Below, one piece after another: positions 1 to 64,000 of a DNA stretch of 64,000 nt. The notes under the pieces are model-generated. The model saw only the letters and a list, made by a program, of their open reading frames with translations, was not told where the DNA came from and ran no database searches. Positions within the stretch are counted from its first letter, which is position 1. Each line of letters opens with the position of its first letter. A program made the translations under genes and the position numbers. The stretch is from sequence record MW879344.1; one strand, written 5' to 3'.

Positions 1-573
1 TATATCAAGAATACTGGTACAAAACATTTTAACACACTAAGTCCAAAAGATACCAGTCATGCAGGTGGTGCAAGTCCTCGTTCATGGACTCGTGTTTCTG
101 AAATTGAAACGGCTCGTAAACGTCTAGGCACTTCTTCACCAGTATATAAAGCTCTTGTAGCAGGTCGTGTTGGGAACGCAGCAGCAATTGACTATATCAC
201 GTATATTGAAAACATGGCTGATCTACCGGATGCAATGGATATTATGGACGGTACATTTACTGACTTCAGTAACTATGTAACTGACGTATCTAAGAACTAC
301 TTTATTGTACTAAATCTAGTGTATAAAATCATTGAATTCAATACTGCTAAAATTGAAGGTACTATTACTAAAGAACAATGGTGCACGTACTGTACTAACT
401 TCTTAACGTTTATTGATGATAATTTCTCTAAAACACAAGCAGAACTAATTGTACACGCAGTACGTACTTTCACAGATGCAAACGTTAATATCGCTTACTC
501 TGAAGTTCCAGTATTCAAAACCTTTGTTCAGAAATATGGTCCACTTCTTCGTAAAGTACGTACAATGAAATAA
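1..573 (+). CDS. MoxR-family AAA+ ATPase, C-terminal part (5'-truncated by window)
   Basis: Frame 1 is open from base 1 into the tracked 214..573 ORF. It contains SPRSW, the sensor-2-type motif of MoxR/AAA_5 ATPases, and lies directly upstream of a vWA gene. Confidence 0.7.
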   Translation, partial: YIKNTGTKHFNTLSPKDTSHAGGASPRSWTRVSEIETARKRLGTSSPVYKALVAGRVGNAAAIDYITYIENMADLPDAMDIMDGTFTDFSNYVTDVSKNYFIVLNLVYKIIEFNTAKIEGTITKEQWCTYCTNFLTFIDDNFSKTQAELIVHAVRTFTDANVNIAYSEVPVFKTFVQKYGPLLRKVRTMK

Positions 574-579
574 TACTTT

Positions 580-602
580 AGGGGCATATATTGCCCCTTT
601 TT
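580..602 (+). terminator. Intrinsic terminator
   Basis: AGGGGCA-tatat-TGCCCCT followed by a T-run. Confidence 0.7.
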
Positions 603-615
603 CTATGAGGTTTAT

Positions 616-1965
616 ATGAAAAAAGAAAAACATGTAGTATCTGATGCATATGCAGCAGAATGCTACGAACGAATTATTATTGCACGTACTGCGATGATTA
701 TGTCTTGTCCATTCTTTGGAATTTTAGCTGCAAGACTACAATTAGTACCTAATAATACATGGTGCCGTACTTTAGCAGTAGATGGTAAACACTTGTACTA
801 TAATGTTGAATTCATTATGGGAGTTGAAGACCCTGCTCGTCGTCAAGAGTATGAAGACAAACTTAAAGAATCTATTGATGGGATTACTGCTGAACAAATC
901 AACGATGCATTAAATGGATTAACACATCAAAATCTATTGGCTGCAATTTGTCATGAGATTCTACACTGTGCATATAACCACTTTTTAAGACGTGGTGCAC
1001 GTAATCCTAAAAAATGGAACCAAGCAGCAGACTACGCCATTAACCAAATCATAAATCGTGATAAAAAAATGGGTGAAATTAAGAAGTCGTGGTTATTCAA
1101 AGCTGAATACGATGGAATGACTGCTGAAGAAATCTATAATATCTTAGAAGAACAAGATGGAAACGGTGGTGGGGGTTCTGGTTCTGGTGGTGGGACTTTA
1201 GATCAACATGACATTCCACAACAAGGCGATGATCAATCAGATGATGGGGACAGTTCTGGTGATTCTGGAATACCAGGATATAGTACTGAAGAATTAGAAT
1301 CATTCATGGAAGAATTTAAAGATGCTATGCTAAGTGCGGCAATGGCTGAAGGTGCACCACAAGAAATTCGTGCAATGATCGATGAGTATAAAACTCCTAC
1401 TATTGATTGGCGTTCTAAACTAAATCGTACTATTCGTTCATTGATTAAAAATGATGTATCTTATATGATGCCATCTCGCCGTTCATGGAGTACGGGTTTT
1501 GGAAGTACTGGTTCATATTATGGTTCTCCAATTTATCCAGGTTTAAAACCAGATTTGGATATTGATATTTGTGTTGCATTAGATGCATCAGGTAGTATTA
1601 GTACTGAAATGCTAAAAGATTTCTTGTCTGAAGTAATGGGTATGACTAAACAGTTTAGTCAGTTCAAGATTCGAATATTGACATTTGATACTAATGTTTA
1701 TACAGTACGAGATTACGTTACTGGTGAAGAACGTAAGATTCTTGAATATCCAGTAACTGGTGGCGGTGGTACGTTATTCACTGCTGTTTGGGATCATATG
1801 AAGGAAGATGACTATTGTCCAAAACAATTAGTTATGTTCACTGATGGAGAACCTTGGGGTTCTTGGGGAGATCCTACATATTGTGATACTTTATTTATTA
1901 TTCACTCGAATCCAAAGATTGAAGCACCATTTGGTACTACAGTGCATTATGAATTAGAGAAGTAA
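616..1965 (+). CDS. Metallopeptidase-like (HExxH) + vWA domain protein (DUF2201-type), MoxR partner
   Basis: HEILH motif, Gly/Asp-rich linker, MIDAS motif LDASGSIS and FTDG; GAGG SD upstream. Confidence 0.8.
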   Translation: MKKEKHVVSDAYAAECYERIIIARTAMIMSCPFFGILAARLQLVPNNTWCRTLAVDGKHLYYNVEFIMGVEDPARRQEYEDKLKESIDGITAEQINDALNGLTHQNLLAAICHEILHCAYNHFLRRGARNPKKWNQAADYAINQIINRDKKMGEIKKSWLFKAEYDGMTAEEIYNILEEQDGNGGGGSGSGGGTLDQHDIPQQGDDQSDDGDSSGDSGIPGYSTEELESFMEEFKDAMLSAAMAEGAPQEIRAMIDEYKTPTIDWRSKLNRTIRSLIKNDVSYMMPSRRSWSTGFGSTGSYYGSPIYPGLKPDLDIDICVALDASGSISTEMLKDFLSEVMGMTKQFSQFKIRILTFDTNVYTVRDYVTGEERKILEYPVTGGGGTLFTAVWDHMKEDDYCPKQLVMFTDGEPWGSWGDPTYCDTLFIIHSNPKIEAPFGTTVHYELEK

Positions 1966-2008
1966 CAATACTAAATAAAAGGTCGCTAGGATGGCGACCT
2001 CAATCTTT

Positions 2009-2037
2009 TGAAACAGGCCACATTTTTGTGGTATAAT
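2009..2037 (+). promoter_or_regulatory. TG(G/A)AAC-N17-TATAAT promoter with extended -10
   Basis: TGAAAC 2009-2014, 17-nt spacer, TGg-TATAAT 2032-2037; one of five copies with identical spacing. Confidence 0.7.
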
Positions 2038-2071
2038 ATAGATAATTAAAAAATACATGGAGTGTATAATT

Positions 2072-2305
2072 ATGAGTAAAGAAGTTGATATTCAAGATCT
2101 AGACGAAGTTGTTGCTGGTCCACAATTGGAATTCATTGATATTATCAATGCTACTAAAATTATGGAAGCTGCGATTGAGCGTAAAGCATTTTCAATCAAA
2201 GAACTAGGTGAAGTTGCTCCTATTGTTTCTCGTTTCCAAGAATTCTCTCAAGCAATCATTGCAGAACAAGAAGCAAAAGATGCTAATACTGAGGGAGATG
2301 CATAA
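2072..2305 (+). CDS. Hypothetical acidic protein
   Basis: ORF track 2057..2305; GGAG at 2059-2062 favours the ATG at 2072. Confidence 0.7.
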   Translation: MSKEVDIQDLDEVVAGPQLEFIDIINATKIMEAAIERKAFSIKELGEVAPIVSRFQEFSQAIIAEQEAKDANTEGDA

Positions 2306-2952
2306 TGAGTATTATTCGTCACTGCGGCGTAGTTCGCAGCACTGGTTCTCGCGTGTTCGTTGTATGGCGTCAGCTTGAGAACGATCCACAGCATTGTTTA
2401 GTAGTTTATCGTGATTCACTTCCTGAAGCTTATGTGAATAAGGTTACAGATTTAGTACTCAATCAAGGACAGAGCAGCATTGATTTGTGGAATGTTATTG
2501 ATAAAATTGGTATGCTTGAAGGTACTAATATGTTAACACTTCTACATAAAATGGGTTATATCCGTAAGCAAAATACCCAAGACATTGATATGCATGTTGG
2601 TGGGAATAACAAAATTCCTCTTAATGTACTCAATAATGAAATTGATTCCGCACCAGAAATGGTATCAGGTACAGTGAAAGATTTCAATCCATTTGACCGT
2701 ACAGAAGTGCAATATCCAGAACAAAATACAGTAGTTACTCATCTACTTGATGATGCTCGTAAGTATGAACAACTTTCACGTGAAAGTTTTGAACGTGCTT
2801 ATAACTTAGATCCAAGTCTTCGCCCACAAGCAACTGTTGGTGAATCTCAAGATGATGGTTTTATTCACCTACGTATTGATCCTTCAATGTCTCAAACTAA
2901 AGCAATTGAATTAGTTAAAAAGACATTAAAGGAACATAAAGATGCAGAATAA
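2305..2952 (+). CDS. Hypothetical phage protein
   Basis: 215-aa ORF coupled to the previous gene (TAATG overlap, GAGGGAG SD). Confidence 0.75.
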   Translation: MSIIRHCGVVRSTGSRVFVVWRQLENDPQHCLVVYRDSLPEAYVNKVTDLVLNQGQSSIDLWNVIDKIGMLEGTNMLTLLHKMGYIRKQNTQDIDMHVGGNNKIPLNVLNNEIDSAPEMVSGTVKDFNPFDRTEVQYPEQNTVVTHLLDDARKYEQLSRESFERAYNLDPSLRPQATVGESQDDGFIHLRIDPSMSQTKAIELVKKTLKEHKDAE

Positions 2953-3250
2953 AATCACTAGGGAAGATATAATCAATTTGATTATTGCGGAACGCTTATC
3001 ACAAATGGGCAATCCTAATACCTTAGCTGATCATCTTAAAACGAAGAATGATTGGACTGGTTTAGCAGGTTACTACTTGTTTGAAAGTGCATCTAGACCA
3101 GATAAACATGTTTCTTTTGACGAATTTCGATTATCATTAATTAAAGCAGCAGCAGTTATTCTTGCTGCTTTAGAAACAAGTTTTTCTCTAGATGACGATA
3201 ATATAAAAGATTTATTATCCAAATTGGAAGATAAAAATGACTCTAACTGA
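2942..3250 (+). CDS. Hypothetical protein
   Basis: 102-aa ORF overlapping its neighbours; AAGGA SD. Confidence 0.7.
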   Translation: MQNKITREDIINLIIAERLSQMGNPNTLADHLKTKNDWTGLAGYYLFESASRPDKHVSFDEFRLSLIKAAAVILAALETSFSLDDDNIKDLLSKLEDKNDSN

Positions 3251-3824
3251 AATATCTAATATGATGGATCAGTTCGAAAATGTATGTTTCAGTGGCGGGG
3301 CAGCGGGTGCTGACCGCCTTTTTGGTTTGTGGGCTGCACAAAATGGACATGAAGAAGTCCATTTTTCATTTAAGGGTCACAAAGCACATGTTCCACCTGA
3401 AACTGTTTTAGAACTCCCACTCGATTTATTAACAAGTACTGAAATTATACAAAAATTAAAAGTTGCTAACAAGTCTCTTGGAAGAAGTGTTCCTAGATTT
3501 GGATACGTTTATAATCTACTTGCTCGTAATAGTATGCAAGTATATAGTACTGAACGTGTGTATACAATGGGAATTTTAATTTCTCCTACACAACTTGATG
3601 GTGGTACTGCTTGGGCTGTACAAATGTACTTAGATCAAGAATCTGAGACAAAAGAAATTTATCATTACGACATTGTTGATAAAAAGATATATTCGTATAA
3701 TAATGTATTAAAACAATTCGTAGAAGTACAAACTGTACCAACACCACATGGAAAATGGACAGGTATTGGGACACGCCGAGCTACACAAGAAGATTTAGAA
3801 GCATTTGCTTCAAAATTTGAGTAA
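3237..3824 (+). CDS. SLOG-superfamily (circularly permuted YpsA-like) nucleotide-binding protein
   Basis: N-terminal FSGGAAGAD and C-terminal WTGIGTR motifs. Confidence 0.55.
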   Translation: MTLTEISNMMDQFENVCFSGGAAGADRLFGLWAAQNGHEEVHFSFKGHKAHVPPETVLELPLDLLTSTEIIQKLKVANKSLGRSVPRFGYVYNLLARNSMQVYSTERVYTMGILISPTQLDGGTAWAVQMYLDQESETKEIYHYDIVDKKIYSYNNVLKQFVEVQTVPTPHGKWTGIGTRRATQEDLEAFASKFE

Positions 3825-3830
3825 TTAAAT

Positions 3831-4178
3831 ATGACAGATGATGAATTAGAAAGTTTTCGAATTGATACCTATAATGAAGGGTATGAAGAAGGAAAAGAAT
3901 ATGGCTATGAATGTGGGATGGATGATGGTGATGCAGCAGGGGCAGAACGCATTCGAAAAGAATTAGAATATGAACATGAAAAAGCCCTAGAGCGTTCCTA
4001 CAAAGATGGATTCAATGAAGCTGAAGATAAGTATGATAGAGAAATTTCTTATCTTCGTTCTAATTCTGAACAAGCAATTAATTCGTTGAATTCCAAAATT
4101 AAGGATTTGAAACGAATGTTATACAATCTAAGGAAGGAAAATGCAACAATTACTAGATCTATACAAAAAAGTACTTGA
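3831..4178 (+). CDS. Hypothetical coiled-coil protein with GxxxG (EGYEEG-type) repeats
   Basis: Repeats YNEGYEEGKEYGYECG and YKDGFNE followed by a heptad-like C-terminus. Confidence 0.6.
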   Translation: MTDDELESFRIDTYNEGYEEGKEYGYECGMDDGDAAGAERIRKELEYEHEKALERSYKDGFNEAEDKYDREISYLRSNSEQAINSLNSKIKDLKRMLYNLRKENATITRSIQKST

Positions 4179-5070
4179 ATTTGGTGAACTTAGTACTGAC
4201 CGTACTGGTGTAGGTACATTAAAATTGGTTGGACAAACCATGAGATTTAATCTACAAGAAGGTTATCCAGCACCAACAACTAAACGTCTTGCTTGGAATG
4301 CAATGTCATCCGAATTGATTTGGTTTCTTGAAGGGTCACATGATGAACGAAGATTATGTGAAATTTTGCATGGTACTCGCGATCCTTCTAAGAAAACTAT
4401 TTGGACGGCAAATTATGAAAATCAAGGTATTTCATTAGGATACACTGATGGGAATCTTGGTCCAGTATATGGTAAACAATGGCGGTTTTGGAAAGATACA
4501 GTACTTTCTAGTGATCCGTATGAAATTGAGAAATATAAACAAAATGGGTATAATGTAGTTGATAGTACTTTCTTCCACGGTGTTATTATGGAACGAAATA
4601 CTGACCAGATTGCGGTACTTATTGATGGATTGAAAAATAATCCAGATTCTCGTCGCCACATATTGACTGCATGGAATGTTGGTGAATTGGATAAAATGGC
4701 ACTTCCTCCATGCCACTGTTTCTCACAATTCTTTGTTAATAATGGAAAACTATCATGTATTCTTTATCAACGAAGCTGTGATCTATTTTTGGGTGTACCA
4801 TTCAACATCGCATCATATTCACTACTAACACATATGTTAGCACAAGTATGTGGATTGGAAGTGGGTGAATTTGTTTGGATGGGCGGGGATGTTCATATCT
4901 ATCAAAATCATGTAGAACAAGTTAAAGAACAGCTAAAACGTGAACCACGTGAAATGCCTAAATTGTGGATGGATACTAGTATTACCAAAATTGAAGATTT
5001 CAAAATGGATTCTTTCAGATTGGAAGGTTATAATCCAGATGGTGTAATTAAAGCACCAATGGCGGTATAA
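4141..5070 (+). CDS. td: Thymidylate synthase (ThyA, T4 td-like), intronless
   Basis: DRTGVGT, catalytic PPCH, YQRSCD and GVPFN (Asn = dUMP specificity); T4-like ANYENQ...LGY segment plus an extra insert. Confidence 0.95.
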   Translation: MQQLLDLYKKVLEFGELSTDRTGVGTLKLVGQTMRFNLQEGYPAPTTKRLAWNAMSSELIWFLEGSHDERRLCEILHGTRDPSKKTIWTANYENQGISLGYTDGNLGPVYGKQWRFWKDTVLSSDPYEIEKYKQNGYNVVDSTFFHGVIMERNTDQIAVLIDGLKNNPDSRRHILTAWNVGELDKMALPPCHCFSQFFVNNGKLSCILYQRSCDLFLGVPFNIASYSLLTHMLAQVCGLEVGEFVWMGGDVHIYQNHVEQVKEQLKREPREMPKLWMDTSITKIEDFKMDSFRLEGYNPDGVIKAPMAV

Positions 5071-5071
5071 T

Positions 5072-5362
5072 ATGTATATAAGTGTGGTTACAGGTAAAAA
5101 ACAAGATGACGATTTAGTAAAATGCACAGTGGCTATTTTGAAATTTAAAAATATGGATGAAGTTACTAAACATTGTACTGAATTGTTAAACAATCCTGAT
5201 ACTGCATACATTCATACTCAAACTAGCACTTATAATAATTATATAAATGCTGAAGTAAAAACTATGAATGACCATGCTGCTGGAGTATATGAACAAATAC
5301 GATACACAAAAGATAAACAGTATATTAACAATAGTATATGTTGTAAAACTATTGTATTATAA
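5072..5362 (+). CDS. Hypothetical protein
   Basis: 96-aa ORF starting 1 nt after the thyA stop and ending at a terminator. Confidence 0.6.
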   Translation: MYISVVTGKKQDDDLVKCTVAILKFKNMDEVTKHCTELLNNPDTAYIHTQTSTYNNYINAEVKTMNDHAAGVYEQIRYTKDKQYINNSICCKTIVL

Positions 5363-5365
5363 AAT

Positions 5366-5392
5366 AAAAAGGAGCCTATGGCTCCTTTTTTT
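5366..5392. terminator. Bidirectional terminator between convergent blocks
   Basis: AAAAAGGAGCC-tat-GGCTCCTTTTTTT. Confidence 0.85.
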
Positions 5393-5393
5393 G

Positions 5394-7340
5394 TTATTGA
5401 TATTGTACAATTACCCGACCATTAAATCGTAAATCTGGCGATGCAGGTACTGATAGTACTGCGTTGGTAGGTGAAATAACCACACTATCAACTTCAACAG
5501 GACTATAATTCACCCCACTTAATTCTTGCACAGAAACTTGTTGTATATTGGCATTAGTAATAGTAAATGTATAGTAAGAACCATTTAATACCCAATTAGC
5601 TGTAGTAAATGTTGTAATAACTCCACCACCGGAACCAACAGTCGTCCATGTTCCATTTGATTTTTGGATTACAGTATTGCGTTGAGTACTGTAAGCAATC
5701 ATCCCATCTTCACCTTTAGAATCATCAATTGGATTCATAACAGGTAATGCAAAACCATTTCTTGTCATTTTAGCAACAACTTGTGGTGATGCACCATTAT
5801 ATAATATGAAATTATAATTACCAGTACTTCCAGTTTGACTAAATGTTAAACCATTGGTTTCATCTATGGTTGTTGGTGAATTCGCTGAATTAAATCTAAT
5901 AGTTGAACCAGTGAATATTAGTAAATTCGCTGAATTTTGTAGATATGCATCAGCAGCAAATGTTGAAATTCCATTAAATCTACTTTGAGAATTGACAACA
6001 ACTTTATCACCAGATGCAGAGGCATCGTTACCTAATGTAGTATTTCCATTAACGGTATGATTTCCAGTAACTACTACGTTACCATTAAAAGTACTTAAAC
6101 CCTGTGATAGACTTACATTAACTGCACTATTTGATACAAAATCTATTTTATTTCCAGTTACATTTATACCTAATGCAGTATTACCAGTAGCAGAAAATAG
6201 AATATTTGGTGCAGCAGCAGTACCAGTACTTGGATATAAAATTAATTGTGTAGGTGAAACCCGTAATCTTTCAACACCACTTGCAGAGAAACCAATACTT
6301 CCGGTAGCTGGTCTAAAGATACCAGTACTTGTCTCTGACCATTTAGTAGGATCATTTCCTGGATTCGTGGTAGGGTTAAATGGGTTGCTGTTAAACGCAA
6401 TAGCAGGGGCAGCAGCGGTTCCATAAACAACACCTAAGCGACCATCACCTATTCCTCCATCGTCGTACATGGAGTCTCCTGTGCGGCGTAGACCGTCTTG
6501 CACAAGGTTATCTATAATAGTTTGTACTGTACCAGCACTTGAAGAAAATGCTCTACCTGAAGTAGTTGCATATGTTCTATCGAATGAAACTGCACCAGCA
6601 CTTATACTAACACGACTTTGACGTAAACGTGTTTGTTTGGAACCATCTGAAATAATCCAATCACCATCCGTCAACGCTAATTCAGAAGACTTATCTACAT
6701 CAGTAGTAAATGCGGCTGTTAACGTTGTGTCAGTAGATAATGATGTTAAACCTTCATGACCAGTACTTGGAATACTTGCTGTAATTATTCTTCCAAAAGC
6801 GGCAATAACAACTTTACCAGTACTTGGGTTCATTGGATCGGTATCAACATAGTACTTAATTTGAATCCAATTTCCTTGTCCACTTGGATTAGTAGGTATA
6901 AAGGTAACAGTTGGAGTTGTTGGGTTATTTGCTTTAAAGTGTGCCTGTGCTGCATCATATAGGCCACGCACAATATAGTACTGTCCTGAATTAGCTGCAA
7001 TGGGTGCAGGAAGTTTATCATATTGTCCACCCAATGGTGGATCAATGTCATCAGTTAATGGTGAATATGTACCAATATACTGCATACCACTTGTTACTGA
7101 ATCTGGTAATTGGGATGTAAGTAATTGTCCATTTTCATCTAAATTTGCGAAACGACGATAACTCACTGAGCCATCAGTAAACTCTAGAACACCTTCAAAT
7201 GATTTCCATTCTGAGTTATATCGAATCATACCTGCTCTTTCAGCAGATGTTGTTTGTTTTGTTGGTGCTTTAGGTAGTTCTAAAAAGTATTGACTTTCAA
7301 TTATAACACCCTCTGCACCTTTAATTCTAGTAGCACTCAT
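5394..7340 (-). CDS. Putative tail fibre / virion appendage protein
   Basis: 648 aa, Thr/Gly/Ser-rich; GMIRYN and GMIAYS...W modules typical of fibres; TAAATA at 7372-7377 upstream. Confidence 0.65.
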   Translation of the reverse strand: MSATRIKGAEGVIIESQYFLELPKAPTKQTTSAERAGMIRYNSEWKSFEGVLEFTDGSVSYRRFANLDENGQLLTSQLPDSVTSGMQYIGTYSPLTDDIDPPLGGQYDKLPAPIAANSGQYYIVRGLYDAAQAHFKANNPTTPTVTFIPTNPSGQGNWIQIKYYVDTDPMNPSTGKVVIAAFGRIITASIPSTGHEGLTSLSTDTTLTAAFTTDVDKSSELALTDGDWIISDGSKQTRLRQSRVSISAGAVSFDRTYATTSGRAFSSSAGTVQTIIDNLVQDGLRRTGDSMYDDGGIGDGRLGVVYGTAAAPAIAFNSNPFNPTTNPGNDPTKWSETSTGIFRPATGSIGFSASGVERLRVSPTQLILYPSTGTAAAPNILFSATGNTALGINVTGNKIDFVSNSAVNVSLSQGLSTFNGNVVVTGNHTVNGNTTLGNDASASGDKVVVNSQSRFNGISTFAADAYLQNSANLLIFTGSTIRFNSANSPTTIDETNGLTFSQTGSTGNYNFILYNGASPQVVAKMTRNGFALPVMNPIDDSKGEDGMIAYSTQRNTVIQKSNGTWTTVGSGGGVITTFTTANWVLNGSYYTFTITNANIQQVSVQELSGVNYSPVEVDSVVISPTNAVLSVPASPDLRFNGRVIVQYQ

Positions 7341-7407
7341 TTAATTTCCTCAGATAATGGGTTATATTCTGTATTTATCCAGTACTCCAAAAATAAAAGC
7401 TATCTTA

Positions 7408-7911
7408 TTAATCAGAAGTGTAGAAAATTCTAACGATTGGACATAGTGTAGAATTTGTAACACTACAATTGTAATGAGTATTTTGAATATACACTTTATT
7501 TGGATTTGGACTCATTGATACAAACATATCATATCCTGACGTTACACCTACTGTAGTTGAAACATCCACACTATTATTTGTAGTACTATCAGTGTATACG
7601 TAACATCCCAATGGTATAAATGAAACAATGTTTACATTAGTTTCGTTGGTAAAAATATCTTTCATTCTCATAAGCATACCTGCATTATTCGAACGAATTG
7701 TCAAATCATGATTATCTTGTTGGAAAACATGAAGTACTTTAACATCTTTTGATTTTAATATTAATGATGGTGGTGAATACAATCCATTATCATGATTTGA
7801 AATTGAGTTTCCAGAATCAGGAGAAATAATCACTGGCGGTAAATTTCCGATAAGTGAACCAGTGAATTCTACATCCCCATCAATTTTTATATCAGTTTTT
7901 ATATTATACAT
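7408..7911 (-). CDS. Small fibre/RBP-like protein with MYNIKTD N-terminal module
   Basis: N-terminus identical to that of the next gene; GGAG SD; ISPDSGNSISNHDNGLY fibre-type repeat. Confidence 0.6.
   Translation of the reverse strand: MYNIKTDIKIDGDVEFTGSLIGNLPPVIISPDSGNSISNHDNGLYSPPSLILKSKDVKVLHVFQQDNHDLTIRSNNAGMLMRMKDIFTNETNVNIVSFIPLGCYVYTDSTTNNSVDVSTTVGVTSGYDMFVSMSPNPNKVYIQNTHYNCSVTNSTLCPIVRIFYTSD
7865..7911. repeat. 47-bp exact direct repeat, copy 1 (copy 2 at 8430-8476)
   Basis: AATTCTACATCCCCATCAATTTTTATATCAGTTTTTATATTATACAT occurs at both sites and encodes MYNIKTDIKIDGDVEF on the - strand. Confidence 0.95.
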
Positions 7912-7924
7912 AATTTACTCCGTT

Positions 7925-8476
7925 TTAATTTGATGTTGTTATAAAATAATCAATAGCATATGAAACATCCCAACCATTAGATCTTGAATAATATGTATTT
8001 GAATCAACGTTAAACAATTTAGTAGCTATTCCTTGGATAAAAATAATAGAAACTAACGTACTACAAAATATACCATTAATAATAGCAGTATTTTCATATG
8101 TAGTAATATTATATGGTAAAAAATTATTATTATTATCACATGGAATCATACTTAAATAGGCATTTAAAACTTGCATTTTGTTAGTAGATGATGGGTATGT
8201 GCCAACTCCACCAAAATAGTCATCCCCGATGGTTATTTTAAAAATTTCATTAGAACCTTGAATAATATGTGCTCTAGGTGATGATATATTCGATGATTCA
8301 TTTGTTGGTAAATTTACCGCGAATGTCTTTAATGTAGTTGTTAATTCATTATTAGAATTCATGGATATTAAATTATTACCTGTTTTAGAAACTTTAGCAC
8401 CTGGTATATTGCCAATCAATTCTCCAGTAAATTCTACATCCCCATCAATTTTTATATCAGTTTTTATATTATACAT
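7925..8476 (-). CDS. Small fibre/RBP-like protein with MYNIKTD N-terminal module
   Basis: Track start 8506; a GAGGA SD and identity with the 7911 N-terminus support 8476. Confidence 0.6.
   Translation of the reverse strand: MYNIKTDIKIDGDVEFTGELIGNIPGAKVSKTGNNLISMNSNNELTTTLKTFAVNLPTNESSNISSPRAHIIQGSNEIFKITIGDDYFGGVGTYPSSTNKMQVLNAYLSMIPCDNNNNFLPYNITTYENTAIINGIFCSTLVSIIFIQGIATKLFNVDSNTYYSRSNGWDVSYAIDYFITTSN
8430..8476. repeat. 47-bp exact direct repeat, copy 2
   Basis: Identical to 7865-7911. Confidence 0.95.
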
Positions 8477-8491
8477 TGTGTATATCCTCAT

Positions 8492-8523
8492 AAAAGAAAA
8501 GGCCAATAATGAATATTGACCTT
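8492..8523 (-). terminator. Terminator-like hairpin directly downstream of a TAAATA element
   Basis: - strand AAGGTCAATA-ttcat-TATTGGCCTT-ttctttt; the stem closes with a G-U pair only on the - strand. Confidence 0.6.
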
Positions 8524-8542
8524 GTATTTAATTGAAATTTGA

Positions 8543-10210
8543 TTACGCAAAGGCATTATTAACTGTTGTACCAACGAGTAAAGCTACTGTAATATTTGCT
8601 TGATTAGGCACTCCACCACCAACTGGATATGGTGAATCAGTAACAACATCAAATCCTAAAGCGGGAGTTCCGTGGATAAAGGTAGTGATAGTAACAGTAA
8701 TAGTACTAGCAGTAGTGTTAGTAATTTGACCTGATACCGTTGTTGGTATTGGGTTTCCAGCAGAATCTAGATAATACTGTTGTAATTGGGTTTGTAATGA
8801 ACTATATAAACCAACATTATTATATCTTGTAACACCTGTTGGGTTTGTCATTGATATAGTTGTTTTAATTTTCATGCTTCCATTTGGATAAACCGTTGCT
8901 GAACTGAATAATGCTCCACTTGATGCAATTGCAAATTTAGGAATAACAGCATGATTTCCTGCAACATATAATCCTTTATTCGCTGTTGGGCTTAATTTAA
9001 GAATATTATATTGTTCAGTACTTAAATTGACACGAATATCGGTGTTTTTTGGGTTGCTATTATTTTGTGAACGGTATATACTGTCATCTGGCAGTAATTG
9101 AATGCTAACTGGACGAACAAATAAACCAGGATTATCACCAACGATTAAGTTTGTTAATTGGTTTTGGTCATCAGCACTAACAACAACATCACTTACTGGA
9201 GCAGGTGCTACATATAAACCATTATCATGTTTTACTAATGCATTATTAGCATCAGTTGATATGAGTACGGGAGAATCTAAAGTTAATACTTCTTTCCAGT
9301 TCCATGTTTTCTCATCAGTTGGCTGATTGTTTTCGACATTCAAGAATAGTCTACCATCTGTATCGGATGCTAAAGAAAATCCAGAATATGAACCAATTAC
9401 TTGATTCTTATAACCTGATTGGAACCATATTACCGTTCCGTCTTTTTGACTTGGTAATGATGCTGGCATACCAATACCAGAACTTTTATATCCATATACA
9501 GATGAACCACCGTAACCAATACTAATATCATTAGTTAAAACGCCTCCAGTTTGTACGAAAATATTAGACAAATACTCAGTACTGTTAACAGTTTCCCAAC
9601 TAGTAGGCATTGCATTTAATGTACCAGTTCTAGTCTTAATTTGATTTTTAATGCTAGAACCATATTGGTCAGAACCATAACCAGTTTGTACAACATATGT
9701 GGTTCCATTGGTTGAGTACTGCACTACTTTTAGAATTACATCACTAGTTGATGCGAATGGTGCATGATATTGATATTTTTCAGTACTAGTTGTAAGTCCA
9801 ACAACAGAATATGTTCCAGTACTTGTTAATGTATCATAATCTGTTTTTTCTGTAATGAAAATCATTTCAGAATCTGATGAGGCATATAGGCCACCATCTG
9901 AGTTTATAATTAGTTTATTGTTTGGTTCTTCACTAAGTTTAGCGGAAAGTGTTACACTATATCCAGTTCCTTCTTGTGCAGATAATCCTTCTCCGGCCAT
10001 AACGGATGATGATGGAGGAATAACTTTAAGTTCACCTTCAATTAAAAATAAACCATTTTCACCTTCGGCTATGTTAATTTTTAATGGATCTTCAACAGTC
10101 CCAGTTCCTGCGATTCCATCAGTCGTGTTTGTTGGGGGAAATTTCCCAAATAACTCACCACTGTATGTTACATTACCTATAACATTTATATCTGTTAATA
10201 TATTGTACAT
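8543..10210 (-). CDS. Tail fibre / RBP-like protein
   Basis: MYNILTDINVIGNVTYSG N-terminus; repeated S.D..N.L.....GLYV fibre segments. Confidence 0.65.
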   Translation of the reverse strand: MYNILTDINVIGNVTYSGELFGKFPPTNTTDGIAGTGTVEDPLKINIAEGENGLFLIEGELKVIPPSSSVMAGEGLSAQEGTGYSVTLSAKLSEEPNNKLIINSDGGLYASSDSEMIFITEKTDYDTLTSTGTYSVVGLTTSTEKYQYHAPFASTSDVILKVVQYSTNGTTYVVQTGYGSDQYGSSIKNQIKTRTGTLNAMPTSWETVNSTEYLSNIFVQTGGVLTNDISIGYGGSSVYGYKSSGIGMPASLPSQKDGTVIWFQSGYKNQVIGSYSGFSLASDTDGRLFLNVENNQPTDEKTWNWKEVLTLDSPVLISTDANNALVKHDNGLYVAPAPVSDVVVSADDQNQLTNLIVGDNPGLFVRPVSIQLLPDDSIYRSQNNSNPKNTDIRVNLSTEQYNILKLSPTANKGLYVAGNHAVIPKFAIASSGALFSSATVYPNGSMKIKTTISMTNPTGVTRYNNVGLYSSLQTQLQQYYLDSAGNPIPTTVSGQITNTTASTITVTITTFIHGTPALGFDVVTDSPYPVGGGVPNQANITVALLVGTTVNNAFA

Positions 10211-10226
10211 CTGTTATTATCCTCAT

Positions 10227-10258
10227 AAAAATAAAGGCCAATATGCAAATATTGGCCT
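10227..10258 (-). terminator. Terminator-like hairpin directly downstream of a TAAATA element
   Basis: - strand AGGCCAATAT-ttgc-ATATTGGCCT-ttattttt. Confidence 0.65.
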
Positions 10259-10272
10259 GGATATTTATTGAA

Positions 10273-10911
10273 TTATAGTATTTCGTCATCCCATTTTGCC
10301 GCATTACGAACTGTGTCGTAATCTTCAGCAGCAGAGATAGCAGCTTTAATTGTACGTTCTTTAATGTATAAAGAGCTAGTATAATCAAATAATTCTTTTA
10401 CTAATTGCTTAAATTTAACTAAATCGAATGGAACTAAAACACCATCTACTGTTTCAAGTTCAATTGAACTTGGGAAGTTAGATTCATCTATTAACGCAGC
10501 ACTGATAAACAACTGGATATTAGCACGTGAAGTAGCACCTGCATTATATGAATGACCATCGAAGGTAAAATCATTATAATACATGGAATCACGTTTAGCA
10601 GTAACACGACCAAGAAGGTCGGTTTTAATATCATCTAATGGCATACGTTCATAAATGTAAGTATTAGTAACTTCAACTGCATCTTCATCGAAAGTAACAA
10701 CCTTTTCTTTGAAAATCATGAACTCACCTGTGTTTTGATAAACATCATTTTGAGTCCAGAAACCTTCATCACGGCGAGTATCCAAGTCTAGCTTGGATAT
10801 GTCGCCATATGTATTACCTGTTTTATTACCACGAATATTGATTGGGTAGGTAATTGTTTTAAGAATTACCCAATCGCCTGATTCATTTTTAACTACTGAT
10901 AAGTAAATCAT
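10273..10911 (-). CDS. DUF4376-like tail-fibre-associated protein
   Basis: C-terminal KRDSMYYNDFTFDGHSYNAGATSRANI...W pattern; located between fibre genes. Confidence 0.6.
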   Translation of the reverse strand: MIYLSVVKNESGDWVILKTITYPINIRGNKTGNTYGDISKLDLDTRRDEGFWTQNDVYQNTGEFMIFKEKVVTFDEDAVEVTNTYIYERMPLDDIKTDLLGRVTAKRDSMYYNDFTFDGHSYNAGATSRANIQLFISAALIDESNFPSSIELETVDGVLVPFDLVKFKQLVKELFDYTSSLYIKERTIKAAISAAEDYDTVRNAAKWDDEIL

Positions 10912-10926
10912 CTTTATCTCCTACTA

Positions 10927-13900
10927 TTATGGACGTTGTGCAATGAACACATCATATTTAGAACCAATACCACAGTACACTACTTGACAGATGCTTACAG
11001 CGTTTGGATCAGTATTAACTTCACCACCAATGATTGCATAAGCAGTATCCCATGTTACAGTATGTCCACCAGTAGCATCTTGTGTTACATAGATGAACCA
11101 TGAACCTGCACCATTCACACCAGTAATTGGTTGAATTGAGGTATTTGCAGTTACGTTTACGTTATAAACGTTTGAAGTACCATCTGGAGTCCAAGTTGCA
11201 GTACTTACTGTTTCAGCAGCATGTTGAGCAACAAAGTATGTTCCAGTTTTGAATGATGTTGTTGTTAAGTTAGATAAATCAGCAGTTAAAGTACCAGTGA
11301 TTGTAATATTCTTAACAGTTGTATTACCAATAAAGTTACTTGTAGCATTAACAGTTAATGTATCTGCCGCTGCATCACCAATAACAGTGTTACCATTAGC
11401 GGTTAATGCACCAGTAATTGTAGCACTATTCAATGTAGCTAGACCAGAAGTACTCAAAGTGGTTGCAGATGTTGCAGCTAATGTTGTTGCACCAGTTACA
11501 CCTAATGTAGTGGTGATTGAAGCACTGTTTAGTGTTGCTAATCCTGAAGTACTTAGAGTACCAGTGATTGCAGTATTCCCAGCATTCAATCCAGCTAATG
11601 TACTTAAACCAGTTACACCTAATGTAGTCCCTACTGTTACACCAGCAGATGTAGTTACAGATTTGAAAGTTACATCAGAGTTAGTTTGATTCAATGTACC
11701 ATTAATTACACCAGTTACTGTAAAGTCACCATTAGTTACTACGTTACCGTTAACTTGTAGGTTGTTATTTGTACTTGATGGTGCACCAATGATTGCTGTT
11801 GCAGCAGTTAGAGAAGTTGCAGCGGTCAATGAACCAGCAGAACTAATATTTCCTGAAGCAGTTACGTTACGTGGTGAAATATCACGTGATGTTAAGTCAA
11901 TCTGTGCGTTTATAATACCAGTTACATCTAAATCACCAGTGATGATTGTATCACCAAATACATTTAGAACTTTATCAGTATCAGCAGTACCAGTACCAAC
12001 TTGTAATGCTTGAATCTTAGAAGTACCAGATCCATTAACAGTTAGAGTACCAGTCATTGCAGTATTACCAGTTACACCTAAAGTAGTTGTAATAGAGGCA
12101 CTATTCAATGTAGCTAGACCAGAAGTACTTAGAGTACCAGTGATTGCATGGTTACCAGAATTTACAGCAGCAAGTGTTGTAATACCAGTTACACCTAAAG
12201 TAGTTCCTACAGAAATTGCACCAGTTGTGGTTACTGAAGCAACATTCAAAGCCGCAGAACCTAAGTTTAATCCACCAGCAGGGGTGAATGAACCATTAAC
12301 AGTTACATCTCCAGCAAAAGTACTTGTAGCATTAACAGTTAAAGTATCAGAGCTTGCATTACCTAGAGTAATATTACCATTTGCAATTAATGCACCAGAT
12401 ACAGTAGCACTATTTAAAGTAGCTAACCCATTAGTAGTTAAAGTACTTAGAGTTGTTGCACCAGATACACCTAGAGTGGTAGTTACCGCAGCACTATTTA
12501 AAGTAGCTACACCAGAAGTACTTAGAGTACTTACAGAAGTATTTCCAGTTACACCTAATGTTCCGGCAATTGTTGTATTTCCAGAGATTTTTGGAGCACC
12601 TGTGATAACACCAGTAGTTAGAATTAAATCTGCACCAACGGTAGTTTTACCAGTACTTTCTAATGTTGCAGCTACTAGATTTGTTGCACTTAAATCAAAT
12701 GCACCATCAACAGTTAGGTCACCAACAACATGAGCATTACCAGAAGATGTTAATGATTTAACAGTTACATCAGCAGTACTTAAATCCACAGCACCAGGGG
12801 TTAGAGTACCAGATACTGATAAGTTACCAGTAATTGCAGTATTCTTAGCGATTGCTACAGTTGCATTCGTTGAAGTAATATTTCCGTTAAATGTTGCAGC
12901 ACCAGTTACTGTTGCAGCAGCGAAAGTCGCTGTACCTGTTCCAGTTAGTGTACCGATACTAGCGGTTGCAAGAGTACTTGTACCAGTAGCATTTAATGTA
13001 GTTATATCAGCAGTATTGATTGTTGCAGTAACACTTTGCAATACTGGTAATGTGTTTGTATTAACATTATCAGTAGCTGTGAATGTAAGAGCCGCAACAC
13101 TGGCTGAACTTAAACTAATTTGTCCACCAACAATTACGTCACCATCAAAAGTTGCTTGTTCTGTAGTATGAATAGATTTAGCTTCAATATCTACATCTGA
13201 TAGATCTAAACCACCAGCAAGAATTAATGTTCCACCAACTGTTAAATTACCAGAAGTAGTCACTGGAGAAGTAAAGTTTACTGCATTAGTACTATTTCCG
13301 ATACTTGAAGTTACTAAAGAACCCGCAGTAGCTACACCAGTTACTGTTGCAGATGCTAATGTTGCTAATCCAGAAGTACTTAATGTAGAAGCTGAAACAG
13401 CACCTAATGTACTTTGACCAGTTACGCCTAAAGTGGTTGAAACTGTAACTTTATTAGGAGCAATATCTAAACCATCAACATTTGCTTCAGCCGTTACACC
13501 AGTTGTTGTACCAGTTACTACAAGATCGTGAATAGTTGTTGTTCCTGTGCTTCCACCGAATGAAGTATTACCATCAACTGTTAATCTTCCACCAATAACT
13601 GCGTTATTTGTTACTGCGAATGCAGTATTTGGACCAGTTAATGATGCTCCAGCACCTAAGAAATTACCTGTCGCACTAACATCACCAGTAGAAGATATAG
13701 AACCGGAGTTTAGTGTTCCACTAATTACGGTATTTTTACCAATTGCAACATTTGTGTTAGTAGAAGTGATAGATCCGTTTACAGTTAGAGAACCAGTACT
13801 TTCTACGGTAGCACCCTTAATTGATGTTGTTGCATTTACAGATTGTGGTGCAATATCTAAACCATCAACATTTGCTTCAGCCGTTACACCAGTTGTTGTA

Positions 13901-15399
13901 CCAGTTACTACTAAATCTTTTACTTGTAAAGTTTCGTTGAAACTACCATCACCTTGGAATGTTGAAATTCCATTAATTTGTAAACTTTCACCAGTAAGTT
14001 GACCAGTTGATTTTACTTGTGCACCTTGCACCATTGCATCGGCAATTACAGAGTTTGGTGTAATATCTTGACCAGTTACATCAACTGTTAAACCAGTCAC
14101 GGAACCAGTAAACTCAACATCATTAAGTACTGATTTTCCTGCAACAGTAAGTTGTGCACGAGTTGTACCAGTAGTGCTGTTACCTTTAATATCAAGATAA
14201 TCAATACTTGCTTTACCAAGTGCAGTTAGACCATAGTCAGCATATGTAACATCACCAAAAATTACGTGACCTACAGTAGCTTTTTGACCTTGGAATTCGT
14301 TAGAACTTACTTTATAAGGTTCAATACTTGATTTAATATCTGATGGACGTGCTGGGTCATTGTATGTAAATTGAACAACACCAGAAGCACCAGCAACATT
14401 ATAAGTTTGGAAAGTAGCAGAACGAGTTGTACCAGTTACGTTACCACTGAGAATAACACTGTTTAGATTACTTTGACCAGTTACTGTTAAGGTTGTAAAA
14501 TTGCCATTTGCAATAGTATAATCACCACTTAAAGTACCATTAATAACTACATCTTGGAAAGTTGCAGTTGTACCAGTAGGCATTGAAAGATTGCCTTTTA
14601 AGTTGGTAGTTCCTTCTACAACTAGACTTTCTAATGTGGTTTCACCAGTAGCGTGTAGGTCGCCTTGAATGTCAGTTGCAGCTTTAATTGTTAAAGTATC
14701 TGATGAATCTGAACCAATTGTTACGTTGTTATTAAAATTGGATGTAGCATTTACAGTTAGAACATCAGTACTCGCGTCACCTAAAGTAACGTTATTTTTG
14801 AAATCTGAAGTTGAATTAACAACTAGATTATCAGTAGTATCTTCACCAACGGTAACGTTATTTTTTAAGTTAGTTGTTGAATTAATTGTTAGTGTATCAG
14901 TAGCATCTTCACCAACTGTTACATTATTTTTAAATGTAGAAGTAGAGTTAACGGTTAATGCATCAGCAGCAGCGTCACCCACAGTTACATTATTATTGAA
15001 TGTAGCTGGTGCAGCAAATGTTGAAGTTGCATTGACAGTTAATGTGTCAGTACTAGCATTACCTACTACTGTGTTTCCTTCAATTGATACATTACTTTTT
15101 GCAGTAATTGGAGCATTAAATGTTGATGTTCCATTTACAGTAACAGAATCGGCGTCGGAATCACCAAGAGTTGTGTTACCAGAAACTTGAACATTGTTCA
15201 ATGCAGCAGTACCAGTAGAGTTAACATCAGCTAGATTAGCAGTACCTGTGACTGTAATCTGTGTAAATGTAGCATTAGCAAAATTAATCGTACCACCTAC
15301 AGTAAGATTATTTGTAATGACTGCACTACCTTTAACCAAAAGATCTTTAGAAATCGTTTGATTACCAGATACGTCAAGATCCGTTTTTATAGAATACAT
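10927..15399 (-). CDS. Very long beta-repeat tail fibre (~1490 aa)
   Basis: Thr/Gly/Ser/Ala-rich repeats (GDA.TD.LTVNATS.F; TTLGVTG); C-terminal QDATGGHTVTW cap. A GGAGGG SD supports the MYSIKTD start at 15399 rather than 15450. Confidence 0.75.
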   Translation of the reverse strand: MYSIKTDLDVSGNQTISKDLLVKGSAVITNNLTVGGTINFANATFTQITVTGTANLADVNSTGTAALNNVQVSGNTTLGDSDADSVTVNGTSTFNAPITAKSNVSIEGNTVVGNASTDTLTVNATSTFAAPATFNNNVTVGDAAADALTVNSTSTFKNNVTVGEDATDTLTINSTTNLKNNVTVGEDTTDNLVVNSTSDFKNNVTLGDASTDVLTVNATSNFNNNVTIGSDSSDTLTIKAATDIQGDLHATGETTLESLVVEGTTNLKGNLSMPTGTTATFQDVVINGTLSGDYTIANGNFTTLTVTGQSNLNSVILSGNVTGTTRSATFQTYNVAGASGVVQFTYNDPARPSDIKSSIEPYKVSSNEFQGQKATVGHVIFGDVTYADYGLTALGKASIDYLDIKGNSTTGTTRAQLTVAGKSVLNDVEFTGSVTGLTVDVTGQDITPNSVIADAMVQGAQVKSTGQLTGESLQINGISTFQGDGSFNETLQVKDLVVTGTTTGVTAEANVDGLDIAPQSVNATTSIKGATVESTGSLTVNGSITSTNTNVAIGKNTVISGTLNSGSISSTGDVSATGNFLGAGASLTGPNTAFAVTNNAVIGGRLTVDGNTSFGGSTGTTTIHDLVVTGTTTGVTAEANVDGLDIAPNKVTVSTTLGVTGQSTLGAVSASTLSTSGLATLASATVTGVATAGSLVTSSIGNSTNAVNFTSPVTTSGNLTVGGTLILAGGLDLSDVDIEAKSIHTTEQATFDGDVIVGGQISLSSASVAALTFTATDNVNTNTLPVLQSVTATINTADITTLNATGTSTLATASIGTLTGTGTATFAAATVTGAATFNGNITSTNATVAIAKNTAITGNLSVSGTLTPGAVDLSTADVTVKSLTSSGNAHVVGDLTVDGAFDLSATNLVAATLESTGKTTVGADLILTTGVITGAPKISGNTTIAGTLGVTGNTSVSTLSTSGVATLNSAAVTTTLGVSGATTLSTLTTNGLATLNSATVSGALIANGNITLGNASSDTLTVNATSTFAGDVTVNGSFTPAGGLNLGSAALNVASVTTTGAISVGTTLGVTGITTLAAVNSGNHAITGTLSTSGLATLNSASITTTLGVTGNTAMTGTLTVNGSGTSKIQALQVGTGTADTDKVLNVFGDTIITGDLDVTGIINAQIDLTSRDISPRNVTASGNISSAGSLTAATSLTAATAIIGAPSSTNNNLQVNGNVVTNGDFTVTGVINGTLNQTNSDVTFKSVTTSAGVTVGTTLGVTGLSTLAGLNAGNTAITGTLSTSGLATLNSASITTTLGVTGATTLAATSATTLSTSGLATLNSATITGALTANGNTVIGDAAADTLTVNATSNFIGNTTVKNITITGTLTADLSNLTTTSFKTGTYFVAQHAAETVSTATWTPDGTSNVYNVNVTANTSIQPITGVNGAGSWFIYVTQDATGGHTVTWDTAYAIIGGEVNTDPNAVSICQVVYCGIGSKYDVFIAQRP
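13460..13521. repeat. 62-bp exact intragenic duplication (second copy 13850-13911)
   Basis: Encodes VVTGTTTGVTAEANVDGLDIA twice, 390 bp apart. Confidence 0.9.
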
Positions 15400-15500
15400 G
15401 TATGTAATCCCTCCGTTGGATTTAAAATATGGAAAACTATCCCAAATCATTTATTTCAAGTATTTATTGGGATGGGTTATATTGATCAGGGTTATATATG

Positions 15501-15532
15501 AAAAAATCCAGAAACATTAATTTCTGGATTTT
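15501..15532 (-). terminator. Intrinsic terminator
   Basis: AAAATCCAGAAA/TTTCTGGATTTT 12-bp stem with an A6 run on +. Confidence 0.75.
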
Positions 15533-15541
15533 GTTGGTTAA

Positions 15542-16402
15542 TTACTTACCACTTAGTACAACTTTACCACTGAATGTTACATTGGATTTTAAAGTAACAT
15601 TACCAGAACTATCAATTGCAGTTTCAACTGCAACCAATGCATAAGGGGAAGTACTAGTTGCTGAATCAACAGTGTTTTGATATACTGTAATAAAGATTGC
15701 ACCAGGAACTTGACCGTGAGTAGCTTGTGGGATTGTGATTGTAAATGCATCACCAGATGCTGTCCAGTTAGCCTTATTAATTAACTGACTGTATGGGGTA
15801 GTCATACTTGTTGCTCCTATAATTACTACGTTAACGTTTGAAGATGGTGCTGAGCTAACCGTTACTTTAATGTTGCCAGTACTATCAACTTCTATATCAG
15901 CATTTTCAACTGCACCATTAGTTTCTTGTAGCTGAACAATGATATTAGAACCTCTACCATGTGTTGATGCAGGTAATGTAAACACAAAGTTTCCACCTGT
16001 TGGAATAAATTCTGAAGGTGTTGCTGATGTTGTAGTTACATATGGTGTATCTGTTGTTTGTGAGCTAAAAGGTTTCCATATTCCCAAATCTTTTACATAT
16101 ATTTGTAATATGTTTGTAGCATCCACTTTATAATATACATCACCGTCTACGCCTAAGCTTGGGTCTGGATCTGTTGTTCCGCGTAATGCTGAACCTGATC
16201 CACCTCCACTATGTGCATTAAAATATGCTAGAGTAACTAGGTGTGTACCGTCAGATGGGTCTGCCGCACTGATTGGAATAAGACTTGTTCCTTGATAGTT
16301 ATATGCCTTAACTGCACCATTTTCAAATGCAAGTTTAGAACCATTTTTACCAAGGATAAAGGTCTTTTTCATGGTTCCTTCTAAATTAGAAAAAACTGCC
16401 AT
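15542..16402 (-). CDS. Virion structural protein with two tandem ~80-aa beta domains
   Basis: Repeats FTLPASTHG...DSTGNIKV and ITIPQATHG...DSSGNVTL; AGGAG SD; TAAATA at 16435-16440. Confidence 0.55.
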   Translation of the reverse strand: MAVFSNLEGTMKKTFILGKNGSKLAFENGAVKAYNYQGTSLIPISAADPSDGTHLVTLAYFNAHSGGGSGSALRGTTDPDPSLGVDGDVYYKVDATNILQIYVKDLGIWKPFSSQTTDTPYVTTTSATPSEFIPTGGNFVFTLPASTHGRGSNIIVQLQETNGAVENADIEVDSTGNIKVTVSSAPSSNVNVVIIGATSMTTPYSQLINKANWTASGDAFTITIPQATHGQVPGAIFITVYQNTVDSATSTSPYALVAVETAIDSSGNVTLKSNVTFSGKVVLSGK

Positions 16403-16450
16403 CGATACTTTCTCCTAAGAATGTTTGTTTATTGTATTTATGAACCCAAT

Positions 16451-16478
16451 AAAAAAGGGAGAACCGATTCTCCCTTTT
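16451..16478 (-). terminator. Intrinsic terminator
   Basis: AAAAGGGAGAA-ccga-TTCTCCCTTTT. Confidence 0.8.
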
Positions 16479-16482
16479 AATA

Positions 16483-17601
16483 TTAGATATTATCTTCAAT
16501 TGGTGTGATTGGAAGCTGTTTAGCTATAGTCACAATAATTGTCATCATACCAGTACTACTATTGTTCACAGATTCGTTAAAGATACAAGAAATTATTTCT
16601 TCTTCTGTGCTTATATCATGATTAACTTCGTTAACAATATAACGACTTGCATGATTTATATCAAAATAATCTGGTGGAGCAATTATAGTACCACCGATTT
16701 CTGATTGTGCTAAACCACCAAATCGTACTGATAGATCAGTTACTGGTGCATTATATGCAGTACTTACATTTACTTCTATATTAGTTACCAAATATCCTGC
16801 TGGACATTTGCCTATTACTAGTAATGCGTTTTCATATGAAGTATCTATAACATTTTTAATTGCATAAATGTTATTCGCATCAGATCCTGCTGGTCCAATA
16901 TCACCATCATCACCTTTAATACCTTGTGGTCCACGGAATAATATTCCAGGACTCCATGATTTTTGCCCATTACTCGCTTCTATCACATAATATAAGAAAC
17001 CAGTTTCGGTATTATAGAAAGTATATCCAGGATCTAAATTAGTTATTGATGGGAAGGTATCACCTTCTGAATTAATAATGAATTGGCCTTGTAAGCCTCT
17101 GTCACCTTTAAATTGATAAGGTCCATTCCAATCTGTAGTTGCTAAATCATAAATCCAAATAGTACCATCGGTAGTTCTATAAAATGTATAATTATCAACT
17201 AAACCCGTTGTAGGGAAAGTGGTTCCAGATGAATCAATTGTAAATGATTTACCTGCTGCACCTTGTGGCCCACGACCAAACGGTGCACTTATCCAAGTAC
17301 TTGTTGATTGATTAGCATCATTTGTTTTAAAGTACAATGATACAGGATCAACTAAACTTAAATATGTCCAACCTTGAGGTTTATCTTTATTAAAATCAGC
17401 ATTTGGAATTTCAAAGCCGATTTCGTTTGGATAAAAGTTTGTCCCATTAGCACCATCATGACCAACTACAAGTCCCAAATCTTCAATAGTGTTGTCATCA
17501 TACGTTACGATCAAATGTCCTGCATTATTAATAACTAAATTCTTAATACCTGAGCAGTTTGAGCAGGATGATGAAGACCCATTATTAAATGAAATTGTCA
17601 T
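16483..17601 (-). CDS. Collagen-like (Gly-X-Y) fibre/whisker protein
   Basis: GRGPQGAAG, GDRGLQGQ and GPQGIKGDDGDIGPAG segments separated by small beta modules. Confidence 0.65.
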   Translation of the reverse strand: MTISFNNGSSSSCSNCSGIKNLVINNAGHLIVTYDDNTIEDLGLVVGHDGANGTNFYPNEIGFEIPNADFNKDKPQGWTYLSLVDPVSLYFKTNDANQSTSTWISAPFGRGPQGAAGKSFTIDSSGTTFPTTGLVDNYTFYRTTDGTIWIYDLATTDWNGPYQFKGDRGLQGQFIINSEGDTFPSITNLDPGYTFYNTETGFLYYVIEASNGQKSWSPGILFRGPQGIKGDDGDIGPAGSDANNIYAIKNVIDTSYENALLVIGKCPAGYLVTNIEVNVSTAYNAPVTDLSVRFGGLAQSEIGGTIIAPPDYFDINHASRYIVNEVNHDISTEEEIISCIFNESVNNSSTGMMTIIVTIAKQLPITPIEDNI

Positions 17602-17636
17602 AGTTCATTCCTTTTTTTGTTATGCCATATTATCAA

Positions 17637-17642
17637 TATTTA
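17637..17642 (-). promoter_or_regulatory. Late promoter core TAAATA
   Basis: Lies ~35 nt upstream of the 17601 start, back-to-back with TATAAATA on +. Confidence 0.55.
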
Positions 17643-17667
17643 TCCTCTAATTTTACAATCACGGTAC

Positions 17668-17675
17668 TATAAATA
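17668..17675 (+). promoter_or_regulatory. T4-type late promoter TATAAATA
   Basis: Exact T4 late consensus 32 nt upstream of the 17708 start; a gp55-like sigma is encoded in the window. Confidence 0.7.
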
Positions 17676-17707
17676 AGATAAAGTTCATTATAGAGGACTA
17701 TAAGACT

Positions 17708-18205
17708 ATGGCTTTAAGATCAAAGAATTTTCTTTTTAGAAGAACAGGAAAAGATGGTAAAGTAATGGATTTCCAAGATACCGATTCATGGTACAACACG
17801 AATAATGATTATCATTGGAATGAAGTTTCATTACCTTTAGCGGCTGGTGGTTACTACGGAAGTACTACTGGCTTACATACACTTGCATTTACATTACGTA
17901 ATTTCATCGGACGAATTTATGTAGAAGCAACTTTAGCAAGTGAGCCTACCGCATTAGATTGGTTTCCAATCAAATTCGAAGAAAGTTGCAAATTTTATTT
18001 AGAATTTACCGATACTAAAATCTACAATCCTGATTCAGAGCAAACCATTTATCAACATGGTGTTACTGGAACATTTGCAGAAAACGTTGTTGGTAATTTT
18101 ACATATTTGCGGGTTGGAGTTCAACGTGATTATATTGCAGTTGAACCATCATTGCTTCAAAAGCAAATGGCTGGCAAATTAGAAGAAATTCAAATTAACT
18201 ACTAA
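17708..18205 (+). CDS. Putative virion structural protein
   Basis: 165-aa beta-rich ORF under a late promoter; GAGGA SD. Confidence 0.55.
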   Translation: MALRSKNFLFRRTGKDGKVMDFQDTDSWYNTNNDYHWNEVSLPLAAGGYYGSTTGLHTLAFTLRNFIGRIYVEATLASEPTALDWFPIKFEESCKFYLEFTDTKIYNPDSEQTIYQHGVTGTFAENVVGNFTYLRVGVQRDYIAVEPSLLQKQMAGKLEEIQINY

Positions 18206-18215
18206 GGGATTAGAA

Positions 18216-18824
18216 ATGAATAACAAAATTGAGCTACCAAGACTATTTGTTAAAGGACACGTACTAATCACCGATATTACAGATCCAGATAACGTTTCTA
18301 TTGTTGTTGATAAATCGAACGCAATACATCCTGAAAATATGAGTCAGGCTATTGCTAATTCTTTAGCTGCAAACGTAGATTCTCTAGGTATTAGTTTAGG
18401 TGCAATCTCTGAAATGAGATTTGGTAATGGTGGTACTGTTGTTCTTAGTACTGGTCGTGTTACTTACAAAACTCCACGTATCAGTTCCTTTGGTGGACTA
18501 TACTCAGAAACATATGCAAAAAAGATTAATGCTAATGTGAACGCAGGTGTTGAATCAGAATATAATAATGTAACCACTGTTCATATTCCTGGTCAAGTTT
18601 ATACAGATATAGTATGTTTATGTACTTTAGGATTAGGTGAACCATCTGATCAAAATGTCAGTAGTACTACTGATATGGAAGGAAATTATGTATTTGATGA
18701 ATTGGGATTATATACTGATGGTACATCAGGAATTGCCCTTTCTCACATTATATTCCATCCTGTGGAAAAAAGTGCTAACCGTATTTTGCAAATCAAATAC
18801 ACCGTTCGTGTACAATTGCAATAA
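18216..18824 (+). CDS. Putative baseplate/virion structural protein
   Basis: KSNAIHPENMSQAIA and FDELGLY...HIIFHPVEKSANR patterns of myophage baseplate-periphery proteins. Confidence 0.55.
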   Translation: MNNKIELPRLFVKGHVLITDITDPDNVSIVVDKSNAIHPENMSQAIANSLAANVDSLGISLGAISEMRFGNGGTVVLSTGRVTYKTPRISSFGGLYSETYAKKINANVNAGVESEYNNVTTVHIPGQVYTDIVCLCTLGLGEPSDQNVSSTTDMEGNYVFDELGLYTDGTSGIALSHIIFHPVEKSANRILQIKYTVRVQLQ

Positions 18825-18834
18825 GGAGATATAA

Positions 18835-19938
18835 ATGATTAACTATATTATCAAACGTAGTAACGGGAAAATTTATGCCTCTGTTCCAAACAACGTAATA
18901 CTTGGCCCAAATCAACCTAATCAAAACCCTGTTCCTATTAACCTTTTAGGACGTGATAAGGTTGGTTATGGTCAAGCATTGAACGAAAACTTTTTATGGA
19001 TGACAGAACATTTCTCTGGTCAAATTGCTCCACGAGGTTCAGTCCCTGGTCAAATATGGTATAGAAATACTTCCGGTACTGGTGAACTATTAATTTCATT
19101 AGTAGATTCAGCAAGGCAACCAACAACACCAGATACAGAATTAGATTGGGCAAGTATCCCAATGATTACATTGTTTAATACAGTACCTGATGGTGATACT
19201 TCAGTAATGGGTAGAATGGTTCTTACGAACAATGGCGATTCATTGAAAGTATTAATGAAGAACAAAGAATGGCGTGAAATTCAAACTACACGTCCAGTTA
19301 ATAAACAATATGAATCACTACTTGACATTAACTATGATTCTGGTGTAAAATATATTGCTTTTACACAATCAACACCTACCAAAACTATTGCATATTTTAA
19401 CTTAGGTGGAGCATCTATAACAGATTCTGACGGATGGGTAACTTTCCAAAATGGAGAAAGTGTTTTACAATTCGGATCAAATTATTTCTATGAATTAAGA
19501 ATTATGGGTCGTCAAGTTAATACTGATCAAACCACTGGTGAAGTAGTTCCATTCCCTAGTGTGTATAGTACTTGGATGATTAAAGGATCTTTTTATGTAG
19601 ATAATAAAGGTGCAATTGTTCCAGGAGTTACAACAGCAGTTAATATTCCAGACCCACGTAAAATAAGTGTACTTACACAAATTGTAGACACTATTGATAG
19701 TGTTGACCAATCATGGGGAATTAACGTTGTTATCAATGGAGCAGATCCAACACTACCTAATCCTAATGGTGTAACTAAAACTGATTATAATAATTATGTA
19801 ACAGCATCATTGAATAGTTCTAAACATTTAGGATTCAGAATTGAATCAACTATAAGCGGATTAAATGCAGGGCAAACAACGCTAACACAGTGGTCAGCGT
19901 TATTGCAATTGACAGGTATACCACCAGTTGGGGTATAA
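18835..19938 (+). CDS. Baseplate-attached fibre (T4 gp10/gp12-like N-terminus)
   Basis: LLGRDKVGYGQALNENFLWMTEHF...PGQIWY motif; AAGGAG SD. Confidence 0.55.
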   Translation: MINYIIKRSNGKIYASVPNNVILGPNQPNQNPVPINLLGRDKVGYGQALNENFLWMTEHFSGQIAPRGSVPGQIWYRNTSGTGELLISLVDSARQPTTPDTELDWASIPMITLFNTVPDGDTSVMGRMVLTNNGDSLKVLMKNKEWREIQTTRPVNKQYESLLDINYDSGVKYIAFTQSTPTKTIAYFNLGGASITDSDGWVTFQNGESVLQFGSNYFYELRIMGRQVNTDQTTGEVVPFPSVYSTWMIKGSFYVDNKGAIVPGVTTAVNIPDPRKISVLTQIVDTIDSVDQSWGINVVINGADPTLPNPNGVTKTDYNNYVTASLNSSKHLGFRIESTISGLNAGQTTLTQWSALLQLTGIPPVGV

Positions 19939-19941
19939 AAT

Positions 19942-20409
19942 TTAGAAATGATATGGCAAACTATTTTCGAATGGTTTGCCATTTTTTATTGATTCCCAAA
20001 GAGAATTAAAGTCCGTTACAATATTAGTATTGTATAAAGTACTTTTAGCTCCTGGATGTAGAGGTTTAGGCCAGTTTCCTATCTTAACCCAAGAATATCC
20101 AGCACTTTCATCATTAAGTTCAGGTATAAACTCATCCTGAATTACTACAATAAATGAATAGTATCTAAATTTCTCGTTCTTAGTACAGAAAACATCAAAT
20201 GGAATTATATCTTCAATAGGAGGAATTGAATCTCCTAATTCTTCATACATTTCTCGATATAAAGCTTCTATAGCGGTTTCATTGTTTTCAATTTTACCAC
20301 CAACGAAGCCCCAATTGTTCGAGTATGTAACAGTCTCTGAACGAAGATTCAACATCATACGTCCAGTACGTTTAGATAAAAATATAGCTCCTACTGCTTC
20401 GTTAGTCAT
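19942..20409 (-). CDS. NUDIX hydrolase
   Basis: Nudix box GGKIENNETAIEALYREMYEELG. Confidence 0.9.
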   Translation of the reverse strand: MTNEAVGAIFLSKRTGRMMLNLRSETVTYSNNWGFVGGKIENNETAIEALYREMYEELGDSIPPIEDIIPFDVFCTKNEKFRYYSFIVVIQDEFIPELNDESAGYSWVKIGNWPKPLHPGAKSTLYNTNIVTDFNSLWESIKNGKPFENSLPYHF

Positions 20410-20417
20410 AAAAATCC

Positions 20418-21755
20418 TTATGCATTCTTAAATGCAATTCTCCAATACCCTTGTCTATACTTATTCATAACAGATTGGTGCCATCCAAATACTGAATTAT
20501 ATCTATAAAAGTGTGTATCCTGTCCATTATAAACATAACTTTGAATAGTACTTGGATCTATAAGTTCTGCACCAGTATTAGTTATCTTAGCAAGATAATT
20601 AGGTGGAATTATTGTTTCTTTGTATTCTATATTTCTTTCGGAAATATTAATAAACTGTTCTTCGGGTAATGCTTTAAGCAAATCAGTTGGTTCAGTAATA
20701 AATCCGTTAATAGCAGTATAAACTGTATACAATGAAGTATCAATTTGTACTACTAATTTATTTGGTGCATCATCGGTTGGACGTTGAATAACATCCCCAC
20801 GAATTGGGTTATCTTCTTCAATACCTTGTTGGAATTTTAGATATAAATCCTTTTCTTCAAAATTTGGATCTAGGTAATCAAGGTATCTATCCCATGAATA
20901 TATTACTCCATTACTTGATAAAGGATTTAAACTGGAACTAACTAGAGTTACCTCATATGTTTCAATTGCATCTGTGCGAGATAATCTATCGACTAAAATA
21001 CACATATTTTTTGGAGTATATACATCCGTTACAACATCAGTAAAATTACCCATATCTATATCTAATTCATCTTTCGCTAAATTTATATTAGTTACAATTT
21101 GTTGAATTAGTTTAGGCTGTTGTACAGTAGCAGGTAGACTTAACCATATTGGACATTTAAAGGTTAACACCATAATATCCAAATCAGTATCAGTTCCTTG
21201 TGGGAATCCTCTAGTACTAAATTGACAATCCATTAATTCAATATCAATCACACCAGTCCAATCTATCGGATTTTCACTTAATTGTAATTGAATAGATGGA
21301 TTGAAAAGAGTTACTATTTGTTCAAATAGTTCCATTTTATTAGTTAATGTAGTAGTCCATATATTAACATTAAATGTTAGTTCCCACGGAGTAGGATTAT
21401 AACGAGTAATTTGATATTGTTGATCTAATTCTTTAATATATTCATTTTCGGCTGGGGATTTATTTGTCCCCATTACCATAGTGTGTGACATTGGTGCTCT
21501 AATACTTGCTCTATCTAGTTTCAAAGATTGAACATTTATAGTTATCAATGGTGCAGATGGAAGTACATTTTCTGAACCTCCATTAATTATATATGCAGCC
21601 ATTCTCGATATATCAGCGTACCTAGCTGGTACAGTTTTATATTTCTGTACCCCGTTGTCATCAACTCCATTTTTTACTTGAAATTCACCAAAAACTCTGA
21701 TAAGATGTTTCAACAGACGGCGGAATTGACCGTCATAGTAGTAATTAATTTTCAT
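20418..21755 (-). CDS. Tail terminator / sheath stabiliser, T4 gp15-like
   Basis: YYYDGQFRRLLKHLIRVFGEFQV...VPARY N-terminus; follows the gp14-like gene. Confidence 0.7.
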   Translation of the reverse strand: MKINYYYDGQFRRLLKHLIRVFGEFQVKNGVDDNGVQKYKTVPARYADISRMAAYIINGGSENVLPSAPLITINVQSLKLDRASIRAPMSHTMVMGTNKSPAENEYIKELDQQYQITRYNPTPWELTFNVNIWTTTLTNKMELFEQIVTLFNPSIQLQLSENPIDWTGVIDIELMDCQFSTRGFPQGTDTDLDIMVLTFKCPIWLSLPATVQQPKLIQQIVTNINLAKDELDIDMGNFTDVVTDVYTPKNMCILVDRLSRTDAIETYEVTLVSSSLNPLSSNGVIYSWDRYLDYLDPNFEEKDLYLKFQQGIEEDNPIRGDVIQRPTDDAPNKLVVQIDTSLYTVYTAINGFITEPTDLLKALPEEQFINISERNIEYKETIIPPNYLAKITNTGAELIDPSTIQSYVYNGQDTHFYRYNSVFGWHQSVMNKYRQGYWRIAFKNA

Positions 21756-21763
21756 GTTTCACC

Positions 21764-23251
21764 TTAATCTTTTTTTCTGTAAACGATGTTTGGTTTAACA
21801 ACGTCTTGAATTGAAACTCTATCTGGACTATTAATAAAGTTTGTTTGCTCAATGTTTGCACCAGTCCAAGGCAATCTTCCACCATAATCAAATTGTTTCC
21901 AAGAACTATTTTCTTCAGAGTACTGCCATAATGTAACTGGTTTGTAATCAGTTCTGTAAAAATATTCACCATCGGTAGGTTCACTTGGGAACATGTCACC
22001 TTCTTCGACAGTACCCCTAGCAGGTGGTATAGAAGGTCTTAGGTCATCATGTGCTGTACGGTTGGCAGCTATGTCCTTTGTTGTGAAAGGCACGTTAGAA
22101 TGCGATTCAGGAGGTATAACCCATGTTACTCCATCGTCCTCAACTTGATAAAGTTGTGGTTTTGTGTAAAAACAATAGAAATCTTCAGCATCTTCAGGTA
22201 CACTATCATTAGAAGTATAAGGAAGCATACATGTTAACCATTTTTTATCAGATGCGTAGTACTGATATAATGTATAACCTGACACTTCAGCAGCATTTTC
22301 CAAGAAGAAGAAAGAAAAATCTTCAGCTTTCTTTGGCAACTTGACACCGTATTGTGTATCAACTATACTCCATATGTTGTCATTTTTTTCATAAAGTACT
22401 GGTAATGTTTGTTTGATAAAGAACATATTTTTTGATGGATTTACTGGAAATTCATATCCACTTATGATATAACGTGCAAGTTCATTAATGTCAGAAATAT
22501 CATCGTAGATATGTTCGTTAACCCAATGGATATATGGAACTTCTGAATCAGCTTGTTGAATAATTCTATTCATAATATCTAATTCCGCACTTCCAGTACT
22601 ATTACCACCACCAGAACCATTGCCGTTACCGTTGTTGGGATCATTTGGATTATCAGGGAATTCATTATTTTCTGGATCAGTAATGTCTGAAAATTCTGGT
22701 GAATCTGTTAGGGGTTTTACTCTAAGTTTAAATATATGATGTTGCCATGTTGCTGAGTAACCTTCAGATGTTCTAAAGGAATCTTGTACTACATAGAATC
22801 TATTCAAACCAACATCACGCCCAGCAACATCGAAGTCTCTAAGGTTTGGTAATTCTAGTACATCACCAGGCATAATTTTTCTTCCCACACGCTGCATCAT
22901 TGTGTTATAATGCACAGTAATATCCATAGTGTCAAAGTTGAAGAATAAACCTGGAATTTTTAAGTCAGGGGTTGCTTCTTGTACTTGATATACGGCTGGT
23001 AATGTGATAGCCTGTACATTATAAGAGCGTTGTGTTACTTCACCGAAAACGTAGTCACTTAGACTTGACAACGTACCATTTCCAGTGCTATAATCTGGTA
23101 ATGTATCATCAGTACTACCAGCGTTGCCTTTTGGCCCTTGGTAAGTATATAACCACATATCGACGCCGCCAATATTATATTGTTCAGCGATTACCCCGTC
23201 GATAAATTTATAGTCGTCGGTACGACCTTTTTTCCACATTTTGTATGACAT
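21764..23251 (-). CDS. Neck/head-closure protein, T4 gp14-like, with C-terminal extension
   Basis: DYKFIDGVIAEQYNIGG...PGDVLELPNL pattern; GGAG SD supports the start at 23251; TAAATA at 23283-23288. Confidence 0.65.
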   Translation of the reverse strand: MSYKMWKKGRTDDYKFIDGVIAEQYNIGGVDMWLYTYQGPKGNAGSTDDTLPDYSTGNGTLSSLSDYVFGEVTQRSYNVQAITLPAVYQVQEATPDLKIPGLFFNFDTMDITVHYNTMMQRVGRKIMPGDVLELPNLRDFDVAGRDVGLNRFYVVQDSFRTSEGYSATWQHHIFKLRVKPLTDSPEFSDITDPENNEFPDNPNDPNNGNGNGSGGGNSTGSAELDIMNRIIQQADSEVPYIHWVNEHIYDDISDINELARYIISGYEFPVNPSKNMFFIKQTLPVLYEKNDNIWSIVDTQYGVKLPKKAEDFSFFFLENAAEVSGYTLYQYYASDKKWLTCMLPYTSNDSVPEDAEDFYCFYTKPQLYQVEDDGVTWVIPPESHSNVPFTTKDIAANRTAHDDLRPSIPPARGTVEEGDMFPSEPTDGEYFYRTDYKPVTLWQYSEENSSWKQFDYGGRLPWTGANIEQTNFINSPDRVSIQDVVKPNIVYRKKD

Positions 23252-23292
23252 GTTTTCAATCTCCAAAAAGAAATTCATATAGTATTTATTTT

Positions 23293-23321
23293 TGGAACAA
23301 CAGAAAAAAATCTGCTATAAT
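23293..23321 (+). promoter_or_regulatory. TG(G/A)AAC-N17-TATAAT promoter with extended -10
   Basis: TGGAAC 23293-23298, 17-nt spacer, TGc-TATAAT 23316-23321. Confidence 0.7.
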
Positions 23322-23356
23322 ATATAAGTGCAGACAAATTAACGAAGGAGAGCACA

Positions 23357-25651
23357 ATGAGCTATAGTTTCGAAGACTTTTACCAAGAAGGCGAATCACT
23401 TGCACGTTCTATGGGTCATAGCATAATGACTGTAGATCATTTGAGTGTGATTGCACTTGGCATTCCTAGCATTTCTGAATTCTTATCGGAACTTGATCTA
23501 GATGCTGACAAAATCAAAAATCGCATCACAGATTATCTAAAGAATATGGAATTCCCTGTTCTGCCTTTCTCTGTTGAGGAACAACTCAATGATGAGATGA
23601 CTCCAGTTTCATCTATGATTTCAAAAATCATGGTAGAACTAGAGAAGAAAGCAGTTATTGAACAACTAAAAGAAAATGATTATACAATTCAAGCGTACTT
23701 TATTATGTTTGAATGTTTGTCATTCCCAAATACGGCACTTGATGTTGCACTCAGCGAGGCTTCTTATAGCCGCACTGCTGTTGCACGTGAATTGCAAAAT
23801 TATATCAATCGCAAAAACTTTGAAGTTGATCTACGTAGTAGTACTTCAGATGAAGAATCCGAGCAAGAAGAAAAACAAAGTTCACGCCGTGAACCAAACC
23901 GCCCTTCTCGTGAATCTAAACGTGGTATCGAAAACTTTACAACGAACTTAACAGCGTTAGCATCTAAAGGTAAACTTGATCCACTAATCGGTCGTAATGT
24001 TGAACTAGAAGATCTAGTTCAGATTCTTTCCCGTAAAACGAAAAAGAATGCGGCATTAGTTGGTGATCCAGGGGTTGGTAAAACTCAAATCATTGACGGA
24101 CTAGCACAACGTATTGTTGATGGTAATGTTCCTGATTCAATGAAAAACGTTGAAATTCTTTCATTGAACATGGGTGCATTTACTGCTGGTACTAAGTATC
24201 GCGGTGAGTTTGAAGAACGTGTTGAGAATCTACTTTCTGAATTGAAAGGTCGTGATGATGTAATTCTATTCATCGATGAGATTCATACCATCATGGGTGC
24301 AGGTGCTTCTAGTGCTGGTGCGTTAGATATGAGCAATATGTTAAAACCTGCTCTATCTCGTGGAGAGATTCGCGTAATTGGTGCAACAACATATGACGAA
24401 TATCGCAAGCATATTGAAAAAGATGCTGCGTTGTCTCGCCGCTTTATGAAAATTGACATTTTAGAACCTTCATTGGCTGAAACCCGTCTAATTGTAGATG
24501 GTCTTAAAGCAACATATGAAAAGTTCCACTCTGCTCAATATTCAGCAGAAGCAATTAGTGCAGTACTAGAACTTTCTGAGAAGTTTTTACAAAATAAACG
24601 CTTCCCTGATAAAGCAATCGACCTTCTAGATGCAGCAGGTGCACGTAACCGTACTAAAGCTGAACCAGCTAAAGTAATTCAGCGTTCAGATATTGAAAGT
24701 GAAGTCGCTCGTATTGCAAATCTACCACTTGAAGTAGTATCATGTGCCGAAAGTGAACGTATGCTAACCTTAGCAGATAATCTCTCTAAGCGTGTGTTCG
24801 GTCAAGAAGATGCAGTAAACAAATTGGTCGAAAACGTAATGGTTGCACGTGCGGGTCTACGTGGTAAATCAACTATTCAAGGTGCATTTATGTTTGTCGG
24901 TCCATCTGGTACTGGTAAAACAGAAATCAGTAAAGCACTTGCAGATTCAATGGGTGTAGAACTAATTCGTTTTGATATGTCAGAATATGCTCAAGAGCAT
25001 AACGTATCGAAATTGATCGGTTCACCTCCAGGTTATGTAGGTCACGATGCAGGTAATGGTGCACTACTTGATAAAGTAGAATCTAATCCGAACTGTGTAT
25101 TGCTACTTGATGAAATTGAGAAAGCAAATAAGAAAGTACTTCTTACTTTCCTACAAGTAATGGATGAAGGTCGCCTAACTGGTTCACATGGTAAAACTGT
25201 TTACTTTAATAACGTAACTATTATCATGACAACAAACTTAGGTGCACGTGACGCTTCAGTACTTGCAGTTGGTATGGATTCTTCAGGTGATGATGGTATG
25301 GATGCTGCCATTAAACAACACCTAGCACCAGAATTCCTAAACCGTATTGACGCAGTTGTGAAGTTCAATGAACTAGGCCATGATGTAATTCTAAATGTGG
25401 TTGATAAGTTCATCGGTGAGCTAAACGCAGATATTGAATCTCGTGGTGTTGTTGTAGAACTTTCCGATGCTGCTAAAGAAGTACTTGCAAAACGCGGTGT
25501 AACACCAGGAATGGGTGCTCGTCCAATGAAACGTATCATCAATGATACAATTCGTGTACCGTTAGCTAAAGAGATGTTAATTGGTTCTCTTTCTAAAGGT
25601 GGAACTGCATTCTTCGATGTTGAAAATGATAACATCGTTTTACAAAAATAA
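23357..25651 (+). CDS. clpA: ClpA-like Hsp100 AAA+ unfoldase
   Basis: Two AAA modules ([14 protein letters not shown] and [15 protein letters not shown]), GTKYRG and GYVG pore loops, no ClpB M-domain. Confidence 0.9.
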
Positions 25652-25658
25652 TAAAAAG

Positions 25659-25686
25659 AAAAGGGAGCCATTTGGCTCCCTTTTTT
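25659..25686. terminator. Bidirectional terminator
   Basis: AAAAGGGAGCC-attt-GGCTCCCTTTTTT between convergent genes. Confidence 0.85.
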
Positions 25687-25687
25687 A

Positions 25688-28600
25688 TTATAGTAATTGT
25701 CCAATTACAGTACCAGATACTGAATATCCTGTACTATAGGTGGTTAATGGAATCTGTGGATAATTATGTCCGTAAACGTCCATATCATCTTCTAGACCTA
25801 ACACAATACCTAAATCTGTATATGTTGTACCTTTTACAAAGTTGTTTTCTACAGTTCCGTGCTGTGAACGTGCCATGTGATTTGTGTTTCTCAACTCAAT
25901 CAACTCATCGTAAACTGAAATTATATAGTTATTAGCTGTTGGTGTTACATTGAGTACTCCATCTAGGATGGTTGTATTTGATACACCCAAAGGTTTCGCT
26001 ATAAATTCACGTTTTTCAATACTGTCAACGTATGCAACTACAAGAGATGCATTCTTATCACTAACATAAACATTATCAACTAATGTCCCACTATAAGACC
26101 ATGTACTACCAGTCTTAACTGGTTTAATATCGGAAACTTTATATTCGTAGACGAATATTTGTAAACTGTCATCCATTTTAGTACGAACCAATTCACTCAA
26201 TACACCTTTTCCATATATTGGAAGATAATAACCGTGGTCAATATCAATTCCATCAACTTCAACAATTTCATTTGACAAGTACCAGTTATCGTAATCATCA
26301 GTTGTATAATTGTCAGCATACTTATTACCAATTAACATTCTGTCATAGAATGAATCATAATCTAGAATACTAATTCGGTAGGTTCTTTCTGTACTATATA
26401 AATTAACTCCACCAGATACAAATTCATCATCAGCAAATGATGTTATACGAACCACATTAATTGATGTTGATTTACTAGAATCCATCAACGTATCAGATTG
26501 GCTATCATATGTGCTGCTAAAGTTTAAACCACCGATACGTATAGTATCACCATTAACAGCAGAGACAGTAAAGATACGAGGGCGAGTTCCGTTCTTAATG
26601 TTGTTTACCGGTAGAATTGTCTTCCACGTGTTGTCTGTCATTAGAACATCATAATCATCAGCTTCTGGTGTAAACACCATAACTTTCTCACCAACTTTGA
26701 AATCATTCTTTTGTACTAAACGAATAGTACCAGATGCATTTATAACATCCTTTATTTGATATGAATATCTGATTTCATTTTTAGAAATTAAGTTTCTGTT
26801 CATATACTCAATGGCTTGGTTATACCTTGGAATACTTACAATAGCTTCTTTTCTATTATATGGGTTTTGTAATACATAACCTTCAATTTGGAAGTTACCT
26901 TGTGAACGTAGTTGTGTGTTACCAGAGGTATCATAACTATATCCATTAACAGTAAATCTCATTTGTGCTGCATCAAGACCAATTGGATTAATGTCAGATA
27001 CATCGACAAACACAGGATCTTTAGTTGAATCAACCACACCAGATGCAGAATATAAAACATCTTTAGTCTGAGATTCTAATCCAAAGTTATCAAAAGCATT
27101 CATATCATCAAAGTACTGAACATTATTCACACCAGCAATAACTTCTTGTATATTGCTATACAATGGGTTATTAATATCTAGTGGAAGATCATCTAAGCTT
27201 GGTTCTTCTAATGAAACTACATCACCAGTGATGAATGCATTTTCCATAAAATCTTTCAAACTTATATCACTTGGAACCGATAAGAATTGTCTAGTATTAA
27301 CATTTAGTACTGATGCCAATTTACGTGGAATCATTACCATGCAATACATATCAATTGTTGGCATTGCCAAAATTTGTTTTGCAATTTCATATTGGTCTAC
27401 CGAATCTGGATTATATGTGTTTCTCATTGCTGATAGTACATATAAAGTATCTAGATAGGTCTTTCCAGTATGGTTTCCATCTTCATCAACCAAGTCCATA
27501 TCATATTTCCAAGGGTATAGACCATATTCATATACTAGATAATCATTAATTTGAGCTTCACTGAATGAAGGATTTGCATCTTTAACTATAGAAACAAATT
27601 TTTCATATAAATCACGACCATACATAATATAACCATAATTTTCAACATTACTTGCAGAGAATCCAAATGGTAATCTAGTATTTGGGTTATCAGTTAGAAT
27701 TCTACCTTTAAATGGACAATTCATTTCTTGTGCAATTGAATTATCACTTAATGATGTATATAATCTTCTTCTGTTAGCCAAAGTATTATACTGATTATAT
27801 TGGTTAGCAACTGATACGGATGAATCTGAATCATATGCTGATTGTGTTACTTGTTCAAGTCTAGTTTCAAACAGTTCAGTGGCATTAATGTCATTAACAA
27901 ATTCTTGTAGCTTTTTATTAATTTCATCTTGTATTTTACCACTTACGTTCATATCTGGATAATATACACTCATTCTAGCTAGTACCACCTCATTGATGGA
28001 TACATAGTCAATTTGTGGATATGAATATGAATAACGTTGTAACTTATAATGGTTTCCAACTGGTAAAACATCATTAACATTTGTCATGAACGAATTATTA
28101 ACTTGTTCTAAGGTTAATCTATCATCTAAATCAGAATCTGGAGTACATTGGAAGTTATCATATACCAAAGTTTCATAAGATTCTTGGAATCTTCTGTTTG
28201 GATATACAAAATTACTTGGCAATGAACCGTGAATTTCCCATTTATTTGTTACTGGATTAAATTGAGCGTACTCAACATCCCAAATATCATCTTGTGTTTT
28301 AACCCATGCACCATTAACGAACACATAACCATTTGGATCTAAATCATTCATCAATCCATTCATTTCATCAGTATTTGAAGTTTTCTGTTCAATCTGTGAA
28401 CGTATTTTAGTACGATATGGCTTAACTTCTTCAAAATAATCAACAATTTGATTTATTAAATTATCATTTCCATAATTCTGTTGTAAAGATTGCTCTAAAC
28501 CAACAACAAAAATGTAAGAAGTCTTGAATACCCAATCTACTACTGTTTGTTCAGTATGAACATACTTAACCATATCAAATACCAATCTACTTTGATATGA

Positions 28601-31600
28601 ATAGAATGAATTTTTCAATAATGCTAATGCTTTACGAACGTTTATTTCAACATTTGTTAAAGATCCGTCTGCATTATATTGTTCATAACCATTATATAGT
28701 TGATTGTTCAATGCTACAGTACTGTTTTGACGAGCAACGGCTTGCCAAATCACCACATTACGTGATAGTGTCTTAGTATATAATGTCCAAACACCTTCTG
28801 CATCAGTAATTCGAATCACATCACCTTCTTGATAATTCTTTTGATTTGCCGATTCAAGACTAACTTCATCAGTATAAGTAGTGTTTTCACTATATCCAAT
28901 ATCATACCAGTCAGCAAGTGACCAATATTGAGTCATGTCAAGAGAAGTACCTAATGATTCGATATAATCTGATTGTTTGATCATTTTATGTTGACCTTCA
29001 CCACGATTTTCTAATGTAATGTATACTGCTGTTCCTCCAGTACTTGGAGAATTCATTAAGCGAATATAATTATTTTCATCGAAGTGAACAAAATATACTG
29101 AAGTAGAATTTAATGGAGAAGGTAGTGTTCCGTTAGTACTAACTAAAACTGCATCATTTTCTACAAACACATCAACACTAGGGTTGATTACCAATTCATT
29201 ATTATAGTTTAGTACTTTAAAACTAATTAGATTTGGATTTTGTTCTTCAGTTTTTACATTAAAAACATCATTCATCACTACAGTATTTGTAGTCACGTTT
29301 ACAGTCTTGTAAATTGCGTTCGCAGAGTCAACAAAGGTTCTACGTGCTTCAATTGGATCTCTGAACCAAGTTTCTCCTGGTAATATACCATTATCATTTG
29401 TTGGATAATGTAATTCTTTAATTTTACCGTTAGGTAAAACTTCTTGTGATTCTAAAGAATTCCATAACGAATCCCAAATGATAGGATTGAAATTGTAATC
29501 CATACCTTCTTTACATAATTGATACTGCTCGTGTTTAACCACTTCAGTAGCATTATTTTGATATGTAATAGAAAGAATACTCTTATCATCAGTAATTTCT
29601 TGTTGAAGTCCACTAACAATAAATGAATTTTGACTAATTGGTGCAAACCAAGGAGCATTCAATAATGATGGATCTTGAATTGTGCGAGACAATTCATTAC
29701 AAGGTTTGTTTCTATTTTTTACTTTAGGAACATAGATTGTATTCTTAACCCAAAAATAATATACAGTTTGATATGAATCAGTACTTTCGTCATATTCTTG
29801 GAATTCTGAATAGAAATCATCAATTGCTTGACCACTTGGAACCCATGCAGTATTATCTTTATTCAATTTAGCTTGACGTACACAATACTTATCCCATTCA
29901 TATGGAAGTACTGGAGAAGCTACCCATTCTAAAATATTAATTTCAGAATTTGGTAATAATTTACCCCAATTGTAACGTTTGTATTCATTTGTTGCTACTT
30001 CATCAACATTACCATCTGCATCATACAATGGACGTGTATAATCCATAAAGAATGCATTAGTTGTGTTCCACCATACTAAACCAACTTTTTCTGAACCCCA
30101 TGCTTGCATTTTTTCATCATCGCTGTTATACTTCGCTGGGTCAATAGTACTAATATAAGTAATATCAGACATGATAGAACCAGGAATAACACCATTGATT
30201 GGGTCAAATGTATTCATATACAATTCAGTTACATTATTTGTACTGTTGTAAGTTGTTGGTCTAACAAAAAGTGTACTCTCTGGAGCCGCATAAGAATATT
30301 TCTTATTAATATAAGAATCTTTAGCTGCATTAGTACTGAAACGATTTACATAACGGTATAATACTGGATTTCCTTCAGTGAAAGAAATTGTATTAGTAAC
30401 ATCAAGTGGAATAACAAAGCTCTTAGGATCTGAACCAGTTGTAAAGTACTGTGTCTCTGCTTTTAGTAAATCAGGCATATACTCTGATTCATCAACAAAG
30501 AAGAAGTAATCCCCATCATCCATGCCATGTGCTGAACTAAGTTCTAATGTACAATGGTTTCCTGGATAATTATCTTCATCACCAATTGGGGTGATTGAAT
30601 TTAAAGTAATACCAGTGTTTACAAGTTCAAAAATATTCCAATTATTGTCCATATCACGGAATACCCAAACAGATGTTGGTGTATCACCAGTGTTATTGAT
30701 ATAATTCAAACGATCAACATATGCAGTTGTGAAATCACGAGTACTGTAAGATACTTCGTCTAATGTTACTGGACCAATATCCGGTAAATTAATTCTTTCA
30801 CTTTTTCCATTACGCATTGGGAATGAAAATTGACCATTTGGTCTAGTAACCCAACGTGAATCAACACCTTGTGTACCATAAAAAATTATATTATTATTAT
30901 CAGTATCTGAAGTTGCATTTTCATCAAATGTAAACATTTGAGGCTCTTGTGCAAATTCATTATTGATTAATTGGAACTGTAAGTGTTTTTTACCATAAAT
31001 GTTACCGTACTCACCAATTTTAAATGCCCATTCTTGTAATGCTTTATAATTATCAGTATTATAAGATTTAGATACACGAAGAACTCTTTCAAATACTTGA
31101 TTAGTACCTTTATCACGAATGAAACCTTTATAAAAATCTACTTGTGATGTATCACTAGTAATCATTTGAGAAATATAATCACGAGTTTGGAATCCAATTA
31201 CATGACGAGCTAAGTTGCGTAATGTAACATTATCAACAGGATTGTCATTATCGTAATAATGTTGGAAATCAGTTACTAATTTTTCAAAATCTGGTAGTGT
31301 TCCTGCTTCTAGAATAATAAATCCTGGTGCCTCTAAGCGACCATTCCAAGAACCAGTAACATATCCGTACATTTTAATCATTTCATGTACTGAACCATAC
31401 TTAGGAATATATAAATCATTTCCAAAAATTGTTCTATCATCAAAAATTACAGCGTGCTCATATGCAACTACACTAACACGAATTAATGCCATACGCTTAT
31501 CAGAATCATCAACTAGACGAACACTGAACACGTTACCGATACGTGACGTATCAATTTCGTATGGACGAATACCATCGTTAGTATCATCAAGTAGTGACCA

Positions 31601-34600
31601 TACACCACCATTAAATTGTGTTATGGATAGTACTGAACCGAATGTAGTACCGAATTTTGCATTCTTAGTACTAGGCGATACAGAAATGAATTCACCAACT
31701 GATGGATTGGTAGCACTCCATGAAATAAAATCTTTACCAATAACAGTCCAATCTTGTGTAACGCCGTTTTCACTAACGTCTTCAAAAATCCAACCATGAT
31801 CTTCTAGATATTGACCGTAACCACATAAGAATGTGTAAACTTCTTGGAAAGTTTTTAATAGTGTTCCATATTCATATGTTCCATATTCATTTAAGTATTC
31901 ATTGTAATGAACCACAGAACGTTTACCTACAGTTACTGATGTTCTACGACCAGTTTTATTAGGTAGTTTATATGTTAATGTAGCACCAACTAGATCATAT
32001 CCACTAATTGAATATCCAGAACCCGTCCATTGAATTTTAATGGCACTCATAGTTTCATCACGGAAGGATTCACTTTTTACTAAACCGATATGTTGGTTTT
32101 CTTGTGAAATTAATCCGAATGAATCTGAACTAAATGTTAATTGATCAGCTTTAGTATATCCACCAATTCTATGACCAACATTTACATATGATGAACGTAA
32201 AATATCTCCATAGTTAGTTGTAACATCTTTGTTTTGATAAACTAAGAAATCACTAACCCATGTTTGGTATCCTAGAATTCTTTGACCATTTTCAGTATGA
32301 ACTAAAGTATTCTTGTTAAAGTTCAAGCGAAGATTAGAATCCCCGTACAAGAATTGTTTACCATCGTTAGCAATATTTTGAACAGTACTACCTTTGGTAT
32401 CATAGAAATAGTTTGCAAATTGTCCTGGTTTTGCACGTAGTAATGCCATAACTTTATCATATGAGTACATTACTGTATTCATATAAGTAAATTCCATGTC
32501 ACCCATGTCACCGTAAGCCCAAGGCTCACTAAGATGTACTAATGCACCACTAACTAAACCTAATACTTCAGGTGCAATTAGAGTTAATTCACAAATTTCT
32601 TCTCCATCAGTAGTAAAGTTTCCGGTTTTTACTATATTAAACGGTTGTTTACCAAAACGTTTATATCTATCATATTGACCTGCACGACTACCATGTAAAA
32701 TTGTACCAGTACTTGCATCACCTTGTAGACCTGTGGTATCCCATAGACCACTAGGGACGATATTTCCACCCTCGTCAGTAACATACGCTTCGTATACATA
32801 AACATATTCAGTAACACCTTGTCCTAAACGAACTTTAGTTGGTTCATATTCTTGGTTAAACCAATCTGGACGTTGTGTAAATCCAAACATTTCCCAAGGA
32901 TGGGTATGTGGACGATAAGTACCAAACATGTCAGTATAGATTGCTCTCCATGATCCACGTGCTGGAATATCAGTTGGATTTCCATCAACAACGTATGTTG
33001 CTCCAGTATAGTTCCATGTCATCCAATTTGAAGGATCATAATCATGAGTACTGTTATCAATTCCATTTGAAGCTATGAAGTTCACATATCCACGTAGTTC
33101 TAATTTAGTATATTCATCTAAACTATATTCAGTATTATTGAAATATGGTGTAGGTGAGAGTAAATCTTTATCCATAGGTGGTTGATAATCTACTGTTTTG
33201 AAAGTATTATCAATACTATTATAAATTCTATTTTCCAATTCATAAATTACATCGTCCATTAGGTCAACGCCGTTAATTACACGATACGCTTTGCTAATAA
33301 TACCCATATGGTCAATGTTATAACATCCAATTTCACGCCCAGCTTGAAGATATGTTTCTTTTTCTGGACGATATGCCTTTAGTAATCCTAAAAACTGAGG
33401 TGTTGGTGGAATAAAGGTTTTACCTGTAGTACTATTTGAACCGACATTATCTAATGCGAATGGGAAAGTATTATCTTTACCTACATTAATAATGTTAAAA
33501 ATCATATCCACTAAATTAGATGCACTTTCAGCTTGGAATGCTTCAGGATCTTTATTATACAAATTCATCATTTGGGTGTTAAATTTGTTTTTAAATCTAA
33601 AATATTCGAACTGTGTAAAAATAATTGCAGCAAATAGGTCTAAATTTTCATTTGCACTATGAAGCATTAATGGTAATAGAGAAGTTTCGTTCTGAATAAT
33701 CTTTGTACCAACAGAATTATTCACGAAACCTTCAGATAAACGCATTTCATAGTTGTTTAAATCATTAACTGACCCTTCAGTGATGTTCTTACCGATAATA
33801 TCTAAGAAATGAGGGGTATAGTCGCCCTGATGGATATAGTCAATGAACTCATTGTATGGGTTATTTTGTAAATTAATAGGAATCTGATAAGAACCTAGTG
33901 TCAAATCTGGAACTTTAGTACTACTAAAGGTAACAATTTCAACAATACTGTCTTCGTTAATGTTAATATCATCATTTAATACAATATTTTGAACATTTCC
34001 AGAGGAATTTAATTCAGTACTGTAATTAAATGTCTTTTCTCCATTGAAGAATACTTCTAAACTTTCATTTACGTTGAACGGATCTATTTTCTGTGCCAAT
34101 TCAAAAGTATGTTGGAATCTATCTGATTGAACTGCATCAGATGATGTTAAATTCCATTTCATAAATGTTGAATTTGTTGGTTTATAATACTTGTAGGTAT
34201 TATCATTTTCAACAACATATGCGTACATATCTTCAATTGGGTTTTTAAATGTATTCATTTCTTGTACAGTGTTGAATACACGATACATTGAAGTTTTATT
34301 CACTTCTGGAACTTGACGAACGTATTGTTTAGACTGATCTTCACTACGAACCCAATCGGATTTAAGATTTTGAACTAATTCACCATCAGTATTTTTTCCA
34401 ATAACATTATAGAAGTACAATCCTGGAATTTCAGTAATTGCTCCAGCTTTAGAATATGAATAACGGATAGTTTGTAGGAAGTTTTCGAAAATATAATAGT
34501 TATATTCACTCAATTCTACATGTTTACCGTAAATTTTATCTTCACCATAATTGTAATTGATTTTTAGACCAAATAGACTTGAACCAGTAAAGTTATTACT

Positions 34601-35707
34601 AGGATAGATAGTACTATTATCTAATTTGAATCCATTTTTATCATAAAGTTGGAATAATGGGAACGTGTTTACCCCTGGTTTTGCCTGAGCGTTAACCCAA
34701 TTGCGACCATTCCAATAAACTGCGGTATTTCCATATGTATTACCACTACGAACAAGAATAACATCCCCATTTAATGGTTCGCCTGTTGGTCGTTCAGTAG
34801 TTTCTTCGTCTTCATCAAGTACTAGGCCGTACACACGAGTACCATCTGCCATTTGTTTAATGTAAACTTTATATATACGGTTATTTTCACCAGGGTTACC
34901 AATACTAGTGAATAAAATTCTGTCTCCAGCTTGTAATACAAATCCATCTACACGAACATTATCACCAACGTTCTTTTGTACAATATCTTCAGGTTTGATT
35001 GAATCCGATAGATAGTTTACAACTCCACGGAATTGAGTTCCGTAGTTCATTAATTCAATATTTTTGTTGAATTCAATAATTGGTGCTTGTGCACGAGCAA
35101 AACGACCACTTGTAGCCATTTGTTCAGTAATAATAGTACCATCAGGTAGTTCCTGACCGATAGTATACCAAAAATTCTGTAATGACCATGTGTTGCCATT
35201 CAATGCACCACGTTCCATTACGATATAATCTGGATTAATACCATATTCGTTCTGTGAATCCCATAGATAGGAGCTGAAATTTTGTAATTTGTTTGGGTTG
35301 ATTGGTGGTGTCCATGCATAGTACTTCCCACTCAATAAACGTGCTTGATTATCTGCCAACGCTCCGTAATGTTCCAAATAACCAACTAAATCTGGATAGA
35401 ATTGGATCGAACGAACGCTTGTATCAGCATTGCGTGAAACATATGCAGTACTGAATTGATAGTCTTGACGTTGTAAATCTAGTTCATTTAGGAAAATCTT
35501 TCCTGATGCAGCAGGTGAGCCACGGTCACCAATATAACCGTCAACTATGTTTTCATCTGCTGGATTAAACCATTGTTGGATAATATCATCACAGAACATT
35601 TGAATCTGTTCTAGACCTTGCATCCATTCAGGCAATCTCTTTATGAACAACTTCTGATTAACAGCTTCTGTTACTTTTGAAAGCTGAAATTTAAATTCGT
35701 TCGCCAT
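25688..35707 (-). CDS. Giant baseplate wedge/virion protein (~3340 aa; gp7-like position)
   Basis: Uninterrupted 10-kb ORF next to the gp6-like gene; GGAG SD before the ATG at 35707; TAAATA at 35746-35751. Confidence 0.7.
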   Translation of the reverse strand: MANEFKFQLSKVTEAVNQKLFIKRLPEWMQGLEQIQMFCDDIIQQWFNPADENIVDGYIGDRGSPAASGKIFLNELDLQRQDYQFSTAYVSRNADTSVRSIQFYPDLVGYLEHYGALADNQARLLSGKYYAWTPPINPNKLQNFSSYLWDSQNEYGINPDYIVMERGALNGNTWSLQNFWYTIGQELPDGTIITEQMATSGRFARAQAPIIEFNKNIELMNYGTQFRGVVNYLSDSIKPEDIVQKNVGDNVRVDGFVLQAGDRILFTSIGNPGENNRIYKVYIKQMADGTRVYGLVLDEDEETTERPTGEPLNGDVILVRSGNTYGNTAVYWNGRNWVNAQAKPGVNTFPLFQLYDKNGFKLDNSTIYPSNNFTGSSLFGLKINYNYGEDKIYGKHVELSEYNYYIFENFLQTIRYSYSKAGAITEIPGLYFYNVIGKNTDGELVQNLKSDWVRSEDQSKQYVRQVPEVNKTSMYRVFNTVQEMNTFKNPIEDMYAYVVENDNTYKYYKPTNSTFMKWNLTSSDAVQSDRFQHTFELAQKIDPFNVNESLEVFFNGEKTFNYSTELNSSGNVQNIVLNDDININEDSIVEIVTFSSTKVPDLTLGSYQIPINLQNNPYNEFIDYIHQGDYTPHFLDIIGKNITEGSVNDLNNYEMRLSEGFVNNSVGTKIIQNETSLLPLMLHSANENLDLFAAIIFTQFEYFRFKNKFNTQMMNLYNKDPEAFQAESASNLVDMIFNIINVGKDNTFPFALDNVGSNSTTGKTFIPPTPQFLGLLKAYRPEKETYLQAGREIGCYNIDHMGIISKAYRVINGVDLMDDVIYELENRIYNSIDNTFKTVDYQPPMDKDLLSPTPYFNNTEYSLDEYTKLELRGYVNFIASNGIDNSTHDYDPSNWMTWNYTGATYVVDGNPTDIPARGSWRAIYTDMFGTYRPHTHPWEMFGFTQRPDWFNQEYEPTKVRLGQGVTEYVYVYEAYVTDEGGNIVPSGLWDTTGLQGDASTGTILHGSRAGQYDRYKRFGKQPFNIVKTGNFTTDGEEICELTLIAPEVLGLVSGALVHLSEPWAYGDMGDMEFTYMNTVMYSYDKVMALLRAKPGQFANYFYDTKGSTVQNIANDGKQFLYGDSNLRLNFNKNTLVHTENGQRILGYQTWVSDFLVYQNKDVTTNYGDILRSSYVNVGHRIGGYTKADQLTFSSDSFGLISQENQHIGLVKSESFRDETMSAIKIQWTGSGYSISGYDLVGATLTYKLPNKTGRRTSVTVGKRSVVHYNEYLNEYGTYEYGTLLKTFQEVYTFLCGYGQYLEDHGWIFEDVSENGVTQDWTVIGKDFISWSATNPSVGEFISVSPSTKNAKFGTTFGSVLSITQFNGGVWSLLDDTNDGIRPYEIDTSRIGNVFSVRLVDDSDKRMALIRVSVVAYEHAVIFDDRTIFGNDLYIPKYGSVHEMIKMYGYVTGSWNGRLEAPGFIILEAGTLPDFEKLVTDFQHYYDNDNPVDNVTLRNLARHVIGFQTRDYISQMITSDTSQVDFYKGFIRDKGTNQVFERVLRVSKSYNTDNYKALQEWAFKIGEYGNIYGKKHLQFQLINNEFAQEPQMFTFDENATSDTDNNNIIFYGTQGVDSRWVTRPNGQFSFPMRNGKSERINLPDIGPVTLDEVSYSTRDFTTAYVDRLNYINNTGDTPTSVWVFRDMDNNWNIFELVNTGITLNSITPIGDEDNYPGNHCTLELSSAHGMDDGDYFFFVDESEYMPDLLKAETQYFTTGSDPKSFVIPLDVTNTISFTEGNPVLYRYVNRFSTNAAKDSYINKKYSYAAPESTLFVRPTTYNSTNNVTELYMNTFDPINGVIPGSIMSDITYISTIDPAKYNSDDEKMQAWGSEKVGLVWWNTTNAFFMDYTRPLYDADGNVDEVATNEYKRYNWGKLLPNSEINILEWVASPVLPYEWDKYCVRQAKLNKDNTAWVPSGQAIDDFYSEFQEYDESTDSYQTVYYFWVKNTIYVPKVKNRNKPCNELSRTIQDPSLLNAPWFAPISQNSFIVSGLQQEITDDKSILSITYQNNATEVVKHEQYQLCKEGMDYNFNPIIWDSLWNSLESQEVLPNGKIKELHYPTNDNGILPGETWFRDPIEARRTFVDSANAIYKTVNVTTNTVVMNDVFNVKTEEQNPNLISFKVLNYNNELVINPSVDVFVENDAVLVSTNGTLPSPLNSTSVYFVHFDENNYIRLMNSPSTGGTAVYITLENRGEGQHKMIKQSDYIESLGTSLDMTQYWSLADWYDIGYSENTTYTDEVSLESANQKNYQEGDVIRITDAEGVWTLYTKTLSRNVVIWQAVARQNSTVALNNQLYNGYEQYNADGSLTNVEINVRKALALLKNSFYSYQSRLVFDMVKYVHTEQTVVDWVFKTSYIFVVGLEQSLQQNYGNDNLINQIVDYFEEVKPYRTKIRSQIEQKTSNTDEMNGLMNDLDPNGYVFVNGAWVKTQDDIWDVEYAQFNPVTNKWEIHGSLPSNFVYPNRRFQESYETLVYDNFQCTPDSDLDDRLTLEQVNNSFMTNVNDVLPVGNHYKLQRYSYSYPQIDYVSINEVVLARMSVYYPDMNVSGKIQDEINKKLQEFVNDINATELFETRLEQVTQSAYDSDSSVSVANQYNQYNTLANRRRLYTSLSDNSIAQEMNCPFKGRILTDNPNTRLPFGFSASNVENYGYIMYGRDLYEKFVSIVKDANPSFSEAQINDYLVYEYGLYPWKYDMDLVDEDGNHTGKTYLDTLYVLSAMRNTYNPDSVDQYEIAKQILAMPTIDMYCMVMIPRKLASVLNVNTRQFLSVPSDISLKDFMENAFITGDVVSLEEPSLDDLPLDINNPLYSNIQEVIAGVNNVQYFDDMNAFDNFGLESQTKDVLYSASGVVDSTKDPVFVDVSDINPIGLDAAQMRFTVNGYSYDTSGNTQLRSQGNFQIEGYVLQNPYNRKEAIVSIPRYNQAIEYMNRNLISKNEIRYSYQIKDVINASGTIRLVQKNDFKVGEKVMVFTPEADDYDVLMTDNTWKTILPVNNIKNGTRPRIFTVSAVNGDTIRIGGLNFSSTYDSQSDTLMDSSKSTSINVVRITSFADDEFVSGGVNLYSTERTYRISILDYDSFYDRMLIGNKYADNYTTDDYDNWYLSNEIVEVDGIDIDHGYYLPIYGKGVLSELVRTKMDDSLQIFVYEYKVSDIKPVKTGSTWSYSGTLVDNVYVSDKNASLVVAYVDSIEKREFIAKPLGVSNTTILDGVLNVTPTANNYIISVYDELIELRNTNHMARSQHGTVENNFVKGTTYTDLGIVLGLEDDMDVYGHNYPQIPLTTYSTGYSVSGTVIGQLL

Positions 35708-35760
35708 TATAATCTCCAATAAAAAATTCTTTTTCTCATTTGTTTTATTTATGGAAGAAC

Positions 35761-35784
35761 AAAGGGCATCCGAAGATGCCCTTT
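35761..35784 (-). terminator. Intrinsic terminator with C(UUCG)G loop
   Basis: - strand AAAGGGCATC-TTCG-GATGCCCTTT. Confidence 0.8.
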
Positions 35785-35787
35785 AAT

Positions 35788-38700
35788 TTATTTTCCAATA
35801 TTAATATTACTTTTTGCTAATGAGTTAACAATAATGACATTATCAACTGTAGCGGTGTTGATAAAGAGTTGGTCTGATTCACATGGAATTTCAAACAACT
35901 CACCAAACTTAGAACTTGGATTTTGTGGTACAATTACAATTGATGCAATCTCAGTACTCAAATTTATATGTATATAAGTTGCTAATTCTGTGAAATAAAA
36001 GCTTTCTCCAAAATCCCAATTATCAACGGAGAAGAAATCATTAGTAATTGATATTACTCTCTGTCTAATTTCATCATCACTTAATGTACTATTAGGTAAT
36101 TTGATAACTTTAAAGTCAGCACGATAATCTGAATCAGCGGCGTCACCAAATAATTTCAAATAACTTGCACTATGCCATATTGTACTATCACTAATTACTA
36201 TTTTGTTTTCAACATCAGCAAACATCTCCTTCAACTCAATACTAGTAGGTGGTTTAGGGAAATCTGAACCATTTGCTTGTTTTAACCATATATCAACAGC
36301 AGTTTTGTACGAATTTGTTAAAACATACATATCAATTAAGTTAGTTTTACTTGGGTCAATTCGATTATCATCTGGTGCGTAGTGCTTCCAGTGATAATTT
36401 AAATTAACACGTGCATCTTTCTTAATAAAATAGTCCGTACTAACATCCACATAACCATAATAATCAAGTTTTACAGTTTCATCGGCATCTTCATCACTCA
36501 TGTTTTGAATTGCACGAACAAACGCTTGTTCTGGTGTAATTGGAGTTTGATCTGTTGGTAAAGTCATGTTTGAAAGGAAATTATTCAATCTATCATTATT
36601 ATTACCAACCGTTTGTTCAACAAAATAATCATTCCCATTATATTCAAAACCAATTACGAATCCTGAACCTTTAGAATATAAATCAGTCATTGATGTACTT
36701 CTCATGTTGACATTTCGTAATAAAGCTGCCTTTCTATAAGCAATAGTTTCTGCATTTGCTTGTGACGCTGTATATGTCCATGAACTGTCCAATAAAGTAA
36801 ATTTGCCAGCAGATGGTTCAACAACATCAATAGTAAAATCAGTATTTTCTTGGAAGAAAATCCACTGTTCATATTTTACCTTGTCAGTTCCTGTCCATTC
36901 TGGTACAATCTTTCTGAACTGGTTAGGACTTAATGGAATTCCATTTGTATCACGTGCTGCACTTGTAATAATTACACGAGAACCATCAATATATCCATTT
37001 TCCTGATTAACAGTTTTTATAATCTGGAATTGTTCATCATCTGAATATCCTGAATTATTAACATAGTTAGTATTATAGGATAACACAACTATTTTATCAG
37101 ATTGAACTGTACCAGTACTAATATCACTAATATTTTCAGTACTTACAAAATAAAATCGAACTTTATCTCCACCAACAAAAATATAATTTACACCTCTAGA
37201 CACAAATTCCCATGATTCTGATGTATATGATACATTAATCAAAATAGGATAAGTGGTGTTGTTATAAACAACAGTTGTTGTATTATATGTTCCTTCAATT
37301 GGAATCCATGATAATGTATTAGGATCGTATATTAATACAAAGTCTGTTTTTTTATCTAATGTACTAGCAATTGTTTGAACTTCAACATTAGAAAATTTAA
37401 CTCTAAATGGTTTTATAAATTCAGTAGCTAATTGACCTGAGCTAATTGGCATTGATAATACTAGATAATTATCAATAACATCTACTACTGAAGTCCATAC
37501 ATCAGTACCGGATGGTGTAGAAAAATTCAATAATGTTCCAATATCATAAAGTACTGGTGTACTAGCATTCATCAATCTACCATAGGTATTTGAAGTATAG
37601 CTTGAATTAAATTCAGGCGTCCATACTTGGTTGTTAATAATAGAAACCGTATTTGTTGGATATTCTTGATATAATTGAATTACTGAATTATCACCAATCA
37701 ATGGTTGAATATCATCAATAACAATTGATGTATTGGATTTAGAGGTTGGTAACAATACTGTGTTTAGTGATTGTATTTCATCTCTATAAACTCCACCATC
37801 ATCGGTAAAAATATCGGTATTCTGATATTTTCCAGTTGGATCATTAATATCAATAAATCTTGATTGACCTGAATATATTCTATTAATAGCTTTAGCTTTA
37901 AGTACCGTGTTTCCTAGCATTAAGGGTGCAATATTATAATCTTCGCCATTGACAAAACGGTTTTGTGTATAATATAATTGTGGTGCACGATCTTTAATTT
38001 GCTCTAGGGTTTCTCTTGATTGAGCAAGAGATGATTGGAATTGTAAACTAAATTTCAAATCCAAAGTACTACTTTCAAATTCAGATTGTGAATCAGTACG
38101 ATATGTGTACTTAATAGACTTATTTTGAATATCGGTAGTTTTTATTGTATAAGTTTCACCATTACTAACCCTGTACCAAATTCTATATGAACCACGTGGC
38201 ACTTGTCCACTTCTAGCATCAGGGAATTTAAGTGTTATTTGATCATTATCGCGGGTTGTTACAGAATAGATATTTTTCAATCTACGATCTACTGAGTTAT
38301 ATGCAATAGATTCCATTGCCGGAACACGTGTCCACTTAGTACGAACTAAACCGTCTTCTGTAATTTCTTGAACCCAAACATCTATCTCATTAATGTTGTT
38401 AGTGTCAATATCTTGAACACGATTTTCAATTCTCTGATCATATTGGAAATCACTAAATGTTAAATTTCCTTGTTTAAAGTAAACAAAAAATCCAGTATTT
38501 GGTGAATCAAAACCATTACCATCATTTCGATATATAATATGTTTTTGTTCTTGAGGTTGTGGATGACGTTCTTGTACAGTTCCAGTACTTGTTAAATCTG
38601 GATTTACTACTTCAAATGTCATAGATTCACCATTAATATTCGCAGTGAATGGAATATTAGGAGAACTCATCGGTATAGTATTCATTCTATATAAGTGATT

Positions 38701-39249
38701 TGATACACCATTAATAGTTATTTTTTTAACAGGATCACCAAATTGGTTAGTGTCAATAAAAAGACTATTCATTACTAGAATGAAATTTTCATACCAGTTA
38801 TCATCACCTTGATCATTCCAACGAATGGTTTGGTTTTTTAGTGAAGTACCGAAGCTATTTTTTATTTCTTGGTTCGTTTTAATCTCAGTCACTTTTGCAA
38901 GTGCACGACCAGGATATGCACGTTTTGGTGCATAGGAAATCATTTTTGCCAATTTGAGTACTGAAGCTCGACGTTCTGCTGTATCTAGAAAGTTCTCTCT
39001 ACTGTTCATATCCATACGGAAAGCTAAGTTTTGACCTAGCAATGCGATGGTATCTAGAATAAAAATAAATTCATCATTTTCAATCCAGTCATTAAATGAA
39101 TCTGGATAGGTTAAACGTAAGTAGTTCACCATACTTTCACGTATAGTATCGAAATCATACGCAGTTAAATTTATTTGAGCAAAAGACTCATATACTTGTT
39201 GCCAGTCTTCAGCAGCATACAAATTGGATTGTCTTTTTTGTTGTGCCAT
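35788..39249 (-). CDS. Baseplate wedge protein, T4 gp6-like
   Basis: YDFDTIRESM...RENFLDTAERRASVLKLAKMISYAPKR and NRFVNGEDY motifs. Confidence 0.85.
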   Translation of the reverse strand: MAQQKRQSNLYAAEDWQQVYESFAQINLTAYDFDTIRESMVNYLRLTYPDSFNDWIENDEFIFILDTIALLGQNLAFRMDMNSRENFLDTAERRASVLKLAKMISYAPKRAYPGRALAKVTEIKTNQEIKNSFGTSLKNQTIRWNDQGDDNWYENFILVMNSLFIDTNQFGDPVKKITINGVSNHLYRMNTIPMSSPNIPFTANINGESMTFEVVNPDLTSTGTVQERHPQPQEQKHIIYRNDGNGFDSPNTGFFVYFKQGNLTFSDFQYDQRIENRVQDIDTNNINEIDVWVQEITEDGLVRTKWTRVPAMESIAYNSVDRRLKNIYSVTTRDNDQITLKFPDARSGQVPRGSYRIWYRVSNGETYTIKTTDIQNKSIKYTYRTDSQSEFESSTLDLKFSLQFQSSLAQSRETLEQIKDRAPQLYYTQNRFVNGEDYNIAPLMLGNTVLKAKAINRIYSGQSRFIDINDPTGKYQNTDIFTDDGGVYRDEIQSLNTVLLPTSKSNTSIVIDDIQPLIGDNSVIQLYQEYPTNTVSIINNQVWTPEFNSSYTSNTYGRLMNASTPVLYDIGTLLNFSTPSGTDVWTSVVDVIDNYLVLSMPISSGQLATEFIKPFRVKFSNVEVQTIASTLDKKTDFVLIYDPNTLSWIPIEGTYNTTTVVYNNTTYPILINVSYTSESWEFVSRGVNYIFVGGDKVRFYFVSTENISDISTGTVQSDKIVVLSYNTNYVNNSGYSDDEQFQIIKTVNQENGYIDGSRVIITSAARDTNGIPLSPNQFRKIVPEWTGTDKVKYEQWIFFQENTDFTIDVVEPSAGKFTLLDSSWTYTASQANAETIAYRKAALLRNVNMRSTSMTDLYSKGSGFVIGFEYNGNDYFVEQTVGNNNDRLNNFLSNMTLPTDQTPITPEQAFVRAIQNMSDEDADETVKLDYYGYVDVSTDYFIKKDARVNLNYHWKHYAPDDNRIDPSKTNLIDMYVLTNSYKTAVDIWLKQANGSDFPKPPTSIELKEMFADVENKIVISDSTIWHSASYLKLFGDAADSDYRADFKVIKLPNSTLSDDEIRQRVISITNDFFSVDNWDFGESFYFTELATYIHINLSTEIASIVIVPQNPSSKFGELFEIPCESDQLFINTATVDNVIIVNSLAKSNINIGK

Positions 39250-39290
39250 ATGTTATACACCTCATATAATAATATAGAAATATTTATCCA

Positions 39291-39317
39291 AAAAGAAAGG
39301 CATCCATAGGATGCCTT
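39291..39317 (-). terminator. Intrinsic terminator
   Basis: AAGGCATCC-ata-GGATGCCTT with an A-rich flank on +. Confidence 0.7.
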
Positions 39318-39705
39318 ATGCTGCATTAATAAATGCCATTCTTTGTTGAGATCGATTGTCGAAGACTAAAGTAAGTTCTTCAACTGTCTCAAGTTGAACA
39401 TATCTTAATAACATGTTGACTTGATAACCGTACTCAACGTTTTGTACTTGAATCGATAATAGAAGTAATCTAGGATCTTGTGACACTATATTTCTAGCAT
39501 CAGCTTCCAATAACTGTGAATTACCAGGTCTATCTAGTTCGAATAATAAATCCCAACCAATAAATCCGTAATCAACATCCATTACCCGTTCACCCTTTCT
39601 TGTATTAAAATGGTTAATAAGATCTTTCTTGACCAATTCAACATCGTACAGTACTTGAGTTTTGCCGACTATTGGAGAAGCAAAACCTTTAAATGTCACA
39701 GCCAT
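39316..39705 (-). CDS. Baseplate wedge / sheath initiator, T4 gp25-like
   Basis: DVELVKKDLINHFNTRKGERVM...G...LLFE...DPRL pattern. Confidence 0.85.
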   Translation of the reverse strand: MAVTFKGFASPIVGKTQVLYDVELVKKDLINHFNTRKGERVMDVDYGFIGWDLLFELDRPGNSQLLEADARNIVSQDPRLLLLSIQVQNVEYGYQVNMLLRYVQLETVEELTLVFDNRSQQRMAFINAA

Positions 39706-39715
39706 ATTTTATTCC

Positions 39716-40204
39716 TTATAGAGATTCAACGATTCTTGCTAATTTCTCAGCACGAGAAGTCGTTTGTTTGTACCATGCAGAATTTCTCATTCCTGCTGCT
39801 GCACCTTTATAATCTCCACGACCCATACATGAAAGAGTGTTCTTGAATTGTAGAACCTTACCTTTACCCATTTGGAATACCATTTGAGTTAGTACTTTCT
39901 GTAATTCAAGTCCACCTTTCATACCATATTGTTCGTAGATTGATTTTGCATCAGCAACTTTAGAAGCTAAATCTTTTGCAAGTACATCGTTTGCTTGACC
40001 TTCGGTTAAGCCTAATTTAAAGTTTTCACCTTCAGTAATTAAATGACCATAACCTATTGTTGGATAACCTAAACTATCCTTGTATGTCCAAAACTTATTG
40101 TCTTTGTAATAACCTAATTTAGATTGGTACGCAATAGTTCCTTCATATGTTTTAATATCATTTAATAGATCAGGATCTTTACTTGTTAAAATCCAATTAC
40201 TCAT
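39716..40204 (-). CDS. T4-type (GH24) lysozyme
   Basis: EG...YKDSLGYPTIGYGHL with the E/D/T triad, MVFQMG and SAWYKQT..RA. Confidence 0.85.
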   Translation of the reverse strand: MSNWILTSKDPDLLNDIKTYEGTIAYQSKLGYYKDNKFWTYKDSLGYPTIGYGHLITEGENFKLGLTEGQANDVLAKDLASKVADAKSIYEQYGMKGGLELQKVLTQMVFQMGKGKVLQFKNTLSCMGRGDYKGAAAGMRNSAWYKQTTSRAEKLARIVESL

Positions 40205-40239
40205 AATAATTACCTCCCATTGATAATTAGTACAAGTAT

Positions 40240-42921
40240 TTATTCACATGCCTCTACACGCCTTGCCATAACTTCAGCACGTCTAGTGGTTTGATTGTAC
40301 CATGCAGAATTACGTATACCAGCGGCAGCGGCTTTATAATCTCCACGAGCCATTGCAGCTAATGTATTTTTGAATTTTAATACTTTACCCTTACCCATTT
40401 GGAATACCATTTCAGTAAGTACTATTTGACAAATATAAGGAGTTTTCATATTATATTGTGCATATATAGATTGTGCATCACGAACAGTTCTGACTAAATC
40501 CTTCTGTAATAATGCATCAGCCGTTGGTTCATCAATACCACCAGCAAAATTATCTTTTGCAGTAATTAAATGTCCATAACCAATTGTTGGGTATCCCATA
40601 CTATCTTTATAAATCCAAAATCTACCATTTCGATAATATCCTACGGCAGTTTGATAGCGAATAGTACCTTCAAACTCTTTAACTTCTTCAATTAGTTGTC
40701 CATCAGATGCAGAAACTTTCCAATCCACTGAAGTTTTATCAATAGATGATAAATCCTCTGCTGGAACTTTAGCTGATGTATTACTATTACGTTTAGGAGT
40801 GCTTGTGCGTCTTGGATTATGTCTAGAACCACGTTGGGAATATACAGAACCAATACTATTAACCTTTGTAATAACTACTAACTCTGAACTATTTTCAGAA
40901 TAACCAGTTACTGGTGCAGGATTGAGATTAGATGGTTTACCAGCAGTTAAGCTTTTGTTTGCTGCTGAAGAACCTTTTCCAGTTACAGTGCTATAGAATA
41001 ATCCAGGGTCTACTGTTCCACTAAATCCATAAATGTTTGCAGATTGTAACCGTATTTCAAATTCAAATACTCCACTAGCTGTTCCTATTTTTTGACCTTT
41101 CGTAACAGTATCTTTATTATTAACAGTAATATTAATATCATAGAATACAGATTTATATCCAGTTGGGTGAGTTATAATTAGCCCACCTGATGTAATTTTT
41201 GTTACCAATCCTCCATCCGGTGCAACAATATCTCCCTTAGCTTGAATTATCCATCCATTACGGTTTGTTGTTGTTCCTGATTGGGTTGGAACACCTTTAC
41301 CCCAATATCCAAATTCACGAATAGTACCAGTACAAGGCATAAACATTTGCAAACCTTCATATGTTGTGGTATAAGTAACAGTAGTATCATCTTCTCCACC
41401 ATCACTAACGGTAAGATCTTGAGAAAGTACTTGACCTACCTCTTGAGTACTGTTAACATGTTGTACAGTCTCTTGAGCTTGCTGTTGTGGAGCTTCAGGA
41501 GCCACGTCATTAGCTGGTTCAGCATTAGCTGGGGCGGTAGTACTGCTATTTCCACCACCTGCCACAGCGGGTGCCATTGCGTTACTGTGGTTACTAGCAT
41601 CACTAAATGATTGGTGGTAATGTATGTGATTTGCCAATCCAACACTTGGTGTTTGGAAATCTGGAGCACCCATTGTTGCAGTACTAGCAGTACTTCCACT
41701 TTTAATAGTTAAATTATTTCCACCACCACTGATATTAACAGAAGAACCGGTAATATCAACAGTACTTGAAGCTGTTATTGCAGTGTTTGAACCTGAAGTA
41801 ATATTAGTACTAGAACCGGATTGTAAACGAATACTTGCACCAGCAACTAAACGCAAATCAGCTCCAGTGTTAATTACAACTTGACCATTTACTATGGCAT
41901 CTAATTTACCAACAAGATTAAGTTTACTATCACCAACTGCATGTAAGTTGAAATTTCTACCAACTTCAACATTTAAATCACGTTTAACTGTTAAATTAAA
42001 ATCTTCATCAGTACGTACAGTAATGCTTTTATCAGCATGAATTAATACTTGACCATCTACCGTTAATTCAACACGTGCAGTACCATCTCTGTTAATTATG
42101 AATACATTACCATCACTTTCTGATAATAATATTTGTGCACCACTACGAGTACGTAGTACAATTCCTTCATTCTTACGAGAACCAACAGTTGTGTCATTTG
42201 TTGGATTATCAAATTGGGTATTTTGATAGCTATCTTGGTCTTCATCCCAACTTGGAGCAGTTAATTCAGAATCAGTGAATCCATCATCTATAACGAATGA
42301 GTTTCCACGAGGTGAAGCCATTCCATATGTGGTTGAGATTGTTTGTCTAGTACTACTACGGTTAGGTACACCTTTTTGTTCATCATATAAAAGGTTTTGT
42401 TTCTTTAAACCTTCAACTAATGGAACGTTTACATATTTTTGATCTAATTGTGTTTGAATTGTATTTCTATCGTAATCAGTAATAGGTACTGGCATATCAT
42501 AACCAGAATTAGGCATCTTTTGTGATGCAGAACCAGGAACCATAGTATTCATACGATCATCATAACCACATGCGAACCACCAACAATCATGTATATTACC
42601 ATTAGCAAAGAATATTGCTACAGTTACCCCAACATCTGGTGGTACTGCCCAAAAACCGTATCCTTTTGGGAATTGTTGATAAGATTCTGCACCAGGTGTT
42701 CCTGGTGTTCTACCAGCAAATGGTGAAAGATATGATGCAGTAAGCCAAGACCCTTTAGAGTCTTTATCACTTTGTGAATTCTGCACCCATACTTTTAATT
42801 TACCAGTTCTGGTAGGATCTCGATTGTCCATTACGGTTGCTAGTTGGACAAATTGAGGATTGAACCTTGCATTTTGGTTATTAGCAAAGGTCATACTTTT
42901 ACTAGTACTATTATCCGCCAT
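40240..42921 (-). CDS. Central spike / tail lysozyme, T4 gp5-like (OB fold, beta-helix, M23-like domain, C-terminal lysozyme)
   Basis: DNRDPTRTGKLKV and PPDVG OB-fold motifs, beta-helix repeats, HIHYH, a LytM-like segment and a C-terminal GH24 domain. Confidence 0.8.
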   Translation of the reverse strand: MADNSTSKSMTFANNQNARFNPQFVQLATVMDNRDPTRTGKLKVWVQNSQSDKDSKGSWLTASYLSPFAGRTPGTPGAESYQQFPKGYGFWAVPPDVGVTVAIFFANGNIHDCWWFACGYDDRMNTMVPGSASQKMPNSGYDMPVPITDYDRNTIQTQLDQKYVNVPLVEGLKKQNLLYDEQKGVPNRSSTRQTISTTYGMASPRGNSFVIDDGFTDSELTAPSWDEDQDSYQNTQFDNPTNDTTVGSRKNEGIVLRTRSGAQILLSESDGNVFIINRDGTARVELTVDGQVLIHADKSITVRTDEDFNLTVKRDLNVEVGRNFNLHAVGDSKLNLVGKLDAIVNGQVVINTGADLRLVAGASIRLQSGSSTNITSGSNTAITASSTVDITGSSVNISGGGNNLTIKSGSTASTATMGAPDFQTPSVGLANHIHYHQSFSDASNHSNAMAPAVAGGGNSSTTAPANAEPANDVAPEAPQQQAQETVQHVNSTQEVGQVLSQDLTVSDGGEDDTTVTYTTTYEGLQMFMPCTGTIREFGYWGKGVPTQSGTTTNRNGWIIQAKGDIVAPDGGLVTKITSGGLIITHPTGYKSVFYDINITVNNKDTVTKGQKIGTASGVFEFEIRLQSANIYGFSGTVDPGLFYSTVTGKGSSAANKSLTAGKPSNLNPAPVTGYSENSSELVVITKVNSIGSVYSQRGSRHNPRRTSTPKRNSNTSAKVPAEDLSSIDKTSVDWKVSASDGQLIEEVKEFEGTIRYQTAVGYYRNGRFWIYKDSMGYPTIGYGHLITAKDNFAGGIDEPTADALLQKDLVRTVRDAQSIYAQYNMKTPYICQIVLTEMVFQMGKGKVLKFKNTLAAMARGDYKAAAAGIRNSAWYNQTTRRAEVMARRVEACE

Positions 42922-45283
42922 TATTATTTCCTTCGGTGTTATCAGTGTAGTTTTCTTTACGTCTTAGTGATCTAATTACTAATCCAGCAGTGATTTGTTG
43001 TGTGAAAGTACCATTGCTATTAAATTCACTAACAACTTTATTAACTCTATACAATGTTTGTGCAAATACAGAAGTTTGATTAATTTCCAAAATACCAGTA
43101 GTATCACTAATAGCAACAATTGGTTTTAAGTTTAAAAGAAGATATGATTCAGACGTTAAGTAATTGGCAAAGTGAATATCACTAGGATCAGGTTTCAAAT
43201 CTTCACCTTGTACTGCACGTTGTAGATATTTCATGAAAGAATAATCTCCCCATCCTAACCAGAATGGATCACCGAGTACTTTCATATCTAATTTTGCTAA
43301 AAATGAACGGTTATAGTAATTATCACGAACTAATCTGCGTTCAAGTTCATCATCTGAGCTATTATCACCTTTTGTACCGGAATTTGTTTGCTTAGTATTT
43401 GTTGGCTCTACAGGAATGCTGTTAACTTTGGGTATTCCAATACCATTAGTGCCATCAACGGTTAAATCATGATCTTTTCTGAAATCTTCAATGTATTTTG
43501 GTAATGATGGAGATAATGATAAGTTATAATCATCTTGCTCTTGCTCATCTTCAGTTGGCATTGTTTTTTCTTGTGCTAAATTTTGTGCATCACGGATAAA
43601 TTGGCGTTCTTCATCAGATAGTGTTTTACCACTGTCTTGTTCACGTTGTAAACTTTGTGATTTAGCCCATATATCTGTAAAACCATCAGCAGTACTATAT
43701 TGTTGTCCAGCTAATTCCAAAAGTTCAGCTTTATGAGTACCAGAACTGTTATCTTGGTCAATTTGTGACTGTGGGTTACGAACTACAGCTAGATTGAATC
43801 CTTGATCATATTTTAAGTCCAAATTAATAACTTCATTGTTTAAACCACTAAATTGATAATCATATCGTTTAGCATTTATCTTTGGTTGTTTATTTGGATC
43901 AGTTTCATCTGCTATTTTATCAGCATTTTCTCTAAAATATTCAAGATTAAATCTTTCTTCATGTAAATCGTCCTTTGAAGTTACATCTCCAATTTTATAC
44001 TTCAATACATAGAAGTAACTTTTAAAAGCAGAAGTATTTCGGATATTATCATAACCAATATACTTAGAAACTGGTATAATATTAACAAATTGTCTACGTT
44101 TATCAGTACTATCATGTAATGGCATACAACAATCTAATACATCATCTATTACTCTAGATACTGGAAGACTTGCTGCCCATGTAAATTGTTTAGATGCATT
44201 TTGACCAGATGAAGTTTGTGTAACTTCTGGACTTTGTTTTGAATCGTAATTAATTGTCATATTAGCCAATTCATTAGGACAAGAAAGTTCAAAGAATTTA
44301 TTATCTGCAAAGGCAGCGTACTTAAATCGTAGATAGCCATATTGATCAGTTGCTATCTTGTTTAAATGATCTTCTAATTGTTGTAAAAATTCTCCAAATG
44401 TTGCTGTTGTGCAAGTATATGGCTCCATAAGAGTCCAATCTTTATTTTCCATTATACCGCCACGTGTACTTGTCATTGTGAATGTATAATTCATTGTACC
44501 ACCAGATGGACTTGCAGAACCTGAGATAGTATTGATACGCATTCCCCATTTTCGGTTTAATCCTGGGATAATTGTTGGCTCTCCACTTTCTCCGTCGAAA
44601 CCTACAAAATTAAGTTCCATTACCAAAGGAACATCCATGAATTTTTGGTATCCAAGTTCATTTGATAGTACTACTAAGTCATCAAACAAACTCATACCAC
44701 CATTTTCTTGAACTTCCATGATACATGAGTTCAATGAATAGTTAGAAGTAAGTCCTGGTGTTGCTGGACCAGCCGAAGTTATCTTTACACTATTGATACT
44801 ATATCTTCCAGTTACTCCACTTTGTGCAATAACGTACTTAGATATTTCTGCATCCGAATTTTCAAAAAATAATTCATATTCTTTGTGATCCATTGTATAT
44901 AATGAAAAGTTCCAAGTATAATTATGATATTTCAATAACGGATTATCATATGGTAGTATCATTTCATTTAAATTTATATTAGAATATGTTCCATCCGGTG
45001 CGTTAAATGATTTTTGCTTTTCTTCAGTTGCACGTAGAACATATCCATTTGGTGTTCCTGGGATCATGCCTTTAACTTTAGCTTCAGCCGCATCGCCAGT
45101 ATTCTTTACTGATGAAGCTACCGCATTACTTGCCGCCGCTACATTATTTTTAGCATTAGTAGTTGCTTTCGCTATATCATCAGGTGTTAGTAGTAATTGA
45201 TCAACCGCACCTTCAATATTTTGTTGAGGGGATTGAGTGCTACCAGTAGTAGCTTTATTAACAATATTATTAATAGATGCCAT
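42911..45283 (-). CDS. Putative baseplate hub protein (gp27-like position)
   Basis: 790 aa directly upstream of and overlapping gp5; KVLGDPFWLGW motif; call rests on synteny. Confidence 0.5.
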   Translation of the reverse strand: MASINNIVNKATTGSTQSPQQNIEGAVDQLLLTPDDIAKATTNAKNNVAAASNAVASSVKNTGDAAEAKVKGMIPGTPNGYVLRATEEKQKSFNAPDGTYSNINLNEMILPYDNPLLKYHNYTWNFSLYTMDHKEYELFFENSDAEISKYVIAQSGVTGRYSINSVKITSAGPATPGLTSNYSLNSCIMEVQENGGMSLFDDLVVLSNELGYQKFMDVPLVMELNFVGFDGESGEPTIIPGLNRKWGMRINTISGSASPSGGTMNYTFTMTSTRGGIMENKDWTLMEPYTCTTATFGEFLQQLEDHLNKIATDQYGYLRFKYAAFADNKFFELSCPNELANMTINYDSKQSPEVTQTSSGQNASKQFTWAASLPVSRVIDDVLDCCMPLHDSTDKRRQFVNIIPVSKYIGYDNIRNTSAFKSYFYVLKYKIGDVTSKDDLHEERFNLEYFRENADKIADETDPNKQPKINAKRYDYQFSGLNNEVINLDLKYDQGFNLAVVRNPQSQIDQDNSSGTHKAELLELAGQQYSTADGFTDIWAKSQSLQREQDSGKTLSDEERQFIRDAQNLAQEKTMPTEDEQEQDDYNLSLSPSLPKYIEDFRKDHDLTVDGTNGIGIPKVNSIPVEPTNTKQTNSGTKGDNSSDDELERRLVRDNYYNRSFLAKLDMKVLGDPFWLGWGDYSFMKYLQRAVQGEDLKPDPSDIHFANYLTSESYLLLNLKPIVAISDTTGILEINQTSVFAQTLYRVNKVVSEFNSNGTFTQQITAGLVIRSLRRKENYTDNTEGNNNGG

Positions 45284-45295
45284 GTTGTTATATCC

Positions 45296-45610
45296 TTACG
45301 AAACGGTTCTAGAACCATTTAACCAGTTTTGTACACGTTGTAAAGTTGGAATTAAAATAGTTGTACCACTTTTAAAATCATAAATCGGGTCAACGAGAAT
45401 ATTTGGATTTAAAAGAGCAAATATATAATACAAACGCTCATTTCCATATAAATCTTTTGCTAAACGCCAAGGTTGTTCATCATATTGGTTCGGAATTTCA
45501 TATTGTGTATCTGAATCAGCAGGATAAAGTGGTGCTGGTAAATTATATCCAAGATACCAAGTTTGATTAGTCTTTGCATATGGTGAGTACTGACTATATT
45601 GAGATGACAT
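45296..45610 (-). CDS. Baseplate LysM-type protein, T4 gp53-like
   Basis: YDEQPWRLAKDLYGNERLYYIFALLN...GTTILIP. Confidence 0.7.
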   Translation of the reverse strand: MSSQYSQYSPYAKTNQTWYLGYNLPAPLYPADSDTQYEIPNQYDEQPWRLAKDLYGNERLYYIFALLNPNILVDPIYDFKSGTTILIPTLQRVQNWLNGSRTVS

Positions 45611-46347
45611 TAGATAAATCCTCCTTTACGTAATAATTCTCCACGTTTAAATGCATTCAAATTAAATTTGTTTGTCATAAAATCAGGAGTTGGTTGTTGC
45701 TCAAGCTGAATAGTAATTGTCATCTTTTGCGGAACCCATACTTCATTTTCTGGATTAACTGTACCAATATCTCGAATATTTTCGAAGTACTGTCTAGTTG
45801 CTTTATCCGAAAAATCAAATCCATCCATTGATGAGTCAACTGGTACTTGAATATATGAAACATCATCAGGATAACTAAATGAATAAGATTTAACTATAAC
45901 TGGAATATCATTATATACATACCTACCATATCCACTAAGTAGTAAAATTGGTGGTGGAGCACCGACAACAGCAAAGTCAGGATTTTGTGAGTTAGCTGCT
46001 TCTCTACCGAAATCCATTAAGGTAACTGAACGCAAAAAGTGCATACATGCTAATGTATACATTGCTTCCATTGCTGTTCCAGCAAAAAATGAACCCTGAA
46101 TTGTAATTACAGTATTCGATGTGTTTTTATAATTATTGTAGCCACTATTCGTGTGAACTGGCTGATCCATTTCATAATTTACTGTTCGTTGTTCAGAAAT
46201 AACGGGTGTATAGTTCCATACCATACCGTTAGTACTGCGAAGCATTGATAAAATGGATGGTTGTTGTTGTGGACCAGTACCATAATCCCCGTAAACATAG
46301 TTTGCGGCGGCATCTTTAGGTCTTAGTCTAATTCTACGATCTATCAT
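45610..46347 (-). CDS. Tail tube initiator-like baseplate protein (gp48/gp54-like)
   Basis: LRSVT...GAPPPILLLSGYG...VIVKSYSFSYPDDV; GGAG spacing supports the ATG at 46347. Confidence 0.55.
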   Translation of the reverse strand: MIDRRIRLRPKDAAANYVYGDYGTGPQQQPSILSMLRSTNGMVWNYTPVISEQRTVNYEMDQPVHTNSGYNNYKNTSNTVITIQGSFFAGTAMEAMYTLACMHFLRSVTLMDFGREAANSQNPDFAVVGAPPPILLLSGYGRYVYNDIPVIVKSYSFSYPDDVSYIQVPVDSSMDGFDFSDKATRQYFENIRDIGTVNPENEVWVPQKMTITIQLEQQPTPDFMTNKFNLNAFKRGELLRKGGFI

Positions 46348-46386
46348 ATACATTCTCCAAGAAAATATCATGAAGTATTTATTATA

Positions 46387-46415
46387 TGGAACGTTTTACA
46401 AATTTATGGTATAAT
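46387..46415 (+). promoter_or_regulatory. TG(G/A)AAC-N17-TATAAT promoter with extended -10
   Basis: TGGAAC 46387-46392, 17-nt spacer, TGg-TATAAT 46410-46415; drives the gp55-47-46 operon. Confidence 0.7.
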
Positions 46416-46462
46416 ATACATGTAAAACAAGGATCGTTTTATATTATAAAATGGAGATTTTT

Positions 46463-47323
46463 ATGGCAGTCAAACCAAAACGCAAGAAGTATTTAAACAA
46501 CGCGGATTTGCTACGAGAGATTCATATCAGTAAAATGTCATACTGCTGGGTGCTAGACGATGCTTACAGTATGTACGATTACATCGTCTTCGACGAGTCC
46601 GAAATTACTGAAGAATTAATTGAACTTGCTTCGGCAGAGCGAGTTAAGCGTTTAAATTCAAATACTTTAGATCAAATACGTGTAGCCAATGGATACACCA
46701 CAAAGAAAGCTAAAGAACATGCAGAAGAAAACAACTTACTTATTAGTACTGTTCCAGTAGATGAAGTTGTTATCCGAGTGATAAACAATGAACACATTCC
46801 ATTCATGGAAAATACCGTTGTTGAAAAGAAAGTTCGTACCAACTTTGAACCATTTAAACATTATATTGTTGACGAAAGTGGTGAACTATATGAAGTTGCA
46901 CGTTCGCATTGGCGTGGTGATTTGGAAAATGGTGAATTTTCACTTAATCATGGTAGAATGACTAATGAACTAGGTAAAATGTTCATTAAACTAGCAGAAG
47001 AAATATCTCATAAACCTAATTATCGTAATTATACATACTTAGATGAAATGATGGGAGATGCTAGAATCCAATTGGTTAAGAATGCATTACTTTTCAATGA
47101 AAGTATCTTGTACAAGAAAGTTAAACCCGCAGTACAGCTTAATCCTTTCGCATATTACACCTCATTTGTAAACAACGCATTCAGGTCAGTACTAAATGCT
47201 GAAAAGAATGTTCGTAACATTCGTGATGACCTCTTGGAAATTCAAGGGTATAATCCTAGTCATACTAGACAAATCGAAATTGAGATGAAAATGCTAGAAA
47301 GGAAGCAAAATGGCACTGTTTGA
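46463..47323 (+). CDS. Late-transcription sigma factor, T4 gp55-like
   Basis: YLNN.DLL.EI, NYRNYTYLDEMMGDA and NPFAYYT motifs; upstream of gp47/46 as in T4. Confidence 0.85.
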   Translation: MAVKPKRKKYLNNADLLREIHISKMSYCWVLDDAYSMYDYIVFDESEITEELIELASAERVKRLNSNTLDQIRVANGYTTKKAKEHAEENNLLISTVPVDEVVIRVINNEHIPFMENTVVEKKVRTNFEPFKHYIVDESGELYEVARSHWRGDLENGEFSLNHGRMTNELGKMFIKLAEEISHKPNYRNYTYLDEMMGDARIQLVKNALLFNESILYKKVKPAVQLNPFAYYTSFVNNAFRSVLNAEKNVRNIRDDLLEIQGYNPSHTRQIEIEMKMLERKQNGTV

Positions 47324-48341
47324 TAAAGCAATTACTTTTACTGATATTCACTTAGGATTGAAAAATAACAGTAAAGATCATAACATAGATTGTGTTAACT
47401 TTGTGAAGTTCACAATTGAAGAAGCAAAGAAAAGAGATATAAAAATTTGTATCTTTATGGGTGATTTTTTCCATAACAGAAGCAATGTTAACATCAATAC
47501 TCTAAACTATGGTTTAGAAATTATGACATTACTTAATAATCATTTTGACAAGACTTACTTTTTAGTAGGCAATCATGATATGTATCATAAGAATAAACGT
47601 GATATAACAAGTATTAACATGGCACGTGTTTTTGATAAAATTCACTTCATAAACAATATTGAAACAATAGATGATTGCACATTTATTCCGTTCATGATTG
47701 ATGAAGAATATCAACAACTTCCAAGTTTGCGTAGCAAATATGTATTTGGACACTTAGAACTTCCTGGTTATCTATTAAACAAGATGGTTCAAATGCCAGA
47801 TCATGGAAAAGAAACGGAAGAATCATTTGCAGGTTGTGATTATGTCTTTAGTGGACACTTCCATAAAAGACAAGCTAAGGTAACATCAAAAGGTACAAAA
47901 GTACTATATACTGGAAACTGTTTCCCACATAACTTCTCAGATACATGGGATGATGCACGTGGGGTGATGATTCTAGTTCACGGAGATGAACCAGAATTCA
48001 TCATGTGGCCTGATGCACCTCGTTATAGAACATTTACATTATCAGAAATGCTTTCTGAACCAACATATTATCTAGAAGATAATGTAGTTGCAAAAATTCA
48101 GATAGATATTCCTATTACGATGGATGAAATTAGTTTTATTCGTGAAACATTTTGTAAGTTGTACAAAATTCGTGAATTTAATATCATTCCTAGTAAAAAA
48201 TCGATGCAAAATGATTTTGGTGGTACTGAAATTGAGACAAGTACTCAATCAGTAGATGAAATTGTCATTGCACAGATCAACGAAAATAAATCAAATGTAA
48301 TTGATAACGAATTACTAATCCAACTTTATCTATCACTATAA
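47310..48341 (+). CDS. Recombination nuclease, gp47/Mre11/SbcD-like
   Basis: Metallophosphoesterase motifs TDIHLG, GDFFH, GNHD, GHLE and SGHFH. Confidence 0.92.
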   Translation: MALFDKAITFTDIHLGLKNNSKDHNIDCVNFVKFTIEEAKKRDIKICIFMGDFFHNRSNVNINTLNYGLEIMTLLNNHFDKTYFLVGNHDMYHKNKRDITSINMARVFDKIHFINNIETIDDCTFIPFMIDEEYQQLPSLRSKYVFGHLELPGYLLNKMVQMPDHGKETEESFAGCDYVFSGHFHKRQAKVTSKGTKVLYTGNCFPHNFSDTWDDARGVMILVHGDEPEFIMWPDAPRYRTFTLSEMLSEPTYYLEDNVVAKIQIDIPITMDEISFIRETFCKLYKIREFNIIPSKKSMQNDFGGTEIETSTQSVDEIVIAQINENKSNVIDNELLIQLYLSL

Positions 48342-48353
48342 TCGGAGGCACGG

Positions 48354-50495
48354 ATGCTATCTATTAAACGTATTTCAATGCGTAATTTCTTTTCTTTTGG
48401 TAACGCTCCACAAGTAGTGGATTTAGATAGTACTGATATATCACTTATTTTAGGTCAAAACAATGACGCTGCACCAGGAGATGACAATTCTGGTCGTAGA
48501 AATGGAGTTGGTAAATCAGCTATTAACCAAGCAATAGTTTTTGGATTGTATGGAAAGAGTATTGGGAATGATATTAAAATTCCTAACTTAGTTAATAAGA
48601 TTAACTCAAAGAATTGTGAAGTTATTATTGATTTCGAAAAAGATGGCGTAGAATACCGTATTGAACGTGGGCGATCACCCACGTTTTTTAATTTCTATCG
48701 CCTTGATGAAAATAATAATGTATCCGATGAGTCGCGTGGGGAAAAGAAAGATACACAAGAAGACTTAACTGGAATCTTAGGTATCTCACAACTTCTTTTA
48801 GAACATATTGTAATTCTAAATGCAAGTGTAGAACCATTCCTATCACTTTCACAACAGAAACAACGTGAAATTATCGAAGAATTACTTGGTATTACACAAC
48901 TTACTGAGAAAGCTAACCTACTTAAAGACATGTACAAGGAAACAAAACGTCTTGCAGATCAAGAAAAGTTTAAAATAGAAACTATTACTGAATCTAATAA
49001 ACGAATTGAACAAAGTATAGAGTCATTACAGTTAAGAGCAAATGAGTTTGAGTCTAAAAAGATTAAAACTATTCAAGAATTAAATGATCATTTACGTGAT
49101 TTCGAAGATGTAGACTTTAATCATCTGTTAGAACAAGCTTCTATAATGGAAAAAGCCATTTCTCACAATAAAGCACGTACTAATCTTGAAAATCGTGTTG
49201 CTCAACTGGCAATAAAGCATGAAGATTATTCAAATTCACTTCAATTGAAGAAAAATGCCCTTCTTAGAAGTATTCAAGAGTTAAGTACTTTTGATATTAA
49301 TAATGAACTAGAGAAACATGAAGAATTAGAAACATGGAATACGTTAGAACAATTATTAAAGGATGCATTGAATACCAAACGCTTTAAAGAACAACAACTA
49401 CGATCAGTAACGGATAAAATAACACTTCAAGAACGTTCATTACTAGCTGAACAAAACAAACTAGCAGATCTTGCAGATAGCAAATGTCCACTATGTAAAA
49501 ATTCACTAGAACATGATGATAATCATGCAGATATGAAACATAAATCTGAAGAAGAAGTTCAAAAGATACAATCTAGTATAGAAGTACTAAAAGGTGAAGT
49601 GCAAACCTTACAATTTGAAATCGAAAGACTTGAAATTTTTGAAATGCCACCTAAACCAACTACATTCTATAGTTCATTATCTGAAGCAAAACTACATGAA
49701 CATAAACTAGAAGAACTAACAAAGAAAAGTGTTGAAGATGATATTAATATCTATGATGATGAACTAATTCTAGCTTATACTGAATTAGAAAGTACTGAAA
49801 TTATGGAATATAATGAAACCTTTAGTACTGATGAAGTTAGAGAACTACAACGTTCATTTAATTCGTATGTTTCATCATTGGAACGTGAAAGTACTTCACA
49901 AAATCCATATTTTGACCAGATCGAGACTCTTAAACAGAATTCTCTACAATCAGTTGATTATGATGAATATAATAAATTAACAAAACTTGCAGATCATCAG
50001 GATTATTTGACTAAGCTATTGATGAATAAGGATTCTTTTGTTCGCCGCCGCATTATTGAGCAGAATATATCATTCTTAAACTCAAGATTAGAGTACTGGA
50101 TTGAAAAATCAGGTTCTCAACACACCGTTGAGTTCTTAAATGACCTAAGTGTAGACATAAATCTAAATGGACAGTCTTATGATTTCAAACAATTGTCTCG
50201 TGGTGAAAGAACACGTGTCATTCTATCGTTAAACTTAGCATTCCGTGATACATATGAATCATTGTACCAAAATATAAACATTATGTTTGTTGATGAATTA
50301 CTAGACAACGGTTTAGATAGTGGTGGTATTGAAAGTGCATGGCATATGTTACAAGATTTAAGTGCTGTACGTGGTAAAAATATCTTTGTTGTTTCACACC
50401 GTGAAGAATTAGTCAATAGAGCTAGTTCAATTCTACGAGTAGTGAAAGAAGATAGTTTTAGTACTGTTGAATTTTGTGATGCATTAGATCTATAA
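48354..50495 (+). CDS. Recombination ATPase, gp46/Rad50/SbcC-like
   Basis: Walker A NGVGKS, CPLC zinc hook, signature LSRGE, Walker B FVDE and H-loop VSH. Confidence 0.92.
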   Translation: MLSIKRISMRNFFSFGNAPQVVDLDSTDISLILGQNNDAAPGDDNSGRRNGVGKSAINQAIVFGLYGKSIGNDIKIPNLVNKINSKNCEVIIDFEKDGVEYRIERGRSPTFFNFYRLDENNNVSDESRGEKKDTQEDLTGILGISQLLLEHIVILNASVEPFLSLSQQKQREIIEELLGITQLTEKANLLKDMYKETKRLADQEKFKIETITESNKRIEQSIESLQLRANEFESKKIKTIQELNDHLRDFEDVDFNHLLEQASIMEKAISHNKARTNLENRVAQLAIKHEDYSNSLQLKKNALLRSIQELSTFDINNELEKHEELETWNTLEQLLKDALNTKRFKEQQLRSVTDKITLQERSLLAEQNKLADLADSKCPLCKNSLEHDDNHADMKHKSEEEVQKIQSSIEVLKGEVQTLQFEIERLEIFEMPPKPTTFYSSLSEAKLHEHKLEELTKKSVEDDINIYDDELILAYTELESTEIMEYNETFSTDEVRELQRSFNSYVSSLERESTSQNPYFDQIETLKQNSLQSVDYDEYNKLTKLADHQDYLTKLLMNKDSFVRRRIIEQNISFLNSRLEYWIEKSGSQHTVEFLNDLSVDINLNGQSYDFKQLSRGERTRVILSLNLAFRDTYESLYQNINIMFVDELLDNGLDSGGIESAWHMLQDLSAVRGKNIFVVSHREELVNRASSILRVVKEDSFSTVEFCDALDL

Positions 50496-50497
50496 AC

Positions 50498-50525
50498 AAA
50501 AAGGAGCCATTAGGCTCCTTTTTTT
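50498..50525. terminator. Bidirectional terminator
   Basis: AAAAAGGAGCC-atta-GGCTCCTTTTTTT; the EndoVII stop codon lies in the loop. Confidence 0.85.
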
Positions 50526-50992
50526 ATTTGTGTCATATCTAAATCACCAGATTTAATCAACTTTCGGGCTTGATTAGCTCTTTTAGCTGTGTTAGACTCT
50601 GGTACTACATTAAATGATTCTAAAATAGAACATTGTTGAGCAGATGGCAATGATTTGAACTTGCGAACATCAACCGTGAGTGCTGTGTGGTGTATATGCA
50701 TGTTTGAATAGTCTTGTTCATAATAATCTGCTAGATTTCTTAAAATTGTTGGTAAATCGGTATCTGTTAGGTGTTTAATGTATCTATCGTAAGCATTTTG
50801 TACTTTACCTTCAAATGAGTTAACAGTTCTATCTAGTACTGCTCTACATTCTTGTTCACCTTTATGATTATGGTCTAGTACTGGATCTTTTACCTTCTCT
50901 TTTATAATAGGATCTAAACCTTTTTGACTTTTAAGTAAATCTGCCCTATACTTGGCAGCCTCTTTTGAATTTTTTAATCTTTGTCGTTTCAT
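50510..50992 (-). CDS. Endonuclease VII-like Holliday-junction resolvase (gp49-like) lacking Zn cysteines
   Basis: VLDHNH...CRAVLDRTVNSFEG aligns with T4 HLDHDH...VRGLLCNLCNAAEG. Confidence 0.75.
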   Translation of the reverse strand: MKRQRLKNSKEAAKYRADLLKSQKGLDPIIKEKVKDPVLDHNHKGEQECRAVLDRTVNSFEGKVQNAYDRYIKHLTDTDLPTILRNLADYYEQDYSNMHIHHTALTVDVRKFKSLPSAQQCSILESFNVVPESNTAKRANQARKLIKSGDLDMTQIKKGA

Positions 50993-51034
50993 ATATACCC
51001 CTAAAGTCTTTATATAATTGTATTTAACGAAATA

Positions 51035-51063
51035 TGGAACGAATTAAAAATATTTGGTATAAT
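51035..51063 (+). promoter_or_regulatory. TG(G/A)AAC-N17-TATAAT promoter firing into an ORF-free interval
   Basis: TGGAAC 51035-51040, 17-nt spacer, TGg-TATAAT 51058-51063. Confidence 0.7.
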
Positions 51064-51068
51064 AAGAT

Positions 51069-51790
51069 AGTAAAACCCTGTTTGGCAATACATGGATGTG
51101 TGTTGACAGTTAGTAAAACCCTGATCTAGTCGAAAAGTAGACAGCAGATGAGAAGTTCAAACAGTTCGTTGTGCAAAAGAAACCCGTTAGAAGTACGTGC
51201 AGTCAATCAAATGCGACATAAGACACCGAGTTCACGGCAATGCGGCACATTAAAGAAGTACACTAGGCAAATAGTACTTCCTCGATAGACATTTAAGGAT
51301 CGCACCTTACGAAGTAGCTAAGGGAGTTTTTCTGGATATGAAAATTGCGATTGATTTATATACAATATAGATCCGTCAAAAATTCAGAAGAATAAGTATT
51401 AAGATTGATTGTATAGTCTTAATATTAGTGTGGTAAGCCCACGACCGTTGCACATGACCGTAATAGAGAGAAACAGAGCAACCCGCTTTCGTTCTAGAGA
51501 TAGAAATTTACGATACAATTAAATCCGACGACTATCATCGTCAGAACAATATTCAGTACCTTTATTGGTACTTTTTTATTGTCTTCATTCCCCTGTGGGG
51601 GGATGATAAAGTCCTCTACAAATCTCGTCAGTATAACAGTATTAAACGTAGTAAGTATTGAATTGAGTTTGCTTCAGTACAAACGAAGTGAAGTACAGAA
51701 CAAACGAAAATTCTTTGACATTCGAAGAATGGCAAATTAAACAGTATAAAATATTCTTAAATTCAAGGTACAAAAAAACCAGCAACTAGT
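51069..51790 (+). ncRNA. Candidate large structured non-coding RNA, family unassigned
   Basis: Own promoter, no ORF of 60 aa or more on either strand, at least 12 hairpins with G-U pairs on + and a GAGA tetraloop; candidate ends at ~51577 or ~51797. Confidence 0.6.
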
Positions 51791-51797
51791 GCTGGTT
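51772..51797. terminator. Terminator for the - strand gp26/gp51 unit, possibly bidirectional
   Basis: A7-AACCAGCA-actag-TGCTGGTT. Confidence 0.75.
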
Positions 51798-51975
51798 ATG
51801 ATTTTTTGTTTTCACGTTTAATCTTTTTGTTATATTGCTTCACCATCAAATCTTTGTCATTCACTGGCATATTCAAAAGCATTTCATATGAAGTATTAGG
51901 TATATGAACTGCAACTTCCATTAAAGAATTTTTAATTTCTTCGCAGTTGAAACGCAATTCAGATATTTCCTTCAT
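51796..51975 (-). CDS. gp51-like small hub-assembly protein (59 aa from ATG 51975, or the -1 frameshift extension of the upstream gene)
   Basis: TAATG overlap with the upstream stop; the frame is also open back through the slippery site. Confidence 0.55.
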   Translation of the reverse strand: MKEISELRFNCEEIKNSLMEVAVHIPNTSYEMLLNMPVNDKDLMVKQYNKKIKRENKKS

Positions 51976-52850
51976 TACTTCTTCTGGTTCTGAGATGAGA
52001 AGCCTTGAACGAAAAAACTGCTTGGATCGAATTGAAGATTTTCCAAAACCCATTCATGACCACATTCAGAACAACCTACGTCCATTTCATGTGATACCCC
52101 AATATTATTAATATAATCTGCTTTTTCACGAATTTGTTTTAAAATAAAAGCAGGTTGTGTTCCTACCCAATCAGCAATAAATTCGTCTTCTTTAACAATC
52201 ACACCATCAACTGTTTCAATATAATCAATATTGGCTACAGTCATGTCAAAACTTAGCTGAGTCATTTTTTCAAATACATCAGTAAATTCTTTCATTTTTT
52301 CTTCGTCAGTCATTTCTACATTTTCTAGTAGCTGTGCTCTCTTTTGCTCTTTAAACATTCTAAGACCAAATTCTGAATGTTCTTTCCATGTGTGAGGTTT
52401 AAATTTAATAATTAACCCACCAATATCTTCAAGTATTAGTGTTGGTTGTTCTTCAAGTAATTCAGCACTGTCTAGTAAGTACTGTAAATTACGTTCAAAG
52501 GCACCATGATGACCACATTCAGGACAATTTACTTCAATTTGATATTCTGTTTCTTTCGTTGCTAATTTTATGCCAATTAGCAATAATTCAACATCTGGTA
52601 CAAACAAGTCACGTGCATTTGAAATATTCGGTACACAGTTTTGAATAACATTCACTACAGCTTCACCATTCATTAGTGCATCTGGATTGTTAAACATCAA
52701 TTCATCACGTGCTGAACGTGCACAAATACCACATTCAACAGTATCGCTAACTAACACACCTTTTGGATATTTAATTACATCATTACTTACTAATTTAGTA
52801 TATAAAGTTTCTACTTTTGTATACTTTGATAAAGGGTTCATTTGATTCAT
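51975..52850 (-). CDS. Baseplate hub assembly protein, T4 gp26-like
   Basis: MNPLSKY, ARDELMFNNPDALMNGEA and two CxxC motifs (CPECG, CSECG); GGAG SD before 52850. Confidence 0.7.
   Translation of the reverse strand: MNQMNPLSKYTKVETLYTKLVSNDVIKYPKGVLVSDTVECGICARSARDELMFNNPDALMNGEAVVNVIQNCVPNISNARDLFVPDVELLLIGIKLATKETEYQIEVNCPECGHHGAFERNLQYLLDSAELLEEQPTLILEDIGGLIIKFKPHTWKEHSEFGLRMFKEQKRAQLLENVEMTDEEKMKEFTDVFEKMTQLSFDMTVANIDYIETVDGVIVKEDEFIADWVGTQPAFILKQIREKADYINNIGVSHEMDVGCSECGHEWVLENLQFDPSSFFVQGFSSQNQKK
52011..52017 (-). other. Putative -1 ribosomal frameshift heptamer U_UUU_UUC
   Basis: In frame (agT TTT TTC, Phe-Phe) 12 codons before the gp26-like stop; the -1 frame runs 71 codons. Confidence 0.5.
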
Positions 52851-52914
52851 ACTGACTCCATAATAAATACGTCTATACAATATTTTGTATAAAGTTATTT
52901 ATGAGGAAAATTAC

Positions 52915-55065
52915 ATGGCAGGAATTAGCTCAGATTATATCTTGCAACAGATATTAGATCAGAATGTTGCCGCTAATGATAATTTAAGTGCGATGCGTAC
53001 CTTACTTGTTGACATTGAAAAAAATGGCAAAACTGGTGGAGGCGGTGGTTCTGGTGGTGGTGACGATGATACCCGTAGAAGAAACCGAAATGATAGAAAC
53101 AATAATGATAGTGCATCATTTTCTAAAGCATTTAAAGATATTTTTGGTGAAATGAAAAATATTGGCGGTTCAGTACTAGGCAACAATGGTTCTATTCAGA
53201 ATACTGTTGGTGCAGTTGGTGCATCTGCTAGAGTATTACAATCATCGTTAGGTAAATTACCAGGTCCAATTGGTGCAGTTGCATCAGGATTTATGCAAAT
53301 TGTCCAAGCTGGTGTGGCAGTATACGAGTACTTGAACGAACAATTGAATATGTATAATCAATTGAATAGTGCAGGTCTAACTCTTGCTGATGGTATGTTA
53401 ACTGTTAGAAAGGGTGCAGCAGGTGCATTTTTAAGTATCAATGAATACTCTAAAGTACTAGAAAAGAATAGTGATGCCATTGCAGCTATGGATGGTCAAT
53501 ATGGTGATGGTGTAGAACATTTTGGTAAATTACTAAATACCGTCCAATTGACACAAGAAAAGATGGGTTTATATGGAGTATCGCAGCAACAATTAGCTGA
53601 TCTTACTGCTAAAAACTATAAATTCGAGAAGATGTATTCAGGTCAACAACAATTAAGAAGTATGACCGAATCACAAAGTACTGAAAAATTTGTCGGTACT
53701 ATGACATATTTAAGTAAGACAGTTGGTAAAAGTGTAGATGAATTACTTTCTAAATTTAATGATATGGGACAAAATTTAGATACTGGATTATCACAAGATG
53801 CGTTAACACAGTATTACGGATTATCAGAAGATAAAGCCGCCCAAGTATCAAAAAGTATGAATTCTATTTTTGCTAGTATGGGTGAAGCTGGTGCTCAATT
53901 ACAAAAATTGAACGCAAGTAAATTACAAACAAACGCCTTACCTGAAGAATTTAATAACCAGTTTACACAAATGTATACTGACCAAATTAAACAACTTCAA
54001 CTTGCAGGAATTACTGATGAGAAACAACTTCGTCGTCATATGTCACAATATGTAGCTGACCATAAGCGTCAACTAGATGATGAAATTCGTTATCAAAATT
54101 TGGCAGGTAATACAACAGCAGCAGCATGGTTAAACCAATTAAGAAATATTGAAAATACATTAAATGATCCTAAAAATCAACCAAGTCCTATTATTGAAAA
54201 CTTCACTAATAGATTTAATTTATGGATAGGTAAAACATTCACTGAACCATTTAATAATATGTATGTAGATATTCAGGAGAAAACTGCATCTTATCTTACT
54301 AATTTAGCAGATAATTCAGCAAATGCTTGGGATTTCACTGCTAAGTTAGTTCGTGATGGTTTAAAAGCTATTCCTAATGTTTTTAGTGATGGGATGACAT
54401 ATCTTGTAAGTTTACTAGAAGGTTGGGCAACTGATTTATTTGGTGATAGTTATACTCAAGTATCCCAATCATTTGAAAATTTCATGAATGACTTTATGAA
54501 CTTGCCAAATATGTTATGGGATTCTATAACTGGTTGGTGGAATAGTAGTCGTGATGATAAGATAGATGGAATAAAATCTGCTGCGAGTTCAATGTGGGAT
54601 AATATTAAGGGTGTTTTCACTGATATAGGAAATACTACTCCACCAGGACAAGAAGAAACTAAAAAATCATTTATGGATATGTATAATTCTTTAAATGATA
54701 AATTGAATACATATTTGAATAAGTTTAAAAGTTGGTGGAATGGGGATGATGAGAATCAACCTACCGGACCAACACCACAACCTACACCAAATAAAAATCC
54801 ACCAATTGCAAATCAACCAAAAACAGTAGGTCAACAGAAAGTAACTGCACCAGCAGAATACACTAAACCTATTAAAATTGAGCAAACGGATCAAACTGCA
54901 CCTGATGAAATGCAGACTGCACAAAATAGTTCTGGCTCAGATGCCACAACTAAGATACTTGCAGCAATACTAAATAACTTAGAAAGTCAAGGACAGGCAA
55001 ATAGCCAAGCTGCGATTATTTTAAGACAGATTGCTGATAATACAGAACCTGCTCGAAATGTATAA
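52915..55065 (+). CDS. Tape measure protein (gp29-like)
   Basis: ~716 aa, helical Ala/Gly/Gln-rich with Trp/Phe periodicity; adjacent to gp26; GAGGA SD before 52915. Confidence 0.65.
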   Translation: MAGISSDYILQQILDQNVAANDNLSAMRTLLVDIEKNGKTGGGGGSGGGDDDTRRRNRNDRNNNDSASFSKAFKDIFGEMKNIGGSVLGNNGSIQNTVGAVGASARVLQSSLGKLPGPIGAVASGFMQIVQAGVAVYEYLNEQLNMYNQLNSAGLTLADGMLTVRKGAAGAFLSINEYSKVLEKNSDAIAAMDGQYGDGVEHFGKLLNTVQLTQEKMGLYGVSQQQLADLTAKNYKFEKMYSGQQQLRSMTESQSTEKFVGTMTYLSKTVGKSVDELLSKFNDMGQNLDTGLSQDALTQYYGLSEDKAAQVSKSMNSIFASMGEAGAQLQKLNASKLQTNALPEEFNNQFTQMYTDQIKQLQLAGITDEKQLRRHMSQYVADHKRQLDDEIRYQNLAGNTTAAAWLNQLRNIENTLNDPKNQPSPIIENFTNRFNLWIGKTFTEPFNNMYVDIQEKTASYLTNLADNSANAWDFTAKLVRDGLKAIPNVFSDGMTYLVSLLEGWATDLFGDSYTQVSQSFENFMNDFMNLPNMLWDSITGWWNSSRDDKIDGIKSAASSMWDNIKGVFTDIGNTTPPGQEETKKSFMDMYNSLNDKLNTYLNKFKSWWNGDDENQPTGPTPQPTPNKNPPIANQPKTVGQQKVTAPAEYTKPIKIEQTDQTAPDEMQTAQNSSGSDATTKILAAILNNLESQGQANSQAAIILRQIADNTEPARNV

Positions 55066-55082
55066 ATGGAGTTATATAAAAT

Positions 55083-56828
55083 ATGAGTTGGAAACGACAT
55101 ATGACAATGGGACGTTCGAAAATTTCGAAGGATACCCGTAACAATTCGACGCCAATACAGTCTTCAGGGGCGAAAACTAATTTCGCCTCTTACTTACCTG
55201 CTGTATACAATGGAATGTCAAACCGTATTGATCGTTATAGACAATATGACCAAATGGATCAAGATCCAGAAATTCGAACTGCACTGAATATTATCGCAGA
55301 TTTTTGTACTCAAAGTACTAAAGATTATGGATTGCCATTTCAGATACAGTACAAAGATACAATGGGTGACACTGAAGTTACTACATTGGAAGATAGATTA
55401 GAATCATGGTCTGATCAGAACCAATTTAAAATAAGAATTTACGATATTATTCGTGGTATTTTGAAATATGGTGATCAGTTCTTTGTTCGTGATCCAGAAA
55501 CATTTGAATGGTATTGGGTAAACCCAATGAATGTTGATAAAGTAGTAGTAAATGAAAGTACTGGTAAAAATCCAGTAATTTATTATATTCGTGATGTTTC
55601 CTTAAACATCAGAGATAAAGTAATGAGTAATTTACAACTAGGATTTGATAAAATGGCATATCCTGGTTCATTACCTAATACATTAGCTGGTGCTGGTTCA
55701 CAATACGGTTCAGTTGGTGGGGCTGGTGGTGGTGCAGGTGCAGATAGTTCCAATCCATTCGGTACTAATGGTCAATTGGATGTTTTACCAGTTGCAGCGG
55801 AGCATGTTATTCACTTATCTCTAAACACTGGACAAGATCCGTTCTGGCCTTTTGGTACTAGTATATTAGAAAATATTTTTAAAGTATATAAACAAAAAGA
55901 ATTGTTAGAAGATAGTATAATTATCTATCGTGTACAACGTGCACCAGAACGTAGGGTATTTAAAATTGATGTTGGTGATATGCAACCACACCAAGCGATG
56001 GCATTCGTTGAACGTGTAAAAAATGATATACACCAACGTAGAATACCATCAAATAAAGGTGGAAGCACTTCATTAATGGATGCAGCTTATAACCCATTAA
56101 GTATTTTAGAAGACTATTTCTTCCCACAAACCGCAGATGGTCGTGGTTCATCGGTAGAAACACTACCTGGTGGTGATAACTTAGGTCAAATTGATGACTT
56201 ACGTTATTTTAATAATAAATTAATTCGTGGATTACAAATTCCAGCATCATATCTACCAATGGGTCCAGATGATGGTGGTGTAGCACTATTTGGTGATGGT
56301 GCAACTCAAGCTATGGCAAGTGAATTACGTTTTAATAATGAATGTATGCGTTACCAACGTATTATATCTCGTATTTTTGATGATGAATTCAAACGTTATA
56401 TGTTAAAAAATGGATATAACATTAGTGCATCTTCATTTGAAGTTACTTTTAATCCACCAATGAACTTTGCAGCGAATCGTAAAGCTGAAATGGATGCTAA
56501 GTTAATACAAACATATATGCCTCTAAATGATCTCAAATACTTCTCTAAACAGTTCATTATGAAGAAAATGGGCTTTGAACAAGATGATATTGTTGAGAAT
56601 GAAAGATTATGGATGCAAGAAAATCCAGCGGCAGTACAAAATAGTCCACAAGAAGTTGATGGATCAAATGCTGGTCTACAATCTGTTGGTTTGGAAGCAC
56701 CAAATAATCCAGAAACTGATTTAGGTATGGATGAAAATGGGAACTTAGAAAGTGCCGATGCAGAATATCAAGAACAAACTGGAGGTCAAGGTGGATTTGA
56801 CCCTAATAGTTTAGGTAATTCATTTTAA
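55083..56828 (+). CDS. Portal protein, T4 gp20-like
   Basis: LEDSIIIYRVQRAPERRVFKIDVG, EDYFFP and VETLPGG..LGQIDD..YF motifs. Confidence 0.95.
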   Translation: MSWKRHMTMGRSKISKDTRNNSTPIQSSGAKTNFASYLPAVYNGMSNRIDRYRQYDQMDQDPEIRTALNIIADFCTQSTKDYGLPFQIQYKDTMGDTEVTTLEDRLESWSDQNQFKIRIYDIIRGILKYGDQFFVRDPETFEWYWVNPMNVDKVVVNESTGKNPVIYYIRDVSLNIRDKVMSNLQLGFDKMAYPGSLPNTLAGAGSQYGSVGGAGGGAGADSSNPFGTNGQLDVLPVAAEHVIHLSLNTGQDPFWPFGTSILENIFKVYKQKELLEDSIIIYRVQRAPERRVFKIDVGDMQPHQAMAFVERVKNDIHQRRIPSNKGGSTSLMDAAYNPLSILEDYFFPQTADGRGSSVETLPGGDNLGQIDDLRYFNNKLIRGLQIPASYLPMGPDDGGVALFGDGATQAMASELRFNNECMRYQRIISRIFDDEFKRYMLKNGYNISASSFEVTFNPPMNFAANRKAEMDAKLIQTYMPLNDLKYFSKQFIMKKMGFEQDDIVENERLWMQENPAAVQNSPQEVDGSNAGLQSVGLEAPNNPETDLGMDENGNLESADAEYQEQTGGQGGFDPNSLGNSF

Positions 56829-56883
56829 GGTTCATAAATAATATTGATTCGTTCAGTGAACGATTAGAATATAAGGATAGGTT

Positions 56884-57117
56884 ATGTTAGACGAAATTTT
56901 TGAAGCTAAAGATGACTCTATGTACGACCCTGAAGATGATCAGACAGTATATAAGTTGACTGACACTCGGAAACCTAAATTGACATTACAAATTCTCAAC
57001 AACTTGAGAAAGTACAGAGAATTTAAAAAGAATGAAGCTGCTAAGCGTGACGCAGTGGTTGCGATAGTATATGCACAACCTTCTGGTGATGATCAAGCTG
57101 GTGGTGGAATGATGTAA
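56884..57117 (+). CDS. Small conserved head-module protein
   Basis: 77 aa between portal and core genes; own TAAATA at 56835-56840. Confidence 0.6.
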   Translation: MLDEIFEAKDDSMYDPEDDQTVYKLTDTRKPKLTLQILNNLRKYREFKKNEAAKRDAVVAIVYAQPSGDDQAGGGMM

Positions 57118-57224
57118 TTATTACGAAAAGTGCCATTTTTAAGCTTTTTTGAAAATGGTATTTTTCTTACTAATAAATAATGACATACCAAAATAAATTT
57201 TTGTATATCTGTTTGGAGGATATA

Positions 57225-58100
57225 ATGGCAAATATTAAACTATTGCAAGAAGCTATCCAAGCTTTTGCTAATGGCAACAACGAAATCGCTGATAAGAAAA
57301 TGCGTAAATATTTCGTTGAGCAAGCTCAAGAAATTAATAAGAAACTTGAAGAAGAAATGGAATCAGAAGAAGAAGAAATGTGTGAAGACATTAATTCTGA
57401 TCCTGAAGAAAGCATGACTGATGAAGTCGGTTACAAGCTTGATGAAGAAGAAGAACTAGACGAAGGTATGTTTAGTCCTGATATTAATGCTGGTGGAAAC
57501 GCAGTTAATATTGGTGGTGGTTCTGCTAATGGCGAAATGCAAATGGAAGAAGATGAACATCCTGAAGACAGTGAATCTGATTTCGAAGATGAAGGTTCTG
57601 AAGGTTCTGCGTCACCTGATGCTGACCAATGGGAATCAATCAAATCTGCATTCGAAGATCTAGAACGTATGTTCGATGAGATCGAAGGTGGTGACGGTGT
57701 TGAATTTGAAGATGATCAATCTGATGACTTTGGTGATGCTGAAGAATCTGAAGATGAATTCGGTGATGTTCAATTCGGTGATGAAAAAGTTGGTGAAGCT
57801 TTCCAAATGAAGAAAGTTGCAGCACCAGAAAAAACTGAAAAAGCTGGCGTAAACAAGAAGTCTGTAGTTGCACCTAATGCTAAATCTCCAGTAGATGGCG
57901 TTAAACCAGTAACTATTAAAGACGGTACTGTAGATGCTACCGATGATAAGTTTGAAAACTCAGATGCATTGGATGCAAAAGTAGAAGACCATAATAATGT
58001 TATGGATAACGGTAAACACGTTATGAAACCTGCTAAGACTCCAAAAAATACTGCTGAGAAATCACGCTCACCATTACCAAAAAGTCAACCAAAAATCTAA
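57225..58100 (+). CDS. Acidic prohead core protein (gp67/68-like)
   Basis: Very Glu/Asp-rich with a basic C-terminus; GGAGGA SD before 57225; position before the protease. Confidence 0.6.
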   Translation: MANIKLLQEAIQAFANGNNEIADKKMRKYFVEQAQEINKKLEEEMESEEEEMCEDINSDPEESMTDEVGYKLDEEEELDEGMFSPDINAGGNAVNIGGGSANGEMQMEEDEHPEDSESDFEDEGSEGSASPDADQWESIKSAFEDLERMFDEIEGGDGVEFEDDQSDDFGDAEESEDEFGDVQFGDEKVGEAFQMKKVAAPEKTEKAGVNKKSVVAPNAKSPVDGVKPVTIKDGTVDATDDKFENSDALDAKVEDHNNVMDNGKHVMKPAKTPKNTAEKSRSPLPKSQPKI

Positions 58101-58122
58101 TGAAAAATGAAGGAGATCATTT

Positions 58123-58752
58123 ATGAGTATGCTTAGGGAATGGTCTTCATTCAATGATTCTAAAATAGTACTAGAGTACAAAGAGGATCAATTAACTGGA
58201 CGTAAGAATTGCTATCTTAAAGGGATAGCAATTCAAGCTGACCGTAGAAACTTAAATGAACGTGTTTATCCTTTTGCCGAAATTGCGAGAGCAGTAAATA
58301 ATATGGCAGAAAGGATTTCAAAGGGAGAAAGCATTCTTTGTGAATGTGACCACCCTGAAACACTAACCGTTAATTTAGATAGAGTTGTTGGTATGATTAC
58401 TAATGTATGGATGGAAGGTGCTAATGGTATGGCTACTATTATGCTTCTTGATACTACATTAGGAAAAGATATTAGAACTATGATCGAAAGTGGCGTTAAG
58501 TTAGGTGTTAGCTCACGTGGTTCAGGTAATGTTGACCATAATGGTGTTGTATCTGATTTTGAAATTGTAACTATTGACATTGTAGCACAACCAAGTGCTC
58601 CAGATGCATATCCTCAAGCGGTATTTGAATCTCTGAATAGTAAGTACGGAGCACCTATGAATGGCACAAGCCGTGTGTTTGAGTCATCAAAAACTTCTTA
58701 TAGTAAAGTTGATGATGAAATTCATCAATTTTTTAAGAATTTAAAAGGTTAA
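58123..58752 (+). CDS. Prohead protease, T4 gp21-like
   Basis: NLNERVY, ECDHP, LGVSSRGSG and DIVAQPSAPDA motifs. Confidence 0.92.
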   Translation: MSMLREWSSFNDSKIVLEYKEDQLTGRKNCYLKGIAIQADRRNLNERVYPFAEIARAVNNMAERISKGESILCECDHPETLTVNLDRVVGMITNVWMEGANGMATIMLLDTTLGKDIRTMIESGVKLGVSSRGSGNVDHNGVVSDFEIVTIDIVAQPSAPDAYPQAVFESLNSKYGAPMNGTSRVFESSKTSYSKVDDEIHQFFKNLKG

Positions 58753-58763
58753 TAAAATAAAAT

Positions 58764-58771
58764 TATAAATA
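58764..58771 (+). promoter_or_regulatory. T4-type late promoter TATAAATA
   Basis: Exact consensus upstream of the scaffold gene. Confidence 0.7.
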
Positions 58772-58821
58772 TCTGTACATCAAGAGTACGGATATTATCA
58801 GTACTTTAAAGGAGAAAACAA

Positions 58822-59946
58822 ATGTCAAAATTGGATAAGTTTCTGAACGAATCATCTCTTTCTGACGAAGCTAAAAAGCTAATTCAGGAAGCATGGAATG
58901 AAGAAAAAGCTAATGTAGCTGCTGAAATGCGTGAAGAAATGAAAGGTCGTTACCAAGAAGACTTAGCACGTTTAACTGAAGGATTGGATAAAATGATGGC
59001 TGAAGTAATCAGCGAACAAATGTCCGATGTTTATGCTGAGAAGCGTAAGTTAGTTGAAGACCGTGTTAAACTACGTAAAACATTAGGTAACTTTTCAGAT
59101 TTCGCTAACACAGTTCTAGCTGAAGAAGTTAAATCAATGCGTCAAGAACGCAAACACATCAACGAAAGTCTTAACAAATTCATGGGATTTAGTAATCATA
59201 TCCTAGCTGAAGAACTTAAAGATTTCCACGATGAAAAACGTCAATTAGTAGAATCTCGCGTTAAACTAATTGCAGAAGGAAGTAAGCAGATTGCGGAAGC
59301 ACGTGCAAACTTTATCAAGCGTACTGCTGAAAGTGCAGCAACTTATATTGCTGAAACTACAGAAAAGAACTTGACTGCACTTAAAGGCGAACTAGTTGAA
59401 GCTAAACAAAATATGTTTGGTCGTAAAATCTTCGAAGCTTTTGCGAATGAATTCTATAGTAAACAATATAACGAAAGTTCTATTCTACGTGAACTAAATG
59501 AATCAATCAAGTCAAAAGAAGACGAAGCTATGGCATCTAAAGTTGCTTTGCAAGAAGCACAAAATAAAGCAATTGCTGCTGAACGAAAAATTCGCATCAT
59601 GGAAGATAAACATGCACGTACTGCAATTATCGCTGAATTAACGAAGCCTCTTACTTCTCAACAAAAACAAATTATGGAATCTTTACTTACTGCAACTCCA
59701 ACCGAGAAGCTAAAAGAAGATTTCAGCAAGTACCATAAGTCTGTACTAAAAGGTACTGTAAATGAATCTGCTGCTAATCATAGCCGTCCAGCAGTTAATA
59801 CTAAGGCTAAAAATACTTTGACGGAAGGTAAAGTTGTTACCGGAAACCGTGAAAGTAATTTCATTAAAAACGAAGAACTTGATGCCGATGATTTGAATTT
59901 CTTAAATGAGATTTCACAATTGTCAGGAATTAATAAAAAACGTTAA
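58822..59946 (+). CDS. Prohead scaffolding protein, T4 gp22-like
   Basis: Coiled-coil, many L-x-E sites, located between protease and capsid genes. Confidence 0.8.
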   Translation: MSKLDKFLNESSLSDEAKKLIQEAWNEEKANVAAEMREEMKGRYQEDLARLTEGLDKMMAEVISEQMSDVYAEKRKLVEDRVKLRKTLGNFSDFANTVLAEEVKSMRQERKHINESLNKFMGFSNHILAEELKDFHDEKRQLVESRVKLIAEGSKQIAEARANFIKRTAESAATYIAETTEKNLTALKGELVEAKQNMFGRKIFEAFANEFYSKQYNESSILRELNESIKSKEDEAMASKVALQEAQNKAIAAERKIRIMEDKHARTAIIAELTKPLTSQQKQIMESLLTATPTEKLKEDFSKYHKSVLKGTVNESAANHSRPAVNTKAKNTLTEGKVVTGNRESNFIKNEELDADDLNFLNEISQLSGINKKR

Positions 59947-59973
59947 TTATTAAATGCTAATTTTTCTGTAAGA

Positions 59974-59979
59974 TAAATA
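59974..59979 (+). promoter_or_regulatory. Late promoter core TAAATA
   Basis: Lies ~45 nt upstream of the major capsid start. Confidence 0.55.
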
Positions 59980-60023
59980 AAAGCATACAGAAAAGCAAAA
60001 AATATCTTTTTAAGGAGATTATA

Positions 60024-61199
60024 ATGTCACAACTATTAACTGAATCTAAATGGGCTGCTGTAAAGGATAAGCTTGTTGAAGGTCTAAATGGTAATCGTAA
60101 AACTGTAATGGAAGCAGTTCTAGATAACCAACGTAAAGTAATGCTACGTGAAAGTGCAACCGCTGGTGCTACTTCTGCTGGTAACATTGCAACACTAAAC
60201 AAAGTAATTCTTCCAATTATTCGTCGTGTTATGCCAACCGTTATTGCTAACGAAATCATCGGTGTTCAACCTATGACTGGTCCAGTTGGACAAATCCATA
60301 CACTACGTGTACAATATGCTGATAACGCTCCAGGTGTTGTTGCAGGTGAAGAAGCTCTATCTCCATACAAGATTGCAAAATCTTATACTGGTGAAGTGAA
60401 CTCTGATAACACTGCTCCACGTGCTGCTCCTACTTCTCAACTAGAAGGTGTAATGGGCCGTCGTGTTAACATCCGTATTCTACGTGAAACCGTAGAAGCT
60501 CAATCTCGTCGTCTATCTGCTCGTTGGACTGTTGAATCTGCTCAAGATGCTCAAGCTCAACATGGTATTGACGTAGAAGCTGAACTAATGGCTGCTATCG
60601 CACAAGAAATTACAACTGAAATTGACCAAGAACTTCTAGCTCGTCTACGTGCTCTACCAGGTGCTGCTGCTGTTGTTTATGACCAATCTAAAGTTACTGG
60701 TGTTGCTACCTTCGTTGGTGATGAACATGCTGCTCTAGCTACTCTAATCAACCGTCAAGCAAACGAAGTTGCTCGTCGTACCAAACGTGGTGCAGCGAAT
60801 TGGGCTGTTGTTTCTCCAACTGCTCTAACTATTCTACAGTCTGCAACTACTTCTAGTTTTGCACGTACTACTGAAGGTACTTTCGAAGCTCCAACTAACG
60901 TTAAATTCGTTGGTGTGTTGAACTCAACTATGCGTGTATACGTAGATACCTATGCTGATGACAGTACTGATGTACTAATCGGTTATAAAGGTAACCAAGA
61001 GACTGATGCTGGTGCATTCTATTGCCCATACATCCCATTGATGGCTTCTGGTACTGTAATGGACCCTAACACTGGTGAACTAGTTACTAGTTTCCTAACT
61101 CGTTACGGTTACGTACAATTGACAGACAGTACTTCATCTCTAGGTAACGCTGCTGACTACTACAGCAAAATTGCTATCCGCAACGTAACCTTCATGTAA
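60024..61199 (+). CDS. Major capsid protein, T4 gp23-like
   Basis: RRVMPTVIANEIIGVQPMTGPVGQIHTLR, SRRLSARWT and FYCPYIPL...TRYG motifs. Confidence 0.96.
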   Translation: MSQLLTESKWAAVKDKLVEGLNGNRKTVMEAVLDNQRKVMLRESATAGATSAGNIATLNKVILPIIRRVMPTVIANEIIGVQPMTGPVGQIHTLRVQYADNAPGVVAGEEALSPYKIAKSYTGEVNSDNTAPRAAPTSQLEGVMGRRVNIRILRETVEAQSRRLSARWTVESAQDAQAQHGIDVEAELMAAIAQEITTEIDQELLARLRALPGAAAVVYDQSKVTGVATFVGDEHAALATLINRQANEVARRTKRGAANWAVVSPTALTILQSATTSSFARTTEGTFEAPTNVKFVGVLNSTMRVYVDTYADDSTDVLIGYKGNQETDAGAFYCPYIPLMASGTVMDPNTGELVTSFLTRYGYVQLTDSTSSLGNAADYYSKIAIRNVTFM

Positions 61200-61243
61200 T
61201 TGAAGACCTATTTTAGATTAATTAATCTGAAAGTTAATAAAAG

Positions 61244-61267
61244 AAAAGGACGCTTAGGCGTCCTTTT
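61244..61267 (+). terminator. Terminator after the capsid gene
   Basis: AAAAGGACGC-ttag-GCGTCCTTTT. Confidence 0.85.
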
Positions 61268-61306
61268 CGCATTTCTGGATAATAGAAAGTAAATATCAAA
61301 GTAGGA

Positions 61307-61335
61307 TGAAACATCTACTACAATTATGGTATAAT
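61307..61335 (+). promoter_or_regulatory. TG(G/A)AAC-N17-TATAAT promoter with extended -10
   Basis: TGAAAC 61307-61312, 17-nt spacer, TGg-TATAAT 61330-61335. Confidence 0.7.
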
Positions 61336-61350
61336 CATGGAGATTAAAAT

Positions 61351-61779
61351 ATGATAATTAAGCCAGATACAACAGTTGTTGTCTATATAAATGCACAACA
61401 AAAATATTTGCAAAGCGTTTATAGTAGATTTGAAGGATTGGTTCAAGAATACAAAACTGTAGCTTATATTGAGGATTATGGTGTTCTATGCTATGGCCTT
61501 GATACCTATTTTTACGATATGAATAAGTATGTAAAGGATATTATGAGTACAGATTTCGTGGAAATGACATACTATGAGTACTTAAATGGACACAAAGACA
61601 AATTATTACGTGAAAATCCAGATGCTCCAATGCTAAACACAATGGAACCGATGATGCAAGGTGTTCAAATGAATGAATATGTACAACCACCTATTTTACG
61701 AGAAATTATACACAATCCAAATCCAGTACTCACTAATTTAAGCAATCATGGTGTAAAAGTGCAGATTTTAAAAGGATAA
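61351..61779 (+). CDS. Hypothetical protein
   Basis: 142-aa ORF with GGAG SD directly behind the promoter. Confidence 0.65.
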   Translation: MIIKPDTTVVVYINAQQKYLQSVYSRFEGLVQEYKTVAYIEDYGVLCYGLDTYFYDMNKYVKDIMSTDFVEMTYYEYLNGHKDKLLRENPDAPMLNTMEPMMQGVQMNEYVQPPILREIIHNPNPVLTNLSNHGVKVQILKG

Positions 61780-61807
61780 ATACCCCACTTAAAAAAGGGG
61801 TGATTTA
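61777..61807 (+). promoter_or_regulatory. RBS-sequestering hairpin with embedded TAAATA late promoter
   Basis: TAAATACCCC-acttaaaaaa-GGGGTGATTTA pairs over the SD up to the A of the ATG at 61807. Confidence 0.55.
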
Positions 61808-62118
61808 TGTCTAAACAAATTTGCTATGTAATTATCAATCCAGCGTGGCCTGAGTGGGTAAAAATTGGATTTACATCAAAAGAAGAAATGAAAACACGTT
61901 TAAGTACGTATCAAACTGGTTCACCGTTCAGAGATTATGAAGTATATCATGAAGTATATTTTGATGATGCAAAAGCCGCCGAAAAAGAAGTTAATAAGCG
62001 TTTGAAACAAATGAATGCTACACAAGGTACTGGTAAAGAATGGTACAAAATGCCTAAATCAATTGCATCTAATATGATAGATTCAGTACTTGATGATTTA
62101 GAAGAAGGCTTGCTATAA
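61807..62118 (+). CDS. T5orf172 / GIY-YIG-like domain protein
   Basis: CYVIINPAWPEWVKIGFT...RL..YQTGSP...E pattern. Confidence 0.75.
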   Translation: MSKQICYVIINPAWPEWVKIGFTSKEEMKTRLSTYQTGSPFRDYEVYHEVYFDDAKAAEKEVNKRLKQMNATQGTGKEWYKMPKSIASNMIDSVLDDLEEGLL

Positions 62119-62162
62119 TCAATAAATATCTTTATAATATATAAACGCGAGGACTGATTTAT

Positions 62163-63842
62163 ATGAGTATAAGATTTAATCATGCCAGTAATACAGTTAC
62201 TGGTACAGATGTAATCAAATTAGTGGTTGAAGGTGGGACACCAACTGCACCAAGACCATTTAGAATTGATTCATCTTCAGTTATTATGCCTAACAAACAA
62301 TTACCTTCTGGTGAAGCAGGGGCATTAGTTTTTGATATTGTATCAAAAACATTAAAATATCATAATGGTATTTCATGGGTAGAGTTATTATCACAAGATG
62401 ATATTCTAGCACCTATACAAATATCATTAACGGACATTTATAACCAATTAGCGAACCGTGTAAGTACTGTAACATATAGTACCAGTTCAGTACCTTCTGC
62501 GTCCGTAAGTGGAACAAACTTAAATATCATATTTCCATCATCAGGTGGAGGTGGTGGCACAGACATTCCTGGATTATTCACTTCTTCTCCACCAGGTTCT
62601 ATCATGCAATATTCTTTGTCATCTGGTCAATCTGTTGCATCTATCAGAGAACAAATGAGTGGTGTTAGTGGTGGACAAAATGGTAGAAATGGTACAGCTT
62701 CAGCTCCATATGTAACAAAAACTGGATGGTGTTTTGCAGATGGTTCTTATTGGACATGGAATGGAGAAAGTGGTTCAGTAACCAAAGTTGTTCCAAATTT
62801 AAACCAAAATGCATATTTAAAAGGTATAACCACAACTGGTCTTACTAAGACAGATGCAGTAATTTCAGGTTCAGGTTCAATAGGAAATACGTCAATATCT
62901 TTCCCACAACACTATCATGGTACTGGTATGATGGTTGGATTATCTGGTGATTGGGGTGATGATGGATATTTCATTAGTAATAAAACATGGAATGATGGAA
63001 TACAATATCAGGGAGTACAGATAACAGGTGATTTACAACGTAGAACAACTGGTCCAGTTAACGGTTCAGATGCTCGAACAGCATTAAGCACTTCTTTAGC
63101 AATATTCACTGGTTCAGATACTACTTCTCATACTCACAGCTTAAATAGTGTTGACGTAGCTCACTTTAATGTTGCTGTGGTATATAATATTGCAGAACCA
63201 AGCTCAGCACTTAATCAAAATGCTGGTGATCGCCGTTATGTATTAAAATCTGGTGATACTATGACTGGTTCATTGACTATCGCTAATAGTGCTGCAATTC
63301 AAGCAAATGATACAAATCTAGTACTATGGTTTAGAAATGCATCTGGTGGTGAACGTGCTGCAATATATCATGCATCTAATACTAATACTCTTAGATTGCG
63401 TACTGCTGGTGGTTCTGAAATGTCATTAAATAATGTAGGACTATTAAATGTGGCCTCAATTACTACTGGTTCAATTACAGGTTCATCATTGAACATATCT
63501 GGTACAGCAACAACTGGCCCATTAAATGTTAATGGACAAATAACAGCCACTGGTGATATTTGGGCATTCTCTGATGAAAGATTGAAAGAAAATATTAAAC
63601 CTATTGAAAATGCCGTAGATATAATTAAAAGTATTCGTGGTGTAACTGGTAATTTTATTGGAGATGAACGTACACGTTCAATGGTTATTGCTCAAGAAGT
63701 CCAGAAGAACTTCCCTTGTGCTGTAACTGAAGATGTATCAGGATTCTTAAAAGTTAATTATGATGCCCTTATTCCATTGTTGTTAAATGCAGTCTCTACT
63801 ATGAGTGAAGAAATTGCAAGTTTAAGGAGCATAATTAAATGA
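62163..63842 (+). CDS. Tail fibre with collar domain, HxH motifs and C-terminal intramolecular chaperone (peptidase S74-type)
   Basis: PPGSIMQY...GWCFADG...PNL collar, HYHG and HTHS motifs, SDERLKENI cleavage motif, terminal coiled coil; TAAATA at 62123-62128. Confidence 0.8.
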   Translation: MSIRFNHASNTVTGTDVIKLVVEGGTPTAPRPFRIDSSSVIMPNKQLPSGEAGALVFDIVSKTLKYHNGISWVELLSQDDILAPIQISLTDIYNQLANRVSTVTYSTSSVPSASVSGTNLNIIFPSSGGGGGTDIPGLFTSSPPGSIMQYSLSSGQSVASIREQMSGVSGGQNGRNGTASAPYVTKTGWCFADGSYWTWNGESGSVTKVVPNLNQNAYLKGITTTGLTKTDAVISGSGSIGNTSISFPQHYHGTGMMVGLSGDWGDDGYFISNKTWNDGIQYQGVQITGDLQRRTTGPVNGSDARTALSTSLAIFTGSDTTSHTHSLNSVDVAHFNVAVVYNIAEPSSALNQNAGDRRYVLKSGDTMTGSLTIANSAAIQANDTNLVLWFRNASGGERAAIYHASNTNTLRLRTAGGSEMSLNNVGLLNVASITTGSITGSSLNISGTATTGPLNVNGQITATGDIWAFSDERLKENIKPIENAVDIIKSIRGVTGNFIGDERTRSMVIAQEVQKNFPCAVTEDVSGFLKVNYDALIPLLLNAVSTMSEEIASLRSIIK

Positions 63843-64000
63843 TACCATGTACTGGAACGATAAAAGCATCAGATATTAATACTGAATTGGGAAGAACACC
63901 AACATCTATATTTCAAATTGGAAATACACCAGAAAGAACTCTTGCAGGTAAGCCATCTGGTTTGATAAAATTTAGTGATTTCTATTGTAAATCATCTGCT
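63839..64000 (+). CDS. Fibre-associated protein, N-terminal part (3'-truncated)
   Basis: ATGA overlap and AAGGAG SD; MIPCTGTIKASDINTELG...RTLAGKPSGLIKFSDFYCKS is a motif commonly found after S74 fibres. Confidence 0.6.
   Translation, partial: MIPCTGTIKASDINTELGRTPTSIFQIGNTPERTLAGKPSGLIKFSDFYCKSSA

Follow-up and report, generated by a model that had tools for sequence, protein, structure and literature searches.

A 22-residue N-terminal head common to tail-appendage proteins of RaK2-like jumbo phages is a probable attachment handle

Background

Four minus-strand genes of the Erwinia jumbo phage pEa_SNUABM_49 (pEa_49; Eneladusvirus BF; genome of 358,049 bp), coding for proteins of 167, 183, 555 and 1490 aa, begin with a related head of about 22 residues. 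We regard this head as probably, with somewhat better than even likelihood, the handle through which a family of tail appendages in Eneladusvirus, Mimasvirus and Asteriusvirus (RaK2-like jumbo phages) attaches by its N-terminus. As far as its sequence goes, the head is a portable N-terminal module on unrelated bodies, and it appears in two separately conserved types, termed L and S below. The design itself is known from other multi-fibre phages, to which the shared head adds a new case.

These phages are under development against fire blight (Erwinia amylovora), and almost all of their appendage genes are annotated as 'hypothetical'. The head, the two hot spots at which it occurs and the accessory cassette described below point to genes that probably set host range. 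The head also provides a defined handle for studying or exchanging receptor-binding parts in 350-kb myophages, and a testable clue to what the CBB and phAPEC6 whiskers are.

The appendage cluster and its shared head

The window, i.e. the whole 64,000-nucleotide stretch of record MW879344.1 that was analysed, contains an appendage cluster in which every feature located below lies on the minus strand. In the direction of transcription these are: orf372 (16483..17601; phrog_13565), a tail protein that has collagen-like triplets and ends in a jelly-roll domain; orf286 (15542..16402), a virion protein with two Ig-like domains and an invariant N-terminal module of its own; orf1490 (10927..15399; phrog_4549, E = 2e-237), the long tail fibre, whose residues 1-22 form the L-type head (15334..15399); and orf212 (10273..10911), a DUF4376 protein. 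They are followed by the accessory cassette of three short genes: orf555 (8543..10210), with an S-type head, four repeats of a linker motif and a C-terminal body; orf183 (7925..8476), the most variable gene of the cassette, with an S-type head and a body of ~140 aa; and orf167 (7408..7911), with an S-type head, the linker motif and a body of ~120 aa. The cassette lies directly upstream of orf648 (5394..7340; phrog_14293, E = 0), which codes for a conserved structural (fibre-like) protein, closes the cluster and has homologues in Yen9-04, CBB, GAP32, XbC2, L076 and L067. A conserved promoter-like element containing ATAAATAC lies 5' of orf648 (7359..7386) and is near-identical 5' of the orf648 homologues in four other phages. 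[quoted passage not shown] A profile of the head searched against the whole 358,049-bp genome recovered only the four N-terminal copies (E 2e-20 to 2e-18), all of them in this one cluster, together with one weak internal match to a shaft repeat of orf1490 (E 0.03). The 47 identical base pairs noted earlier in two of the heads are real, the first 47 nt of orf167 (7865..7911) being the same as those of orf183 (8430..8476). This exact repeat is maximal because both flanking bases differ, and it is nested in a 74-nt repeat, of which copy 2 is 88% and copy 3, in orf555, 66% identical. At the protein level the likeness between orf167 and orf183 reaches residue 42 (28/42), beyond the 22-residue head, and a second linker motif is common to orf167 and orf555, the latter with four copies. 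Past residue 42 a Smith-Waterman comparison of orf167 with orf183 gave z ~0, and comparison of each with the orf555 body gave z <1; hence the proposal of a common head on unrelated bodies is borne out at the level of sequence. The head of orf1490 is linked more weakly to those of the three short genes (12/23 identical, pairwise E 0.02); each of these alignments is anchored at residue 1. A profile searched against 1.84 billion proteins gave only 12 matches at E <= 0.001 and, repeat artefacts set aside, every one of them starts no more than three residues from the N-terminus.

Neighbouring proteins and virion evidence

The initial annotation had proposed the products of 10273-10911 and 15542-16402 as adaptors that receive the head, and both look otherwise. 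The first, orf212, matches PF14301 (DUF4376; E = 9e-14, above the curated cut-off), and a gene of its type lies directly downstream of the fibre gene in all relatives. DUF4376 proteins are the tail-fibre chaperones of the Alteromonas phages V22 and A5 (PMC10579305), and orf212 is accordingly placed among these homologues, as a protein that probably chaperones or caps the tip of the long fibre, and dropped as an adaptor. The gene for the second, orf286, is always found just upstream of the head-bearing fibre gene. Its model (pLDDT 84) gave only generic Ig-like matches (VIA-align Z <= 6.4), and a Foldseek search with the model found no match at E <= 0.001, whether gp9- or gp10-like or other. In view of these Ig-like matches and its own shared N-terminal module, orf286 was dropped as a gp9/gp10-like socket; on present comparisons it looks like an appendage itself. 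The model of orf372 has a mean pLDDT of 59 and about 65-80 in the C-terminal domain, and only the C-terminal jelly-roll is usable; this is not gp10-like and compares with capsid chains at Z 10.2 (GP4 capsid) and 9.9 (KHP40 trimeric cement protein). An ESM Atlas search with orf286 and orf555 produced sub-threshold leads only, and a PDB sequence search with orf286, orf555 and orf372 gave no matches.

Entries of published virion mass spectrometry (MS) were assigned by molecular weight alone. The 147-kDa entry corresponds to the long fibre, which is thus present in virions, and the 68.5-kDa entry matches orf648. Entry 16 (59 kDa) points to the 555-aa protein, whose homologue is the sole annotated 59.0-kDa protein in pEa_SNUABM_12, and by this molecular-weight match the 555-aa protein is probably also present in virions. 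A 20.1-kDa 'hypothetical protein' fits orf183 among at least two candidates, and one of 18.4 kDa fits orf167 as well as other proteins. The expectation that all four head-bearing proteins are virion components therefore holds for the long fibre and probably for orf555, with the matches of the two smaller proteins ambiguous. In CBB, virion MS detected CBB_224, CBB_226 and CBB_227, the homologues of orf648, the long fibre and orf286, as well as the orf212 homologue CBB_225 at 68% coverage (CBB paper). Counting against the docking reading, the published phAPEC6 virion MS lists no protein encoded in the interval from the long fibre to thymidylate synthase; phAPEC6 is also absent from the S-head records.

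Relationship to known attachment systems

In T4 the long tail fibre proximal subunit gp34 joins gp9 via its N-terminus, and we know of no family of extra fibres bearing the gp34 N-terminus in that phage. The long fibre described here resembles gp34 as a long, presumably trimeric fibre of a contractile tail with an adjoining chaperone gene, and N-terminal attachment is plausible for it. However, orf1490 has no Pfam-detectable homology to gp34 (its only Pfam match is a sub-threshold bactofilin-like repeat), and the orf286 model is not gp9-like.

A closer parallel is offered by K1-5, SP6, KP32, KP34, G7C and Menlow, in which conserved N-terminal peptides dock secondary receptor-binding proteins (RBPs) (PMC6872550); such docking peptides are documented for K1-5/K1E/SP6, the KP32- and KP34-like phages and G7C (Leiman 2007; Prokhorov 2017; Latka 2019, PMC6872550). 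The head is likewise a short peptide at the N-terminus that is conserved among putative RBPs with otherwise unrelated sequences, and the K1-5/KP32/G7C type shares with the present case that: 1) the short peptide is kept and the rest exchanged; 2) there are, here putatively, several RBPs per virion; 3) the structural cluster is syntenic except where RBP genes break in; and 4) truncated variants exist. It differs in that those are podophages and these 350-kb myophages, that the peptides have no sequence similarity and that here the primary long fibre itself bears a homologous head. Moreover, the known peptides dock on a T4gp10-like domain of the primary RBP or adaptor, whereas no such branching domain was found in the two neighbours modelled, orf286 and, poorly, orf372.

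The initial annotation had likened the arrangement to the RaK2/K64-1 system, a comparison that survives as an analogy of design only. RaK2 and K64-1 (Alcyoneusvirus), as well as CBA120, all with branched tail-fibre complexes (PMC10253068), are alike in belonging to a related jumbo-phage lineage and in having many appendages with conserved N-termini and variable bodies. The RaK2 fibres, however, carry larger N-terminal domains of 100-400 aa like CBA120 TSP D1/XD, with a 105-aa anchor on gp528, while the head described here has 22-25 aa. The four head-bearing proteins have neither heads of the CBA120 TSP D1/XD type nor homology to RaK2 gp526-534, and Pfam detected no beta-helical depolymerase bodies in them. 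No RaK2 or K64-1 record is among the 59 L-head tblastn records or those recovered with orf167, and CBB_226 lacks a homologue in RaK2 (CBB paper).

Two types of head

The head could be traced across jumbo phages, as had been suggested, with the L type in 59 records (tblastn) on the ~1500-aa long fibre and the S type on several further bodies. In every member of the group (Eneladusvirus, Mimasvirus, Asteriusvirus) the L type, by sequence comparison, begins the long fibre; Yen9-04, CBB, GAP32 and XbC2 have a single copy of the head, on this protein. The S type consists of the head followed by a proline and an 'S.D..N.[IL].....GLYV' linker.

Both types share their first 8-10 residues, whereas residues 11-25 differ consistently between L and S, each version being conserved across genera. 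The initial annotation took the head for a common anchor that plugs alternative appendages into the same virion socket; the portable N-terminal module stands, and the separate conservation of L and S speaks against the same socket. We consider it somewhat more likely than not that the two heads use related, non-identical sites, and give a single shared socket a chance somewhat below even. Competition of all four proteins for exactly one socket, with virions being mosaics that carry a long or a short fibre at each of six or more equivalent positions, would account for the shared first residues and for L075, in which a protein with an S-like head and a GH5 domain lies directly after the orf286 homologue, the position elsewhere of the L-headed long fibre. 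We nevertheless think it unlikely, as it leaves the L/S difference at residues 11-25 unexplained. Further, relatives without S genes are complete phages and therefore the long fibre can fill its sites alone, and cryo-EM of phAPEC6 (PMC7247149) revealed several distinct fibre-attachment rings on such tails and therefore several kinds of site.

An accessory-fibre hot spot

Returning to related, non-identical sites for L and S, the model we favour would have the head dock each protein to the tail or baseplate. The S type opens short accessory fibres that are encoded at a single hot spot, flanked by the DUF4376 gene on one side and the orf648 gene on the other. The three short genes form a 2.9-kb insertion restricted to the BF species, located between the DUF4376 fibre-chaperone gene and orf648, the next structural gene; in Yen9-04, CBB, GAP32 and XbC2 the DUF4376 gene and the orf648 homologue adjoin each other, with no gene in between. 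At the corresponding site Asteriusvirus (CRJP21/PBECO4) has an S head on a 455-aa fibre ending in an Sf6 tail-needle-knob domain (PF16532, E = 2e-27), and the S head therefore belongs to a genuine knob-tipped fibre. The Sf6 family is trimeric in Sf6, though, unlike such fibres, the three short proteins themselves show no knob match. The metagenomic protein P0091, an S-headed orf555 homologue, is encoded at this site, and L067 has there a 637-aa protein with an S-like head. In the protein P0095, also metagenomic, an S head precedes collagen, Big_2 and GH5 domains, and its gene lies directly after an orf286 homologue. The Sf6 knob and the collagen triplets in P0095 suggest indirectly that the appendages are probably trimeric.

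Among 50,697 phage records, orf555 homologues occur in the eight BF-group records only, and a tblastn search with orf167 recovered the BF group plus head-only matches in five Asteriusvirus records. The bodies of orf167 (~120 aa), the query of that 50,697-record search, and orf183 (~140 aa) have no detectable relatives. At E <= 0.1 none of the three short proteins matches any Pfam family, the Sf6 knob family included. In the BF species the hot spot has thus grown to hold three S-type genes, for proteins of 555, 183 and 167 aa, whose unrelated bodies are presumably alternative receptor-binding tips. The short fibres may be one reason why the host range of these phages spans two genera, Erwinia and Serratia.

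Two paralogous terminator-like hairpins accompany the cassette. That at 10235..10258 follows the chaperone gene and is itself followed directly by the orf555 ribosome-binding site; that at 8499..8523, with a U-run (fold z = -3.7), lies directly 5' of the orf183 ribosome-binding site. A hairpin homologous to 10235-10258 follows the DUF4376 gene in Yen9-04, CBB, GAP32, XbC2, CRJP21 and L076, and hairpin plus ribosome-binding site are common to orf555, orf183, CRJP21 gp302 and L076. Terminator-like hairpin, ribosome-binding site and head form a unit repeated upstream of orf555 and orf183, with read-through of the terminator predicted to reduce S-gene expression. Recombination at conserved motifs in the T-even distal fibre and adhesin genes was reportedly described by Tetart and colleagues in 1998. 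DT57C has branched LtfA/LtfB fibres (PMC4728585), and in both cases, as may hold here, short conserved blocks in fibre genes are recombination linkers that swap receptor-binding parts. The linker here differs in comprising the 5' end of the gene with the upstream hairpin and ribosome-binding site, and in the apparent gene conversion between tandem paralogues within one genome. A bolder and rather doubtful possibility is that hairpin, ribosome-binding site and head make up a capture-and-swap cassette that recruits foreign receptor-binding bodies to two hot spots, with the L and S heads docking to the sheath rings of fibre bases seen in the 'hairy' phages phAPEC6 and CBB, and not to the baseplate. 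The 119-nm whiskers would then be the long fibre, and the short fibres would decorate equivalent ring positions.

Attachment or folding

No other part of the long fibre is as well conserved as the head: in 14 IMG/VR relatives the first 50 aa have a mean identity of 81%, against 17-75% elsewhere in the protein. It might instead be a nucleus for folding or trimerisation, i.e. the first rung of a beta-structured fibre attached to the virion elsewhere, since it resembles the shaft repeats in its alternating hydrophobic residues and its Gly turns, its profile matches internal long-fibre repeats in five genomes (E 0.003-0.14) and BLAST aligns the orf555 head with an internal segment of orf1490. We find this improbable: the internal matches are far weaker (13-17 bits, versus 55-72 bits for N-terminal ones), the first 10 residues are 92% conserved and the shaft segments down to 17-50% in the same 14 relatives, and the head is always positioned at residue 1 and is present on the shaftless orf167 and orf183 and on the P0095 enzyme.

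Strain variation and recombination between heads

Seven BF-group genomes (eight GenBank records) were compared. The pN/pS values are 0.14 for orf555 and 0.21 for orf167, which are therefore under purifying selection, and 0.77 for orf183 (17 nonsynonymous versus 6 synonymous changes), which could reflect decay and is also expected of a receptor-binding tip under diversifying selection. That orf183, perhaps with orf167, is a decaying duplicated fibre gene whose head is kept by gene conversion without a virion function would fit this value, the small size and ambiguous MS matches of the two proteins, their lack of Pfam domains and of homologues outside the BF species (50,697 phage records, orf167 query), and the cases in KP32- and KP34-like phages of a second RBP that is truncated and yet retains its conserved peptide (PMC6872550), but it is the least probable of the alternatives given that both genes are intact and of unchanged length in 7/7 strains, that orf167 has a low pN/pS, that the 20.1- and 18.4-kDa MS entries are compatible with both proteins and that diversifying selection would raise the nonsynonymous rate as well.

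In their shared head DNA, orf167 and orf183 offer a substrate for homologous recombination. The initial annotation envisaged the exact repeat as mediating swapping or deletion of the orf183 body. No loss of the 183-aa gene and no deletion product was seen among the seven genomes, nor was the deletion junction seen in public Logan contigs of relatives, whose low depth cannot reveal rare variants. One 367-nt Logan contig (depth 3.6) joins 8423 to 7859, i.e. back by 565 bases exactly across the 53-nt repeat of the BF-type strains, in the orientation of a duplication or circle; we discounted it as evidence of recombination, as an artefact of k=31 assembly would account for it just as well. Repeat-mediated recombination is instead suggested in the form of gene conversion: positions 28 and 36 read A28/G36 in the heads of both orf167 and orf183 in pEa_49, and G28/A36 in both in the six other strains. 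This co-variation, a single strain split, indicates gene conversion, through which recombination would hold the two heads identical, and it could also exchange bodies. The co-varying heads would be a small, clean case in which concerted evolution lets paralogous anchors go on fitting one partner.

A shared head on four genes and its variants

The window matches Erwinia phage pEa_SNUABM_49 (pEa_49; MW879344.1, 358 kb, Eneladusvirus BF; record coordinates minus 124,000 give window coordinates) at 100% identity, and is 98% identical to Serratia phage BF and to five more phages of Erwinia. The presence of a common N-terminal head of ~22 residues on four of its minus-strand genes, orf167 (7408-7911), orf183 (7925-8476), orf555 (8543-10210) and the long tail fibre orf1490 (10927-15399), was confirmed: the N-termini are as quoted in the initial annotation, all four starts agree with the choices of the GenBank annotators, and a profile of the heads recovered N-terminal copies across the genome in these genes only (E 2e-20 to 2e-18), along with one weak match to an internal repeat of the long fibre. 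A GGAGGG ribosome-binding site lies ahead of the orf1490 start at 15399. The longest frame of this gene opens at 15450, but its 17 extra codons 5' of the conserved start (15400-15450, minus strand) are in frame in the BF group only and out of frame in L067, an uncultivated 358-kb relative; we therefore reject them as part of the long fibre. Past the head region no similarity is seen between the bodies (Smith-Waterman z about 0), with the likeness of orf167 to orf183 reaching residue 42. A second motif, S.D..N.[IL].....GLY, is common to orf167 and orf555 and occurs in four copies in the latter.

Two types of head can be distinguished. The L type opens the long fibre, almost without variation, in 59 records of jumbo phages infecting Erwinia, Serratia, Yersinia, Pectobacterium, Cronobacter, Xanthomonas, Klebsiella, Salmonella and Escherichia. 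Among 14 IMG/VR relatives residues 1-50 are the most conserved part of this protein (81% mean identity; 92% for the first ten residues), the segments outside them showing 17-75%. The S type, borne by the three short genes, has its own conserved residues past position 10 and a proline at about 25, as well as the linker motif. When 1.84 billion representative proteins were searched with a profile built from the three S heads, only 12 matched at E <= 0.001; repeat artefacts set aside, the matches start at the N-terminus or at most 3 residues from it, in proteins that differ in length and body. Beyond the BF group the S type occurs in five Asteriusvirus records (PBECO4, CRJP21, UB, ELP-22), where a single 455-aa gene at the same site, between the hairpin of the DUF4376 gene and the orf648 homologue, encodes the head, about eight linker-type repeats and an Sf6-type tail-needle knob (PF16532, E = 2e-27). 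The database protein P0091 (405 aa), homologous to orf555, maps to the same hot spot: its gene lies immediately 5' of those for an orf648 homologue and thymidylate synthase. Another, P0095 (881 aa), combines collagen triplets with a Big_2 and a GH5 cellulase domain, and its gene directly follows an orf286 homologue, the usual place of the long fibre. L067 has an additional 1606-aa fibre with a variant L head (start MHSIKTDL; L067:5057-9877) in tandem with, and upstream of, its ordinary long fibre, and at its chaperone/orf648 hot spot lies a 637-aa gene whose S-like head is degenerate (L067:15153-17066); coliphages fEgEco12 and WPEC5 likewise have two L-headed fibres in tandem. Taken together, a single family of heads is joined to many bodies at two hot spots in the genome.

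An accessory cassette and its variation

Yersinia phage fHe-Yen9-04, of the same genus, and phages CBB, GAP32 and XbC2 share the order thymidylate synthase, orf648 homologue, DUF4376 gene and long fibre, with no gene between the second and third of these and a single head copy per genome, borne by the long fibre. The three extra genes, absent from this site in these relatives, are all present in 7/7 BF-group genomes compared, taken from eight GenBank records; the stretch from 7341 to 10272 (2.9 kb) is therefore an accessory cassette, a lineage-specific insertion of the BF species.

The 47 identical bp reported for two of the genes hold exactly, 7865-7911 being equal to 8430-8476 as a maximal repeat. 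Nucleotides 28 and 36 are A and G in both orf167 and orf183 of pEa_49, and G and A in both genes of BF, pEa_12, 19, 44, 47 and 50, where the identical run is 53 nt. At about 2% divergence, it is not credible that both paralogues acquired these two changes independently on one branch; on the evidence of this single strain split, the sites indicate gene conversion between the heads over a tract of 9 nt or more. The proposal of repeat-mediated swapping or deletion is hence borne out as to recombination, but not as to loss of orf183, which is kept by all BF-group genomes compared. A 367-nt public contig (depth 3.6; read run X1, record 2) joins 8423 to 7859, back 565 bases and exactly across the head repeat, in the orientation of a tandem duplication or circle, and the run has no contig over the orf167 body (7168-7837). 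The contig may come from a real variant, but a k=31 assembly artefact explains it equally well.

Across seven strains orf183 varies more than any other gene of the cluster, with 16-22 differences per 552 nt against pEa_49 and 17 nonsynonymous versus 6 synonymous sites (crude pN/pS 0.77, as against 0.14 for orf555, 0.21 for orf167, 0.11 for orf212 and 0.19 for the C-terminal part of the long fibre). Either constraint on this gene is relaxed, or selection is diversifying a receptor-binding tip.

A paralogous terminator-like hairpin (GGCCAA...TTGGCC stem, then a U-run) precedes both orf555 and orf183, next to a common ribosome-binding site, ATGAGGAT, and the same arrangement stands ahead of the S-type gene in CRJP21 and in the relative L076. 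In relatives without the cassette the hairpin terminates the fibre-chaperone operon and is followed by a conserved ATAAATAC-containing element for orf648. We infer that the S genes would be expressed by read-through, and hence less strongly than the long fibre. A promoter-like element at 7359-7386 (minus strand), ATAAATAC then ATATAACC, is conserved upstream of orf648 homologues in five phages (the window and relatives L009-L012), and motifs like ATAAATAC also lie upstream of orf1490 and orf286; the element is a candidate for the group's late promoter.

Neighbouring genes

Two neighbours had been put forward as adaptors for the heads, and neither is supported in that role. The product of orf212 (10273-10911) belongs to the DUF4376 family (E = 9e-14), which includes tail-fibre chaperones of Alteromonas phages V22 and A5 (PMC10579305), and is more likely to act on the distal tip of the long fibre than on the heads. 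The extreme N-terminus is invariant among the 79 homologues of the other, orf286 (15542-16402, minus strand), whose model (pLDDT 84) contains two Ig-like domains and matched nothing of the gp9 or gp10 kind. In fEgEco12 and WPEC5 its first ~65 residues reappear at the start of a 713-aa 'colanic acid-degrading' protein, encoded just upstream of the orf286 homologue (L026:8826-10967 and L026:10982-11881, in a relative's DNA), a recurrence that marks orf286 as an appendage with its own shared anchor. Since a head-bearing fibre gene always follows directly downstream of it, even in a phage with just 42% identity, a functional link between the two is possible. Modules of the orf286 type form a second family of shared anchors, and the interval between orf372 and orf286 is a second hot spot for insertions. 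The 'tail protein' orf372 (16483-17601, minus strand) has three short runs of collagen-like triplets, two ~55-aa internal repeats and a C-terminal jelly-roll. In a weak model (mean pLDDT 59) the jelly-roll is similar to a GP4 capsid chain (Ralstonia phage; Z 10.2) and to the trimeric cement protein of the Helicobacter phage KHP40 (Z 9.9).

Probable docking, and presence in virions

The idea of a common anchor survives as a modular anchor, one head on different bodies, while the single shared socket once attached to it is not supported. We consider it reasonably probable that the head docks appendages in this way, holding back from greater confidence because we infer the docking itself. With T4 fibre dimensions as the yardstick, a 1500-aa fibre would match whiskers better than short baseplate fibres, which we offer only as a lead. 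CBB has 119-nm whiskers and 29-nm baseplate fibres (CBB paper), and cryo-EM of phAPEC6 revealed fibre bases at three rings along the sheath and six short baseplate fibres (PMC7247149).

It is established that secondary receptor-binding proteins (RBPs) of K1-5, SP6, KP32, KP34, G7C and Menlow-type phages dock through short N-terminal peptides that are conserved (PMC6872550), and larger N-terminal domains serve this purpose in CBA120 and RaK2 (PMC10253068). The logic here is the same, but the head peptide is different and unrelated; moreover, unlike in the K1-5/KP32-type systems, the long fibre itself bears a homologous head and no gp10-like receiver has been found so far. Kinship with RaK2/K64-1 is not supported, as their fibres are not homologous to those described here. 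This is thus a known kind of system, an N-terminal anchor peptide for RBPs, in a new case with an unrelated peptide; the literature searched yielded no description of this head or cassette.

The LC-MS/MS table for pEa_12, 47 and 50 (PMC7760394, Table S5) gives names and masses only, and proteins were assigned by mass. Entries of 147, 68.5, 29.7 and 40.2 kDa match orf1490, orf648, orf286 and orf372, and a 59-kDa 'hypothetical protein' (4, 10 and 30 peptides) matches the orf555 homologue. Other ~59-kDa open frames were rejected as its source, since they start inside longer ORFs, the one checked lying within the annotated terminase gene. 'Hypothetical protein' entries of 20.1 and 18.4 kDa match orf183 and orf167, each with at least one other annotated candidate. 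Virions of CBB contain homologues of orf648, orf212, orf1490, orf286 and orf372 (CBB paper).

Follow-up and report, generated by a model that had tools for sequence, protein, structure and literature searches.

The question raised by this locus is what lies between the EndoVII and baseplate hub genes of Erwinia phage pEa_SNUABM_49, an Eneladusvirus and RaK2-like jumbo phage with a T4-related genome of 358 kb (MW879344.1), whose sequence at this point shares 99.7% identity with that of Serratia phage BF. In the window (the whole 64 kb stretch of DNA analysed, to whose positions the coordinates below refer) the gap runs from 50993 to 51795 (803 nt), and the original prediction had singled it out as the only long interval without an open reading frame (ORF); our scan agreed, as nowhere else do 250 nt or more pass without an ORF of 60 or more amino acids on one strand or the other. 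EndoVII (50510-50992) lies to the left of the gap, and to its right come a small ORF and the gene for the gp26-like baseplate hub (51796-52880), all on the minus strand. The first positions of the gap (50993-51030) are the minus-strand leader of the EndoVII gene and fall outside the RNA proposed here; they hold a Shine-Dalgarno sequence (SD), AGGGG, as well as a conserved box resembling a late promoter, TAAATAC (51026 to 51020), which reads GTATTTA on the plus strand and is kept in that form in the orthologous gaps. The late motif reported for phage CBB is ATAAATA (PMC5259590).

The prediction had been that a large structured non-coding RNA (ncRNA) is transcribed across the gap from its own promoter (TGGAAC-N17-TATAAT), with neither an SD nor an ORF after it. 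We find this promoter at 51035-51063 of the plus strand (predicted start at about 51069-51071), composed of TGGAAC at the -35 position, a 17 nt spacer and an extended -10 sequence, TGgTATAAT. Searching the window for TG[GA][GA]AC-N16-18-TATAAT gave five matches on the plus strand and none on the minus strand, compared with 0.4 in shuffled sequences, and the other four promoters of this class each had an SD and ATG within approximately 20-50 nt while the RNA promoter had not, in keeping with the prediction. There is no plus-strand ORF between 51064 and the terminator, the genes beyond it being on the minus strand, and minus-strand promoter-like matches in the gap were no more frequent than in shuffles. 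This promoter class was named the "divergent RpoD-like promoter" in the CBB genome paper, where it carries TGAAACG at -35 and is found mostly ahead of DNA-synthesis genes (PMC5259590). TGnTATAAT precedes all copies of the RNA described below; the phage copies also have the TGRRAC box, which is missing from the copies in bacterial islands and in phage XaC1.

Behind the promoter comes an optional 5' leader (51069-51117), 43 nt long in the window, which is a partial tandem duplication of the 5' end of the RNA core (a 16-nt sequence at 51065-80 is repeated at 51108-23) together with a hairpin, H0 (51086-93/51098-105), that covaries in the alignment. The island and XaC1 copies have no leader and there the promoter abuts the core. 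At the far end is an intrinsic terminator reading in both directions (AACCAGCA-loop-TGCTGGTT between an A run and a T run, 51777-51809), which is kept in all orthologous gaps and which probably closes the RNA on the plus strand and the hub operon on the minus strand. The RNA at this locus converges on minus-strand genes and stops at the terminator, an arrangement kept across genera. With both transcript ends being predictions, the full-length RNA would probably be about 735 nt (from about 51070 to about 51805), of which about 515 nt (51118-51631) are conserved core, and the length of the RNA is put at about 560-740 nt.

Every RaK2-like genus has homologues of the RNA, and others turned up in jumbo phages known from metagenomes and in Enterobacterales, including E. 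coli, where they lie on small integrative islands. The EndoVII-hub gap itself, 770-840 nt long and without annotation, is present in Eneladusvirus, Mimasvirus, Asteriusvirus and the 7t3/Munch-like Salmonella phages, is also conserved at the DNA level in Kaldavass and Hallingskeid, and has the same EndoVII-hub synteny in the distant metagenomic phage L108. DNA identity was 83-100% within Eneladusvirus for a 2 kb query with the flanking genes (approximately 90-100% for the gap alone), 72-78% for Mimasvirus (CBB, GAP32 and XbC2) and approximately 68% for Asteriusvirus (121Q, PBECO4 and G17).

The gap copy is not alone in its genome. At least four copies were located in pEa_SNUABM_49, all on the plus strand and all without annotation (BLAST reports five places): type D at approximately 29.9 kb of the phage record, type A (the window copy, in the EndoVII-hub gap) at 175 kb, type C at 259.3 kb upstream of an ADP-ribosylglycohydrolase gene, and type B at 336.4 kb. 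A nhmmer profile found approximately 110 full-length copies among the fetched loci, with 2-3 per contig of 350-370 kb, and the invariant 20-mer AGAAACAGRRYAACCCGCTT (51469) likewise occurs 2-3 times per jumbo genome in IMG/VR, and also in metagenomes. A tree showed that the paralogue types predate the genera, and RaK2 itself and some metagenomic phages of higher GC content, one of which shares the hub synteny, have more divergent subfamilies. Each RaK2-like jumbo-phage genome carries four to five paralogues of this RNA family, which have diverged from one another.

Orthologues, paralogues and island copies (42 sequences) were aligned (alignment A1) and RNAalifold gave 60 base pairs, with compensatory changes in 37 of them; a separate covariation scan contributed three pseudoknots, bringing the combined structure to 87 pairs. 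Across the 42 sequences 95.4% of the cells in this structure were standard pairs, compared to 38-43% when the partners were slid by 1-3 columns, and double-sided changes were seen in 60 of the 87 pairs (629 cells) compared to 22-27 pairs (64-78 cells) in the slid controls; none of 500 shuffles matched any of five pairing measures. Conservation and covariation in RaK2-, GAP32- and PBECO4-like phages, to which the original prediction had looked for a check, were thus both found. Because the 87-pair structure had been derived on A1 itself, the 3' domain was transferred to a second set, A3, which adds 16 more divergent sequences and partly offsets this circularity: 97.3% of the cells remained paired (39 sequences including the divergent subfamilies, over the conserved 3' core at 51394-51545), double changes occurred in 34 of 45 pairs and again 0 of 500 shuffles did as well.

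The imperfect pairs had been read earlier as G-U pairs pointing to a plus-strand RNA. The alignment bears this out, since the paired columns hold 244 G:U cells compared to 30 A:C cells, and the strand of the RNA is therefore the plus strand. The minimum folding energy of the core had a z-score of -3.47 on the plus strand, where 0 of 100 shuffles folded as well, and a less convincing -1.80 on the minus strand, so that the suggested comparison of folding energy with shuffled controls also came out in favour of the RNA. No conserved ORF was present; each of the six frames has 4-18 stops, and a 46-amino acid ORF from the sole conserved ATG shrinks to 7 codons in Asteriusvirus. For a sequence that is multi-copy and lies beside integrases in islands one might consider the decayed remains of a protein gene, a repeat or mobile element at the level of DNA, or mere spacer, but the absence of a conserved frame, the compensatory changes and tolerance of G:U pairs, which amount to selection at the RNA level, and the synteny across genera bring any such reading close to refutation. 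A transposon or MITE was rejected for the same locus, as terminal inverted repeats are absent and the locus is stably syntenic. With a promoter before all copies, strong covariation that includes the pseudoknots, and no conserved ORF or Rfam family (see below), the proposal of a plus-strand gene for a large structured ncRNA with its own promoter in the gap can be taken as demonstrated by comparative sequence analysis.

The predicted RNA is built of two domains with approximately 17 helices, three pseudoknots and approximately 100 invariant, mostly unpaired nucleotides. In the 5' domain (51118-51325) helices 1-6 are paired in 95-100% of cells and 20 of 28 pairs show double changes. H1 (51121-23 and 51126-31 with 51140-47) has an invariant loop, GAAAAGUA, and is followed by GAUGAG; H2 (51152-54/51165-67) is supported by covariation, and two long-range helices come next, H3 (UGUGC at 51170-74 with GCACA at 51245-49) and H4 (51184-87/51234-37, enclosing a variable insert). 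H3, plus the pseudoknot PKc described below, takes the place of the long-range GTGCAA/TTGCAC pairing that had been suggested. H5 (51255-59/51276-80) is followed in order by an invariant GAUAGA and H6, while a 3-bp pseudoknot, PKa (51240-42/51290-92), also covaries. For H6, in our judgement by eye, covariation prefers UAAGG/CCUUA (51294-98/51306-10) to the hairpin at 51305-51323 proposed originally, and leaves the invariant UAAGGGAG that comes after it unpaired. We also tried pairing the H1 loop GAAAAGUA with CUUUC and rejected this, because the loop is invariant whereas CUUUC covaries with GAGAG.

A variable peripheral domain (51326-51393), closed by H7 (51326-28/51391-93, included in the pair count as helix 7), separates this from the conserved 3' core and is missing from the Asteriusvirus copies. 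It contains at 51359-77 a recurrent module, UACAAUAUAGAUCCGUC, which in other members turns up at other peripheral positions, for example inside H12. The 3' core opens with H8 (51395-406/51415-26, 12 bp), whose loop (51408-14) pairs with 51513-19 to form the pseudoknot PKb, and nine distinct loop sequences were seen, each matched by its partner. H9 (51430-32/51440-42) covaries and is followed by a compact pseudoknot of PKc (GUUGC/GCAAC, 51447-51/51478-82), H10 (CGUAA/UUACG, 51459-63/51508-12) and H11 (CUUUC/GAGAG, 51466-70/51486-90), of which H11 encloses the invariant AGAAACAG..AACCCGCUU around which the knot is arranged. The crossing of GTTGC/GCAAC with CGTAA/TTACG had been foreseen, and these helices are paired in 100% (PKc) and 99.5% (H10) of cells. 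H10 and PKb both draw their 3' sides from a single unbroken 12-nt strand, 51508-19. Covariation also supports H12 (51493-95/51502-04) and H13 (51527-31/51538-42).

Beyond the core lies an optional terminator-like hairpin with a U run, H14 (51555-51578), found by a terminator scan; 5 of its 6 pairs covary (as helix 16 of the count) and it is missing in many paralogues (types B and D). The alignments then place at 51586-51631 a C-run/G-run hairpin, H15 (51589-93/51598-602), and a conserved tail, CAAAUCUCGUCAG (51619-31); the G run of H15 is an invariant GGGGG at 51598-602, next to the C run and with AT-rich DNA beyond it. An AT-rich 3' extension (51632-51776) has further hairpins in alignment A2, including hairpin b (UUUGACAUUC-GAA-GAAUGGCAAA, 51714-51737) with three compensatory changes, which extends a hairpin first placed at 51710-51730. 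Compensatory changes in relatives were likewise seen for the other hairpins read from the sequence at 51086-51105, 51255-51280, 51395-51426 (12 bp), 51430-51442, 51492-51505, 51527-51542, 51555-51572 (followed by the U run) and 51585-51606; those at 51353-51373 and 51667-51705 are plausible parts of the fold.

One feature of the 3' half is a repeat that covaries by identity and not by complementarity. The loop and 3' arm of H13 (51532-44, here called X) recur as 12-13 nt in the conserved tail (51619-31, X'). The first letters of X and X' are C/C in 34 sequences, G/G in 6 and A/A in 2, a U/C position is identical between the two in 42 of 42 sequences, and the variants CGUCAG, CGUCAAG, CGACAA, CGAAG and CUUCAAG are always the same at X and X'. 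A mutual-information scan found only this identity covariation and no complementary third partner of X and X'. This suggests that the two segments may be used in alternative or intermolecular pairing (strand swapping), or may be two sites for one ligand.

Is this a known RNA? All 4227 Rfam 15 families were searched with cmscan at E ≤10 for the window copy, E ≤1 for three paralogues or island copies and E ≤5 for four divergent members, and no family matched inside any of these copies (the window copy and seven others), which agrees with an uncharacterised RNA as predicted. ARAGORN found no tRNA or tmRNA gene in the whole 64 kb window, nor was there an Rfam tmRNA match, and literature searches found no published description of the RNA. 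Group I and II introns were rejected because the RNA has its own promoter directly upstream and is flanked by genes of opposite orientation, and because neither RF00028 nor RF00029 matched. The guide RNAs of mobile elements (omega RNA, IS110 bridge RNA and retron or DRT ncRNA) were rejected in that no effector adjoins: the neighbours of the phage copies are EndoVII, hub, gp401/402 and gp348/349, with no IscB/TnpB, DEDD recombinase or reverse transcriptase, and those in the islands (integrase, CI-like repressor and Ner-like protein) include no guide-RNA effector and have an integrase of varying type.

RNase P RNA bears a superficial likeness, both RNAs being large and pseudoknotted. Its conserved regions CR-V and CR-I are ACAGAACCCGGCUUA and GGAAAGU, which ACAGA..ACCCGCUU and GAAAAGU respectively recall, but the order of elements differs, the CR-V-like segment pairs elsewhere, with CUUUC/GAGAG (H11) and GCAAC/GUUGC (PKc) instead of a P4-like helix with the GAAAAGUA loop, and RF00010, RF00011 and RF00373 gave no match. 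Membership of ROOL (RF03087), GOLLD (RF01998), OLE, raiA or HEARO was rejected in the same way, no covariance model matching. The comparison with ROOL and GOLLD made in the original prediction was nevertheless apt in size and complexity, as these RNAs too are 500-800 nt long, have numerous helices and pseudoknots, keep their unpaired nucleotides highly conserved, and occur on phages and mobile elements with no protein gene associated. It fails as a claim of membership, there being no match in sequence or structure to either model, and the setting also differs: Enterobacterales and T4-related jumbo phages instead of Firmicutes and similar hosts, four to five paralogues per genome, and a position away from tRNA genes, of which the 64 kb window has none. 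On its sequence and predicted fold, this large pseudoknotted ncRNA represents a new family, one that belongs with the large ornate ncRNAs known from phages and mobile elements. Large, highly structured ncRNAs are rare, and RNase P RNA, group I and II introns, tmRNA, OLE, ROOL and GOLLD each opened new biology; the family described here equals these in complexity and has unusually clear covariation support.

The copies outside phages bear on what the RNA might do. An E. coli copy, 80% identical and found in two genomes, sits between integrase and hypothetical genes in an island of approximately 10 kb inserted next to ffs, which also carries the PADLOC candidate defence genes PDC-M45 and PDC-S16. 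Further island copies were found in Citrobacter, Enterobacter, Serratia, Silvania and Buttiauxella, where an integrase (of large serine or of tyrosine type) is followed by the RNA, a CI-like S24 repressor and a Ner-like HTH protein, in that order. In the tree the island copies form at least two clades nested among phage copies, and exchange must therefore have occurred more than once. Comparison of approximately 460 kb of phage DNA found no protein neighbour common to the phage loci and the islands, the sole match being an ADP-ribosylglycohydrolase homologue 5 kb away in one MAG.

We give about even chances to the RNA being a folded particle that acts in trans, alone or with a conserved host factor. 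Such an RNA would be made from early or middle promoters and would act as a folded molecule instead of as the leader of a neighbouring gene; we infer this because there is no gene to regulate at the locus, the neighbourhoods of the paralogues are unrelated and protein neighbours are not common to them. Since phage loci and islands have no protein neighbour in common, any partner would be a conserved host component, or there would be none (an RNA-only or self-assembling particle). The presence of copies in islands of lysogeny or defence type suggests a part in phage-host conflict, and the likely role would be in this or in takeover of the cell, early or midway through infection. A leader or cis-regulatory element for downstream genes, riboswitch-like or an attenuator, is by comparison very improbable, and would apply only to copies other than that in the window. 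Position in the 5' UTR of a same-strand gene does occur for some paralogues: same-strand ORFs follow copies B and C (gp401, and the ADP-ribosylglycohydrolase gp349, whose place behind the RNA recurs in other genera), same-strand genes also come after the copies of relatives (a methyltransferase in fHe-Yen9-04, and XaC1_103) and after the island copies, so that leader functions are possible there, and the optional H14 is a terminator-like element within the RNA. At the window locus, however, no plus-strand gene follows, only a terminator and convergent genes as in other genera, and the downstream genes vary between copies and no Rfam cis-regulatory family matched.

The main rival, which we think unlikely, is that each copy is a replication origin at which the structured RNA would form a persistent R-loop and prime DNA synthesis, as do ColE1 RNA II or the middle-promoter transcripts of T4 oriF and oriG, and which would give the islands a Rep-independent origin. 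The four to five copies are dispersed over a T4-related genome of 358 kb, all on one strand, and their promoter class is that ahead of DNA-synthesis genes in CBB (PMC5259590), with which origins would fit equally well. The islands have no visible rep gene, and priming by host factors alone would agree with the missing common protein. ColE1 RNA II is a transcript of approximately 550 nt that needs only host factors and has an important G-rich element near its 3' part, and G clusters favour R-loops; the jumbo-phage RNA is near it in size, is structured and has its own promoter (a strong promoter and a function dependent on folding being features of RNA II), and its invariant GGGGG lies by a C run near the 3' end with AT-rich sequence beyond. 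It is far more elaborate, pseudoknotted and conserved in sequence than RNA II, though, with several copies in a lytic phage genome, and in reading the gap sequence we noticed no DnaA-box-like motif, iterons or unit like antisense RNA I. Likeness to T4 oriF/uvsY and oriG/34 lies in the nearby T4-related replication genes (gp46/47, EndoVII), a phage-specific promoter class with a non-canonical -35, and several copies per genome, but here it is the RNA structure that is conserved, and we know of no conserved structured RNA at the T4 origins; the promoter class fits and the downstream DNA is AT-rich, yet that DNA encodes covarying hairpins. With three pseudoknots, modular insertions at the periphery and approximately 100 unpaired nucleotides that do not vary, the RNA goes far beyond what known primer RNAs need, the covarying structure extends well beyond the G run, and the islands resemble integrated islands with defence or lysogeny modules and not replicons. 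A skew change specific to the site was also not found, which is weak evidence.

That the RNA works entirely without protein, as a new ribozyme or as a homo- or hetero-oligomeric assembly like ROOL and GOLLD, also seems rather improbable to us. ROOL, GOLLD and OLE are reported to form homo-oligomers (PMC12286853). The size, density of pseudoknots, invariant junction nucleotides and carriage by phages and mobile elements resemble those of ribozymes and ornate RNAs, the identity covariation of X and X' is the expected product of strand swapping between molecules, and no partner protein was found, but against this no cleavage or ligation site or processing junction was evident and models of ribozymes and ornate RNAs in Rfam 15 were unmatched. 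Either of these last two readings, if correct, could make the RNA a new functional class, whether a protein-independent replication or primer module captured by islands for copying during infection, or a ribozyme or self-assembling particle whose five orthogonal paralogues form a hetero-oligomeric machine in phage-host conflict; we put this forward tentatively, as a doubtful possibility.

The RNA is carried by cultivable phages, among them the E. coli phages 121Q, PBECO4 and G17 as well as Erwinia and Serratia phages, and this, along with the several paralogues and the exchange with islands of defence type, makes it directly open to experiment. Some of the "dark" sequence in jumbo-phage genomes, which has no annotation, could be accounted for by the family. 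Automatic annotation has sometimes placed ORFs of 30-65 amino acids, which are not conserved, in the EndoVII-hub gap of relatives.

An ADP-ribosylglycohydrolase gene always lies 3' of paralogue C, one of the diverged copy types of the RNA element within a single phage genome, on the same strand and across genera (loci L056, L040 and L029), as exemplified by gp349 of Serratia phage BF (L056 3283-4212). A homologue of this protein with 28% identity is also encoded 5 kb from the RNA copy of an Enterobacteriaceae MAG (L062).

Further genes lie near the RNA in relatives. The difference between fHe-Yen9-04 and the near-identical Yersinia phage fHe-Yen9-03 (L002) is an adenine methyltransferase gene, which in fHe-Yen9-04 is inserted on the + strand after the RNA but before its terminator (L003 1855-2661). 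One RNA copy of XaC1 (L014) likewise precedes a Dam-type methyltransferase gene by two genes. Salmonella phage Munch carries an inserted + strand ORF of 319 aa between EndoVII and the RNA promoter (L011 1121-2077), which is missing in its close relative 7t3. Upstream of its RNA copy (7436-7648), a divergent metagenomic phage (L135) has two protein genes, at about 3.4-4.2 kb and 0.3-1.4 kb. One of the proteins looks, by motif reading alone, like a Thg1-type tRNA-His guanylyltransferase, and the other, of 369 aa, is a possible ligase of RNA or DNA; this gene neighbourhood could hint at an RNA-repair context.

The element was also found in E. coli (NZ_AP027515.1 and NZ_CM130020.1), on an integrative island of approximately 10 kb adjoining ffs, the SRP RNA gene (L020/L021 7959-18303). 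Here the RNA lies within an unannotated gap of 1.4 kb, of which some 700 nt are 3' of the RNA (12548-13258), and the island further contains an integrase split by IS3, a DUF4326 gene, a serine recombinase, DUF488 and dual-OB genes matching the PADLOC candidate defence system PDC-M45, and a DUF2188 gene matching a further candidate, PDC-S16.

Within the window, the convergent gp46-like and EndoVII genes are separated by a terminator (AAAAAGGAGCC-loop-GGCTCCTTTTT, 50498-50523) that is both strong and bidirectional, and it explains all of the weak Rfam "sRNA" matches in the region (STnc50 and others). A conserved TAAATAC box on the - strand (51020-51026) precedes the EndoVII start by approximately 28 nt; it resembles a T4-type late promoter and also the ATAAATA motif reported for structural genes of CBB. 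The RNA profile gave no match in 56829-57179 (351 nt), the second-longest interval of the window to lack ORFs of 80 aa or more.

At the 5' end of the window copy, a 16-nt direct repeat (AGATAGTAAAACCCTG / AGTTAGTAAAACCCTG) occupies 51065-51080 and 51108-51123; the leader of this copy is the 5' end of the core partly duplicated in tandem, with a new hairpin between both repeats. Type D copies (L022, L024, L036 and L041, and 29865-30405 of MW879344.1) have a strong GC-rich hairpin and U run directly after the promoter and before the core (for example GGACAGCAC...GUGUUGUCCUUUUUU), which resembles either an attenuator at the 5' end or a stem-loop with a protective role.

Follow-up and report, generated by a model that had tools for sequence, protein, structure and literature searches.

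The locus examined here raises a simple question: are the gp26-like gene and the small reading frame behind it two separate genes, or do they form one gene from which a short and a long protein are made? The locus lies in a stretch of 64,000 nucleotides of sequence record MW879344.1 (in the following, the window), which over this region is 100% identical to Erwinia phage pEa_SNUABM_49 and 99.5% identical to Serratia phage BF. The window belongs to a Rak2-like jumbo myophage (Eneladusvirus) whose only gp26/gp51-family gene lies at 52850-51975 on the minus strand; jumbo phage genomes carry one PF12322 gene each. A preliminary description, based on the nucleotide sequence alone, had proposed that a programmed -1 frameshift fuses the two reading frames. 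The features concerned are:

51975..52850, minus strand: 0-frame coding sequence of a gp26-like hub/tape-measure assembly protein of 291 aa, the short product (identified by open reading frame, PF12322 and phrog_150)
52011..52017, minus strand: slippery heptamer T_TTT_TTC (type X_XXY_YYZ) at Phe279-Phe280, the proposed site of -1 tandem slippage (sequence and conservation)
51986..52004, minus strand: candidate weak stem-loop starting 7 nt past the heptamer, a possible stimulator (RNA folds)
51796..52011, minus strand: -1 continuation (Arg-Ser-Arg-Leu-Leu ... Lys-Lys-Ser), the putative gp51-like C-terminal domain of a 351-aa product (conservation, AF2 and hhalign)
51796..51975, minus strand: small ORF of 59 aa (phrog_18291), a 'hypothetical protein' in GenBank relatives, with its ATG in a TAATG overlap
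51777..51797, minus strand: bidirectional intrinsic-terminator-like hairpin followed by a T-run, directly 3' of the stop of the -1 ORF
52885..55065, plus strand: tape-measure-like virion protein, divergently adjacent and a likely client of the chaperone (phrog_14121 and weak matches to tape-measure phrogs)

The 0-frame gene is preceded by a GGAG Shine-Dalgarno sequence (52858-52855). Its product matches the Pfam family PF12322 (T4_baseplate) with 84.5 bits against a cutoff of 24.5 over residues 55-280. In the AF2 model of the 291-aa protein (pLDDT 90), the 0-frame tail at residues 283-291 is predicted to be disordered; this tail, which reads ...FDPSSFFVQGFSSQNQK, is the peptide that distinguishes the short form. 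Fold matches in BFVD are T4-like hub assembly proteins, with TM scores of up to 0.85. No relative was found in the PDB by sequence searches with the hub and gp51 profiles, Foldseek against the PDB returned nothing below E = 0.4, and AFDB Swiss-Prot and the AFDB clusters yielded just unnamed prophage 'baseplate' relatives and weak matches to 140-aa Xylella prophage proteins.

Toward the 3' end of the gene, the minus strand reads AGT TTT TTC GTT. Tandem slippage calls for an X_XXY_YYZ heptamer in phase with the 0 frame, which T_TTT_TTC at 52017-52011 satisfies: counted from the ATG at 52850, the distance to 52016 is 834 nt or 3x278, and the heptamer thus encodes Phe279-Phe280. In the -1 frame, 73 codons are open from the heptamer to a stop at 51798-51796 (minus strand), beginning with FFRSRLLISEPEEVMKE, and the two frames would give products of 291 aa (0 frame) and 351 aa (after a -1 shift). 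The 0-frame stop TAA (51977-51975, minus strand) overlaps the downstream ATG (51975-51973) in the sequence TAATG, and the first 12 codons of the -1 continuation (52011-51976) precede this annotated start and overlap the 0-frame tail. The preliminary description had reported the in-frame heptamer, a slip leading through the whole downstream ORF to a product of ~351 instead of 291 aa, a downstream ATG without a clear Shine-Dalgarno sequence, and an adjacent, divergent tape measure gene; each of these readings withstood inspection of the sequence, the last in the form of the tape-measure-like gene at 52885-55065 on the plus strand. Heptamers of the class H_HH.U_UU.Y, to which all three variants found in the family belong, have been listed with the most efficient -1 motifs of E. 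coli (PMC4066793). The ~60 kb of putative coding sequence of the window contain only two TTTTTTY heptamers in frame, and the -1 frame of the other one shuts after three codons; the combination of a heptamer with an open -1 frame is therefore beyond chance.

The 73-aa segment encoded in the -1 frame is modelled by AF2 as a compact helical domain (pLDDT 92.7), and the junction peptide of the long form would end with ...FDPSSFFR. A protein search with the small ORF recovered eight clusters and no Pfam domain. The terminator-like hairpin behind the -1 stop closes the transcription unit that contains the two frames, and an Rfam scan of the region found nothing relevant.

If the shift is functional, both the heptamer and the open -1 frame should persist in homologues, and the absence of the one or closure of the other in relatives would have refuted the proposal. 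The comparison comprised 104 related loci without a separate gp51 gene, namely 21 Rak2-like or other cultured jumbo phages, 80 IMG/VR contigs, and the phages P-SSM2, Melnitz and phiW-14. An in-frame H_HH.U_UU.Y heptamer is present at this site in 104/104 loci, and in each of them 62-95 codons of the -1 frame are free of stops, so that the proposal passed this test. Among the 21 cultured jumbo phages, whose hub identity goes down to about 23%, 19 have T_TTT_TTC and two T_TTT_TTT; the 80 IMG/VR loci comprise 70 with TTTTTTC, three with TTTTTTT and seven with A_AAT_TTT; and the cyanophage P-SSM2, Melnitz and phiW-14 carry a heptamer as well. In the Rak2-like sequences the mean identity at third codon positions is only 0.50, yet none of the 19 sequences departs from T at the wobble position ahead of Phe-Phe, from TTT or from TTC. 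The codon preceding Phe-Phe is itself variable, with only its wobble T fixed. Selection on the other side of the site follows the new frame. From the first codon past the heptamer onward, identity at the three codon positions of the -1 frame is 0.64/0.76/0.45 (19 Rak2-like sequences), and in the same set this first codon is CGN (Arg), its third base being free to vary. Selection therefore acts on the -1 frame right from this codon. The -1 frame peptide R-x-x-L-L-x-x-x-P-E-E-I is conserved ahead of all annotated starts. Among the relatives, the 0-frame stop follows Phe-Phe after 1-15 codons, and the length of the predicted long product is 346-355 aa in 20/21 cultured phages, the remaining one being SCTP-2 with 380 aa.

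The evidence for additional stimulators of the shift, expected as a structure 5-9 nt downstream or a Shine-Dalgarno-like sequence upstream, is of a weaker kind. The hairpin downstream of the heptamer in the window is weak and not significant alone (z = +1.08). Across 91 distinct relatives, the predicted pairing probability peaks at nt 7-12 past the heptamer, and the 55 nt downstream of it fold more stably than controls (-10.9 versus -7.7 kcal/mol). The downstream hairpins differ between clades, and these statistics are limited to pairing probability and stability. A Shine-Dalgarno-like stimulator upstream of the heptamer was found neither in the window nor in the family consensus. With a weak hairpin and no such upstream element, the efficiency of frameshifting could therefore be low.

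A comparison with T4 indicates what the -1 domain might be. T4 gp26 and gp51 both belong to PF12322 according to a Pfam scan. The alignment of the jumbo phage long product with the gp51 family stays collinear on both sides of the shift site (hhalign, E = 6e-5). The jumbo-type extension alone matches the gp51 C-terminus moderately (hhalign, E = 2.2e-4 over 34 columns), and the -1 ORFs of the cyanophage type match it with E = 1.3e-8. Comparisons by hhalign with the single T4 gp51 sequence are weak and become significant only with the family profile. Matches of gp51 also carry a second Pfam family, PF28602, which was not recovered in the Pfam scan of T4 gp51. A long form of the gp51 type should possess a C-terminal domain homologous to gp51 residues ~200-249, and such a domain is present. 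T4 gp26 stops few residues past the same Phe-Phe (...EFFELL*), as does the jumbo phage short product; T4 gp51 continues with LLxNPDEI ... M-x-P-x-E-R, as does the long product; and the genes adjoin hub and tape-measure genes in both cases. In T4, however, gp26 and gp51 are encoded by separate, divergently transcribed paralogous genes, gene 26 has no slippery site and makes gp26' from an internal start, and the body of the jumbo phage protein is ~70 residues longer. No slippery site exists at the end of gp26 in T4, Stupor or 60AhydR15PP, all of which have a stand-alone gp51. T4 gp26 and gp51 have been listed as hub assembly chaperones, and the particle is stated to lack gp51 (PMC3004832).

The cyanophages have the same layout as the jumbo phages. 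In P-SSM2, for example, T_TTT_TTC coincides with the terminal Phe-Phe of gp26 and a small gp51-like ORF follows in the -1 frame. This ORF has 57 aa and is annotated as 'gp51 baseplate hub assembly catalyst'; T4 gp51 also goes by the name of hub assembly catalyst. The 'gp51-like' label that the preliminary description had given to the small ORF is thus borne out by the cyanophage records, which call the same small -1 ORF gp51, and by the profile match to the T4 gp51 C-terminus. Differences from the jumbo phages are the shorter body (239 aa), the extension that is much nearer to T4 gp51, and the annotation as two genes, for which no frameshift has been proposed in the literature found. Cyanophage gp51 was described as having just ~20% of the length of T4 gp51 (Sullivan et al., 2010; PMC3037559).

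A long protein of the same sequence could also originate before translation. If RNA polymerase added one U within the T6 run, a minority of mRNAs would encode the 351-aa fusion in a single frame, and one inserted U gives the identical protein. The site is indeed a homopolymer (T6 here, T7 in RAS14, XacN1 and Melnitz), and runs of AAAAAAA and UUUUUUU have been noted as prone to slippage (PMC4066793). However, the run never exceeds seven T in the loci read. Productive slippage by bacterial RNA polymerase usually needs at least eight to nine identical bases, and the seven IMG/VR loci with A_AAT_TTT have just five T but still show X_XXY_YYZ in the proper phase. It is not a long run that is conserved but the heptamer's phase against the 0 frame, together with a C or T at its position 7, and the pairing peak 7-12 nt downstream has the spacing expected of a ribosomal stimulator. 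Transcriptional slippage hence appears improbable. We give even less credit to an arrangement of two ordinary genes, in which the 59-aa ORF would be translated by coupling or reinitiation at TAATG and the heptamer would be a mere codon choice for Phe-Phe. GenBank records do annotate two CDSs, and the TAATG overlap, which the window shares with five relatives (BF, Yen9-03, XbC2, Kaldavass and 121Q), leaves independent synthesis of the 59-aa protein not excluded in this lineage. The position of the ATG, however, is not conserved. The annotated start may overlap the stop by one base or lie as far as 53 nt from it. In RaK2 the extension runs for 33 codons before its first ATG, and that of PA5oct contains none at all, so that neither phage has a usable ATG close to where the conserved peptide begins. 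TAATG coupling, the alternative raised in the preliminary description, fails to fit because the 0-frame stop and the ATG shift or vanish while the -1 peptide stays conserved from the heptamer, with coding-type codon-position conservation upstream of every annotated start. Moreover, the downstream ORF is always in the -1 frame, though three frames are possible, and the T4 homologue of the extension is the C-terminal domain of a full-length protein. Codon choice accounts poorly for a heptamer that spells only 2/27 of the Phe-Phe dipeptides in the coding sequence of the window yet is fixed where synonymous sites are ~50% identical.

Homopolymer runs are also error-prone, and a sequencing or assembly indel could split what is really one gene, or the -1 frame could be open by accident. 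The low-quality record of CMSTMSU, which is flagged UNVERIFIED, has T5 at the site, and its hub gene is broken elsewhere too. Against an artefact stands the same arrangement in more than 100 independently sequenced genomes or contigs. The hub profile matches 3181 representative clusters, and a single-frame long form is absent from all 95 clusters and from the top 150 of these representatives, all of which end at the end of the profile. This last rival, the least credible of all, is effectively refuted.

Ribosomal -1 slippage remains the preferred reading, and its closest parallel is lambda gpG/gpGT, together with E/E+E' of P2 and the Mu-like phages. In these systems, as proposed here, short and long products have a common N-terminal body, a small extra domain forms the extension, the tape-measure gene adjoins, and both products are expected to be missing from virions. 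The heptamer of P2, T_TTT_TTG, is similar. The family differs, however: lambda gpG has ~140 aa, whereas the protein described here belongs to PF12322, has ~280 aa and contains Cys-x-x-Cys pairs. The genes also differ in their placement. Lambda-type genes lie between the tail tube and tape-measure genes on the same strand, which is not the case here, where the gene pair is divergent from the tape-measure gene and has an endonuclease VII gene as its other neighbour. Homology to known tail assembly chaperone (TAC) families in sequence or fold was not established either. A Pfam scan of the gp26-like protein gave no TAC-family match, and the BonaeVitae TAC matched the extension only with E = 1.6. 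A wide VIA-align search returned generic helical-hairpin matches and one sub-threshold TAC-like match to YqbN (3klu_A, Z 7.3, model residues 133-249). The structural resemblance to TACs is thus only a weak lead; as YqbN is sub-threshold and no Pfam, PDB sequence or Foldseek match was found, we do not claim homology with known TAC families.

The orthologue of the 52885-55065 product is annotated as 'putative tape measure protein' in pEa_SNUABM_50, and its CBB orthologue, CBB_251, was detected in virions with 29 peptides. The virion mass-spectrometry table of CBB, as read, contains CBB_251 and neither CBB_250 nor CBB_249; GenBank nevertheless gives CBB_250 the label 'structural protein'. In PA5oct the neighbour of the homologue carries a flag for detection by MS, the homologue itself does not.

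In the mechanism that we propose, most ribosomes would stay in frame, terminate at 51975 and release the 291-aa gp26-like protein. Some would pause on U_UUU_UUC (52017-52011) with tRNA-Phe in the P and A sites, both tRNAs would slip back by one base, and translation in the -1 frame would run to 51796. By such slippage, which is inferred, some ribosomes would produce the long form and one gene would thus yield both. The 351-aa protein, whose synthesis is likewise inferred, would gain a folded helical domain of ~70 aa, a homologue of the domain at the C-terminus of T4 gp51, and the efficiency of the shift, also an inferred quantity, would set the ratio of short to long forms. By analogy to lambda G/GT and P2 E/E+E', and without binding data, the common body would bind the adjacent tape-measure or hub protein, and the domain reached only by frameshifting would supply a second contact, without which hub or tube assembly could not begin. 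The chaperone role is an inference that rests on homology with T4 proteins of unknown mechanism.

The signals in the sequence, their conservation and the homologies are observed, and the conserved heptamer, the switch of the frame under selection, the lack of a fixed start and the collinearity with gp51 together make it very probable that, as in lambda G/GT, the gene gives rise to a short form, here gp26-like, and a long one, here gp51-like. We hold the whole explanation, from -1 slippage at U_UUU_UUC in one gene to short and long forms acting as G/GT-like chaperones, with considerable confidence. The proposal of a -1 frameshift in a T4-like jumbo phage is accordingly strengthened by comparative evidence, in the absence of protein, ribosome or RNA data: among public sequencing runs only DNA metagenomes contain this sequence, and no RNA run does. 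No published report of this frameshift was found in a full-text search that left most subscription journals outside, so that a prior report is not excluded, and no GenBank annotation of it was found. None of the inspected records contains the long form; they call the small ORF hypothetical, leave it unannotated or give it as a truncated 'gp51'. This annotation gap touches at least 70-plus Rak2-like records with the small ORF and the cyanophage-type records that were checked.

T4 has long been cited as lacking the lambda G/GT frameshift. We lean, if only slightly, toward the broader reading that the gp26/gp51 frameshift is an unrecognised recoding event across the T4-like superfamily, the counterpart of lambda G/GT, and that T4 proper is no true exception. 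If true, this reading would cover Rak2-, PA5oct-, Atu_ph07- and XacN1-like jumbo phages, many uncultured marine phages, cyanophages and phiW-14. On the present data, the gp26-like and gp51-like forms are encoded in relatives of T4 by a single gene whose slippery site is fixed, and a large and deeply conserved family, with 3181 representative clusters matching the hub profile, joins the known recoding sites of bacterial viruses. For T4 itself, this implies that gp26 and gp51 are a short and long chaperone pair whose ratio matters, an idea directly testable in a tractable system.

The preliminary description, drawn from sequence alone, had proposed a -1 programmed frameshift that fuses a gp26-like to a gp51-like reading frame, and its underlying observation is confirmed. 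On the minus strand, 52019-52008 reads AGT TTT TTC GTT, and the slippery heptamer T_TTT_TTC (52017-52011) is phased with the gp26-like hub gene, encoding Phe279-Phe280 near its end. The -1 frame is open from the heptamer to 51796, so that a slip would continue through the whole downstream ORF, giving ...DPSSFF-RSRLLISEPEEVMKE... in a 351-aa protein (the predicted long product). Only two in-frame TTTTTTY heptamers occur in ~60 kb of putative coding sequence of the window, and at the second one the -1 frame is shut after 3 codons; the spelling T_TTT_TTC is used for 2 of the 27 Phe-Phe dipeptides in this coding sequence. The 1.5 kb around the locus are 100% identical in Erwinia phage pEa_SNUABM_49 and 99.5% identical in Serratia phage BF, both Rak2-like jumbo myophages, with BF placed in Eneladusvirus.

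Features of the heptamer locus and its neighbours
52850-51975, minus strand: hub gene, 291 aa, ATG 52850 to TAA 51975; PF12322 'T4_baseplate' (84.5 bits, cutoff 24.5), phrog_150 'baseplate hub'
51975-51796, minus strand: small ORF, 59 aa; phrog_18291, unknown function
51797-51777: terminator-like hairpin after the small ORF
52885-55065, divergently upstream of the hub gene: tape-measure-like virion protein, 726 aa
Beyond the tape-measure-like gene: gp20-like portal gene, identified from reading the translation only
Within 48354-50992, plus strand: gp46-like (SbcC-type) recombination endonuclease subunit, 713 aa, convergent with the endonuclease VII gene
Within 48354-50992, minus strand: endonuclease VII gene, 160 aa

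The genes in 48354-50992, beside the tail genes, are replication and repair genes of the kind usual in T4-like phages. Between the small-ORF terminator and the endonuclease VII gene, ~800 bp (50993-51776) contain no ORF of at least 60 aa and are dense in terminator-like hairpins (e.g., 51545-51524 and 51572-51555), of which a scan of 50900-53000 found 10 against 0.9 expected; relatives carry assorted annotated tiny ORFs at the equivalent place. The hub protein of the window has the Cys-x-x-Cys pairs C-G-I-C, C-P-E-C and C-S-E-C. Yersinia phage records (e.g., fHe-Yen9-03, 949-1824 of the locus) label the hub gene 'Lead, cadmium, zinc and mercury transporting ATPase', and JGI calls it 'ribosomal protein S27E'; both misannotations presumably stem from these Cys-x-x-Cys pairs.

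Conservation was assessed in 20 progressively less similar cultured relatives (lowest hub identity ~23%): the Rak2-like phages Yen9-03, CBB, GAP32, XbC2, Kaldavass, Hallingskeid, EJP2, 7t3, A4, 121Q, Ecwhy_1, Turkey5, RaK2 and XaC1, and the more distant Vibrio phage 2.275.O, Agrobacterium phage Atu_ph07, Salicola phage SCTP-2, Pseudomonas phage PA5oct, Stenotrophomonas phage RAS14 and Xanthomonas phage XacN1. The preliminary description had made its case depend on heptamer and -1 frame persisting in relatives, and both are kept in all 21 jumbo phages, including the window, and in all 80 loci (mostly 28-33% identical) obtained by scanning IMG/VR with the hub alignment. Among the 21, the terminal Phe-Phe heptamer is always in-frame (T_TTT_TTC in 19, T_TTT_TTT in two), the 0-frame stop follows 1-11 codons past Phe-Phe, and the -1 frame is open for 71-82 codons; the predicted long product has 346-355 aa in 20 and 380 aa in SCTP-2. 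The IMG/VR loci have TTTTTTC (70), TTTTTTT (3) or A_AAT_TTT (7) in-frame at the site, followed by an open -1 frame of 72-95 codons in 79 cases and by one ended by the contig end in the last. All three spellings belong to the H_HH.U_UU.Y class, listed by Sharma et al. (PMC4066793) with the -1 motifs of highest efficiency in E. coli. In the A_AAT_TTT subgroup the 0-frame product ends ...NFS*, and the conserved NFF would be restored only by the shifted product.

Among the cultured relatives, the small ORF has no constant annotated start: its spacing to the upstream stop ranges from a 1-base overlap to 53 nt, and several GenBank records leave the ORF unannotated. The first ATG in RaK2 lies 33 codons inside the conserved -1 peptide, and the extension of PA5oct contains no ATG at all. 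Among 95 clusters of homologous proteins (244-316 aa), not one encodes the long form in a single frame, and nearly all end 1-15 residues beyond Phe-Phe. A single-frame long form was likewise absent from the best 150 of the 3181 matches that a profile gave among 1.84 billion representatives; each of these 150 proteins ends at the profile end, and any extra length is N-terminal only. Two further observations concern individual groups. In the UNVERIFIED record of Escherichia phage CMSTMSU (~1450-1484 of the locus), the slippery site has one T fewer, T5 for T6, and the hub gene is interrupted at another point upstream as well; the T5 run is most likely a homopolymer sequencing error and not a natural variant. 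An abundant marine IMG/VR clade of the hub family, related most closely, among cultured phages, to PA5oct and Atu_ph07 and not to cyanophages, has lost the C-terminal Cys-x-x-Cys pair (...IKKGAPxxYEVPVTFDTSNFFV) and kept heptamer and extension.

The change of frame can be localized by aligning the codons of 19 Rak2-like sequences, whose third positions have a mean identity of 0.50. The wobble T of the codon before Phe-Phe is fixed in 19/19, as are TTT and TTC, and that preceding codon itself varies between Ser, Asn, His and Arg. The first -1 codon past the heptamer is CGN (Arg in 19/19, third-position identity 0.26), and the whole -1 segment, 73 codons in the window, has a coding signature, with codon-position identities of 0.64/0.76/0.45, close to the 0.65/0.77/0.50 of the hub body. 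Thus, purifying selection passes from one frame to the other right at the heptamer, before any possible start codon. AlphaFold2 models agree with this switch: the hub body is predicted confidently (pLDDT 90) with a disordered 0-frame tail (283-291), and the 73-aa -1 segment is modelled as a compact helical domain (pLDDT 92.7).

PF12322 is common to T4 gp26 (208 aa) and gp51 (249 aa). T4 gp26 ends ...KEFFELL*, with Phe-Phe spelled TTC TTT, which is not slippery, and gp51 runs on past the equivalent point (...FKLLVNPDEIF...KMIPAERGF...). Aligned to one another, the predicted long products match an alignment of 23 gp51 family members at E = 6e-5, and the match stays collinear through the shift site as far as the C-terminus. 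Taken by themselves, the jumbo-type extensions match the 60 C-terminal residues of gp51 at E = 2.2e-4; for the -1 ORFs in P-SSM2, Melnitz and phiW-14 the value is E = 1.3e-8. Cyanophage P-SSM2 also has T_TTT_TTC at the end of gp26, and its small -1 ORF is annotated 'gp51'. Cyanophage and vibriophage gp51 have been described as lacking the first ~200 residues, with no frameshift proposed in the accessible portions of that study (Sullivan et al. 2010, PMC3037559). A negative control was provided by three T4-type phages with stand-alone full-length gp51 (T4, Acinetobacter phage Stupor and Aeromonas phage 60AhydR15PP): none of them carries a slippery heptamer where gene 26 ends (0/3), and two have lost Phe-Phe. 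Because the heptamer is absent where gp51 stands alone, and each jumbo genome has one PF12322 gene, the short and long forms would be supplied either by one gene plus a slippery site or by a pair of paralogous genes; no phage of this sample combines the two. A second Pfam family, PF28602, is assigned to T4-type gp51 proteins in precomputed Pfam and was not recovered by a local Pfam scan of T4 gp51.

The most likely mechanism would be tandem -1 slippage of P- and A-site tRNA-Phe on U_UUU_UUC. The upstream family consensus lacks a Shine-Dalgarno-like stimulator. In 91 distinct relatives, the 55 nt past the heptamer form more stable folds than control stretches of the same genes (-10.9 versus -7.7 kcal/mol, sd 3.3), with a pairing probability maximum at nt 7-12 beyond the heptamer; the downstream hairpins vary between clades, and that of the window (~52004-51986) is weak (z = +1.08). 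In lambda G/GT, for which no stimulator is known, frameshifting reaches a few per cent. An identical protein would result from transcriptional slippage at the T run, and RNA data would be needed to rule this out; such slippage fits poorly with the conserved phase of the heptamer and with the A_AAT_TTT variants, a subgroup that is useful natural evidence to separate ribosomal from transcriptional slippage. The comparative evidence makes the frameshift interpretation highly probable; the shifted protein lacks experimental confirmation.

A chaperone role like that of lambda G/GT, the -1 frameshifted tail assembly chaperone (TAC) pair, is plausible by inference. The hub gene adjoins the tape-measure-like gene in Rak2-like phages and apparently also in PA5oct and SCTP-2, in which its neighbour is a large divergent gene, in PA5oct a structural gene detected by mass spectrometry. 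As far as the accessible data on CBB virions go, the adjacent tape-measure-like protein is abundant, and the mass-spectrometry table lists neither CBB_250 nor CBB_249. By analogy with lambda (PMC5009743), the common body would bind the tape-measure/hub complex, and the frameshift-only domain would add a contact that nucleates assembly. Homology to known TAC families was not supported by any test run. Two sub-threshold resemblances are leads only: the extension to a Microbacterium phage TAC (E = 1.6), and the hub model to YqbN (3klu_A; Z 7.3), a member of the XkdN-like TAC family. The GenBank record of Stupor (378-1845 of the locus) labels both gp26 and gp51 'tape measure protein assembly chaperone'; the idea is thus already circulating in annotation, and no paper giving its basis was found.

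The mechanism itself is of a known kind, and a 2016 recoding review describes G-T frameshifting as conserved in long-tailed phages 'except T4' (PMC5009743). No description of a gp26/gp51 frameshift was found in the full-text literature, the coverage of which was incomplete, so that a prior account is possible; none of the GenBank records inspected annotates ribosomal slippage at the site. The gp26/gp51 frameshift inferred here would be broad, deeply conserved and explanatory for T4.
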